A stretch of 62,094 nucleotides of DNA, counting the filler, from Sphacelaria rigidula (taxonomy: Eukaryota): assembly GCA_964200075.2 (NCBI GenBank). It is 5 parts of 5 records of this genome, joined end to end, with 100 filler letters (N's around TTAATTAATTAA, not from the genome) between each part and the next. Parts side by side here need not be neighbours in the genome. Positions count along the whole stretch, not along the records: positions 24,881 to 37,218 come from CAXNAA020003877.1; 4 more parts are not named here. One strand, written 5' to 3'. Below the pieces are notes generated by a model. The model did not search any database. It was not told where the DNA came from and was given only the letters and a program-made list of their open reading frames with translations. Made by a program: the position numbers and the translations under genes. How positions within the stretch are numbered: the first letter of the stretch is position 1; every line of letters begins with the position of its first letter. Below, piece after piece: positions 1-62,094 of this stretch.

Positions 1-450
1 TGACGGTCGAGAAAGGAAAGAAATTGTTGAACACTTCTCGCAATAAAAAAAAAAGGCGACCACCTAAGAAGGAAGATAAAATAAAAAAAAAAAAAAAAAA
101 CTCCCTTGTTGACCTTCCTCCTGTGTGCCCACATATACCGAAAGGTGTAGACCGGCGTCCAGAATAGATGGGACGACAACACACACACAAGGCCCAACAG
201 TGGAGAGCAACCATGTCGTGGGTACTCAAATTCGACCTCACGGTCGACGAGGGAAAGGGACTGCTGGACCTCTCTCGCGATAAAAAAAAAAAGGCACGCA
301 CTTCGGAAGGAAAGTGGAGTACAAAAACAAAACAAAAGATAGAAAACTCCTATGTTGGCCTTCTCCCATGTGTGGCCTCGACTGATGCACCCACATACAC
401 TGAAGGGTGCAGACTGGCGTCCAGAATAGATGTGATGACACCACAAACAC
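1..450 (+). mobile_element. Two tandem bodies (~240 bp each) of a SINE-like repeat family
   Basis: 1-190 and 195-450 are similar to each other (acggtcga...aaaaaaggc...gaaggaa...ggcgtccagaatagatg). They are also the reverse complement of the element at 31512-31830, which carries a Pol III B-box. Confidence 0.7.
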
Positions 451-454
451 AACA

Positions 455-684
455 GGGTGTACCCTCCTGGTTTACTCACAAAAAAAGGGAACTCTCACAG
501 GCTCTCCTTTGCCGCGCCGTAGTTAAGCCAAGTGCAACGTGTGAAATGATATAAAATGGTCGGGCACGCTGCCCAGACACCTTGGGCGTAGGGCTGAGGC
601 ACTGGAACGTGTTCTCGGGGTGTTCAGCCCGCGTCCAGCGCCGCGCCCCTAGCCGAAAAACAAGTTTCCCTTTTTTGTATATTG
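455..684 (+). repeat. Solo arm of the foldback repeat family found at 10562-11992
   Basis: Matches 11730-11992 (actctcacaggct..cctttgccgcgccgtagttaag...cagcccgcgt.cagcgccgcgccc...ttttgtatattg). Confidence 0.75.
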
Positions 685-3600
685 CCATTATATCTGTCGA
701 CACCACCACTGAATCCTGTCCCGTCCGGTGCCGTATCGCGTCCTTCGCGAAAATACAAAAAAACAAGAATTCATCGGAATGTCCGCACTCCATTGGTGGA
801 TGCCCGCGCTTGGCCCGCATACAAAATTCATACAATTTTCAGGAGGAACTTTGCTGCTTACTTTTTCGATCGTGGGTAGAGTCATCACCGTGAAACTTGG
901 TGCAGTAGCCGGACACAACCCAGGTGGTATGTGCATCGGAGAACAGCTCCTTTTGGTTAACAAGCAAAAATGATGTGAATACCGATATACCGTCGATAAG
1001 CCCTCAAAACGGCTATTTCGCAGCCCAGATTTTGTGCCCTATGAGTGAAACCGTATGTGGACATGATGGTGTACTCACTTCCACATCATGTACACCTGGA
1101 AGGGTGCAGCTGGCGAGCATGAATCAGTACGGGCACACCCTCTGGAAAATGACAAGCTGCAAAAAAGTCGTTCCGGTATCGCCTGTAAAGATGTTCAGGG
1201 CGGAAGGCACGGTCGGACGCGTGCTGTCGTCGCTTCAAGGGGCAGAAACTTCGTCCACATGTCACGCAAACCACAGTCAACCAGCCCATGTGTCTGCATC
1301 TGGGGTTGGATGTTGCAACAGTGCGCGAGGGGATAAAAAGATCCCGGGTTCTGGTCCGGATTTTTTTGGGGGGGGGACAGGACTGTATCGTGCTGAGCTG
1401 TACTGTGTTTTACTGCAGCTGATCAAAGGGCTTAGGCAGGATTAGTTTACAGTACCTTGGACAGCGACTGGACTTCTTGTGCGCATGCTCATGCGATTCG
1501 GCGGAGGCCGGCGCTTGATATCTTTGGTGACGATGATGCTGCTCCGAGGACGACGTCGCAAGACCTCAGTCGCCGCCGTCGCCATGATCGAGTAGTGATG
1601 ATGTAACGTAGACGAGGACTATGCACCATAAGATGGCATGAATGCTACTCTGCGCAATGCACGGGCTGTGGGAGACTGTTAGCCCCGAATCCTACTAACG
1701 AAATACCAGTAGCACCCTTCCGGATATTGTTACGAACCACCTGTCACGCCTCGAGAGTGTACAGTGTACAGTGTGAACAAGGGTATCAACTTCGACCAGC
1801 GAAACAGTCACCTGAAGAATTCAAGGGTGGCTGTACCCGTGGGGCAATACAGCCTTTAAATTTGAACAGATACCGCAGTAGGAGATGCACTGCGTATGGT
1901 CGACTGGAACTGAAGTGGATGGATCTGACCGTCACATCTGTTACAGTATAGCAGCCTCTTTGCCTGTACCGCGGCCCAGTCATTTTTGCCGACACAAAAC
2001 TGTCATCAATCATCATCACAGTCACAGGAGACATGACGACGGTTTCATCAAAAGACCCCGCGAAACGGAACCAATTTCGCCGTTGAAAGGCGAAAGCGGG
2101 CGCAGTTTTGAACTGTCCCCGCGCACTGCACATCGAGCGTCGTTGAGACCTACCATAAGCTTGGGTTACCTTGCCACCTTGAATACTGGCAGGTGACTTT
2201 GATTCTCGCCCGTCGTGCAGAGTGCTGCGTGCGCTTGATTCGAAGGCCACGCCGAAAAAGCGCGGCGGAACTGCGAAAGACTAACGGCCGTTTATCGGAT
2301 AGCAGCTGTGCTGTACTACCGTAGCGAGATTGACAGTCACGTCCGCAGAACACACGAAATTCCATGCGCTCTGACGGCATTGCTGCCGCAGATGGTTAGC
2401 ATTGCTCTGGGGAAAAGTGCCCTCCTGCCACGATTCAGCGTCTGTCTCGATTTTTACACGGAATAGAAGAGCACCCCGCAATAGCTTGACAGTCGGCACC
2501 GGGCTAGAACCTGTTTGACGCGGGTTGGTACATGGACTAGTGCTGCGGAGGCGAAACATTGCGGGATCAAGAGGCGGAGAGGAGCGTGGGATGGGGCAAG
2601 GCTTATCCGTATGCTGTGCGTGAGGTGATATGGCAGGAAGACCATGGTCTGCCACAACCAGGCTGTTCAGCTCAGCAAGCAGCAGTGAGAGCGATACCAG
2701 CAGTGGTTTATGGGCAAATTCAACAAAGCGAGGTTAGTGACACTTCTTCCTGTAGTGTACTTGTTTACTGTGTGTAGAGTGCAGCTGTTAGTCTGCTTCG
2801 GATCTCCACATTTGACGTCTGTACAACCTCTGCTTCACGACTGGGCAGAATCTTTAGCAGCATGGTCTATTCTCATGCTACCGTCCGTCTTGGCACCTGG
2901 CCCTCACTGCAACCGGTAAGGACGATTAACAAGCGTTCCCTAGTCCAACTTCTCATACTCGCGGTCGCGAACACTCACTTGAGAAGGATGACGGGAAACA
3001 AGGCCAAAGAAATGAAGCCAGGGGGATGGCTTTCCGACCGTGTCCACCACTCTTTCTCCGTTCTGGGCCTGAAACCGAAGCAACATACGTTATTGCGCTG
3101 ACCTATGTAGAGGCAAGAGGGATTGCGAGTGGGCCAGGCGGCTCTACTGTATACAGTAGGGTCCCGACATAGTGCGGTGGGTACCCAACCCGGTACGACC
3201 GCACTATGCTGGGATCCCCTTATACTGGCATACTGCAGTGCAAATAGTTGATGTTAGTACAGTGGATTGGACTTGTGACGAATGATTTCGACTGGCTGTG
3301 GTGAGGACCCGCACTCTAAACGTACCGCAATGTAGGGGGACCCCCCATTGAACATAAAAATAGTGACAACACTCTTGATTCGTGTTAAGCTCGAAAGGGG
3401 GCGGGTGGGTGGTGGACTCTAAACTCCCAATTATGGCGCTGCGAAACGCGGTCAGACCCCCACGCCGAAGGCGACACATGTGAACAGGGTCTGCCATCGG
3501 ACACGGGTTAAGGATATGAATTTGAGCAAGACTCTAGCATGAGATCGGGGAATCAAACTGATGAGATGACTTGAGGTAACTCTGTGAACGGAGAGGTCGA

Positions 3601-4129
3601 TGATTTTTTCTCGGAGATCACTCCGCACCCTATGAGAATGGGATGGGAAGAGAAGGGGTCACCTGGCGAGCATCTATATGCATTAGGTCACTCCTTGGCT
3701 GCTGCTGCTATTTTCATGTCGCTTCAAACCCGTTGAGAGCCACCGTTATCTAACGTCCAGAGGCCTACTGGCAGGTGATCATTGCTAGCGGATCATGGCG
3801 ATTATCACGCAAATGCTGCAAATAGTACACGGTTCGGACGAATCAGAGTTCATGCGAGTTGACTCCTCCTCATGAATGTTGAGTGCGAGTCACGTGCTCA
3901 AGAGTTATGCGGTATAAATCACGGATGGTTAAAGTCTCACGTTCAAGGTCGTACCGCATTTATTATGAACCGGGAATGTGTAAATTTCAAGTAGCGTCAC
4001 ACGAACGAAGAGTGTAAGAATGCACGAATCATATTTTCTTACGTATCACAGGTGGAGAAATGTCACATTGATTCATTCCGCACGAATCGTATTTGGAAAA
4101 ATGTATCAATGACGCGTACATGACTCATC

Positions 4130-5210
4130 CGGTATGAATGAACAGTGGGAAACATGTACCTAAAATTCGTGTCATTCGAATGGCAAATGGGAAGCGTGTA
4201 CCCGTAATTTATGCCGGATGAGTGGAAATCCAGAAAGCATGTGCACTTGATTCATCTCACATGAATCACAGATGGAAACATGCAGATTTGATTCATGTTC
4301 AATGAATGAAAAGAGAGAAGTGTGAACCCGCTGACCCGGAGCAACGCATCGCATTCTTCACCCCCCGAATGGTACAGTAGTAGAGCGACCCATTTTTTTT
4401 CGAAAGTATTAGTACTGGGTACTACAACACCCACCCCAATCAGTCGACATAGACAGATGAAAAGCACGGACGCGCTGTTTGATAATGCTGTGCTGTGTAC
4501 ACTATACTATATTGCTACTGCTATGAGTATGGGCGATCGGATACTTGTGTTTGTATTTCACTGGAACAAACATGTCGTAATCAATTTCCATTACACCGTC
4601 GGACCACCACGACGTAGATAGCTACTGCTGCTTGCTAACGTTTTTCAACAATCATCCATCCTAGAGGAAACAGTTTTCATCGTCCTGTACACCTATCGAG
4701 GAAGCGACGCGGTTTGGTCTGCTCTGGTCCCTCAAACACTCAGCTTTGTGCCGGTTCCAGGCCCGTGATGTCGGGTCGTGTTCGGTCTACCTCGTAACAC
4801 CGCAACAAACTATTGCCGGGGCGTGTTCGGCACATGAAAAGAAAGTATCGAGCCTGTCTCTGACCCCACCCATTGCACCTGCAGGGAGACCTCAGCCGTT
4901 CCATCTGCAGCGGGGCCAAAAGGTACCTTTCACTGTTACTATTAGTCAATATTTCCCGCAATTTCGACGTCACTTCGTTCCCATAGAAAAATGTCTGACT
5001 CATTTTTCAGTACCCTGTGTTCTCATCAATTATGCCACACGGATGATAGGCGGGGAACAGGTACATACGACTCTTGCTGCATGATTGGAAAGTGGGAAAT
5101 ATGTACGCTTGATTCACCTCGTATGATTCATGCCGCATGAATGGAAGGTAGGAAACACGTACCTGCGATTCATACCATATGAATGGAAGGTGGGAAACAT
5201 GTACCTTCGA
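4130..5210. repeat. Degenerate ~42-bp tandem array in two blocks (about 4130-4330 and 5040-5210)
   Basis: Recurring unit close to atgaatggaaggtgggaaacatgtacctgcgattcataccat. The two blocks are separated by ~700 bp of unrelated sequence. Confidence 0.6.
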
Positions 5211-7086
5211 CGGTGTACCTCATGAGGTGTCGCCCGGTAATATGTCTCATGTCGGGTCCAGCGAATCACGAGCCCAGACATGTACGAATCGCATTTTGTG
5301 CACGAATCGTATGATTGGTCCGTACAAATGTTGGAACGTGGGACGAATCACGAGTATATTAGTCCGACCCTTCAAATAGTACAACCTCGGCGTATCTCAT
5401 TGTCAAATGCCACGTGAACCACTGATCCCGCTGCTTGATGGCACTCTCCTTTGGTTCAGTAAGTCGGTTGGCCTCGAAACACTACGGTCTTTGACTCCCT
5501 ACTTTGATTTAGCGTAGAGCTTGACCGGGGCGTTGTCATCCCAAATTCTATCTGGGTAACGCGTGACTTCACAAGACAAAAACACATGGTCCAGAAAATG
5601 CCTGCCCACTATGGATGATGGAGTAGCCCGCAGTCGTTGCTCTCAGTCACACCTAATCATTCTTCTGTATTGTGGTACGTGGAAGCCTTGTATTGCACAC
5701 AGTAGCAGCGGCAGCAGTACTGACTGTTGTGCACAGGATGCCGTCCGAGTGGTGATGTTGATTTACTTCACAGCAGAAAACAATACGGTAGAGCATGTAT
5801 TATCGTACTGAGTACCTTACTGACAAGGATTTGCCGAATGTCCACGGTGAGTTGAAACCTGTCCCTCTTTCGACATGTGATAGGTACAAGACGCCGACGA
5901 GCAGGCGGCGCGGACAAGGCGATCGTTGACGACGACGACCCTTTTTTTTCTGGCTCTGCTTTCGACGGCAGTGGCCGGTCTCCGGCTTCTGCGCCGTCCC
6001 TGAAGCGAGCGCTGCAGGCATCAAGGGTGCGGGCATCGGCGGCCTTGGCCAAAGCTTCACGGTAAGCCATGGCGACACGACCTGACAAGCGTACCCTCAC
6101 TTGTTTTACGTCATATTAGCCCTTGTTGACTCCTAACGTCTTTGTGCGGTCTTCACTGCAGGAGTGACCTATTGCTCCAGGAATATCATGTTGCAAACGT
6201 TTGCAGTAGCCCTTTGGGCGCCCGCAGATGGACTCGCGGCTCTGACGGTCATTCTTTAAGTGAACATGATTCCGATTCAACAGATCGACATGTACACGTG
6301 GGCAAGTCAAGAGGTTGTTAACTCGCGTAGACTTGAAACATCTACTGTACTTTTCCAGCCAGTCGCAAGCGAGTTGACGAAAATACGGTCCGGTGGTCAT
6401 TTTGAGCAGGAATCAAACCAACACCGTTGGTGAGGTTGATGGTTTGATTCCTGCACTCGCGTCTTTTTTCTCCCCTGTTACTAAGGGGGTTGTTGTTTGA
6501 CTCCAAAATTAACTGTCGTCGACACCAACAGAGAACACAATAATATGCTCCCACACGAAAGACCCACTGAGTACCGCGGACGCTGTGTCGACGCTCTAGT
6601 TGTGCCATACAATGTGTAGCTTGCACAGGTTGATGAGTACTAGATATCGTGAATCTCTCGTTGCCTAATAGCCAGCAAGGTATCAGGTGTGGGGAATGAC
6701 GTCTCGTGGATCTTTTCTTGGGGGCCGGAATCACGGTATCTCAGGAAGAACTTCGAGGCCGTGCTCTCCACGGTAGAATTAGTTACCTGCGTGTGAAATC
6801 AAAAAGGGTTGGTCGAACGAACAGGCCACATTTCATACCATAGTTGACGACGGAGCGGGGGGCACGCCCACCGCGTTTTGACCCTTCCATCGTCTGCAGA
6901 TGAATTACAGTGACGGCCATGGGTGGTGCTTTATATATTAATGGAATGAAAAATGGTACCGATGCAAGAGACCGACAACCTGGACGCTCAAAAATGGTCA
7001 TCACGAGGCCAAACACTGCTAGCCGTCGGGAGCTTTTGGGCCCGCCAGTTGTAAGACTAGCGGGATGACGAGAACAGAAGAAAATG

Positions 7087-7147
<61 letters not shown>

Positions 7148-8038
7148 ATGGTGTGGTGTGGTGTGTACCATTTTTGCGTCTACTACACATGTATTTTGGT
7201 TGATGATGCAGTAGGTGGTATTCCGGGTGGCGCAGCACTCTTTGACACTTGGTTGCTTGTGCGGCGACCCGAACACAGCACGCGGTGATCTTTTCAGCGT
7301 ATATGCTACGCGCAATAGTCACACTTTTTGAAGGGTGTATATTATCCACTCCGCGTTTACCCTCTCCCTCCCCAAAAAACACCCCATGGAACCCTCGGCC
7401 TTCGCTTATATACGGCTGCCTCCCTCTGAGAGAATTGTCATCGACGGCAGCATTTGAACACCCCCCCCGGTGAAAGTTTTTCTCGAGAACGAAATCACGA
7501 ACAAATGGCTGTCAAGCCGAGGCAAGCCGTTTTTGTTTCAACAAGCGACACAATCCGAAACCATGCGTCTGCAGCGCCGCCATCAGTAACCGGTGAGCAA
7601 TCCACGTACTTTCGTGTACGAGCGGACGAAAAAAAATATATGATTTCATATCAGGTACAGCCGCGGCCATGTTCTCTTCATGCCCAATACTTCCTCTGGC
7701 GTACGCTATTTTTATTTGTTCTTCCAGATCGAATCATCACATCCCCATCCTTCCCGCCACTGTGAATGTTGTTGGTGGATACCGACTAACAAAAAATATT
7801 GTTCTACCGACCCTCGATTGGCCCCAAAGCTTTCCTCCCCCGCAGCCTTCGAAGTCTTATATGTGTCTCTCTACTGCAAGCTTATGCCCGCGTGCCCGCC
7901 CGCCTTCTCGCCCTCTCCCATGCCACAAATCTGGGCAGGCTGCAAGAGGAAACGGTTCGCCTACGGGCCGCGTTGAAAGTATCGCAAAAGGAGGCTGAAA
8001 GAGCGGACAAGTTGGAGGATGACGTGGCTACTCGCGAG
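4885..8038 (+). CDS. Partial multi-exon hypothetical coiled-coil protein (exons 4885-4922, 5884-6061, 7939-8038)
   Basis: AG/GT-bounded, phase-compatible exons splice to ETSAVPSAAGPK-GTRRRRAGG...RALQASRVRASAALAKASR-LQEETVRLRAALKVSQKEAERADKLEDDVATRE. Strong gtaagc donor at 6062. No family recognised. Confidence 0.5.
7088..7147. repeat. (CAA)n microsatellite
   Basis: About 20 perfect caa units. Confidence 0.97.
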
Positions 8039-9022
8039 GTTTGTTGTTACGCAATTGTTGGGCACATGAGTGTCGTTTCATTCTTGTGTTGTTATACTTG
8101 CGGGGAGAACGGCAAATGCTTCACGCGTATATATTGTTTCCAAGGGTTTCGTTTTCGTCCCATGACTCTGTCTGATTGATGAGAGACAGCACGGCGTGAT
8201 AACATCGGTAGCGCTGCTTCATTCTTCATGTTTTGGCGAAGAGTTTCGAAGAACAGTTGGCTTCTTCTTAGCCTTTATCAGGACAGCCTGATCACAGCTC
8301 GTAGTCGTGTGTTGTTTCACGGTTGTGCTTGAGCTCTTCCTCATCACCTCGCTTGTTTCACGAAAAGTAACGAAAACAAAAATAACATCGTCGCCGTTCA
8401 AGGGAGGCAATCGTTCAGTCGTATTTTGCCGAAATTCGCATCAGATTTTGTTTTGGCAGTTATTCCTTCTCGCTTCGCCACAAACTTTTCATCCCAATCT
8501 CACAGCCGCCGCCACATACACATGCCGATGACAAGAGTGATCCTGTTCACATGAAGCCTACCGTCGCACGCAAAACATTCCAAGGGTCGGACAAATAACG
8601 ATTCGTCTGGACATGACTTGGTTTTAGTATAATTGATTCGACTCGTACGAATCAATCCCTAGGCTTTGTTTTCCGCGTTGCAACCCAGGTACACGTAGCC
8701 CAGGGACGTGGAATGGCGCAAAAGTTGCGTGGATACCCCTTGGACCAGAGTTCAACTTTTTTCTCCCTTTTGGGCAATGAGGCCGAAGAAATCGTGGATT
8801 TGGTAATTCTTAGTCGTAATGAGTCGTCCTCCCCGTGAAGCATTCCTCGTCACACGAGTAAGTCAACGGCAAGAAGGGTCAAAAGTTAGTATCGTGAAAA
8901 ACGACCAATCGGACGACGCTTGGAAACACTTCACAGTACAATTGCTAACTCATTGCGGTTTCGTACTGCAAGTGCATAGCTCGCAGAGCTCCGTCGGTAA
9001 AGCGTGGCTCTGACGAAGCCGA

Positions 9023-9337
9023 GGTCCCGGTGGTTTAATGGTCCGACTGTCGCCATCAGGGTGGAGAGAACGAGGGTTCGACTCCCGATGCGTTGAGTTT
9101 TTTCTTCGTAGTATCTGATTTCCACCGTGGAAAGCGTGATAATAACGTGAGTACACAAAGTAGTTGACTGGTTTTGTTGCACGTGGGTTGATGCGGTGAG
9201 GGAGTGCTGACCAAATCCTCGAGACCAAAATGCAAGACGTGTACAGAGGAGAGATGGGTTGATCGCTGGAGACACACGGACTCGTCCCGAGGAAGAGGAG
9301 GGGTTCAAAGTGCGACACATGAAAAAAAAAAAAAAAA
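9023..9337 (+). mobile_element. tRNA-derived SINE with poly(A) tail
   Basis: A-box tggtttaatgg at 9031-9041 and B-box ggttcgactcc at 9075-9085. The acceptor stem does not close. The body ends aagtgcgacacatg followed by A16. Confidence 0.7.
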
Positions 9338-10262
9338 CGCAACCGCAAAGAAGTTTAAGCGGCGCAGGCGAAAGACGCGCAATAAGAGTACATGCAACAT
9401 ACATATTTATAAAAATAGTGAACGTGAGATGGGAGGGGATGGGATTTGAGTTGTTTTGGGGATTCTTGGAGAAGAGGAAAACAACACACACGATTCATTC
9501 GAAAATGTATCCCGTAAAACGTTAAGGTCTAGCTCATGCAGTACACATTGCTACTCGACCTCGGCATACCGTCCGCCATCATCCTATCGGCCGGGGCGTT
9601 GATATCTTGAACATTTTTCCTGTGTAGTTAGTCCTTTTTGCCGGCAGCTGGTGATGGAGAGATTCGTCTGTACTATAGTAGCAGTCTTCACGAGAATATT
9701 GCCCGTTCAGATGTTGCTTGCATTGTGTCCAAGAGTGTGGTCTATCGTATAATCAGTCAATGGTGGTATGAGGTCGAGTGGATTATGTTCGAAATTTCTA
9801 CATTGTGGTACAGTACATCTATACCAAAATGGTCATTGTCGGCATTCACCGGATTGTATATATTATACACCTTGGACAATATATGGTCAATAGTTGCAAT
9901 AGACAAGAAAAGTACTGCATAAAGGATAGGCCGATTGAGACTATTGTCGGCCGGCAATAGTTGCAGTAGGCCTATACTTTATGCAGTACACTTCTCGTCT
10001 GTTGCATCTATTGGCCATACATTGTCCATGGTGTGATATATTCGCATATGCAAGCATGCCACTGTTTTGCTCGTTTACACACACAACACACGAATGCTAC
10101 TGTAAATTCTTGGCATATAACCGATGTATACGTACACATGTCCTAGTTTTTCATAAACCACAACCAGTACCATTCAGTTACCGTCTGAAGCTTCACATGA
10201 CAGAATTGCCAGGTTTCCCGCAAGTACTGTCTAGCCGATCTCACGGCCACTCTTTGATTGAC

Positions 10263-10372
10263 CTTTTCCGCATCTTCTGCCGCCTGTCTTGAACTTGTAT
10301 CCTTGTGCATGTCGCCAATCGCGGGTACAGATTGGTGGGACTGTGCCGCATGAGAGGAATTTCTCGGAATGA
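10263..10372 (-). CDS. Isolated candidate exon of an unknown gene
   Basis: Acceptor tttttccatttag and donor AAG|gtcaat bound an open frame IPRNSSHAAQSHQSVPAIGDMHKDTSSRQAAEDAEK. Confidence 0.3.
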
Positions 10373-10561
10373 CTAAATGGAAAAAGATGAATGTTGTCAT
10401 GAAGTCTACTTTTTTATACTCTACATCAATGAAATACGGACTACTGCTAAAGATATTCGTGGACACCCACAGCATGTTCGTTGGGAAAAGTACTACCTTT
10501 AGCTCGCAGAACACTACTCCCGTGCTTGTTTGTCAATCCACTATGGCTTAATAATACAGAA

Positions 10562-11992
10562 CAATATACACAAAGGGGTACACCCTGGTTCTTCTGGAAC
10601 AAAAAAGGGTAACACAGTTTTCGGTCCGGGGCACGGTGCTGCACGCGGGTTGAACACCTCGAAAGCACGTTCCAGCGTCTCAGCCCCACGCATAAGGTGT
10701 CTGGGCAGCATGCTCGGCAATTTTTCGTCATATTCAAACGTGACACCAGGCTTAGCTTCGGCGCGGGAAAGGACAACCTGTGAGAGTACCTTTTTGTGTG
10801 AACAAACAAGGAGGGTACACCCTGCGCGCTGCTAAAACGACATCATCGCTTGCCGGTTTTATTCGTGTGTGGACCCATGAACCCTTCCGGAACCGTTGAT
10901 GGAAAGATGACGATTTACAGTCGGCATTTTTTTAGCAAGATATGTTTTTTTTTGTAACTGTTGATGTATCATGCAGCCCACTAAAACCGTGCACCACTTT
11001 AAGTTCAAGTATACTAATATGACAGATTTGTGCACCGAACAAACTCGAAGTGACGTTTTCCCGGTGACGAAAGCTCGCATATGGGAGTTCGTTGCACTGT
11101 TTTTCGCGAGTTCCAAAAGGGTTGATGCCCAAGTGCATATCCTCCTCTACCCCTTTTTGTGAAGTGGTGACCGTACCGCCGCCTCCGCAGAAGATACACC
11201 GAACAGTCACCACCATACCCATTTTTTGTGAATTACACCTCGCCACAAGGGCCGAAACTCAACGACCGAGAAATTGCAGCCCCCTACTGGTTGGCGCGCG
11301 GACGCGGAAGATCCAACGACGAATCCAGGACGCGAACGCTTGCGTGCCGGAGCTCACAACGATCCAACGAATATGCGTGAAACTTCTTGCTGATACACAC
11401 AGGCCCGAACGGCATTACACATGTTCGTTGAATCTTTGTGAGCTCCGGCACACCAGTGTTCGCTTCCTGGATACATCGGCAGATCTTCCGCGTCTGCGGG
11501 CCAACCAGCAAGGGGCTACAATGCCTCAGTCGTTGGGTTTTGGCCTTTTTGGTGGAGTGTAATTCACAAAAAAATGGGTTTGGTTGTGGCTGTCCGGCGT
11601 ATCTTCTGCGGAGCCGGCGGTACGGTCAACACTTCACAAAAAAAAGTAAAAGAAGGGTATGCACTTGAGCACTGAAGAGCCCACACGTCAACAAAAAAAG
11701 GCGAAATATGATTTTTTAGCGAAAAGCAGGGTGTGCCATCCTTGTTTGTCGACAAAAAAAATACTCTCACAGGCTGTCCTTTGCCGCGCCGTAGTTAAGT
11801 CTAGTACCACGCATGGAAATGAAAAAAAAATCCGACATGCTGCCCGGACAACTTGTGCGTGGGGCTGAGGCGCTGGCGCGTGTTTTTTCGAGGTGCTCAG
11901 CCCGCGTGCAGCGCCGCGCCCCAAACCGAACAATATGTTACCCTTTTTCGTTCTGAAAGCACCAGGGTGTATGTACCCTTTTTTGTATATTG
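10562..11992. mobile_element. 1.4-kb foldback/palindromic non-autonomous element
   Basis: Outer inverted repeats 10562-10824 and 11727-11992 (caatatacacaaaggggtacacc...gtacccttttttgtatattg). Inner inverted repeats about 11125-11390 and 11415-11672. Confidence 0.8.
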
Positions 11993-12340
11993 CCCGATAC
12001 ATATTCAACGTGACTCTACTCGTTCCCCTTACAATGAATATTGCTAAATCATACACCATGTTATGAATCGGCTTCAACTCCATTTTTACTCCCTGTTTTC
12101 TAACGTCTCCCTCGACCCGTTCTTCCGGTCGTGTGGCTGTGCTGCGGTTGGGAGTCGGGCTGAGGAGGGAGCCGATATTAGTGTATGTATATACTTCCTC
12201 TGGCTCATGAGTCTGGTCCGTTATGTTTATACGAGCCCTTAACGGTGTCCGATTTGATTTTTTATTCTTTTATTGCATTAATTGGCGTTTTTTGAGCAAG
12301 AAACAACACTCTTTCCACAACGTGGGTGCTCAACGCGTGC

Positions 12341-12440
12341 NNNNNNNNNNNNNNNNNNNNNNNNNNNNNNNNNNNNNNNNNNNNTTAATTAATTAANNNN
12401 NNNNNNNNNNNNNNNNNNNNNNNNNNNNNNNNNNNNNNNN
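12341..12440. other. Artificial contig spacer (N44-TTAATTAATTAA-N44)
   Basis: 100-nt linker with stop codons in all six frames. Confidence 0.98.
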
Positions 12441-13169
12441 TTTTGTGGGGGGGGGGGGTGGGTTGGTTTGGCTTGCATTATCCGTTGGTGGGGGGGGGCG
12501 GTGGTGAGTCTTCGTGTGGGGGGGGGGGGGGGGGGGGTGGCGGTTCCATGCCGTGGACCCGCTTCCGACGATCCAAAAAAATGAGAGCATGAAAAAAGGT
12601 ACGTTGGAGAAGAGAAAAAAAAAACGCGGCGTGTTTCCCCCTCGAAAATAGAGGGCTGGCGGATACTGCCACCCTGGTATAACTTCCTCTCACAACGGTC
12701 CGTGAGGATTCCGGCATAAGCGTTTTCCGGTGCTCGCAGGTTGAGTTACGAGCGGAATGGGGAGATACCGCGATATAATCCCGGAAGTATGTTCAAAATG
12801 CGGAGGAGATGTACCAGCAGAATCGGAGGCGTTATTTTTCCGAACTTTTTTTCGACGGGTTGTTCCGAGAAATTGCCACGTTAGTCCCGCCGGAAACTGA
12901 ACTGCGACCACGAGAAAAACGCTAACGTGCGTCACAACACAACACCCCCCACGAGTACAACGGTGTTCATTTCCGAGACATCAGAATCCGCCTCAAATAG
13001 CCTTTTTCTTGGATTCGAAAAAAAAAACACGATGCGGGAGGGTCAACAAGGCACTTTCCCCAGTGTTTTTCGTTCCGCAAGCAGCGGCTCAAGGTTTCTT
13101 GCAAAAAGGCACAGAATTTGGTGTGAAACAATGGCAGCAACCAACAAGCGAACGATCAACCGTGCTCAC

Positions 13170-14947
13170 CCTGAACGCGACGCCGAGGATGCTTTCGCGG
13201 GACAAGTTGGACACGCGGCTGCCGTCCACTACGACGGACTCCCTGACTTGTCCCCACAGATCCACCGATAGAAGATGTTGGTACGGCGATTCCTCCAGTC
13301 GACCAGCCCATAACAAGCTACCCATCAACTCCTGTTCGACATGAAACATTTCGAGCAAGGTTTGGGTCGAGTCTAGTCAGGCCTGGTTTGATCTGAGTTG
13401 GCGATACTTCGGCTTGATCTCCTCAAACAATCCGCTGAAGTTGTTTGCTGGGTTTGACCTTCAGTCTCACTTGGTCCGGCTCGGATTTGGTTCGGCACGT
13501 ACTGGTTCGATTCAATCTAGTTCGGATTAATTGATTTTTTTCTTCTGTTTCTTCGTATCTTCAGCGAGTGTTTCAGTTTTGATTTTCGTGGGTACGTCTG
13601 TCATGAGACCACGGCTGGACCCCCCTGGGGGGCCAGTTGAAGTGCGACAAACAATCAATCGATCAATCAACAACAACGATCGTGCTTCAGTTACTCCAAG
13701 TCTCCCGCGCCACCTCAAAAGCAAGTGCGACCTGCAATCTACACTCCAAAAGAGAAGAGAGACTGGGGAAAAGACGCCGATATATTGATATACTGAAATA
13801 TGGATAAATCGATATATCGATCAAGTGAGTGAGTGAGTGGTTGTCGAGCCTCAACTGATCCCGAAGGAATCCAGCCATGGTATGGTCATTATCCACACGA
13901 TAGATGCACCCTAGAAAATGAACGAGATAGAAAGACTTGCTGAAGAAAAGTGAAAAAAAACAGGCAGACTACGAGAAATAAAAGAAGAGAAAAGAAAAGA
14001 AAAAGTTGGAGCAAAAGAAAAAATAAAGACAAGGACGAAATAAAAGCAACTAGACATGACCGGCCTCCGCCAACAAGATTTTGGTGGAGAAGGTCTTGAG
14101 TCGAAAACCACCCTTCTACCAAGAAATGAAGAAAAAAAAGCATGTTAACAGATTGCGGCCCATCTATTTCGACCTCGCGATTTTCGGGTTTGAGGATCTT
14201 ACCCACGTACCCTACGGAAGCGTCCAAACCCTGAATCAGACTCAATACAACTAGCAACAGGCGCGTGCATACAAGCAACTGGCATGGCCCGCCGAAAAAG
14301 TCGTACTCAAGGATGCACATGACAATTATTTAAATTTACCGGTGGGAAAAACCACGATCATAATTTAGCTACCAATCTTGCACGACACCAGGGTCAGCCT
14401 TTTTTCTTCCATTTTTTACAGGAATTCCAAAATATCTGACGCTCGCACTGGAGGCAACTCCGGTGTACACCTTCTCGTCAGTTGGACCATCCGTACGATA
14501 GAGATAATACCATCCGTACTAACGATCAAACACGTGTCCTGACCTGTATCTCCCGCATGTGGGCGGGGGCGAGAGCAGCAAATCGCTGCTTCGCAAAGAT
14601 TACCGCCTCATGTCGCTTCTCCGGCCCGGCCCCCTATTTTGTGCAGATTGCAGGGAAAGCATAGTAAGAACAGCAGTACCAGAAACCATCAGCAATACAT
14701 CCACCCTCAACAGCAACAAACAACAACAACAACAATACAAGGCCATAACATCTAGCAACAGTCCCGACATAGCAAGAAACGAGTAACAAGAAATACCAAC
14801 AATTAAACACACACAGGCACACACATATTTCATCTACTGTATCTGCATGGAACTTGGAGTTGCGCAAGAAACCGACACCCGTTTTTTCTCTCCCCTGTTT
14901 TCTTTTTCCAACAAGAATACTGTGTTCGCCAGTGGTATGTGTAAAAC

Positions 14948-14986
<39 letters not shown>

Positions 14987-17900
14987 CCCCCCCTCACAAC
15001 AGGGGTTCTCGTACCTGAAGAAAGCAAAGGAAGCGTAAGCGTGCCAGCTGGAAGTCCAGAGAGCTACCCACACCCTCAAGCGCAGTTCGTCGCTTTTCGA
15101 CCCACCTGCTTCGATCGTGAGCAGCAGTAAAATGATAGACTTGAGTTGCATTGAGATGAATTCTCGACAAAATAGCTAATATTGAATCAAAATGGAGTAA
15201 ATTGTAAACAAATATCGAAAGTGCATTCCTCGCGACAGTAATAAAACCTATACTCACGTAGCACGTACGTCTACATTATGTACGACTATATATGTACCTC
15301 CTCTTGTGCCATCAGTCTGAAAACTAGTGTTTGTGTGATCCTTTAACCGTGTCCGATTTGGTCGTCGTTTCTTTGGTGGGTTCTTGACTGTTTTTTCTAG
15401 TTAAAATAATGTTTGTTTTACTGTTGGTGCTTGAACCATGCGGCCGAACGGCCGAGAATAAATCAGTCGGGCCAAAAATGGTCGTATTCCGCCCCTTTGG
15501 CCCATCGAGCCCTTGGGCACCCTCAACTGGCCCGGCGGAATAGACAGCGCAACCTCCACCGCCATTGCAATGCGGCGGCCCAATGATAGCTCGCCGTCCT
15601 TAGGGCGGGATGGAGAGGTACTTGGGGGCACGTCCATCGCTTGTGTTGTCTGTGGGCTAAGTTTGGGGCAGTGAACATGAAATCTTATAAAAAAATATCT
15701 TATGATTCTCCAAAAAAAATTCATTAAATTCTTAGACATCAGTTTCACGTTCTGAAAAAAAAAATCATTTCTGCCCTCAATATTGAACGACTCACGAGGT
15801 GACCGGTTTTGAATATTCGGTACTTTTCGCTCGATGGAGCCAATTCTGATCGTTTTTGTAAACAAATCAAGAGAATGAAAAAAACGGAAAATCTACCTTT
15901 CCATTGCGCTAGAGCCAAACAACTGTGGTTTCTAGACCAATGACGGTCAATAACACTCTCCTGATGAAACGAGGTAATTACTCCGCATCACTCCGACAAC
16001 ACTGACTTGAGGATTGAGTCCTGAGCATGACCTGTCTATGCTCTCAATATCTCTCGACTCTAGCACTTTCGAGTGCTAAAGAAGAACAACGTGTGGGTAC
16101 TTTTCTTTTATCCGATTATAAACTCGCCGAGTTGTTCCGCCGAGTACTATATTTTCCGGTACAGACACTACCGTGACTTCACCAGCCCCTCCCCCCACAA
16201 GGCAGACTGTGACTTGGATAATGAACCTACTCCGATTCATTACGCTCGTACTGTATCTGACCCCTATCCTGTACGGGACAGAGGGGGGAGGGAGACGTGT
16301 TCTGGCACTGGACGCTGCGGGGCGATTCCATCATTTCTTGCCTTATTATAAGAAGGCAGATCAGTGTCATGTACCGGAAACTAACCTCTTTTACAACCGA
16401 ACCCCCGCCGCCCGCCCGCCCGCCCCATTTTCATGTAGGGAACAATATATACATATATTGCGCATAGTGACAAATATAGTACTTGGGTATCATAAATATT
16501 TTCCCACATGCATGGACATGAAATCGAGAAAAGGCCGTTTTTTTTCTGGTCAAGGGTATACACTTCAAGCACGCTGCACGCGCACCCTATAAGTACAATG
16601 GATGAATAGATCTCGTTCGATTTGATTTGGTGTGTGTCTCCGCTTTCACAGTTCTCCGTGAAGTACTTGGTGCGATAGCACCTCGCCCGGAAGAATAGGG
16701 TGACGCGGGATTTCTCAAGTGGTCCAGAACTTCGTAAACGTGGGACAGCTCATGCGCTACCTCAAACAACAAATCGAAGAGGACCCCCAGATCCGTTGTC
16801 CAAAAACACGCAATACGTGACAGCGGGGGGTTCGAGAAGTCAAAGCGTTACCTTCGCGCTACTCCGCCTGCTCGGCGTCCAGCGCTGCAGGGAGCAAATA
16901 CGGGGTAAACGGGGGCCAAACAAGCTAGCTCATAATCCGGACCAGTACGCTAGTCAGGAGTAATACCCAGGTAGGTCATGAGTTTTCTGAGGTGCGGGAC
17001 CTTGCTCATGACCACATCATGAAGAAGAAACATGAACATTTGCATATATATATATATACATACATGTAAATGCCACCATAGATTGACCGGTAGAGTGACG
17101 TCAGATGGCCGTCCAGAACCGTTGTCCTGGCCGGGATTACACAGATAGAGTCAGAACCGTTCCTGGAATTCCTCGGAGGAATACCTCGAAGGGAACATTC
17201 CTCGGATGAAGGCGGGGTATCTTTGCTATGTAAATTCAGCCCAGCTGGCTCGCCCACACGACACAACCCGGTGTGTACTCCGCACCAAACAGCTGAAGAA
17301 GAGACCAACGCCTTGTAAAACCTATAAGGGGCTTATCCCTTCCATAAATATGTGAATATATATATATACAAGTAAGGTATGCGATCCGTCGACCCTTCGA
17401 CCAATCAGCGCGGATTATCTGTTGAAGTGATATCACTTCTACTCAAGCAGAGAGCACTAGTGTAGGACTCGCCTGGCCACCGAAAGGGCTCACTAGTAAA
17501 TACAACAATGCACACCTCTCTGCCGGAACGAGATTTTTCTTCTTGAGTGCGTCTAGCACCGCGTGCATTTCCACCAGCTGGGCCGATGTTTCGGGTGATA
17601 TCGACGCCGAGGATTCCTGCATGCAGAACATGTCGGGAAGGGGGGGACGAACTCATTTGATGCTTGCCCTCGTCGTTGAACCACTGACCACGCATCCCTT
17701 TCGAGACGGAGCACCGTTCGTACTCCTTATAGAGACACCTCCAACATCCCGGCGCTCATTACGTTTCTTCCGTACATTACACAAAACCATTTTCATATCG
17801 TATCCTCGTCCTATTTCGCAGTCTTCGGCCATCATCCATCTCCTGGTATAGCCATCGTTTTCTCCACACGTCTAGTGCACCAAACGATTTCATGCCACCT

Positions 17901-19615
17901 TCGTTCACGTCCCGCATTTCCCTCTGTAGCAAATCTCGTTCCTCCTTGTATAGTTCACATTTTGCCATTACATTAGTTCCGCCCTCTATTGCTTTGACGC
18001 AGGGGCAATTATGTTCATCTACTTCCTCCTCCACTCGACAACTGGTTTACATCTTCCTTCTTTGTGGCAGGTCCAGGTCCTCCATCCGGAATCGCAGTTT
18101 CAAGTTTCTCGCCGCGTCCATTGAGTCATGCAAATATGTTTACATCCCGATCCCCTCTCTCAACCCCCCGTATATGTCCAGGTGTTCTTCCTCGTCTATT
18201 TTGCGCCTGAGCGCTTCTTTTTCCCTTTCTTTCATCATGTCTAGTCGGGAGGGGGGTGGTGGTGGTGGGGGGGTGTACTCATGATCATGCATGCCATAGT
18301 CATAAGACTAGCGACCTCGCATCCCTACGAAGCCGGGATGGAGCGCGCCGGATTTCGCCGGACCAGGCTCGCACTCAAGCATCAAGCGCGAAGCGCCGTG
18401 GTATGTTCGGCGAGTCGCATGAAGGGTGAGCTGCATTTTGCCAATATTAATCGGCCCGAAGCCTACTGGTTCATCTTGTATTCGGATGACAGCCAACAAT
18501 GAGTTGCTTCATTTTCTCGTATCGCCACTTGTAGAGACAGCCACGGCTTAAACACTGCCTCATGGGTGCCTGACCACTCAAACACTACGTGGTACGACGA
18601 TCCCATTGTGCGGAGTTGATGTTCGCCCACACCGCACAACATGATCTAGCTCGACTACCATCATGGTTACCGCAAAAAAAAAAACGCAGGCGCGCAAAAA
18701 AAATGATGACCTGGTTGCCTAGCTTACGCAGTGAGTGGCGTGTTTCATAGCGTCATCGCCAACCGACGCCAGTCCCATCGGGGTAGGGTGGGGTGAAAAA
18801 TAATAATAAACAGCAAAAACGAAGAGGTGTAATCACAGCAGCTCGTCATCATGGACCCTAAAAGAATATCCAAGGTGTACACATACGTGCGTCCGCACCA
18901 TACTCTCGATCGACGAAGGTTGCAGTCATATAAAAACTAAATTGCTCCAGTAGAACTTGAAAAATAAATATGTACATTTGTTCACGAAAACGATTGGAAA
19001 GGCTTCAACCCGGGCAAAATCACCTCAGGGTCAGGATCTGGGGGTGGGTAGACGCAGGACCCTCGAGGACCGGTCGGCCCGTTAGTCGTTCAATATTAAG
19101 GGCAGAAACGACGATCTCTTCGGAATATGAAGCGAATGCCTAGTATCTCCCGATCCCCACCAAAGTTTGGGATCAAATATTCACTGGGATCAGCGGTGGC
19201 ACGCAAAAAAAAAACTATTGAAAAACCGTCAACTACGAAAAAAAATAATAATAATAATAATACAGTTGGAAACGACTACATAGCAGATCGGACCCATGCC
19301 AAGCGAATTTGACCGCACGGTGGAGAGACCCCACGCTTCAGAGTACCGCACGGTAGTCGGATCCCTCCCACTGCAGATACAGAACGTGTGTGAATGTATT
19401 GTATAACCCAAATCCATCAGCTGGGAATATTTTTCAGACGGGGATAAACTTAACGGAACATGAGTTGTTCTGTTCGACCCCCCTTTTTTTTCCTGTCCCC
19501 TCTTTTTCTCAAAGCGTGTTTCAGTTTCGTTTTTCTTCGGGACGTCCATCAAGAGACCACGGCTGGACCCGTGGGGGGTCAGTTGAAGTGCGACAATCAA
19601 TCAAAATCAATCAAG

Positions 19616-19654
<39 letters not shown>

Positions 19655-22600
19655 ATCGTCGCACATTCACTGATTCATGCCCCCGGGATCCAGCCGCGGC
19701 CACGTGATAAACCTACCCGAGATAGAAAAACGAAATGGAAACACTCGCTGAAGAAAGGTGAATAATACAGAGAAGGCGGACCAGAAACAAAAGAGTAGAC
19801 TCAAAAGCAAAAAAAAAAGAGGTGAAATATCGAAACTGCATTACTTTAGCTGTATAACAGGAGTACCGACTGAGCGAGGAAGGTATTACACGTTGGTTTG
19901 TTGAGCAGTTTTTATGGATCACTATTACACGTACTGTACCAAAAAAGCTACGAAAAAAGGACGAACCGCAAGAACTGAACACTACATTTACAGCGAGCGA
20001 AGAAACTGAGAATATATGTGTGTGTATATATATATATATATGTATATATGCGGTCTTGATGAAGTACACGTGATGATGGCCACTGCTTCCTTCCACCCGC
20101 CTCCCGTTTTTTCGTGCTTGTTTCCACTACCCTATTTCATGTATCTCTTCTCAGATATAATCATTTCCGACTTTTGTTGTCATACCTCTGCGAACTTCGC
20201 GGCAGATCGAAAGGAACCGCTGTGGTAGAGATGAGTGATGATCGACGTTTGTAAGGCCTCCTCAGGCAAGTTGGGTGTCCGTCGTACGCTCTCCACATCG
20301 GCTCCGAATTGCTGCAAAAAAAAAGTAGATACAACCACCACCGCACGACAGATAAAGATATATATATATATATATTCATCTATAAAAAGTACATTGGACG
20401 GACACTATGTAGACTTCGATGAACTCTTGAAAAATACAAAGCACACAAATACACACACATAGTCACGACAGGCACACGATCGAAAGCACGACAAGGGCGA
20501 GGTGGAGTGGGGGGGAGGGGAGGGAGTTACTCATTATCTTGCATGCCGCAATCACAAGACTTTTGACCCCGCATTTCTACAAAGCCGGGACGGCGCATGC
20601 TGGGACGGCGCATGCCGGGTTCTCGCCGGACCAGGCTCGCAACCAATCACCAACCGCAAAGTGCCGTCATTTGTTTGGCGAGTCGCATGGTCAGCTGCAT
20701 CCAGCCAAGATATTTCGGCCCGAAGCGTCCTGATTCATTACCTTGCATATGGATGACAGCCTCGGGTTACACTGACGGCCTCATGACTTTCTTTCCATTC
20801 AAATACTGCGTTTACAATCACCTCCTTTGCGCGGAGTTGAGGTTTCCCCTCCCCGCACAAAATGATCCAGCTCGAACAGCATCATGGTTACAGCAAAAAA
20901 AAACGCAAGCGCGCACAAAAAAATCGGCATCCTGGTTGCCTAGCTTACGGAGTAAGTGGCGTATTTCACAGCGTCGTTGCCAACCGACGCCAACCCTCAG
21001 AAATAATGGGGAGGGGGGAGGCGTACTCATTTGTTGCTCGCCCTAGTCGTTTGACCATTGACCACGCATCCCTTTCGAGACGGAGCACCGTATCTACTCC
21101 TAATAGAGGTATCTCAAACTCGGCTCCCGGTATCCTGGTTTATTCGCTGGCTCTGAGTTGTGTACTATTTTTTCAAGTGAAAGTGATCGCGAGTGATCGG
21201 TTCATAGGAAGACCTAACCAGGCGGTCAAAGGGTCTCATCATCTGATGAATCGCCATCAACTTCGCTCGAAAAAATAGAACAAAACAAACCAGGATACCG
21301 AGAGTCGAGTTTGAGATACCTCTAGTAGAAACACCTCCAACACCTGGGCGCTCACTACACTTCTTCCATACATTACACAAAAACCATTTCCATATCTTAT
21401 CCCCGTCCTGTTTCGCCATCTGTGGCCACCATCTGTCTCCTAGAACAGCCATCATTTTCTCGCTACTGTCTAATGCATCAAACGATTCCATGCCACCTTC
21501 GTTCAAGTCCCGCATTTCCTCCTCTAGCATGTCCCGTTCCTCCTTGTATACTTCACATTCTGCAACTACATGACTTCTGCTCTCTATTACTTCGCCATAG
21601 ATGCAGTTCTGTACATCTACTTCCTCCTCCACACGACTACTGGTATATCTCGGAGAGGGGAGGGGGGGAGGGGGGTTCACCACTTCAGGGTCCCCCACAT
21701 GTCCACTACGTGTGTGTGTATACGTTCGTGTGCTGTCACATCTTCCCTCACACCATGGCAAATCACGAATGCAGGCATCCAAAAAATGACAACCCCAGAA
21801 AGCTCACCAACGCACTCCAGAGCAAACACAACCAAACCCCCTCTTGCATTGTTTCCAAGCAGAGTTTATCTTCCTGTCACAAGCCGCCATCATCCAACAC
21901 GAGCATCTCAGTTTTATTTCTTTTCTGAGCGTATAGAGCATGACTTGACGTAATGACATCCCCCAATTCCGAAATAGAACAAAAAGAGAAAATATGTTTT
22001 CGAGGCTATAATTACACTCATATATCTCCACATTTCAATACAGCTTCCTCCTTTTCAATACATCGAAAATCGACAACGAAATTCAACCAACATTTCTGAA
22101 AGCATCAAACTCAACAACGATGAACACCCATATTCACAACCATCGGATCATGAAACCATCTAGTATTCAACTGTATCATGGGATATATCGTTAAAGTATA
22201 CTAGCGGAAAACACTTTTACTTGGGAGACGTTCTGTCAAGTAGTCTGCGGGCTGGCTCGCACGTTATCCCCAAAATTTACTCATTCGCAAATGTTTACGC
22301 CCATTCTTGGAGTTAGGCTTTGAACATTTGGACACATACACTATGGGACATTACAAACTTTAAATAGACGGGGTCTTTCGAGGTTTCTTTCTACGCTAAT
22401 TATCGGGGGCCCCAGGGTTTCGGGGGATTTGGGAGGATCGCATGACATTTGGGCTTTGTGCGATATAATGAAAATAAAATAAGCAAATTCCTAACTACCC
22501 GGTTGTAGTATGAAAACGTATTTTGACGTTGAAACGAGAAAACTGCATCAAGTTTTCGAGTCACGCGACAAGACTTTGTACAAATGCTCCTTGGACTACT

Positions 22601-24648
22601 TCCCCGGGACAGGTATATATTTTTCTTCTAATAATAATAATAATAATAATTGAAGGCATATTGGACCGGCCTCCGGGGGTCTTCCCGCTGGGACCCGCGA
22701 AAGCAGATGAAGAGTGGAGAAACACTGAAGAACATTTTGCAATGATACTCGTACCTTTTTCGGTTCGGAGGGTTAATACCTAACGATGTAGTTTGAGAGC
22801 AATCTGAGCTTCTACGGCAGATATAAGGTGAACCGTCAGGAGGATTCATGGGTCTTCGGTACAGATCAGGGAAAATACGACGACGCCGAATCCCTGTACC
22901 ACCGAAATACCCCGAATTTGGACGTAGTCTAATATCATCGTGACCATTTCCACAGTTGTTTTTTCCCGTCAGATTCCCAAAAGCCGACGGTTATTACGAT
23001 TTGCAGCATGTGGAAATTGGGTAGAAACTGGGCTGGCAATTCGTATTTTGAATTTCAGAATAGTTTGAAGGCCGCTGATTGGTTGCCGTATCTTTCGACC
23101 CTAGCGCCACCTTTATGACCTTGAACAAAAGTCCGGCTGTATAGTACCCTCTTCTGTTGTCCATGGTGGTCAGTATGATACATAAAACGCGACAATTGGG
23201 GAGGTATTGCGGAAGGGCACTTCCTGATAACATAAGTTTGGGTGATAAGCGTGAACCAGGCCGTACCTATGTTGGGGTGATGAACCACCGTACATTACCT
23301 GGAGTATATTGAATGGCAGCTGTTTTCAAGGGCTTTTTAACGACATCTATATTTGTCCACTTTTGGGTTAGTTGCTCCAAAACACGTGCTGTGTGATCTC
23401 GGAATGATAACTTTTTCATCATTATTTTTGTTGCTCTTATCTCGAAACCGACCATGATGTATTGCACACGTGAATCTGGAGTAAGGGCAAAGTCTGAGAA
23501 TAGAGCTCTCGATGAACACCTGGCACGGGCTCCACTTCGTCACCTCACACGATCCAGAAAAAGCAAAGAACATGACATGTACGTCGCACTTCGTCATTAT
23601 CCATTTCCCCTGGATTCTCCACGCAAACGTTACTTTTGCAGTAGAGCCGGTACCACGCGCTCATCAGGCATGACGGTGTATAAATATGTGGCTCAACGCA
23701 CATGTGAAGCATATGCCACGATATTCAAAAGAACTACGGAGCCCTACCCAAGGCTAACATGCCTACAGCGCCCCAGGGCACGCGGTGTATGGCGCTAGAC
23801 ACTCGCACCGGGACTTTTCTGACCCGCGACAAGCCTGCAAAAGAAGAAAGTGGAAATTTCAACAAAAGTTCTGTGCAAACTGATTTCGGGGGCGAGGGTC
23901 ACCGATGTTCATTTATTTTCGCTAAATCTTCGATGATGAAAAAGTCATATGGGTACACGTTTTTCCAGGTAAGCGTCATCCCCCGAATCCTTGAATATCA
24001 CGTATCCTCTCTGTCTCTCTCTCCATCTTTCTCTCTTTCAAGAAAATCAAAAGAGGGTCAAAAATGAAAACCCCGTCGACTCCTGTGCATACAACACGCC
24101 CACAAACCAACCTTTTCCGCGGCCTTCGCAAGCTTCGATATGGTCGCATGGAAGTTCTTGTGCTCCGACCCCACAGACTCCAGCGGCTTCATGCTCTCAC
24201 ACTCCTTAGCCAGCTCTTTCAGAACTTCGCCCGCGTCCGCTGCGGGCGTCGCCGCTGCCGTCTCCTTCTTCTTCCCAGCACCGCCCTTTCCCTTCCCCTT
24301 GCCCTGCTTCCCATCACCACTACTACTATTACTATTGCTACTGGTATCATCGCTGTTGCGGATACTCTTTTCGTCCAGCGTCCGCTTTGCCGCCGCGATT
24401 TTATCGGACAAACCGTCGATAGCCTTCAGCGTTACCCAAAGATTCTTGCCCTGTCGAGCCTCGGCCTTGCTGAGCTCCGCGCCGAGCATGATGCTCTGAA
24501 CGTCAGTCGGAGACGCGTTGACACCACTGGGAGAGGATGTGGTCGTGTTGGCGCTGGATATTGCAGACGGAGACGATGTACCTTGTTGTTGTTGTGGAGG
24601 TGGCGGAGGCGGCGGGGATGGCGGTCGTGTTTGACGGAGTGACGACAT
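13170..24648 (-). CDS. RMND5: RMND5/GID2-like CTLH-complex E3 ubiquitin ligase subunit, 3'-incomplete. Exons 24648-24112, 20311-20186, 17616-17516, 15105-15015, 14633-14544, 13331-13170
   Basis: Six phase-consistent GT-AG exons. They encode SEHKNFHATISKLAKAAEK-QF (compare human [21 protein letters not shown]), LisH LQTSIITHLYHSGSFRSAAKFAEES, CTLH EMHAVLDALKKKNLVPAERWVEKRR...SSLDFQLARLRFL and CRA HMREIQELMGSLLWAGRLEESPYQHLL. No RING exon was found before the contig end. Confidence 0.92.
13530..14050. mobile_element. Two convergent copies of an (AATC)n-tailed short retroposon (13530-13680 on +, 13825-14050 on -)
   Basis: 3' end gagaccacggctggaccc..ggggg.cagttgaagtgcgaca followed by aatc repeats. 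The second copy is a degenerate reverse complement with a (tgag)n tail. Confidence 0.65.
14951..14980. repeat. (CA)n microsatellite
   Basis: 15 ac units inside an RMND5 intron. Confidence 0.95.
17647..18243 (-). mobile_element. 5'-truncated LINE 3' end with G/C-tract TSD
   Basis: Homologous to 35600-36200 (EEEVDEHNCPCVKAIE...RDVNEGGMKSF). Flanked by gtcgggaaggggggg (17632-17646) and gtcgggagggggg (18244-18256). Confidence 0.85.
18274..18780 (-). mobile_element. ~500-bp non-autonomous retroposon (SINE-like) sharing the LINE 3' end
   Basis: Colinear with 20526-20992 and 49516-49656. On the minus strand it ends agggatgcgaggtc...atgagtacacccccc. Confidence 0.8.
19480..19820. mobile_element. Tail-to-tail pair of (AATC)n-tailed short retroposons
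   Basis: The + copy ends gttgaagtgcgacaatcaatc at ~19614. It is immediately followed by (gatt)n and an inverted copy. Confidence 0.7.
20526..20992 (-). mobile_element. Second copy of the C-tract-ended SINE-like element
   Basis: Colinear with 18274-18780 (cgccggaccaggctcgca...ctggttgcctagcttacg...gccaaccgacgcca). G-tract at its 3' flank. Confidence 0.8.
21021..21656 (-). mobile_element. 5'-truncated LINE 3' end interrupted by a MITE
   Basis: Encodes EEEVDVQNCIYGEVIESRSHVVAECE...GDRWWPQMAKQDGDKI. Flanked by ggggaggggggag (21008-21020) and ggggagggggggag (21657-21670). Confidence 0.85.
21106..21322. mobile_element. 217-bp MITE
   Basis: ~35-bp TIRs gaggtatctcaaactcggctcccggtatcctggttt and aaaccaggataccgagagtcgagtttgagatacctc. 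Flanks are taata and tagta. Absent from the other LINE copies. Confidence 0.85.
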
Positions 24649-24780
24649 TTTCCTCCTCTATTCTTTATTTTCTATTATTTTTCTGTCTCGTGCAGGGGGG
24701 GGGGGGGGGGGGGGGGGGGGGTTAGTGTTAATTTTTTTTTTTTTTTTTTTCAGGTTTGTGTGGGGGTGGGGGGGGGGGTG

Positions 24781-24880
24781 NNNNNNNNNNNNNNNNNNNN
24801 NNNNNNNNNNNNNNNNNNNNNNNNTTAATTAATTAANNNNNNNNNNNNNNNNNNNNNNNNNNNNNNNNNNNNNNNNNNNN
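24781..24880. other. Artificial contig spacer
   Basis: N44-TTAATTAATTAA-N44. Confidence 0.98.
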
Positions 24881-24914
24881 GCATGCATGATCATGAGTAC
24901 ACTCCCCCCCCCCC
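24881..24914 (+). mobile_element. 3' tip of the C-tract-ended SINE-like element at a contig edge
   Basis: gcatgcatgatcatgagtacact followed by a run of C. Confidence 0.7.
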
Positions 24915-27852
24915 GACCTCCCCGCGCGCGTGCGCGCGAACCAGTCCCATGGTGTTGAGAGAAACTTCGCTTCCTACATCCCCAACGCACAAAAATGATG
25001 TAAACATGACGATTGTGGATGTTTCATCACGAAAGGTACGGCGGGTTCATTGAAGTCCGATGACGTCTCCAAGGGCGTGCGTGTCGGGTAGGGTATATAC
25101 CCCATATAATAATATTTTGGTATTTTGAAAAAGTGGAGATCCGACCCATGTTCACAGCAGCAGCCAGCCCAGTGCTGTTAATCCCCCCCTTTAAAGCCTA
25201 TACCAGTCATTGCGACTGACTTAGGCAGGTGTATGTACGGCTTTTCAGAATACCAGAATATCAGGTACACTCCACTCGACTCGCCCTTGGACATCTCGGA
25301 AAAACCGGCTTTAAAATCCCCCTGATATGACTTGAGTGAGAACTTTGCAGACTCTTCAGAAGCAACCTACATGCCATACTTCATACCCCTGCGCCAGGTT
25401 AAATGGAGAAATCTCCTGCGCTGTGTCTGTAGTATGTAGTATGTAGTATGTAGCCTACTGGATCAAGAAAGGATGTGGACGTAGTCTACAACAACAGTAC
25501 ACACCATAAGAAACCCACTGCAAAAGGTTCGTCGGGATTTCATCCGTGTAATGCGACAACAGTGAGAAGTAGTCGGATAACTTTACAAATACCGGGGTGT
25601 CAAGGCATGCTCGACCTAGCTTGAGCGAAGCGCCTATCGAGCACTTACTGTGTACACTGTATTGTACCGGCTTTCAAACACGAAGAAAAGGTCGGTCAAC
25701 AGCATATCAAACTGAAAAATAGTAAACAGATCGCGTGATGCCTACCTAAAGCTCAACATACAGCAAGAGTGTGCACCATAATAAGGCCCTGTCTTACCGA
25801 GACCAAAGAAAAAAAGAGGGGAAAAAACAAGCGTCCAAAAGCAGCATGTTGATTGATCGCCGCGCGGGTTGACGGTTGCAGCGATTCATCAACATGCTGC
25901 TTTGGGACGCTTTCTCCTCTCTCCGCTTTTTTTTCGGGTCTCGGTAACGCACGGCCTAAGGATAGTATAGGGCTCGGAGAGCATGGCGTCGTCAGCAAGA
26001 GCCATGTGCGGCGAAACCGTTGTCCTTACTATTGCGTTGATTTCAGAGGATATTTTGATATCTTGACCGTATCTTCCTTCATGCCCAAACGCCGCGCACG
26101 GAGTTCACGATATTTTTTCCGATACAGAGTCAACTGACACAACTCAACGTGCGCTAGGCAGCCAAGACGCATAGCTCTCGATGCTATTCAGGGTTGCTGT
26201 GATTTACCCTTGCCGTGAATCGACCATCCAGGGTGAAGTCGAAAGCACGACTAGAAAATATCAAAATATTGTGCTATTCACATAGGTTATGAGCCAAACT
26301 TTGACCTCAGACGATCGCTGCTGGCCGGTGCTACTCGCATGCGAAAAGGCGTTGCGCTGTGATGCGTACAGCGTGAGTTGTTTGCGATCGCGTCTCGGAC
26401 AGACAGAATGGAGAATGCATTTCGGGCTTGTGCAAATATCGATATCTCGTGTCGGTCGATCTTGAACAAGGCACATCCATCGCTAATTTGAGTGCCGTCG
26501 TGGCTGGGATTGGGTCGAAGTTCTTTGAAGTGGTTATTATGAAGATTATCTTCACACAAATACTATTATATTGGTGACCATATGATTAATCGAGGTTGTT
26601 TTTACTTCGCCGTGTCTTGTTCTCCAATGTGGTGGTGAACAAGGTGTCCTCATCCCCAGCGAAACGCTGTGATTGTGACACACGCACAGAGAAGTACAGT
26701 ATGACGGGGTCGTGTATGCGTGGCAGCGGCCTTTTCTGCTCGCTTCGTTGTTTCTCCACCAAAAAGTTGCTACTCAGAATCTCCCCCAGAGTCCAGCGAG
26801 CTCAAGTTGATCCCGACGGAAAACTGGGCGCTCGAAGCCTACAAAGAAACATGACTCATGCGAATACAGGAGACTGCATGGTACTGCGAGAAAGAACAAG
26901 GGTTATGATGTTATGATAGACGCCCTCGGTAATATAATACACGCTCTCGCCACGGCTTTCGCCCAAACATGCGGGGTAATGAAATGGGCGCATGGGCGCG
27001 GGTTTACACCCAGTACAGGCACCTCGCTCGTATGAAACAGCGGAAAAACACACGGCGTTCGGGTTTCACTCGCCAGTGTTAAATCACCCTTTTGACCGCG
27101 AGCGTGGGTCATGTGGGTCATGCAATCATTTTTCGAGTGAAAATGATGCTGGTTCACCAGATGACCTACCCTGGCGACCAAAGGGTAAAACATGAAGAGC
27201 ATAAGAAGCTTGTGCCGCGGTCACTTGAAAATATGAATTTTAAGAGCGATATGGAATGGATAAGGCGGAGACACGGGAGAAAAATGAGAACACGCGACAC
27301 ATGCTCTGTCTGTCTTCTCTGGCGTGCGCGGTGGAATGTGCAAACGCCGGTTAGGGTTATGTGAGTAGCTTCGGGGGGTTGTAGGCCATGTCTAGGTCGG
27401 TTGTGGTCGATGCGCAACGACAGCGTCTTTCAGCCTTATGGCCGCCAATAACATAGTCATCTGTCTAATCGGCATCAATTTCACTTGAAAGATTGCTTTG
27501 TGGTTTGTGACCTCGATGACCTAGGTTCGCGGTGAAGGGGTTACAGAGGTGTCAACCATTGTCTCTGTTTCTCCACACCACATCTCAGCGCATGGACAAA
27601 CCACCTACACAGACTTCAGCCACGAAAATTGAAACCCCTAGAACATCTCCGGAAGCCAAACCAAAGTGTCTGAACGGACACAGGATACGTGTGCCCGCAG
27701 CCAACATCGGAACAACCAGTACCGGGCAGTACAGACAAAATCGAGGTGCCGAATACGTGTAGTAGCAATATACTGAACCCCGAAGAATCAAACCGAACTG
27801 AACCAGACCAGACCAATACACCGTATTTCTTTTGATATAATAGAAAGAATAC

Positions 27853-28304
27853 CTGACTCCAAGACTCCACTCCCTTGCGATCATAGAAACTCATCATGAG
27901 CTTCCACAGATGAGACTTTGAGCACGCCGTAAAGTCCTCCAGTACGCAACGCTGCCTCTCGCTAACCCCCGCCCCCCCCGCGCCCCCGCCCCCACCACCC
28001 GCACTCCCATCCCCCTCCCGCGGTTCCCTCGTATCCCGTCTATTCCACCCACCCCCCGCTGTATAAGCTGCACTGGCTGTCGCAGCCGTCGCACCGCTAG
28101 TGTTGCTAGATACCGGTCTCCATTCATAGGCCGGTGCGCCTTCCACGCCCTCCGCTTCCCCCCACTCTGGCTGTAGGCAACCCCCGCCGGCAGTGGCCAC
28201 GTCTTGCAGCTTCGCAAGTAACGCATGGATTTCTGGAGATTCCCTTGGTAATTCTGATGCAGCTGCTGCCGTTGCTGCTGTTGATGGTGGTGGGTGTGTG
28301 GGAT
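27853..28304 (-). CDS. Exon of a putative SAM-dependent methyltransferase-like (MidA/DUF185-related) protein
   Basis: Acceptor catacag and donor CAG|gtattc. A low-complexity N-terminal part is followed by VLEDFTACSKSHLWKLMMSFYDRKGVESWSQ. From memory this resembles the N-terminal S.LW.L...FY...G...W motif of that family; no search was run. Confidence 0.5.
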
Positions 28305-28870
28305 CTGTATGTTATACGCGTTCGTATCATGGGTAATAGCGGAAGCGGTGTTGTGTTGGTTGTGGGGTGTGAGAGATGCAGACGACGGGGATAACATTTG
28401 ATGCTGGGAGAGTGGGAAGGCAGGTGATGCTGGTGCCATCAGTTCTCGAGCTCAGCCGTATATCATGTAAAAACACATTCAACTATTAGAAGGTGTACTC
28501 AGTGGTGCGACGGTGGTAGAGTGGGGGGATCTAGGGTGCACCTACCCACAAAGCTGCACGGTGTTGCATTCGCAGGTTAATTTTACTTGGATCTCTGTAT
28601 CTGTACTGATGTACGTAGGTCAGGTACTGTCTGGCAATTGTGACTGTACGCTGTTGCCTGTCCACGACTGACAGCACTGTGTTGCTTGCACTGACTACGG
28701 CCGGGCATACGACACAACGAACAGACGGTACCGTGGGGTTCAGCAGAGGCAGAGGTGTACGGGATACTGCCGCCGCGCGTGCCGTACGGTCCAGTACGCC
28801 ACACCACACTACCATCTGTCCAGTCTGTACGCAGTCCAGTCTGGCTGTACGCAGTTTGTTTCTTCCTCAG

Positions 28871-31800
28871 CTATTGGGGAAGCGAGCAGAACTCGCTCTG
28901 CACGTATCCCGCATGCTCACAGAGACAGCCGATACAATGAAAAAAGGTTGCCTGATGGATTTTCCCCTCGGCGATTCATCTTTTTCTAACAACGTCGACC
29001 GAACTCTACAGCAATGCATTGCACGGTAGCGTGAGGTACTGTACTGTGCGTGCACTTCAGCTACTGGGAGAAGGCGTGCAGTCGTATTGCGGCCCGTCAT
29101 TTCGTCCTTCGTGAACGGTAATCATTCTCTCCACACCGCTTTTGTCACGTTTGTCATGTACAATTGTGAACGCCCTGTGAACGACACTTGACAACTCAAC
29201 ACTCGAATGAAGAGACCCATGTATTACATAGAAACTCACCAGGTTGGTCTGATATACGCAGGCCATTGATACGATCTGCCACTTCTGTAGGCGTCATGTC
29301 GACAAACACCCTCCCCTTCAGCACCGTACAGCAGTGGGTGCAGGGGGAAGAGTTGTTTCAAAACGACTGTTCAATGACTATTTGGAATATTTGGTAGCGG
29401 ACCAACGTACTTTTTCAGAAGGGCTGCACCAAATCTCAAACCAGATATCAGATATACAGAGACAGATCTGGGAGCAGAGCTGCAATAATCTCTTGTTGCC
29501 TGTTGCGATTTCAAGTAGTGGTTTACAGCAAGTTGTGCTGAATGTGAATGAATAGATAATATATGCCCAGTACGAGCGCATTTAGATAACGGTTGCCCTA
29601 GTATCCAAGCACGGCTCTCCCTGGCAGCTTGCGCTCTCCCGTTCGTTTTGACTGCGATCCCGCAGAAAAGGCTTCTCTCACCTATGAGTTATCATGCATT
29701 TATCCAAAGCACTCTTTTAATCATCATCCACGTAGATTCTGCTGTTGCCCTGATTATATATTTTGATTGAATTGGCTCTGTCTCTTGAGGGTTTTAATAT
29801 AAATTCTCGTCAAAGAAAGGATATGGGCATGTCTCTACGTCTGCATCCTCCTATTTCGAGTATTTTTTTCCGTGCTTTTCCTATCTGGGAAAATTATTCT
29901 TATTGGGATCACGGGTCTGATGTACTGGCTAATATTTTGAAGATAGAATGAGAGGGGTAAAAGGGCGATACAGGCAAGGCAGCGAAGAGTATGGAGGGTG
30001 TTCCGCCAGAGGAACGAGATCATGTGAGACTTCTTCTTTAATGTGGGCGTTCTTATTTCTCGTATTCAATATTACGAACCGTGCTCGTGATGATAATTTC
30101 CCAGCTGCAACAGAGGCCAATTTCATATCAGTCAAGTCACCTTCAAACGTCTGTACTACCGTTGCACAAGCAGCCTTTGTCTCGTTCAATAATATGGAGG
30201 CTTTTTAGATATTTTTGTTTTTAACTAGCGGGTTCCGCTTTGAACTTGTCATGCTATAATGTGGGTGGTCGTATTTATCATATTCAATATTATGAATCGT
30301 GTTGGTGATGATAATATCCCAGCTGCAGCAGAGGCCAATTTCACATCAGAGTCGAGTCACCTTCAAACGCCTGTACTACACAAGCAGCCTTCGTATCGTC
30401 CAAAAATATGGACGCTTTTTGGATATTTTAGTTTTTAATAAGCGGGTTCAGTTTTGAACTCATCATGCTTCACGATGTGAAATCTGCTAGGGTTAGAGGG
30501 GAACATGTCCTTGGAAGAGACGTGTCCACATCAGCTCGGAAAATGGCGCTACAGACTACGTCAGTGGCTGAGGCACCTGTTTGGCAACGGAGGCATGTCA
30601 CTGTCGAGGTCGGAAGCGCTTAATATTGTTGTCTTCACATTCAAAGCTTAATATACAAAATGTATACTTCAGCTCTAATTCACGACAAAAATGGCACTGT
30701 GCTTCGAGCTGGCCACCAGTACTGTGAGTGAACTGTCTGTAGTGATTGCACGACGCAAACCATGCCTTCATAGAGCTGGAATACCCGCGATCCGTCCGTG
30801 AAAATTAAAGATTGCGCTTTGTAGCACTCTGAGAGCAAGTGAAACGATAAAAAGAAAAACTCTGCAATCCGACGTAGGTCGATTACGTGCATGTCGGTGA
30901 AGGCTCAAGATACTCACGTAAGAGCCCCGTCGCCAAAAATTTAAGTTGATTATGGTGGGAAAACACAAGAGCAACCGCCCTCGTGGTGATCAGTCTGTTG
31001 CGATACCCTCAACTCAAGATCTCGTGCGGTCTATAGGGGGACGTTATCCCCTTCCCGAACAACTTCACCACAATGACCCTTGGCAAAAGACGCATTTCTC
31101 TTCGACTCGGTCCACGGCCACGTCTTGCGCGAGACGGCGTATGAACGTTGAGGAAGGGTGGCAACCTTAAAGACATGAGGAAGCCTAAACGGTGGTTGTT
31201 TTCTTTGTTACTGGAAGCGTCGACCGATAAGCGAGCGGGCCGAGTTGAACGACCACGCTGGCAAGCTCTGTCGCTGCCTCCGCGCCGGTTTGATCGTTCC
31301 CTCGATACGAGTAATTGCCATTGGAAATTGGAAATTGTTCCGAAATGAGTAGCAGCTTGGTGTGTAATCATCCTTTCAACCCACGCAGCGCGCAAAATCC
31401 CTCGTGTTGCCGATACTGTTGCGTCAACACCTACGTGCGGCCTGAACCTGCACATACGCGAAGCTTCAGCATCATCGAACGCCAGGTGTGCTATGTCTGG
31501 AAGCCTAATCTTCGTGTGATTTGTCATCCCATCTATTCTGGACACCAGTCAACACCTTCCGGTCTATGTGGACGCACCAGCCGGGAGTCACACAGGAGGG
31601 AGTCCAACACACAAGTTTTTTGTTTTGTTTTGCTGTAGCTCTCCACCTACCTTCTGCGGTGCTTGCCTTGTTTTTTGTCGCGAGGAGGGTTCAGCACTCC
31701 ATTTTGATCGTCGACCGTGAAGTCGACTTTTGTGCACCCACAACATAGTCGCTCTTCACTGTTCACCATTGTTTGAAAAAAAATCCCAGATCGTGCGACT

Positions 31801-33708
31801 GCACCGAGATTCGAACCCCATGACCCAACCGTCTTCATATTTTTGAACGTAAATAACACTGCAGAGTAAATTGATACCCGCCGACCTTGCACACACTTGT
31901 TCTTCCATTCTACCATGCAGGAACGCATGAGGGCATAATCATGGACGTACGAACTCAACAGATATCACTGCAACGGCAACGAACAAATAGATACCGCGAA
32001 ATTGCAACGCCTGTTCACCACCCCCTGTGAATGCACAGTCGGGTAGGCGTTTTTCGAAATAAATGCAGTTGACCAAACCACGGCACCATTTGAGACGGCG
32101 GTCTTTACGGTGGCCTACACTATTTATTATAACGGAAAAATTGGGTCGTTACCTACCCCTTTCCCTGTCGAATCATTTCTCAATCGTTTTATTTTTTCGG
32201 GGGGGGGGGGGGGGGGGGTTTTTGGGACGTTTTTACTATTTTTTTTCCCTTAAACAGGAAAAATCGACATTCCAAGTTCTTAACAAAGTGGGANNNNNNN
32301 NNNTGCGTCCGCCCCTCCCGCGTTGGGGTGTTGCCGTTTTTTGTTGTTGTTTGTTGTGGGGGGGGGGGGGGGGGGGGGGGTAGTTGTGCGACGTTTGACC
32401 CAGTTTTTTACCCTCAAACAGGAAATATCACCATTCCAAGTCCTGAACACTTTGCATCACCCCACCGAGAGGGTTCTAGCCCACTTCTCCGATTCGCTTG
32501 GCTCCGAGGTTCCAAGAATGGCCTGTGACCAATATCAATGCGTAGTGGAGTGTTGTGACACATGTACGTAGTGAAGTTCTGTTGTACTCATTGTTTGGGT
32601 AGATATACATGAGTTCATGAGAGGTTCATTGCTGCAAGCTGGTGGCTCGCCGAAGCGAGAAGGAACTCATGCGATTTTCGGGTATAATGAAGTATCTAAT
32701 CAGCGCGAGTTGGCGGCTTGCCAGGCGTCTCGAAGTTGATTTCAGATTTCGCCGGATCCTTGGCGGAAGGATTCAGGCAAGGATCGGTGGCCTTTAGAGA
32801 AGCGCTATTCTCCCACATGCCAACCGAACCAGGCAGTGACTGTGGTACGGCAGAAGGATCAGGATGCGCGAGGTACACGAAGGTGAGCGAGTAATATGTG
32901 GATAAGTGCCAAGGAATACTTTGGATACAGAGGACGAAAGCCGAACCCAGCGCAGAGCCGCAAGTTGTACCGTTGACCCGCAAAAACACTGCACGGGAAC
33001 ACGCTAGGAAATATGCTAACATGTGTGCAACTCCCCTGCTTCCAACACTGCGACCATTCTTCTACGGCCACCAATCCGTCTTTGTACAAATACGAGGATT
33101 TCAGTCCGTCTACAGGCGATATTCTCCCGTGAATTGATTCTTCGAATCCCAGTCCGTTGGGCAATGTGTTTCAGCTAGTTGTGAGGAAACCAGATCAATT
33201 CTCCGATTCCCTGGAAGTTCACTTTTGGTTAATCACCCCTCTTCTACTCAGATTGGGGTTTGGGGGAGATGCGGGAGTGTCCCGATCTGAACAGAAAGGT
33301 GATGAACCAAGAGTCAACTTCCAGAGGATCGGCGAATTGATCTGGTTTACTCACAGCTAGCCAAAACACATTGCCCAACGGACTGGGGTCCGAAAAATCA
33401 ATCCACAGGAGAAAATCGGCTGTAGACGGGCTGAAACCCTCATATTTGTACAAATACGGATTGGTTGCCGGAAAAAATGGTTCAAGACTCAGAAAACCGA
33501 ATCACCCAATGCCCACCTCCTCGTGCTTCCATTTTTTTTTCGCGAATGTCGCAACTTCTAGGTTGCGCAGACCCCCAGTACACGGAGGAAACGGACCGTC
33601 GTCGACCAAGAGATCGTCAGAGACCTTCGCCACTTAACCTCGAGAAAACCCTTGCCTTCGCCACCTGTTCAACGCGAACGCATGAAGGCGCGTTTGATCA
33701 TCTGGTGA
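28871..33708 (+). CDS. Hypothetical multi-exon gene (candidate exons 28871-28946, 29332-~29520, 29947-30023, 30491-30608, 32704-32882, 33562-33708)
   Basis: Several phase-compatible GT-AG joins (TMKK-AVGAGGRVVSKRLFNDYLEYL; RQRNEIM-VRGEH; ARYTK-VAQTPSTRRKR...LIIW*). The full structure is not resolved and no family was recognised. Confidence 0.35.
30063..30469. repeat. Diverged ~195-bp direct duplication (30063-30255 and 30281-30469)
   Basis: tattcaatatta.gaa.cgtg...cccagctgca.cagaggccaatttca...agcgggttc...tcatgct occurs twice. Confidence 0.85.
31512..31830 (-). mobile_element. tRNA-derived SINE, 5'-truncated
   Basis: Minus-strand B-box ggttcgaatctcgg is followed by a body homologous to 195-450. 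Confidence 0.7.
32385..32540 (+). repeat. Dispersed repeat with an inverted copy at ~36572-36725
   Basis: ccctcaaacagg.aatatc...caccccaccga...ccgattcgcttgg.tccgaggt. Its reverse complement lies near 36600-36700. Confidence 0.65.
33053..33481. mobile_element. 430-bp hairpin/MITE-like element
   Basis: The left ~200 bp is the near reverse complement of the right ~200 bp (ccaatccgtctttgtacaaata...tatttgtacaaatacggattgg). Confidence 0.85.
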
Positions 33709-34141
33709 AGGAAATCTCGTCGTCATGGGACACATCGCGGGTACTGAGTGTCGATGAGCTGCATCTTCCTTATTGTATATCTAACGTGGTACAGCAGTGC
33801 AAGCACTCGCGCGGCAATCCATTCCTTTCTTTGCCCATCTCCACGCGGTTGAGCCGCTTGGCCGCAGCCTTGGCCACATGATAAGGTGAACCCTTAGTCA
33901 CACCGTTGGCGGGATCATTGGATATACAGTAGCCCCAGTCAACTGTGTCAGGGTCTTGGAGTAGAAGGACGGAAGTACACTATTGTACATCCCAGCCGCT
34001 AGTTCGGATTACCAACTTTACACTTTTTGTTTGAAAGTATAGCCTTCTTTCAGAGTACAGTACAGCTTGATGTATGTTTTGAAGACAAGGTTGCCCTCCC
34101 ATCCGGCGTGAAACTGGACCCCACCTCCCTCAATGTGCCTG

Positions 34142-36200
34142 AAAAACATCAAAGCGGGAGGATGGTGGATCAACAGAATTGCCGAGAGAGTTCACCAGAG
34201 ATAAAGTAGAGGAGTGTGTAGCTAAACTCACGACAGAAAGGTGGCAAGGGCAAACCAAATAGTGAATGGATTCGTAAAGTACGGGAGAGAGGGAACGATT
34301 ACCATGATGGTCATGCTGTAAGTTGGATATCGGAAAACGATTACACATCCAGGAGGTGGAGAGGAGGAGTAGAGGTCAATATTTTCGAGAAAGGAGACAA
34401 GGCTGACCCAGGGAATGATAGAATGGGAACAATGCTAGAGAAGGGAGAAGAAAACAGCGAGGGGCAAGCAGGTTCTAGACCAAACCGTAGCTGTGTAGAC
34501 CACGTGTACACATTAGGTAAGATTGTTCAAGATAGGAAAGACGCCAGGCTGACAATGTACTGTTTCTCTCTGGACGTCCAAAAGGCCTATGACGCAGTAT
34601 GGAGAAATGGGCTGTGTAAAAAATTGTGAGAAAATGGGATCAGAGGAAATATATGGATAATGGTGGAGATAACAGAATGTGTGAAAACTGACATGATGCT
34701 AGACGGGGAAATCTTGAAATCTTTTGATATTTTACAAGGAGTTCCACAAGAATGTACGTTATGACCCACTTTATTCAAGGTATCCATGACTGATCTGATG
34801 AGAGCAATAGAAGCAGCAAAGCGAGGAGTCAAGGTGGGGTAAGATACGATATCAGCGTTGATCTTCGCGGATGATTTCGTGGGAATATCGCAAGCACCAG
34901 GAAGATCGCAGAAGCAAGTACAAAAGGCGCTAGAATACACCAGGAAATAGAGAGTGACAGCGAACTTTAACAAATGCGCGGTACCTGTATGTAACGAAGA
35001 TAAAATAACCCGTTGGAGTTCAAATGGAAGTGGGGAGAGGATGAGCTGCCGATCGTAGACCAGTATACATACCTTGGCGTAGAGATATTAGAAAAAAACT
35101 GTTCTTGGGATGCACACACGGATGAAGCAATAGGAAAGGGTACGGCATAGATAGGCAGGATGGACGTGGACGTGGTCCTCAGAGACTCGCACCTAGATAC
35201 TAGGATTAAGAGATGTATCCCAATCAACGTGATCGTATCAAAGCCAGAATATGCAGGATAAGTATGGGAGGGGAACGCGAAGTTGATTAAGAGGTTAGAA
35301 ACAGTACAGATGACAGCAGCTAAGAAGATACTTGGATGCTTGAAAACGACGAGTAATACAGCAATGAGAGCAGGGTAGGGAATGTACCCTCTTAGAACAA
35401 ACAGAGATATGATAAAATTGACGTGGCAATATAGCGTAAAGAACATGCAGAGAAAGAGATTGCCAGCTATAATTGATGGGGCTGTATGTAAAAAATGACG
35501 AAAGGGCAGGCTGTAATAAGGTGGGATAGAGTAGTCGAGAAAGTATGGAAGGAAATAGGAGGAAACGAAGACGAACTACTGTCCATAGGTGACGGTTCGG
35601 GGTACAAACAAATGTAAGAGAGATTATAGAATTGAGGGGAAAAGGAACGCTCAGACGCAACGCAGGCGAGGAAGAACATCTGACGGTATACGGAGAGCTG
35701 AGAGAGGGGGTGAGGATGAAAACCTATCTGCATGACCCAATGGACGTGGCGGACAAAACAAATCTGCGATCTCGGGTGGGGGACCTGGACCTGCCAGAAA
35801 GAAAAGAGAAATACCAGTAAATTAGTCGAGAGGAGGAGGAAGTAGATGCACATAATTTCCCCTGTGGCAAAGCAATACGGGAGAGGAGAACTCACATGGT
35901 GGCAGCATGTCAACTACTAGAGGGGGAAATGCGGGACGTGAACGAAGGTGGCATGAAATCGTTTGATGTGTCAGACAGTAGGGGGGAAACGATGGCTATT
36001 ATAGGAGATAAATGGTGGACACAAAAGGCGGATCAGGACGGGGATAAGATATGTAAACGGTTTTTGTGTAGTGAGTGGAAGAAACGTAATGGGTACTGAA
36101 ATGTTGGAGGTATCCCTATTAGGAGTAGGAACGGTGCTCCGTCTCGAAAGGGATGCGTGGTCAATGGTCAAACGACCAAGGCAAGCAACAAATGAGCACG
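34142..36200 (+). mobile_element. Decayed 5'-truncated non-LTR retrotransposon (RT plus C-terminal Cys/His knuckle; RTE/RTEX-like by inference)
   Basis: RT motifs EGQAGSRPNRSCVDHVYTL, LDVQKAYDAVWR, QGVPQECTL, IFADDF and YTYLGV, with many stops and frameshifts. It ends aaatgagcacg followed by C10. Confidence 0.92.
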
Positions 36201-37218
36201 CCCCCCCCCCAATTTACCTGCAGATTTGCAAATTCCCTGATGTGCTGTCGTTATTTCGTTTCCGTACCGAAATCTACCCAATCAACCCACTAGCCCACTC
36301 AACCCAACCCAACCTAATCCTACCAACCAAACCAGCCAACCCGACCTCACAAAAGCAGTACGTTCAAGCCGAAAGGCACAGACCCACCCACACACCGAAC
36401 CAACCCATGAATCCTCATTGGCGCTTGTTTCGTCACAGATGTATTCGTAGCATTTTTAACGAAAAACGAATATTATACTTTAGATATGAATCGATGTAAG
36501 CACCATGTGGAAATATTGAAATATCAACACAGAAACCTGCAGACAGCGCATTTTTTCATGTCCAGTTAGTCAGATTTTTGTTCAGAAGCTTTTGTCGAGA
36601 CCTCGGGACCAAGCGAATCGGAAGAGTTGGTTAGACTTTTTTCGGTGGGGTGATTCAAAGCGTCTAAGACATGTGATGACGATATTCCCTGTTTGAGGGC
36701 AATAAAAAAACGTATTAAATGTCCCAAGACTGGAAGCCCCCCGTCCCCCGGAAAAAAAACAAAACATAAGAAACGGTCTAAGGGGTGTTATCAACCGATA
36801 TCTCCATCTATATTTACTTTTCCCGAATAATATTAATATTTTCTCGATTTCTCCGAAAATATAGCGTCGATTTTCCGACGCTAGAGTTTCGGAGAAATCT
36901 GACGTCAGTCTGAAAATGCACACAATCACACGACAGCAGCCAGTGTACGAAAGTTGGAATATAATATATATATATATATATACACTTCCTCTGTCCCATC
37001 AGTCTGTATCGTTATGGACTTTTAATCGTGTGGGTATTTCAATGCTCACGATCATGCTACAGTTGGGCTCGTTAGAGAGATAACGTGCAGACGAAGCTGA
37101 CTGAGAAAAGAAAAAAGAAAAAAAATGTTTTCAATACTAAAATCATATCAAAATATACCCCATTTTGGCCCTTTTGGGTCCACTTATACCCCGATGTTGA
37201 CCGATTTTGGACGTTTTG

Positions 37219-37318
37219 NNNNNNNNNNNNNNNNNNNNNNNNNNNNNNNNNNNNNNNNNNNNTTAATTAATTAANNNNNNNNNNNNNNNNNNNNNNNNNN
37301 NNNNNNNNNNNNNNNNNN
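37219..37318. other. Artificial contig spacer
   Basis: N44-TTAATTAATTAA-N44. Confidence 0.98.
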
Positions 37319-38343
37319 CCGCTTGAGCGCACCCTCCACGTCTTTCTTCGTTTTTCTTTTTTTTGTTATCTTTTCCCCCCCCCCCCCCCCCCCCCTGCGT
37401 CTCGAGTTTCTTTTGTTTTCCTATTTTGTTCACTTTGGTAATGTTTATGTTCATCTTGTGACTGCGGCTGGATCCCTGTCGGATCATTTGGATGTGCGAT
37501 AATGAACCGCGTCGATCTGTCGGGCAAGATGTGTCCGGCTGATCGAGCGCGCCCATTTCGCTCGCGGACAAACATGGTCTATCCGCCAATGCGGACAAAC
37601 GTGGTGTAGCCGCCAATGAGCTGATCACATTGCTTGAAAGTGAGGTTTACTCGAGTTTGCCAAAGTTTCACGGTTGATGCATTTCGGGTTTTTAAAACCC
37701 TCCCCTAGAATCGGGTATATTCCAACCGTGGAAAGTCGACGATGAACTCGCGTACTGTGGTCAGCCCACCACTGGTGTTGCTGAAACGTTTTTTTCCAGC
37801 TGCTTATGGCGCCACAGGTTGTTGATGAAGTCTTCTGATCTCTTCCTCGCTTGTGTACCTCGAGGTATCATGTGTCTTCCTGCAGCGAAAAGACCAAAAA
37901 ACAGATTCAAGCTCATGTATTGGAGGTGCATGTATTTCAGCTTGGAAACATTACCGCATGCACCACAGCAGAAACATACCCCCTCGGCCCCCAGGAAAGA
38001 ACGATGATATCGTGTGCGCGATCGCCCGATAACCTCTTTTATCCGACCACGGTTCTGAATGGAAGGGCCAGTGAGATAAAATAAGTTCAGGGTCACTCTA
38101 GCGTCCACGACTGCAAACGTCTGTACAGGCGAGTGAAACTGCAATCCCCCCCCTCTCACCCGAAACCAGCCTCAAAAGTGTCATGATGAAAGTGGCCATG
38201 TAGCGCACGGCAGCTGTTTTCAGACTGTGCAAAGCGCCTCACATGGGCGATATTAACGACAACGATCCCAAGCGTCGGAGTTCCCAGCGGGTTGTGCTCG
38301 GCTTTTGTCTTCTCTATTAATATGTAGACGTTGCCTTCTCAAA

Positions 38344-38755
38344 CCATTTATTTTCCTTGGAGGGACTGTCATGACACTAGTCAAATGCTAACATCTGCGT
38401 ATCTACTGGGGCCGCGACTTATACTCGGGCGTAAATCCGGTTCACCCGATGGCAAAAACAGTACTTATATGATAGCACAGCAAGTGGCTGTTCAAGGGGT
38501 ACCTCTATATCAAGTATGTGCTCTGCATAAATTGTGCTGGCCTTTACCCACGCGAAAACTTCCTTGCAGTCCATGCGAAGACCATGGTACTCATGAAGTA
38601 CGTCGGGATGTGTGCCACCTACTGTACTACCCTATTACCGTTCTTCCCATCGGATGACCCGGATGTACGCCCAAATATAACTCGCGGCTGCAGCAGCCAC
38701 GTAACCGCTAGCGTTTGACTAGTGCCGTGATGGCGTCCCCAAGAAATATGAATGG
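38344..38755. mobile_element. MITE-like element with ~150-bp imperfect inverted arms
   Basis: ccatttattttccttgg...cactagtcaaa...gggcgtaaatccgg pairs with ccggatgtacgccc...tttgactagtg...ccaagaaatatgaatgg. Confidence 0.75.
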
Positions 38756-39493
38756 GTGGAGGAGGCAAGTTTCTCCGAACCTCCAGTGTTCTCAATGGTG
38801 GCTTGGAGCGTACCATTACTCGCAAATCCAAACACCATGGAATGGCTGTGAGAAATGGTACCCCTCAAAAGTGTCTTCGCGGAGTACCATTTCCCACAAT
38901 TCCGAGCACCGTCAATTATTTCTCGTCCTCGTAAAATCTTCGTTCGTTCCCATTTCTCGAAATCCTCTGTTTGGTAATGAAGCCACGCACATGAAGTACG
39001 TTGATTGGTTGATTGACTATCACGCAATCACTGGTCCGCCATGGACTCAGCCGCAGTCATGAGTCAGACGTACGTGAGATAAAACACGAGGAAAACACTT
39101 TCTGAAAGAAACTCGAAAGGGGGAAATCATGAAGAACGAAGAGAGAATGAAGGAGAAAACACGGTGAATTTGGAGTGCAAAGATGAATCAAAAGGGAAAG
39201 GATGGCCAAAAAACGGAAATACAATACGCCAGGTTGTGAGATAGATCTTGTACGGATCCCGCTAGAAAACGGAAATGAAAACGAGATGCCGCCGGCGCCG
39301 GCCGCAGTGCTTTGTGTAACAAGCAAACCGTCCAAGAATACGACGAAATGAGACGGTTGAACTGGGCTGTGACCCGGCGAAGTGTGGCACCACATTTTTT
39401 GAGCAGGAACTTTCCACACGTCGGACGAGCACGAGTATGTCTCATGGCACTCGCGCCCGTTGGGCTGCTCGTCGGCCGCTTTTTGAGATCTTC

Positions 39494-39700
39494 GAGCACT
39501 CGAGTCACTGCTCGTTATGGAAAAAATAATAGGACAAATACTTGAGTCGTGGCTCGTTGTGCAAAACTTGACGGGGCGAGTACTCTCGTCTTGGCTCGTG
39601 GTGAACAATTTATTAGGGTGAGCACTCGAGTCATGCTCGTAGTGCTCGCAAAAATCATCAACGGGTGCACTCGTTTCGACGAGTAATGACTCGTCCGACT
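39494..39700. repeat. Degenerate ~42-bp minisatellite
   Basis: 4-5 units with the core gagcactcgagtc..gctcgt. Confidence 0.6.
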
Positions 39701-41477
39701 TGTAGAACTTTCACCCATGAGCTCTGCAGGAGAGAGACACAAAACACGTTGTACGGTATGAGGAGGAGAATAATGGAAGTAAGAGAAAAAACATCGCATC
39801 GCGACGTGTGCGACTGGGCCGCTGGACGGTGAGGGAGGGATGTATTTCCGCCGTTCCAAAGTCCCTCTGACACCCTTACAGTCGCTTGTCGTTCGTGGCA
39901 TGTAGTACTCAGGGTATAGAGTTGTATTTGGTGGTGCGTGGCCTTAGTGCGTCACCTTCTCGCTGCTGTTGTTGCCGCTGCTGCTGCGTAGCGCTGCTCA
40001 TGTCCAATACTAAAGCACAGCGCTGTTCAATGTCCTTCCTTTTCCCTGGTGTTCTTTTTTGGTTTGGGACATGTCGGGCGCAGCCCAAGAACATCTAGAT
40101 GTTTCACCGGCATGTGTCCGGTCACCATGGCACGATGAAGATCTATAGCTCACTCACAAGGCATCCACTTCAGCGCACCTGCTTGTCAAACTTCTTGCCC
40201 AATCTTGCCCTGTATGAAGTATGTACACACTTCGTAGAGGGTGACAGCCTCGACAGCGAGTGTGCGTTGAAACAAGAAGGCTGGTGCTACGGTTGAAAAA
40301 AAAAGTGATGGTATCCCCCCGTGCTGGAAGGAAACACGCTCGTTGGCGTTGGAAACATCAACAGCCAGGGAGCGGAACGGAAGAAGAAGAAAATATGATG
40401 CTAGTCATTTAAAATGGGAATATTGAAAAGCGAAAGCTCGAAGACATTGGGGCGGAAGTTTGCCGGCCTGAATGCCGACAGATGATGTTTTTCCAAGACA
40501 AGAAACTGTTTTGCGTCGTTGAATACGTCCAGACTTCTACTTACATGTTTCCAAAGACTAATGCCGAGATCGCCCCCCCCACAAGAAAGGCACCGGAGAC
40601 CGTCCGACAAACCGGCTGCGATCCCACTATTGGGCTCGTTTGCAGCAATTTCGCCAACATGATGGGCGTATGGCGGTCCGGAATCAGCTATAACGCCCAA
40701 ATGAGTCCCGTCGTGCAGCACGAAACCAGCTCTTACGGCATTTATGATCATCGCCGCTGTGCACTTTTTTGGCGGGTTTGGGGGTGGGTGGGGGACTATC
40801 TCGGCAGCAGTCCAAAGTCGTTTTTGTGCAAGTAATATCATCGAAAGCGTTGCTCAAAATTATGCTAGCATAATCGGTATAAGCCTAGATACGTTAAAAT
40901 GTGAAAAGCGCAGAAAATTCGATGTAAGGCGACGCGGTGCAGCAGTGCTGATAGTCATGATCCAATCCTCGATACTAGAAGGTCATGCAGGTACTTGCGG
41001 GGAAAGTGGGTCGTCACCTTGGAATCACATACTCGTCCCGAGGAAGGGCAGGGGTTGTAGGCATGACGAACAAGGCGAAATGCGCGTTGAATTTCGCTTC
41101 TGCTGGACCGACTTTACGGACGAATTTTGAGAGCATGAGCGGATCGTAAATGACGAATTTCATCGCTGGCGATTATGTCACCAATGACTGAGCGACCGAA
41201 TGGCGTTCCTCGCGACGGGTATTGCACGATGTTTTATCACAAGCCGTCGTCATGTACGTCGGGGCAGTCGCTCACTGGCGGGAGTAAAAGCACACCGCAT
41301 CCGAATGGCTATACGCAGTACTCCGGTAGAGTGGTCCGAACTTCCTCCGTACCGAATGCACATGTGTTCGCGTTGTTCACGCGTCCAACTGCCATTTCTG
41401 GTAGTTGCAGGGTGTCATGCACCCCCGGTGCCTTCCCCGCCCCTCCCTCCCCACGGTCCAATCTACTGCCTATACAG

Positions 41478-44242
41478 GCGTCACACTCCACAGCTTACCT
41501 TGAGGACGAGCGGCCCCCGCCTGAGTCCTCTGAAAGGGGGTCATCTCCGCCGCCGTCTCGGTCATCCGCAGGCGGGCGGAGGTGCGGTAACGCGGATGGG
41601 GGCAGAAGGCGGGGCCAGCCGCCACCCTCTTCGACCGGTAGCAATGGTAGCACAGTCACACAATCACATGATGGAGGGGGAAATGATGGAGGGTGCCAGT
41701 GTAGTGAAAAAGCTAAGCGGAGAAATGATGATGTGTTGAGTCATCGATCGGAGGCGGGTGGCAACAACACCGACGGAGCGGGAGGCGGTGGCGGCGGTGG
41801 GAACACCGAGTCCCGCAACATCAACCACAATGATAATAATAGTTACATCTGCTGCTGTGACAGTAGCTCCGCTGCCGGCAGCGGGGACGGAAGTAGGACG
41901 CATGTCCGACGAAACAGCGAAGGCAGCAACGGCACGTCGCACCACCTCAACCACCGAAAGCGCGGCTCTCGGGCACAAAGCGGCGGCATCCACTACACCG
42001 GTCGGTCGAAAAACCGAGAAAAGGCAGGCAGCGGCGGGGGGCTCGGGCGCGCAACGGCGGCAACGGCGGCGGCGTCAGCAGCTAATGTCAGCGGCGGCGC
42101 GTCGGCAACGACGGATGCAACGAAACGCGGCGGTACTGGAGAGGTGCCCGAGAAGGTGGTGGAGGTGGGCGCTACGATAGATTCGATCCTAATGGTCAGG
42201 CGCATGTGCCATCTGCCGGGCGTGGTGCTGCGGTCGGGGCTGGTATACCAGAGGGTGACAGCGTTGGCGCTGCAGCGTGAGTAACGTGGTGTCCGTGGGG
42301 TCGAAAGGCCCAGTGACCGGGGGAGGGCGGGGGGGGGGAATTGTGTCGTATCTCATGTGTTGAGTGGTGTGTGTTCGTTTGGAAGAGGTATTTTTTGGCG
42401 GTGATGGGCCTGAAGTGGTGATGAGGTGACGTTTGGGTGTTTCATTTCGCCGCCTGGATGTCGACGGAGTACCAGAGGTTGGGCGGCATGTAGTTCGGCC
42501 GTTCGTTGTTTTCGTTCAAGTCTCCACATGTAAATATTTCGCACGTCCCTGTCCTGCATTCATTTGCTGTATTTTCTTTCATTTCCCGAAAACAGGGCAA
42601 CGACACAACTGCTATGTGAGAGAACCTGTGTGTACAATTTCCGTTGTATCCACCTTCTTTTTTCCTCCAAACATTTTCTTTTTTGTAGGTCAAGGTCTCG
42701 TGGATGCTGACATCCCAGCGACCGTGGGGAGGCTGGCGGGAACACTGAGGAGAGTAGATTTAAGCGGCAATAAGTTGACAAAGGTACCGCCGGGACTGCT
42801 CCAGCTCGGCGAAGTTCTCGAGGAATTGAACCTCGGGAACAACCAGATAGCGGAGCTGCCCGCGCAGGTGATGGGTCCGTCTGGCATGTTAAATTAGTTG
42901 CACATGTTGAGTCCAGTACCCTCTCTGAAGGCTGGCACCCTACAGCAAATGCCATACATGCACTACTTCGGGACTTGCTCAGTTGCAACAGCCCAGAAAT
43001 GCCTTGTTTGCTTGTGAATGATACCACGCGGAATATCACCCCCCGGGAGAAGCACAATGGCTACATGGCAAGGACAACGCGAAACCAGGGTGGCTCCTCC
43101 CCGATTACCGCGTTCCATTGATGGCTTCCCGCAAAACAGATCTCCAACCTGGCAGGGCTGCTGTCGCTCAACATGGCCGGAAACAGACTGTCGGTGCTCC
43201 CCCCCGAGATCGGGCTGCTGTCGGCCTTGAAACGGCTGGGACTTAAGGGGAACGCTCTCGTGCGACTGCCGGGGTCGCTGGGGGACCTGTCGCAGCTTTC
43301 CGAGCTTTACCTTACGAGGAATAACCTGGAAGAGTTGCCTGATGAGGTAAGACGAAGGGTCTTGAGTGATGCAAGGTTGAGGGGGGGAAGAGAAGGCAGG
43401 TGGATTGATATCTTCGCAGAGACGAGTATAGTGGAGACACTCGGCCTTTTGACCGCCAGGGTGGGTCATGTGGTTGGTTGGTACCATTTCCCCGTGATCG
43501 CTTTCCAGAAAACATATGACCTCACCCTGGCGATCAAAGGATCAAGTTTCGGATATGTTTTTGCGCAGCACTTGCGGTACAGTTTTCCCGGACATGGCTC
43601 AAGGTTCGAATTCTTGTGTGACACGAGCACAGCAACAGTAAGATATACTCCGAGCGGGAGGGCGGGGGGATGGGACAAATTGCCTCGCCAGGAGATATGA
43701 AGAATGCACATGAATGTGAAAACTAGAGAATAGTGTATCGTTCTGCAATTTGCTTTAAAACGTGTTCTAGAATGGTTTATGCTGCTGTTGTGTTGCCATT
43801 ACTCGCAGAGACGCGTTTTGACCGCTGTGTGTGATGCTTCCCGGAATGCGTCATGTGTCCGCCACGGAATTGAGCTTTGCAGCGACGGCACGAGATATAT
43901 GGTTTATCTGTGCGTAGCGCCAAAAATTTGATATTACAAAGTTTGATCGGTCGTACGTGAAGGTTTAAAAACGGGAGGGACGCGAGGTAAATCAGCACGC
44001 CAATAGCCATCTAGAGCTATGTGTTGGTGGGTTCCGGAGCTCATTTGTAGCGCATCATGTTGCGGCATTTGATTCCGCGCATTGTTGTCGTTGTTGTCGT
44101 TGTTGTCGGGCGAACACCCCATCAGCGCGATTTTTGTTTATTTTTGAAAACTTTTTGGTGTGGAGTTTAGAGGTGGGTTTGTACCTGACTGTTCCCTACG
44201 TGTTGCACAAATATCCTCAACAGGCTCCCGTTCGAGTGTCAT

Positions 44243-44277
<35 letters not shown>

Positions 44278-47200
44278 CACACCCTGGACAAAATATTACA
44301 TTGACGAAAAGTGTACTGCGCACAGTATCGACTATCGCGTCTATTGCAACAGACAGTAGATCCCATACTGCACGCGGTAGAGTTTTTGACAAAGTTATTC
44401 ATCGTCCAGGGTGTCTTGTTGATGCTGTTGTTGTGCTACTGCTCCGCAAGCTGCGGAATCGGAGTATAGTACTCCATAGCACTCAACATCATCCTTGCTC
44501 GTTGTTGCGTACCCTTTTCAGATCGTCAAGCTGCGCAAGCTGCGCAAGCTGCAGCTTTCCTTCAACAAGCTCCGTTCCTTACCCTCCGGCATGGAAGCGA
44601 TGGACAGGCTGGAACTCTGCAGGTCAGAGCTACACCGTGTCCTGTGGTGAAAATTCATTTCACAACGATGGTGTTGGCCGTTTTGTCAGGATGGACATAT
44701 TTCGCGTGATGTTTCAATTCTTATTCGAGAAGATCATTGCTGAAGCTGTGGCTACATTTACTGTGTTCAAGTCCGATGCCAGCTGGGAGATGGATGTCAC
44801 TCACTACCCCCCCGGCCTTCCACCCCATTCACCGCTCTACTAGAGACATGGTTTTTCATAATCTCGAAGGTGTGAAATCGCGGCTACAAGGGAGCAAAGC
44901 ACATTAAAAATATGTCCTTATTTCAACTGCAAAGCATGGATAGGCAACAACCACAAATTCACCGTCCCCATTTTCCTTGTGTCCTGCTGTATGGACCACG
45001 GCGAATGCAACACGTATGAAGATTGGCAATGAACCCCGAGCTTGTCCATGTACCAGAGGGGCTGGCATATGCGGAGCGCCTGTCGTGGATTTCTCTCGCC
45101 GGATCTGCCTGGTGTGCTCGTGCCACGGCCAAGCGTCGCAGGTAAAGAATGAGTAGTTTTAGGGATTCACGGTAACCTCTTGAACGCATAGCTGTGGAGG
45201 GAGAGAAAGTGCCGAGGCAATTTTTTTCTCATGTGAGGCATGCACATCCCGCACATTTCCTATTGTAGTAAACTCGATATCCGTAACTGCACGGGGTACA
45301 CTCTTTGACAATATAAGCTACTGTCATTGTCCAGAATGTGAAGCATGACGCTGTATGTGCAATCCGTCTAAGCGCGTTGACTTCCGTGTGGTGGTAGCTT
45401 TTGTCAACACTGTGATACTGAACGACATGGATGAGATGGAGCACCTTTTGGCTCTGAGGGCGCTATCCGGTGTAAGATGCGATAGTCGAACCGGGAAATC
45501 GCGACCGTAGTGCAGCAGCCCGTACAGCACGTGTGCGTGTTTCATATATGTATTAGTTTGTGCGTCTGTGCCTTGCTCCCGTAATTAATTTATGATCACC
45601 AATTTAAATTATATTTTCCCGCACATTTTACACCCGGCTTTTGCTTCATTTCTCTTTCAGGAGCTTAGTCCCCGAGATCGCGCGCGATGAGGTACAGCTG
45701 CTGGAAAAATTGGGAAGCGGTGCTTCGGGGGATGTTTTTGCAGCCATTTACCAGGGACGCGACGTAGCCGTCAAGGTGAGAATTCGGCAAGTCCGCTACG
45801 TTAGATCGTGAGCCCTTGAGTCATTCTGTCAAACGCGGCCTAAATGTCCCCCTGCGAAGTATTGCCGTCATTTGCGTCCATGATTTTCTCGGCAATCGGG
45901 ATTCCCTTCCCTGCACGGGGGAAGCAGAAGATCGTGGGCCCTGTGTGGCCCTGTGTGGCGCGTGTGACAGCTGGTACGGCGCGGGCTGTACGTTGGTTCT
46001 CGTGTAAACGTTTGAGGGAAACGTGGTTCGAAAGGGAGGAGTTGTGCGGCTGTTATGGGCTGCACTTCCTTGACTTCGGAGAAGGTCGATACTCCGGTGA
46101 CGGGATGGATGATGGCTCGACGTGATGGAACACTTTGTTCCATGAAAAGCGCTCTTAGAGTTATGTGGAGCGGGTTAGTTACTGAAATTTGTGTGTACGG
46201 CGTGTTCAGGACAGGGATTCACAGAGGAGATCGTGTTGTCTTAACCCCAGTGAAGGTAGAAGGAAGACTGCAACCGAACTAAACACTTGCTTGATCGAGG
46301 ATACGTCAGTGATGGAAGGGATTGGGTGATGACAACAAGCGATGAGTTGTTGTAGTTACGCTATAACGCAAACGATTGTGACTTGATTCTTGAAGGCAGG
46401 GGAATGCTGCTGCACTTCGGATAAAAGAAGAAAAAAATCGGCAGTTTTGAAGGAGAAAAATCGCCAGACCGTGCCACCAAAAAAGCAGTGACGATCGGTT
46501 GTACGTCGGCATCCTCGCCACAGTCTCTTCTCCGGTTGCTCACACTCAACAGCCCATCAATGTATTCGACGTGGAGAAAAACCTGTTTCAACTACACGGA
46601 ATACTCTCATTGTTTCGCGTCGTGTACACCTCGAATTAGACCCCCCTTGCAAGCACCGGATATGGATCGTAGTCGCAGGTCGCCCAGTGGTATGCGTACA
46701 TGCACTGGCAAGGCTCGACAAATAACCAGCGATATCCCTCCAATGTGAATGGTGGACTCATGGGATAAATGCGCACAACTTTGCTTTTCACTCACAACTT
46801 CATACGAGCGAGGCGTCACCTCCGTGTGATTCATGTTTCTATTTTCTACAGTATCAGCGCATGTTTAATGTTTCCATCAGCCAGTTATAGCTGAGATGTA
46901 ACGATGTCTTCTACATTATCCTCTCTTTTTTTGTTGTCAACAGGTCTTCAAGGCAGAGGTCGGCCCGGACGGAAGCTCTCACGACGAGCTGGATGTGTCT
47001 TGCGTGCTGGACCACCCCAATCTCACCAAGGCGCTCGGGATGGTGCACGAACCTGGCGGCAGAAAGTGGCAGGTGCTGGAGAGGGTTCCCGGGAAGCCAT
47101 TGGCCGAGAAGCCCGACTTCACGAGCGTGTTGAGATGCCGCTGGGGGCAGGGGAGGAGGTTCGAGCCGGTGCTTGTTCTAGCTGTGCTTCTTCAGGTGCG

Positions 47201-49170
47201 AATATGCTCTCCTTTCTTGTCTCGATCAATCGGTGATGGAAGCAGACTGGCAACCAGTCCCATGAGAAATGTATCTGGTGTCGGCTATTGAACAGTTTCG
47301 GCAACCCAGTTTTCCCCCTGTGGGTGTAACTTTCAGGATTGTAAATATCTAACCAGTTGGACAGTCTCGGGTATCAGTTTCGTTATTCACTCAGCACCAG
47401 GGAAAGTCATCATGCTGAGCAAACGAGAACAAATTTCCGAGACGGTCTAGCCGCCTAGATATTTACTCTTCCAAAAGTTACACTGATGAAGAAAACGGGT
47501 TACTCAAAACTATGGATTATTTACAAAGTTGTCTGGGATTGTTGGACACCTGAGCACGCCGCAATGAAATATCTAGTACCTCACCTTGAACTGGTTTCGC
47601 TTTTGATGGGTCGAGCGCATGTCTACTTTAATTTTCTTTCGTGTTTCACATTACCGTACTGAGCGTATCGAAAGTTTATCTTATCCCGGTACTGGGTATT
47701 CTTATTTCCTAGAGTACTACTTGTTCCATATGGTGATGTCCCGCAGCGTGGGGCTTCAGATGTTTATCTTTTACATCAACCAGTATTATCGTCATGGAAG
47801 GTACTGCCGGGTTACTCGCCATGGACGCGCCACAGCAACACGCGTCTTTCCTAGGATGTCGGCAGACTGCAGCGAACAATGGGGTCAACCCAATGAGCGA
47901 GGATTGATACACCTTCGCTTCAACAGCGCAGTCAGATTACGCAGCAGTCCAACCTGTCACGATGACAATAATTTCACCCCACCAAACTGACTGCACCGTT
48001 TTGATATTATGAGGTCGAACAATTCACCATCATGTCGGCTATTATTCGTACGAGTGTCATCCTGTTATGATTTTCCCTTTACCGCTCCACCCCTTCCCTC
48101 CCTGTCTGCTTTCTCTCCCCGCTCGCGTGCTAAACTTACCGACTGGACAGGTGGCGAGGGCAATGGCGTACTTACACGAGAAGGGAATATGCCACGGAGA
48201 CCTCTATGCGCACAATGTGTTGGTGGACGGAGGGACCGGCGCTGCCGTGCTGTGCGACTTCGGTGCCAGTTTCTTCTATCCGTCGGAGAGACATAAGCAG
48301 CAGAGCTTCGCGCTAGAGGGTCTAGAGGTCAGGGCGTTCGGACTGATGGCGAGGGATATGGCTCGCCGTAGTTCGCGCTGCCAGTGGATACTTCAGGTGT
48401 GTGTTCGGTGTGCGTGTGTGCTTTCAAGGCTTTTCACGTAAACGGACAGCTCGCATACATGGCCCAGTGTATCTCTGAACCAGGAGGAGAAAGTGGATGT
48501 ACATCTATCTCACATGGCCGTCCTTGACCCGCTCGGTCGAGCAACATACGACACGCCGAAAGGGATATGTCAGGTGTGTTGTGACGGCGGTCATCTGAAG
48601 ATGTAGCCTACTTTTTCTTCACGTTTGGTTGCGGAAAGGGCGAGGAGGACTTGCTGCTTGTCGGTGGTGAGGTTGCCTTCGGGTCGAATCGAAGAGCCGA
48701 GGAATGTTGATGAGTGACGAAGCGTTCGCTGTGTTGGCTTTTGTTGGCTTTTGTTCGCCTTCGACTCTTTCGGCTGCCAAGAGGCAATTTTTATCCACAT
48801 GTATCGTGAAAGCGATTGCTCCTTCATGGTGGCGGTATGCGGCTGCGTCCGCGAAAAATTTCCGAAATCCTGGCAGTCCAAGTGATGAAAGATGAGGCGA
48901 TGAGATGGCGATTTCAGCAAGCGTGCCACACGCACATGCCGTTGAGCGTTGAACGTTGGGTTGATTCGTATGTGAGCTGTACCCATCTGCTCGCGGCACA
49001 TCAGCTCAGATCTTCGTTCTTCTTGAGCAGTAACTGAGTAGTTGTTGTCCTCGATCGCGTCGTGATGTCTCTCTCTCTTTCCTTGCCTCTCGCTGTTTTT
49101 TGTTGTTGTTCAGGACTTAGTTCCTACGTGTCTACAGCAGGATGCTGGCTGCCGCCCCTCTTTCCACGAG
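41478..49170 (+). CDS. Soluble leucine-rich-repeat protein kinase, both ends incomplete. Exons 41478-42276, 42689-42867, 43140-43346, 44522-44622, 45022-45141, 45661-45775, 46944-47195, 48151-48396, 49114-49170
   Basis: Phase-consistent GT-AG exons. LRRs: LRRVDLSGNKLTKVP, LEELNLGNNQIAELP, LSELYLTRNNLEELP. Kinase motifs: LGSGASGDVF, VAVKVF, HPNL, HGDLYAHNVL, DFGASFFY, LEVRAFG, RPSF. The 5' boundary of the first listed exon is tentative. Confidence 0.9.
44243..44277. repeat. (TTG)n microsatellite
   Basis: About 11 ttg units in a kinase intron. Confidence 0.95.
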
Positions 49171-49515
49171 GTGAGGGTTGAAAGCACAGCTTGCTGTCAA
49201 ATCGGTTGTTCATACTACGACCCTCGAGCTTTGTTGTGCTGGCGTGGTATCTTTCTCCTTCCAAGATTCGTTTCTGAAGGTCTGATTATCCTGGGCCTAC
49301 AGTATTGGGGATGCGTTCCCTTGCAAAGGTAGGGCTTGGGTCCGGAGAAGGTCTACCGTCGGTTTTTTTTTGTGTTACGAAATATCACCTATAAAAGTGC
49401 TGCTGTTCGTTGTACATCCGGCGGGTCGACTCACGCTTAACATTGAAGAATTCAATAGACGTTGTCTTGCTCTCGAGCTAGTTTCTGGGAGAAGGGCGGG
49501 GGGGGGAGGGGGGGG

Positions 49516-49656
49516 GTACTCATGATCATGTGTGCCATGATGATGAGACCATTGACCTCGCATCCCTACAAGACCGGGACGGAGCACGCCGGGTTTTCGC
49601 CGGACCAGGCTCGAAATCAATCACCAAGCGCGAAGCGCCGGGGTGGGTTCGGCGAG
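49516..49656 (-). mobile_element. 3' part of the C-tract-ended SINE-like element, cut by the contig end
   Basis: A G-tract is followed by gtactcatgatcatg...cattgacctcgcatcccta...cggagcacgccggg...cggaccaggctcg. Confidence 0.8.
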
Positions 49657-49756
49657 NNNNNNNNNNNNNNNNNNNNNNNNNNNNNNNNNNNNNNNNNNNN
49701 TTAATTAATTAANNNNNNNNNNNNNNNNNNNNNNNNNNNNNNNNNNNNNNNNNNNN
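49657..49756. other. Artificial contig spacer
   Basis: N44-TTAATTAATTAA-N44. Confidence 0.98.
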
Positions 49757-52700
49757 CGCATGCGCGATTATCGTCCACCAACTCGAAATTACCGCAGCAA
49801 TTCGAACCAACGTGGCAACAAAAGCTCTAATCGCGGTCGCCGACACAACAACAATCACGGAAACCCTCGCCAGAACGATCAAACTTTTCGCGACAACAAA
49901 CGTTCCGCTCATAGACACCAGCGGACGGGGCCGACACAAACTTCCAATCCCAACGCCAGAAACCCTGGTACCTTCACTTCGGATCGCTTAGATCCATGAC
50001 GTGCCGACGCCGGCGTTCTTCGGTCTTCCACGCCGTCCACAGCACGAGCGAAGACTTTTTCAACACCGCCCGCGGAGTCCGTGTAAAAAAATGCTGACTC
50101 GACTGCCCCGGCACTATCCAGGAGCGTAACTGACGGCCGTTCATATCGACCCTCGTCCCAAACCTCCACACAATTTTCAACACAGCCCACAGAGCCCGCG
50201 ACCAAGATTGTCCGCCCGGCTCTCCCGGCACTATGCAGGGGTGCATCTGACAGCCGTTCAAACCGACCCCCGTCTTCATCCCTCCACACACCGCGTAACA
50301 GTTGTGTCACCCCGCGACTCAGATCTACACCGGGCACTGAACTTGGTCCTTCAGTACCGAGTATACGTCTGAGGTGTTGGAAGACCAACCGCCAGTCCCT
50401 GAGGCAAAGGCTTCCCTCCGCGACCGCACGCACAGGTAGCAGCAAGCCTTTTACAGCTGACCCGAGTGTTGCTCATTTGAACCTGACCACATCGGATCAT
50501 GTAATTCCCAATCGGTTCGATCGGGCTCCTTCCCCGCGCTTTTTAAGACGCACGGACCTACCTTCGACCGGTTTTATTAACAACCGCCCCAACATATCTT
50601 CGGCTATGCCCCAACAGCCAAATTTGCCTACGGAAAGCAGCCCACAAGTTTCGCTCCGTCATGCCCCGATGCTGACCCCATCCACGCGACTGGACGCAGT
50701 TGTGGTATCATCCCCAAATGTTTTGGAAGTTCCCCGACCTCTGTCACGGCGGAAGAGAAAGCCCCGTAAGCATGCCCCCAAGGACGCGCGCGCATCATTA
50801 CGTACATCTCTTTCGAGCGGAAATCCTCGACCTCAATCTCTCCAAAATGCGACGACTTTGAGCTCGACGGCTCTATCAAGTATCCCGGAAGAAACAAAAT
50901 CACATGATTCTGACGGCACTACTTCTTCAATCGACGACTCCAGCCCCGCACATCCTGGATCCCCCTTTGACGGTGATCCCTGTCAACCAAAGACGATAAT
51001 TTACGAAATCGCCCATGACCGTGCCACACCTGGAAATAATATACCGTCCACCCCCTTCTCTGGTGAGACACCTGACCCACCGGCGGATCATCCGCCGTGC
51101 GTTTTTGCTGTCAGCCCCGCTGATCCTGACCAGTTTACCTTGCCGGAACACGGTCCGGATCTTGTCGGCGGCAAAGTGTCTGTCAATCCGGCCACATTTA
51201 CTACTCACTTTGCGATCCATGCCGGTCCAAACGCTATCACGCCTACGGAATACGTATCCTTGTTGGACAGCGGCAGCCCGCAAACGTTTATTCGAGAATC
51301 AACATGGAAACACATGAAACAGACCGGCGCTGCTACTGCAGCTTGCGAAACCACCACCAAACCTCGCGTGTGGGGCGGCTTCGGTGATTCTGCCGCGCCA
51401 CTGACGACCCGTAAATCCGTACATCTCAGTGTGCAATTATTTCACAACAACACTCGATCTGCCAGCCTGGCAGTCTGGGCATACGTTGTCCCCGACAACA
51501 CCATGCATCACGCCATATTATTGGGCAGAGATAGCTATATGCGGTTTAACAAACGAACCTACCGCACGCTTCCACCATTAACGCCACATTCCCCGCCGCG
51601 TGGAGAATTCAACCTCGAACACTTCGGTACTCTCCACAGCGCCCTGGCTTATCAGAAGAATCCTCAAGCAACCGGAGCTGCTCACCACCTACGATATAAC
51701 GGTAGTGCGGGTATAACACTCTCCGATGACCCACTTCTTGAAGTTACTCTAGTTCCCCGAAATGGCATGCCAGCACTTACGGGCCATTATCTTGCCGAAA
51801 TGTTACCCCGTATTGGCGCACCAGCCGACACAGAACATTTTGTGTCGGTGGGACAACAACTCCTCCCTCTCACCGGACATGCTAACTTGGAACCCGGCGA
51901 TGTTTTAGGAATCGCCGCTGCTCCCCTGATGCACATCACCCTCGAGACGTGCATCACAGAGCCTGCCGCGCCAAACACCTCATCTTCAGCGGAGTCAGTC
52001 CATTGTGTCGATGAACCCTATTTCGATCTCGCCTCTGCGACTCCACCCCAGGTCCACACCGTGGATCCTGCCCAGTCAAATTCCGATCCTCCTCCTGAAA
52101 TGCTTCAACGCTCATCACCAGATTCTCGGAATAGTTTCTTGCACATGTGGAACCAACTGCCGTCACACATGCGCGACATCCATTTTGACCTTCATGGGCC
52201 CGGCTGGGAACCGTCAGTCATCCAAGAACTCAGTGATGTCCTGCTACAGTACAAATATCGATTTTTCCGATCCAAGACGGATCTTGGGCATTGCAAAACA
52301 GTGCCCTTCGAGGTTACCCTCCAACCCGGTGTCTCGCCGATTTCTTCTCGGCCATACCGTACCAACCCAATCCTTACCGAGAAAGTTAACGCCATCTTGG
52401 ATGCGTATTTGGGAGCGGGACTAATATAACATTCCTGCTCTCCTTGGGCCTCGCCACTTGTGGTCGTTACCAAAAAAGAAGGAAGCGTACGCATCACCGT
52501 GAATTATCAACGGTTGAACCGCGTCACTGTCGTCGGTAAACTTCCGATTCCCCGCATTGATGAAGTCTTCGACTCCTTAGGCGAAGGGAAAATATTCAGC
52601 ACCTTCGACCTCGCTTCTGGACTTTTTCAGTATGCTATACACCCTGACACAGTCCCACTGACGGCTTTTTGCACCTCGTCCTGACTCTATGAGTGGCTTC

Positions 52701-55700
52701 GCATACCACAAGGCGCCGCCACAGCCCCGGGATGCTTTCAACGCTTAATGCAACGCGTCACCGAGGGCCTCGAGCACATCATCATGTATGTACTTGGATG
52801 ACGCTATCGCTTTCGATGCCTCACCTATTGCACATATACGCACTCTACGAGAATTTCTCTCTCGCCTACGTACGCACGATTTGAAACTGTCTACATTCAA
52901 AGCTCGCCTTGGCGCGACTGACTTGGATTTCTTCGGGCATTCCGTTTCGTCAGCAGGCCTGCATCCGGATACAAACAAAGTCAAGGCGATGACTGATTTG
53001 CCGATGCCAACTAACACTTCTCAACTTCGCTCATTGTTGGGTGGGCTATCCTACTACCGCATTTTTTTGAGCTACTCAAAAAAGGAGCCGTGTTTTTTTT
53101 CACCACAGAAATGGAGACTATCACCCGCGAATTACTCAAGACGCTCATCGAACAGCCCGTACTTTGCTTTCCTGATTGGGATGTAGTACAAGATGGCTCC
53201 CACCTTTTCCAACTCCATACTGACGCCAGCACAAATGGTTTTGGCGGAGTTTTGAATCAACCTCAGGTTGATGGCCCTGTCCGACCCATCTTTTATATCA
53301 GCCGCGCTACCCTGCCCAATGAAGCCAATTGGAGCCCGCTAGAACTGGAAGGCGGGGTAATCAGTTGGGCCATTAAGTGCCTTCGACAATATCTGTTTCA
53401 CGTGCCCTTCGAGATATATACGGATCACGGAGCACTTGAACAACTCGCCAAGGTTGGTGAACACAACCCTCGTGTACAACGATGGTTGGAATTTTTAACA
53501 GCATACCAGTATACCATTAAGCACCGTCCAGGCAAAACCAACGGGAACGCGGATCTTCTTTCCCGCCTGCCTCTGCCGCCTACGGCCGCAGATTCCAGCC
53601 CGGCTTGCTGTTGAACGGAACCCGATGAACCCGGAATTTACGCGATCAGACGTTTTTCAACGCCCGTTTACGCCCTCGACCTCCAGTGCCCGGAAACAGG
53701 TATGCATATGGGACGACCTCGCCCTCTACCATATGACGCCGTCTTAAGTGGGTTAACGCCCACTACCCCCGATTTTGTCGATTTCCGCACTTTCGGTACT
53801 CGCGCGAAACTCTTCGCAGAGACACCCCCAGTCACCCACCTTATCTCCGACAACACGCGTTCCCGGTCTGCCGCCCGCACCACACCGAGTGCCTCACCGC
53901 CACCGACAACACCTACAACTTCTACGAGCCACCCGACACAAGTTCCGCGGACCAACACGCAAAGCTCCGCGAAAACTTCTGCACCGTGCGCCACGCGCCG
54001 CAGACAACCTCCGCCGCGCACTGAAACAACCCCGCCGCCAATGACGGCGCTGCAAACATCTTCTGCCCCCGAGCACGGGACTGACGCCTCGTCGCCTGCT
54101 CCCGAGACAGATATTGACGTCGGCATTTCTGCCCCGTCGCCTATTCCCCGGCCGCCTGCCCTACCATGTTTGGTCGGCTCGCCAGCGGAAGGTCAACTAC
54201 GCGAGTTTCTCGCCAGCTACTCCCACCGTGATTGGGCTCGTGAACAAAACGCAGAACCGCTATGTCGCGCAGCCATTCGGTACTTACAGCTTGACTGTCC
54301 AGTCCCCTTTCCGTCCGCGCTTCTGGCCCCGGTCAGGACACTGCCACCGCCAGTTATTTCTGACGTATACGAGCTCGTGCGTAAAGGCACCCGTTTCACT
54401 ACGGATGAAGGCGTGCAACTACCCGTACGTCGGCCCTCGCCCTTGACAGGCGCAATTGCCGCCTCAACTACTGGACGCACCGCTCGACTACTCAATGACG
54501 AACCAACGCGCATATATGTGCCATTATTAATGTGCCCCTGGGTCATGAAAGGCTGCCATACAGACTTGTCATGCCACCTTGGCGTCACCCGCACCCTCGC
54601 GCTCCTGGAACGCTTCTGCTGGTGGGTCGACATGGAAATTTCAACCCGCTTCTGGATTCGGCGATGTTTTACATACCAAGCCCGAAAAACTTCACGACAG
54701 ACAGTACGCTGGCCCGTGATCTCTACGGGACTCCCCGACGAGCCCGGCCACCTTGTGTCCTTTGACTACTTCGGCCCTCTCCCGACCACAGGTCGCGGCA
54801 ACACCTACATCTTACTCTTCACTAACCGCTTTAGCCGCCACGCGTACATGTACGCGGTAACCACCGCAGATTTCACTGCCGCCGGAACGGCCGACATACT
54901 GGTCCATGATTACATTAAGCACTACGGCTGCCCAAAGCGACTACTTTCAGACAATGGTCAGCAATTTTGTTCAGACCTCTCGGATGAGCTTTACAAGCTC
55001 CTGGGCATCCGCAAAATTGCCACGAGCGCCTACCACCCGAACGGTAATGGTGGTACCGAAAGAGTTAATCACGCCATGGCCCAGATGCTCTCTATGGTTG
55101 TCAATAACCGCCAAAATGACTGGGACCTACATCTCTCGCACATCATATTGTCCTACAACAACTCGGTTAACGCCGCCACAGGCCTTTCTCCGAACGGAGT
55201 CCATCTTGGACGCTACCCTCGGCTGCCTATCACCGTGTTCGAGCGACACACGTTCGACGGTCACCAAGGATTGGATCAGGATCAGCTATCCTACCACGAG
55301 CTCGCACGTGCACGACAACGCAAAGCGTTCACCCTCGTGCGCGAACAACACGCTATCAATGCCTCGCGCCTGGAAAGATCTAACACTACTCTCTACAACC
55401 TCATGCACAAATGCCCTAACTGGAAAGTTGGTGATTGGGTTTGGATCTACAACAGCTTGTCGACCATCCGCCAAGGCACCAGCAAGGCAGCCAACGAAAC
55501 AATTTTGAAGACAAAATTGTCCCTAAATTGGACAGGACCTTTCAAGATCCTGACAGTCGGACCTTCGTCATCATCACCGGATGGAAAATCCGTTGGGGAC
55601 AAACTGCTCTATCTCGACATGCCTCACGACTTCCAGGGCAAAGACACCAAGCCCCGCGCCTCCGTGCACAGATGCAAACACTGAACGAACCCGCATGATA

Positions 55701-56422
55701 CAAGCGACATGCCCAAGTACCTGCCGGCCGGACTCGCACAGTATGTTCTCAACAGCTACTCGACCAAGTCCCCGCCCTACCACGTTACAACCCACGACGT
55801 GACGGAACAGCCCCTTCGGTTGGCTGTGTCCTCCATTTCCGGCCACCAGATAACCCGTGGCCGAGGAGGCAAGATCGTTGTCATGTATAAGACACACTGG
55901 CACGGTCTTCGGAGAGCGTCTTGGGAACGCGAATCCGACCTGCAATTGCACCGTCGTGCAATCCTCCTTTACTGGACGCAATCCCAACATCAGCATCTTG
56001 CTCATAACAAGAAATATCGCAACATGCGCCGTGGCGCAGCAGCCCGCGAACTTCACCACAACTAGGGACTACGCTTTGTCGCCGATGGTTACGAACTTGT
56101 ACCTTCCAAGACTTGTAAGACGAAGTTCTTTGCGAACCAGCGACTCCTGCCCAAGGGCAGCTACCTTTGGTTAAAAGGCAGCGACAGCCTCTGGTAGTTG
56201 GGTCAGACCCACTCCGCTAACCTGGTTTCGGCCGACACATACATCGTGCGCTTCATCGATGATCCTGGGCCCATACAGCTCAAGCTTCGGCCAGCGCTAT
56301 ACACCACCAGCCTATCTGCACCACGCGGATCCTGGTGTCTCCAGCGCCTCAAGTCCAAATGACTTCGCCGCGGTCTCCAGCGCAACATCGACCACACCAA
56401 CGACGTCCACGCCCCGCTTTGA
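49757..56422 (+). mobile_element. Decayed Ty3/gypsy (chromovirus-type) LTR retrotransposon gag-pol: PR-RT-RH-IN-chromo
   Basis: Protease LLDSGS. RT SPWASP, FDLASG, PQG and YLDD (a 4-bp atgt duplication at ~52785 shifts the frame). RNase H LHTDAS, IYTDH, ADLLSR. Integrase H..H/C zinc region, SFDYFG, SDNG, GTERVN, WTGPF. Chromodomain ISGHQ...YKTHWHG...SWERESDL. In-frame stops at 52427, 52682, 53612, 55682, 56063 and 56195. Confidence 0.95.
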
Positions 56423-57074
56423 ACCACGCGTCTTTGTCACGACTGTTGCCCCACCCCCATTTTTTCCCGTAAGCATTGTGTGCCCCCCCCTTCTCCACCA
56501 GGACCTTCTTCTACTACACAACAATAGCGCGACCTACATCGGACGACGATCAAGAACTACTGACACGACCGCTACCTACGACTACTGGAGCCACAGTATC
56601 CCCTTCATCTGGCGCTCGATCTCGTTGGATGACCGATTTTCAGCTTTTCGATTTTGCAGTTTTTAGCACTTTTTGGATTCCCCCAGGTTGAAGCTCTGCT
56701 CCCTGTCGTACCTTTGGCTTCCCCCAGGTCAAAGCTCTGCTCCCTGTTGTACCTCCCTGTTTTCCCCCTTAAGTTTTGCTAAGACGCCGAAGCAATTTGT
56801 GCTTCTTTGTTTATCACTTGCACGCCGAAGCAGTTTGTGCTTCCGCGTTTCGGAGCAATTTTTTCTGCTCCTCGAAGCAGTCTATGCTTCCCTTCTTTTG
56901 AGGTGTGGGAGTGGGTACAGGATTGTTGGTACGGGAATGTTGGGTACGGGGGTGTTCATTTAGGTATGCTTTATTAGCCGCTCATGACTTGACGAGTAAA
57001 GGAAAAGCCTTAGTTTTCGCTGCTTTGAGGATAAATCCTCGCAGCTGTAATAAAGGTTCGTCTGGTTGGGTTAG

Positions 57075-59140
57075 TGTCATGAAGATGCATACTAGCCTGT
57101 TGTCATGCCGCTTCAGACCCGTTGTCGAAGTCTGGCTTTCGTTGTCGAAGTCTGGCTTTCGGTTTTATTGGGAATCCCGGTAGATAAGGGATCCCGGTAG
57201 ACAAGACTACAGGTCTGTTCAGAGTTGGTCGGATACGAATGTGAACCTGTATAATTACAGATATGGCTTTGTCTTTGATCGTGCTTCACGATCAAAGCCC
57301 CCCCCACCAACCACTATCAACTGCTCCCCTCCGCTAGCCAGCAAATGGAAGTCTAACCATCGGTGAAAGATATTGGCTGGTCTGGGTTGGATTGGTTGAG
57401 TGGGTATTGGAGTTAGAATCAATATATTTAAGAGAGAAGTGAAGAACCTATTGCGTGAACCTCGTCTGATATTTGGATACTGAGCAGGCCACACGATATC
57501 TACAAGTTGTAACAGCCTGACGGTTGTACACTTGCCTGCCAAGCTTGTGCCTTGGGTTGCAAGCTGTGTCCTTGCATTACATTGCCGCCTGCGCTTTATT
57601 ACATTGGCGTTTGACTAAGGAGCTTCTTCTTTGGCTATTGCGTTTATTCCCTTGCACCGATTTGTATCCCTGGCTGCTAGCTGTGTACTCCAGCTGTTTG
57701 TTCATTTGCCCTTTTCCCTTCGGAGTTGTAGTCAAACCTACCGCCAGGTAGTCAGTAGCTCTCGAGCTTCTGCCCCGTGTGTCCCTCGGTAAAGTGTATT
57801 CTTGCCCTGCTACTTGCAATTGCTGTAGCGTTCGACGCCACATCTTGTGTGGTCAACGTGGCGTCAACGCGCACTGCTTGCTGTTCTTGCCGTGCTGTCA
57901 ATTTGACATCACCTGCACAAGGCCTAACGATATCAATCCCGCCTGTACGAATTTTGAATCTTTTCTTGATTCAACAGCCCGGCGCGACCCCCGCACCAAG
58001 CCATCGTTGGTTCGTGTATTTGGCCTTGTGGCCCCCTTTCCTTCCGCAGAATAAGTCTTCTACAACAGGTTTGTACAGAACACCAGTGCACAAAGGCGCA
58101 CTCTTCTTCATAGCCAGCCGCTGTTCCTGACCTGAGCTCCTGCCAAGCTGGCACGCTGCTGCTCTTATTTTTCAGTATCGATTGTACGCGACTGTTGTAT
58201 CTTTCCTTCACGAAATTACTGAACTAAGTACAGACCGTGTTCACATAGTGTGATAACGGACGTCTGTACCGAACTTTGGATTGTTCCGGCACTTTACCTT
58301 CGTTGCTCGAGCGACCTTGTTGTTGTAGCTTCAGCTTCGTTGCTTGTGGCCACTTTGTTCTTGTTGTCCTCTTGTGTACTTCGCACAGCCGTAAGGCAAC
58401 GCGGTACATCACCGTGGTAAGTAACAATACACAGAATAACGTACTGAGTTTGTATCCTTTGAAAACTTCTCGAACAAACAATTTTATTGTTCCAAGACGG
58501 TTTCGTTGAAATACTACTAGTTGAAGCATTTCAACCTCCGTTACGTGCTCATTTGAACAGACAGCACTCGAAATCGGTGCCCCTTGCCTGTGCACTACAA
58601 TCTTTTCGGCACCCGCTCCCAGCGTTGCCCCTGTTGTGCATCACATCACCTTTGTTCCACATACATACGTTGTCTCAACTTCGTTGGATGACAAGCCTTC
58701 GCTCTGCACTACGCAGTCCGAGTTCGCGGTCTACAACCGAAGCTTTGTAAAATCTTTTGTGCTGCCTTACGCTGCACAGTTTTCGTGCGCATCTGAGAAA
58801 GTATCTCTCTATCTTTAGTTCTTTTCATTTGCGCACCGCCAGTCGTTCCTCAACTTGTGCTGGGATCATACAGTTATAGTCTACCCGTGACGCTACATCC
58901 AGAACACGTGTAGGTTGTTCTTCCACGTACCAACGGTGCTACAGACACTCGGGTCCTCGCTTGTCTTCGGCGCCATACGCCTGTTCTGCGCACAATCCCA
59001 TGCTAGCTATTACCGCCACAACTTGAATAAAGTTGTTTTAATCAGACCCGGACATAAGTTGTTACAAACCGCAGTTCACTCGAATAAATTACTCAAGTAA
59101 ACCAGATCCTGCGGTCCCCTCACGCGCTATTAGGCTTCAT
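57075..59140 (+). repeat. Putative LTR between two tandem gypsy units (boundaries uncertain)
   Basis: Non-coding region between the end of pol and the next gag-like frame. It starts TGTCA, has a TATA-like aatatattta at ~57421 and AATAAA at ~59026 and ~59083. No second LTR is present to confirm it. Confidence 0.35.
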
Positions 59141-59541
59141 TATCCAGTATTTTCCAGATCACTCAAGCTTCGGCTTCTGCACGTAGCATCACCTGGTGTC
59201 ACACTCCTTTGATTGGAGCTGCAGACCAGACATACTGCACCTTCCTTTTTTAAGCACAAAGGCCGCGTACGCTCATCATGTCGCACAAAAATAAGTCTGG
59301 CTCTTCCCCTCAATTGGGAAACTAACCGCCTCGCCGGACCCGGAGTCAAACTACCGGCGGTTCGGAATCTTTCAAGACGAGCGGCACGCCACCTTCAACA
59401 CATCGCCGCACGTATGCGAGCGCTGTTCGTTCTTCGGGATCTGAAGACCAACATTCGAGCGAAGCTCATTCTTCAACACTTGAAGACCAGATTTCGACGC
59501 CGAGACCTGTTCTCTCACGTTCCGACTCGGACTCAGAGAAC

Positions 59542-62094
59542 ATGGTAGTGCAACCGGCCGAGTCATTGGTTCCTGACGCGCATGTCAGTGAGCCCATAAC
59601 GGTGGATTCCGTCGCACACCCCTCGTTGGCCCCTGCTCCCCCGAATCCCAATGTGGAATCCGGAGTTAGGATTGTGCCCTCAGTCGAGTCGTTGCCCCTG
59701 GACACACGCGTCCAGCTCGGCCCTGTCATGGATGCTTCAACCGTGGCACCCCGTCGCTTGACGGCTGACAACTCTCGAGACGCTTCTGTCCCGACGAAGC
59801 GCATCGCTTCTGGAGCAAGAGACTTTGTCACACGAGCTGCTTCCGTTATGGACCCCCTTCGCAAGACTCTTGATAGTCCCATGCGCCCTACTGCGCAGTC
59901 CAATGTCGGACCTACAGTTGCGGCCATGCATGCTGCCATGCAAACTCTGCATCGCACTTCCTCGGCGTCGTCGCCATCGCCAGCGCCAGCTCTCATCGAG
60001 ACATTTACGGATTTTTGCCATGCCACGCTCCAAGACCAGTCGGCGTCTGCTCATGTGCAATTCAATGATGATACTGCACCTGCCACGCCCAAACCCGTAC
60101 GTCTTGGGACCCGTTAAGCGACATCGCGTCCTCCGTTCATCACTCATGATAAATGCAGCAAACATGAATCCAGCCCTTCCTCAACGTCGCAGCAGAGCCA
60201 TACTCGCGCTTCTGACCGGTGCCGCACACCGACACTTGGTCATGACCATATCTCTCGTTCTGGCAGTTCTAAGGGCCACTCCCAGCCCAGCTTGAATTCA
60301 TCGCGCACTTCCACACGCCCGAAGAATACCGCTCATGGACACAAATATGGAGGCAGTTCACGCCATAGTTCCAATTCATCCCGCGCTCCTAAGCGCCCGG
60401 TGCATACTAACCATGGCCGTACTCACGAGGATGCCTTGCGGCCCCGATCAAGTTCTTCGCGCGTTAACTCGCGCTTGAACAACTCCGATCATGCACCTTC
60501 GCGCACCTCTACTGCTCAGCCTTTGTCCCACAACCGTCATTTACGCAATGATAAAACTGTACATGCTGACGATATCAAAAACATAGTTTCGGACATGTCA
60601 CCGGCTCCGGAATCCTCAATATCAGGATCCGACCGCACCTCACCGCACAACCGAAGACAACGCACTGACCGCGAACCACCGTCCCGTTCCGACGCTGCGC
60701 TTATTCGTACTCTGCAACAACGTTTGACAGATCTCGAACGGCTACTCGCGACAGCAACTATGGACGCTCAACGCACTACCACTACTGTCAGCAAGACCAT
60801 TCGCGCTCCCGCAGCTACTGCTGCCGCTACCACGACTGCTGCGCATCCGGCCGCCCCTGCGCTGGCTCAGACAACCGCCGCCGCCCCGCCTGATATTGAC
60901 ACGGATGCCGATAGCGGCTCCACCACGGCTCCTGTGCGCCCTCCCTCATCCGTGGAGATTCTCTCTCCGCTTGGCGATGAGCACTGCCCCACCGGCCTGC
61001 TGTTACGCCTTTTCACAAACCGGCCACGCGCTGAACAGCAACAACTGATCGCTGACTATAAGTCGCAGGACCCTACGCTGACGCAAAACTTCCTCGGCAA
61101 ACAACGCGATGCCGCCGCCGCCGCTGCTCGCCTCCTTCTGGAGGAGCACGAGAGTACCCTCAAGGACCTCCAGCGGCAGGCCTCTCTCGCTCAATCTACG
61201 AGCACGGCTGCTCAACGAGCGCTCGACGAAGGCCGTACGGCGGCTACGGCGGCTCAAAGACGGGTTCGTTAACTCGAAGATCATGTTCAGCGGACCGCCC
61301 AAGCAGCGGCCTCGTCGGCGGTCCGCCTGACTGATCATCAAGCCGTTCCGCCTTCCACCGACAACTTGCTCAGGCCCCACCTGCCGGCGTCCAACAGAGC
61401 GTCGTATGTCATCCCTCGCAAGTCCAACAGGAAGGCGCCTGCTGCGGCCGCTGCCGCCACCACGACGCCTCCAACACCGCCGCGTCACGGAGTTAGCTCG
61501 GTGCCGCACACAGTTTCTTCGCCAAACTTGCGACTGGTGTTTCACGAACGAGAATGGCTTTCTCGTTCTGTGTCGACCTATACCGGTCACTTCGACCGGC
61601 GAAACCACCTGCACTGCTCCCCAACCGCCTGGGCCTTGATATCCCAACTTGATCTTTACACGGTTGGGGGGTATGTCGAACAGAACGGCTTCCTCCCCAA
61701 GGCAGGCGTCTCGGTGCTCACCTTGGGCCAACTAGTTTTGCAGACTACCGTTGGCGATCACCAATATCACCACACTTACGTTGAAGCGGTCGGGGAACTT
61801 TTTGTGGCGCTTCGCGCTGCCTACAAGACTCATCCCGGTGCTACCCTTAACGGAGACGAAGATGAAGATGGGTGGACCCCTGCAACATCCAACTGCCGGA
61901 GACCGAAGAAAAAACACCAGCGCGACGACGATGATACTGATGGAGGGAATTCACGCCGCCGCCATGGCGGTGGAGGATCTTCTTCAAGCAGTTCCGGACC
62001 GAACCGCCCGCCCCGCAAGCCGAAAGGCAAGCACGCTGGAGGCAACTCTTCCGGCTCATCCGCATCGGCCTGGAACCGGTCCGGTGAAGCTCTT
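59542..62094 (+). pseudogene. Degenerate N-terminal gag-like region of a second gypsy unit
   Basis: One long Ser/Thr/Pro/Arg-rich frame broken by stops, with coiled-coil segments (LIRTLQQRLTDLERLL; LLEEHESTLKDLQRQ). Same strand and composition as the upstream element. Confidence 0.55.

Follow-up and report, generated by a model that had tools for sequence, protein, structure and literature searches.

Mammalian L1 and Alu carry a poly(A) tail and use a TTTT/AA nick, and the LINEs Waldo, Mino, Kibi, Koshi and Dong are members of the R1 and Tx1 groups. In the relevant parts of PMC3812793, the latter five are described as APE-type elements specific for microsatellites (ACAY, AC, TC, TTC and TAA, respectively), with the same simple repeat on both flanks; the repeat units targeted range from di- to tetranucleotides, and a mononucleotide G/C tract is not among them. 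For RTE-related LINE/SINE pairs it was reported that the first base of the target-site duplication (TSD) correlates with the microsatellite-like tail at the 3' end (Nishiyama & Ohshima, 2018, PMC6007223, relevant parts). There, a LINE and a short retroposon have a common 3' end, the TSD starts with the tail repeat, and the tail repeat was proposed to choose the priming site. In the brown alga Ectocarpus, RTE-X elements and a ~600-bp partner with a common 3' end are the most abundant transposable elements (PMC12477816, main text).

Here, a LINE and a short partner family, famB, are described from Sphacelaria rigidula. The window, i.e. the whole stretch of DNA analysed (62,094 nucleotides), consists of five ~12.3-kb contigs joined via N/TTAATTAATTAA linkers. 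With moderate confidence we favour the reading that a LINE/SINE-like pair, probably of the RTE-X group and with a (C)n tail, inserts at G/C tracts by priming of the target G-run on the C-tail of the RNA. The system would resemble L1 and Alu in its homopolymer tail, in TSDs beginning with the tail base, in having a non-autonomous partner and in insertion into old tails; it differs in that the tail is C. Further, famB contains ~75 nt of the specific 3' sequence of the LINE ('stringent' recognition) and not a homopolymer alone, and ordinary polyadenylation cannot supply a C-run. The RTE-related pairs of PMC6007223 resemble it in the common 3' end, in the match of TSD start and tail, and in the priming role proposed for the tail. 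Their tails, as far as described there, are short microsatellites and a T-stretch precedes the TSD by ~10 nt, whereas here the C-run itself starts the TSD. Like Waldo, Mino, Kibi, Koshi and Dong, the LINE is of APE type and has similar simple sequence on either flank; in contrast to them, the tract is a mononucleotide C/G tract, the copy number is far higher and a SINE-like partner is present.

RTEX-1/RTEX-2_Ec32 in the main text of PMC12477816 are, like the LINE described here, brown-alga LINEs with APE and RT domains and very high copy number, and both RTEX-N1_Ec32 (~600 bp) and famB (about 470-510 bp) combine the LINE 3' end with a 5' part of unknown origin. The Ectocarpus catalogue probably lists the LINE and famB families, a likeness drawn from its descriptions. 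Its main text mentions neither a (C)n tail nor a G/C-tract target. The first-pass annotation had known of no description of such a specificity, and our literature searches, which took in the main text of PMC12477816, likewise yielded no C-tailed LINE and no G/C-tract target.

The LINE and its short partner

Three LINE copies had been recorded in the window. All three are real, and their end coordinates were slightly adjusted:

34147-36200, plus strand: LINE copy 1 (LINE1), 5'-truncated and decayed, with many stops
17648-18242, minus strand: LINE copy 2 (LINE2), 5'-truncated, 3' end ...AAATGAGTTCG
21022-21651, minus strand: LINE copy 3 (LINE3), 5'-truncated, with a MITE inserted at about 21100-21328

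LINE1 spans the RT domain, the CCHC motif and a C-terminal, tail-proximal block, ends in ...AAATGAGCACG and corresponds to residues 655-1360 of P0005, a full-length relative of 1360 aa (tblastn). Further relatives came from a metagenome scan, in which three LINE loci were found on marine contigs, each cut at its 5' side by the contig end and thus without a 5' junction to read; one of them, L060, has an intact ORF of 1242 aa. Homology to L060 starts at 34147, and the 'aaaaa' at 34142-34146 was kept outside the limits of LINE1. Loose ends behind 21650, at LINE3, were continued by further LINE sequence in 63 (X1), 44 (X3) and 51 (X4) contigs of three sequencing runs. In the sense of L060, LINE1-3 start at positions 1655, 3180 and 3369 and have one common 3' end, and together they display the variable 5' truncation, fixed 3' end and flanking TSDs of an APE-type LINE. 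A 31-nt block is identical in the three copies (a shuffle control expects 0 matches), elsewhere they are only 74-76% alike, and like the other elements with a readable 5' junction they are old copies.

A reverse transcriptase of non-LTR type was detected in the read-through translation of LINE1 (RVT_1/PF00078, E=1.5e-16) and in P0005 (PF00078, E=9.8e-31), with L1 ORF2p (6.6e-21) and R2 proteins as the nearest solved structures. P0005 has an N-terminal APE-like endonuclease (PF03372, E=3.4e-12; PF14529, E=3.3e-07), a domain that is absent from the 5'-truncated LINE1-3, and the combination of Exo_endo_phos and RVT_1 was present in both full-length relatives, P0005 and the L060 ORF. The ORF is ordered as N-terminal domain, APE endonuclease, RT, CCHC motif and a conserved end, ...NGAPSRKGCVVNGQ.TKASNK. 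The Ectocarpus protein P0012 is 71% identical across the last 455 aa and has the same ...ASNK terminus. Judged by these domains and relatives, the source element is an abundant single-ORF APE-type LINE of a brown alga, of which the window holds the 3' part. It probably belongs to the RTE-X group catalogued in Ectocarpus, an assignment made by match to the published description and by the Ectocarpus homologue.

The second family, famB, is a non-autonomous element of about 470-510 bp, and four copies were identified:

18274-18779, minus strand: famB copy 1 (famB1), last ~75 nt LINE-like (GGGATGCGAGGTC...ATGAGTACA)
20527-20998, minus strand: famB copy 2, 70% identical to copy 1 and more diverged than any other copy, 3' end ...AATGAGTAA
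49517-49656, minus strand: famB copy 3, of which the contig end leaves just the 3' part, followed by C9TC9 (49498-49516)
24881-24914, plus strand: famB copy 4, last 23 nt only, at the contig start, followed by C11

The 5' end of famB1 was placed by a drop in depth and by contig joints at 18778-18783. The last ~75 nt are common to famB and the LINE (blastn HSP 54/70), and an alignment of six LINE and three famB 3' ends revealed the conserved motifs GGGATGCG(T/A)GGTC, GGCA.GCA and ATGAGTA. The stop codon of the LINE ORF sits inside AAATGAGTACG, 5 nt short of the element end and tail, so that the ~75-nt region which the RT must recognise is coding sequence. RNAalifold predicted 14 pairs in the LINE and famB 3' ends (-9.96 kcal/mol), none of the 14 being compensatory in a region that is also coding in the LINE. 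For the head of famB, no Rfam match was obtained at the gathering threshold, and no tRNA was detected by ARAGORN in the whole window. The presence of the specific LINE 3' end in a non-autonomous element qualifies LINE and famB, at the level of sequence, as a stringent LINE/SINE-like pair in which the LINE protein would mobilise famB. Three points go beyond the first-pass annotation: the probable RTE-X identity, the SINE-like partner, and the ORF stop placed 5 nt from the tail.

C-runs at the 3' ends

The regions that follow the 3' ends of the LINE copies and of famB copy 2 were as follows:

36201-36220, plus strand: LINE1 tail merged with the 3' TSD copy, C10 then AATTTACCTG
17632-17647, minus strand: LINE2 tail and 3' TSD copy, TC7TTCCCGAC
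21007-21021, minus strand: LINE3 tail and 3' TSD copy, CCTC6TCCCC, with famB copy 2 starting 8 nt further downstream
20509-20526, minus strand: run after famB copy 2, CTCCCTCCCCTC7

As had been noted before, LINE1-3 all end in AAATGAG(C/T)(A/T)CG and then enter a C-run (C10, TC7 and CCTC6TC4, respectively), with poly(A) in none of them. The three marine metagenome copies also end in AAATGAGYWCG followed by C, so that a C-run was present after the 3' end in all six LINE copies, and the same was found for all four copies of famB. When poly(A) or an A-run was sought at these ten ends (6 LINE, 4 famB), it was detected at none and a C-run at every one. An L1-type, poly(A)-dependent element was rejected on this ground. 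In a count that covered three LINE, four famB and three famC ends, a stretch of 10 nt with 8 or more C lay within the 25 nt past the 3' end in all ten cases, for which the background probability is 0.012 per site. The (C)n tail thus replaces poly(A) in the LINE and in famB. Outside these families, the degenerate 3'-end pattern gave 57 chance matches in prokaryote genome contigs and 2 in viral contigs, the specific LINE and famB words gave 0 matches in viral contigs, and no relative turned up there when a protein profile was used.

When contigs of four sequencing runs (X1-X4, representing no more than 3 samples and 2 studies) were aligned to 4.5 kb, more than 100,000 contigs per run were placed, in keeping with the top abundance described for RTE-X elements and their partner in Ectocarpus (PMC12477816). 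C-run enrichment beyond the window, which the proposal of the first-pass annotation implied, was observed at the famB 3' end (18267), where 769, 891, 776 and 450 contigs (X1-X4) had loose ends whose consensus read 16, 14, 13 and 12 G (plus strand) beyond 7 aligned G; that is, 450-891 contigs per run leave famB into 12-16 further C. The tail is therefore about 20 nt long in the contig consensus and has decayed in old copies to interrupted C7-C10. Joints of famB, C-run and the last 67 nt of the LINE (21087>18267) were present in 31, 36, 28 and 23 contigs, and joints of famB, C-run and famB (18576>18267) in 17, 20, 13 and 15 contigs; these are multi-mapped short contigs, and the sequence between the two sides is known only for a minority of them. 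No loose end with a G consensus occurred at the famB 5' boundary among the six best entries per run, which argues weakly against duplication of long C-runs on the 5' side.

The runs might be errors of sequencing or assembly, e.g. two-colour poly-G or contig-end errors, and several contig edges do adjoin G/C runs. However, the runs sit inside contigs, read as C in the sense orientation of the element without exception and on either assembly strand, and recur in three metagenome contigs and in contigs of the four sequencing runs. An artefact was thus rejected and is regarded as highly improbable.

Another source of the C-run could be enzymatic. Some reverse transcriptases are known to add untemplated nucleotides, and the RT might add untemplated G to the nicked target; otherwise the RNA might be C-tailed post-transcriptionally, the run being encoded neither by target nor by donor. 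Pure C20-C27 runs in the window and the ~20 C of the contig consensus would suit either version. We consider this explanation rather improbable: it leaves C-rich 5' flanks and TSDs that contain the run unexplained, and we know of no nuclear C-tailing activity.

More serious, if still unlikely, is the alternative that (C)n is simply the element's own mononucleotide tail, comparable to the short terminal repeats of other stringent LINEs, and that there is no targeting, the C-rich 5' flanks arising by chance, by local C-richness or from template-switch chimeric or tandem copies. As an encoded tail predicts, 6/6 LINE copies have C, or a single T, at the first 8 positions past ...CG. Because the consensus tails of ~20 C exceed every C-run seen in a 5' flank, the element, through its RNA tail or through slippage, probably contributes much of the run, and the target would not be the sole source.

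5' flanks and target-site duplications

The junction strings quoted in the first-pass annotation are present as written, and the following regions border the 5' ends of the LINE copies:

34119-34141, plus strand: LINE1 5' flank, C-rich CCCCACCTCCCTC then AATGTGCCTG, with 34124-34141 as the 5' TSD copy
18243-18273, minus strand: C-rich spacer, C7ACCACCACCAC6TCCCGACT, at once famB1 tail and LINE2 5' flank/TSD
21652-21675, minus strand: LINE3 5' flank, C-rich CCCCCCTCCCCCCCTCCCC plus TCTCC filler

All five readable 5' junctions are C-rich, the best 10-nt window within the preceding 25 nt holding 7, 9, 9, 8 and 9 C (background P(>=7)=0.043, P(>=9)=0.0048), and C-rich sequence is present on both sides of all five elements with both junctions readable. 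Such flanks speak against a tail without targeting. Two of the five, however, are situated within the C-tail of an adjacent element or directly behind it and are therefore not independent of the 3' data, and G/C runs are common in the window (21 of at least 8 nt), as that alternative would have it.

TSDs of 11-18 nt are present. In LINE1, 34124-34141 matches 36203-36220 at 14 of 18 positions, and in LINE2 12 of 13 positions match 18244-18256; both duplications join the C-run with unique bases that abut both junctions (AATGTGCCTG/AATTTACCTG for LINE1, TCCCGAC/TCCCGAC for LINE2). Since these two TSDs carry unique sequence, the C-tract was already in the target before insertion, which speaks against a tail without targeting. 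The LINE3 TSD and the two famB TSDs consist of C alone or are ambiguous. In a control with mismatched flank pairs, true TSD pairs scored 10, 11, 11, 9 and 9 and unrelated pairs 6-15, so that alignment score alone cannot separate TSDs from general C-richness; true pairs scoring no better than mismatched C-rich pairs is what an element-encoded tail would give. It is the five junctions that carry the proposed preference for a G/C-tract target.

A C-run followed by TCCCGA is present at three places, namely 5' of famB1, in the spacer that separates famB1 from LINE2, and 3' of LINE2, an arrangement that two successive insertions, each duplicating one target, would give. Since TCCCGAC of the spacer recurs 3' of LINE2, the spacer is target sequence and not pure tail, again at odds with a tail without targeting. 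Two insertions are located at the C-tail of another element, and the contig joints in which famB and a C-run are followed by LINE or famB sequence likewise favour C-tracts as targets. When paralogous empty sites were searched with the flanks of the five elements, none was found in the window. Taken together, the five junctions show in part that insertions occur at C/G tracts that were there beforehand, in many cases tails left by older copies. Insertion at such tracts and old tails would account for TSDs that start with the C-run and for head-to-tail arrays of elements separated by C-runs.

Proposed insertion at G/C tracts and its possible consequences

If the LINE/SINE-like pair indeed inserts at G/C tracts, the endonuclease would nick the strand that bears the G-run. 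The 3'-OH of the target G-run would then pair with the C-run of the RNA, itself transcribed from the tail of the donor, and the RT would start at this pairing, with homopolymer slippage setting the length of the tail. A second nick ~0-10 nt beyond the C-tract would lead to TSDs of about 11-18 nt. More tentatively, a poly(C) system of brown algae may have taken the role that poly(A) has for L1 and Alu, with a donor-copied C-tail, a G-tract primer, and each insertion seeding a new G/C tract to which the next would be drawn. Such a self-reinforcing cycle, if true, would explain the origin of many G/C homopolymer tracts of brown algae, much of the excess of long ones and the assembly and contig breaks at them in these genomes.

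Pairing of tail and target is a central and still debated step of target-primed reverse transcription, and a natural system with C:G in place of A:T would test the principle independently. It offers thousands of copies and intact ORFs for expression. Where annotation pipelines for transposable elements seek poly(A), the most abundant repeats of these genomes would have their ends overlooked.

The first-pass annotation had also remarked that many contig edges are poly(G) or poly(C). This was borne out for four of the eight internal edges, each with a G/C run of at least 11 no more than 60 nt away, and not for the other four:

12447, 24768, 24904 and 37375: G/C runs of at least 11 near these four edges

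G/C tracts of this kind are difficult to sequence and can adopt G-quadruplex and i-motif structures.

LINE copies with C-tailed 3' ends

The three LINE copies proposed in the first-pass annotation proved to be real when aligned to an intact relative, from which their limits were taken. They are listed here with the four copies of a second family, famB.

34147-36200, +: LINE copy 1
17648-18242, -: LINE copy 2
21022-21651, -: LINE copy 3, with a MITE inside
18274-18779, -: famB copy 1
20527-20998, -: famB copy 2
49517-49656, -: famB copy 3, cut by the contig end
24881-24903, +: famB copy 4, cut by the contig start

The read-through translation of LINE copy 1 matched RVT_1 (E=1.5e-16). Just upstream of the LINE 3' end a 31-nt block was identical in 3/3 window copies, which are 74-76% alike elsewhere; a shuffle control gave 0 expected matches for this block. 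The truncation point of LINE copy 3 was confirmed, as loose ends of contigs from four sequencing runs behind 21650 carried on as LINE sequence.

As had been observed, AAATGAG(C/T)(A/T)CG followed by a C-run terminates all three window copies. A search for relatives with a 23-nt word in one metagenome scan yielded three marine contigs (L060-L062), which end in CAAATGA(G/C)TACG followed by C8, C10GC5 or CCTC7TCCTCCC. Over the three window and three metagenome copies, the LINE end was followed by a C-run in 6/6 and by poly(A) in 0/6.

L060 contains an intact LINE ORF of 1242 aa. An APE-type endonuclease (PF03372, PF14529) precedes RVT_1 in two related proteins, P0005 (1360 aa) and P0006 (1328 aa), whose sequences also carry the motif C-x-C-x8-H-x4-C and a conserved end ...NGAPSRKGCVVNGQMTKASNK. 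Residues 1-165 of P0005, N-terminal to the endonuclease, gave no Pfam match and possibly have an RNA-binding role. Translation of the LINE ORF stops at the TGA within AAATGAGTACG, 5 nt before the tail; therefore almost no 3' UTR is present, and the conserved block at the 3' end encodes protein. The closest named proteins belong to a brown alga, Ectocarpus sp. CCAP 1310/34, which points to a brown alga or a close relative as the source of the window. An Ectocarpus gene model, P0012, is 71% identical to the C-terminal 455 aa of the LINE ORF and has the same stop position. In P0012 (1927 aa) this part is fused with Gypsy-type domains (PF17919, PF17917 and NADAR PF08719), probably because nested TEs were annotated as one chimeric gene.

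A non-autonomous partner and its abundance

The famB copies are ~470-510 bp long, lack an ORF and matched neither a tRNA nor an Rfam family. Their final ~75 nt are similar to the 3' end of the LINE (GGGATGCG(A/T)GGTC ... GGCA.GCA ... ATGAGTA), and a C-rich run follows in 4/4 copies (C7ACCACCACCAC6, CTCCCTCCCCTC7, C9TC9 and C11). The LINE and famB together match the description, in the text of the Ectocarpus TE catalogue (PMC12477816), of RTE-X LINEs with a ~600-bp partner that has their 3' end in common, and by this likeness the LINE is probably an RTE-X element. The main text of that catalogue mentions no C-tail or G/C-tract target, though a (C)n end may be recorded in Fig. 1C ('terminal motifs') or in Supplementary Material 3.

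The region was present in nine sequencing runs, and contigs of four (X1-X4; at most three samples from two studies, X1 and X2 being one sample) were mapped to 17400-21900 with a likeness threshold of 80%. Each run contributed more than 100,000 contigs, demonstrating the extreme abundance of both LINE and famB. At the edge of the C7 run that follows famB (18267), loose ends were found in 769, 891, 776 and 450 contigs (X1-X4). Their + strand consensus stops in 16, 14, 13 and 12 G and does not extend further, which together with the 7 aligned G gives a typical famB tail of ~19-23 C. The best-supported joints lead from the famB tail into the LINE's final 67 nt (21087>18267 in 31, 36, 28 and 23 contigs; 17713>18267 in 26, 32, 19 and 24); others lead into another famB (18576>18267 in 17, 20, 13 and 15). 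Coming from short multi-mapped contigs, all these joints were weighed as supporting evidence only. In one contig a C-rich 23-nt spacer separates the famB tail from the next famB head.

Target tracts and a possible insertion mechanism

To characterize the 5' flanks, the most C-rich 10-nt window in the 25 nt preceding each 5' junction was scored and compared with 200,000 random sites. The five readable junctions, a small sample of old copies, scored 7, 9, 9, 8 and 9 (background P(>=7) = 0.043, P(>=8) = 0.012, P(>=9) = 0.0048), and two of the five flanks are tails of neighbouring elements: LINE copy 2 starts directly after the tail of famB copy 1, and famB copy 2 starts 8 nt past the tail of LINE copy 3.

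Target-site duplications (TSDs) of the three LINE copies sit exactly at both junctions: CCTCCCTCAATGTGCCTG / CCCCCCCCAATTTACCTG for copy 1 (14/18 matches), CCCCCCTCCCGAC / CCCCCTTCCCGAC for copy 2 (12/13) and CCCCCCTCCCC for copy 3 (11/11, C-rich only). In a 5x5 control of flank pairs, true pairs scored 10, 11, 11, 9 and 9 and unrelated pairs 6-15, so that by score alone the TSDs are indistinguishable from shared C-richness. A C-run followed by TCCCGA occurs three times, 5' of famB copy 1 (in a looser form), between famB copy 1 and LINE copy 2, and 3' of LINE copy 2. Two successive insertions, each duplicating the same tract, would give this arrangement, whereas template-switch chimeras would be expected to carry a pure tail in the middle. 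No empty site for the flanks of the elements was found in the window.

Tails in the contig consensus have ~20 C, compared with 6-8 uninterrupted C in the 5' flanks seen in the window; therefore the run is probably not target alone. Taken together, an abundant APE and RT-encoding LINE and its partner have a common 3' end, with (C)n at every 3' terminus, and the data show in part that insertion occurs at existing C/G tracts, with TSDs beginning with the tract. The strand bearing the G-run would then be nicked, and the 3' end of its G-run could pair with the C-run of the RNA, itself presumably a copy of the donor's tail made by read-through. Reverse transcription would start at this pairing, and homopolymer slippage may set tail length. 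We consider this mechanism as a whole moderately probable. The original observation was confirmed and its interpretation partly supported.

The same logic is known from L1/Alu, with A replaced by C here, but recognition is 'stringent' in LINE/famB because a specific 3' end is held in common. Similar too are RTE-related LINE/SINE pairs, for which PMC6007223 describes that the first TSD base follows a microsatellite-like 3' tail, and the microsatellite-specific Waldo (ACAY), Mino (AC), Kibi (TC), Koshi (TTC) and Dong (TAA), although a mononucleotide G/C tract is absent among the targets listed for them in PMC3812793. Full-text literature searches revealed no description of a C-tailed LINE or a G/C-tract target.

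Contig edges and other repeats

The window (62,094 bases) is a chain of five contigs that hardly differ in length (12,338-12,340 bases each), resembling a pseudo-chromosome assembled from unplaced contigs, and features are not to be read across its four joins. It had been suggested that many contig edges are poly(G) or poly(C): this was partly borne out, as 4/8 internal edges have a G/C run of at least 11 no more than 60 nt away. Two edges cut famB copies, and the pattern could be explained by assembly breaks in very abundant repeats with homopolymer ends. Linkers, gap and the runs that adjoin no recognised element end are as follows.

12341-12440, 24781-24880, 37219-37318, 49657-49756: linkers N44-TTAATTAATTAA-N44 between contigs
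32294-32303: N10 gap
12447-12537: G12, G9 and G20, spaced 31 and 19 nt, at a contig start
24695-24778: G27, 10 nt from T19 (A19 in C orientation), and G11 at a contig end
37375-37395: C21, 56 nt from a contig start

Such runs may represent the tails of families with no second copy in the window, or else truncated insertions of very short length.

A third short repeat family, famC, lies at 32219-32293 (-), 32381-32510 (-) and 36600-36736 (+). Its conserved part (...CCTGTTTRAGGG.AAAAAA...AAAYGTC.CA...) ends in C20, C23 and C6GTC5; since an A-rich stretch comes after the C-run in 3/3 copies, this run is possibly internal to an A-tailed element. The MITE-like insertion in LINE copy 3 (21100-21328, ~230 bp) has 45-nt inverted ends that are 91% complementary; its contig depth is far below that of the LINE but still high, indicating that it too is repeated. 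Another abundant short repeat with high contig depth is present at 19514-19664 and 13536-13670 (79% identity between copies) and holds the near-palindrome GGCTGGACCC(C)..GGGGGGYCAG.
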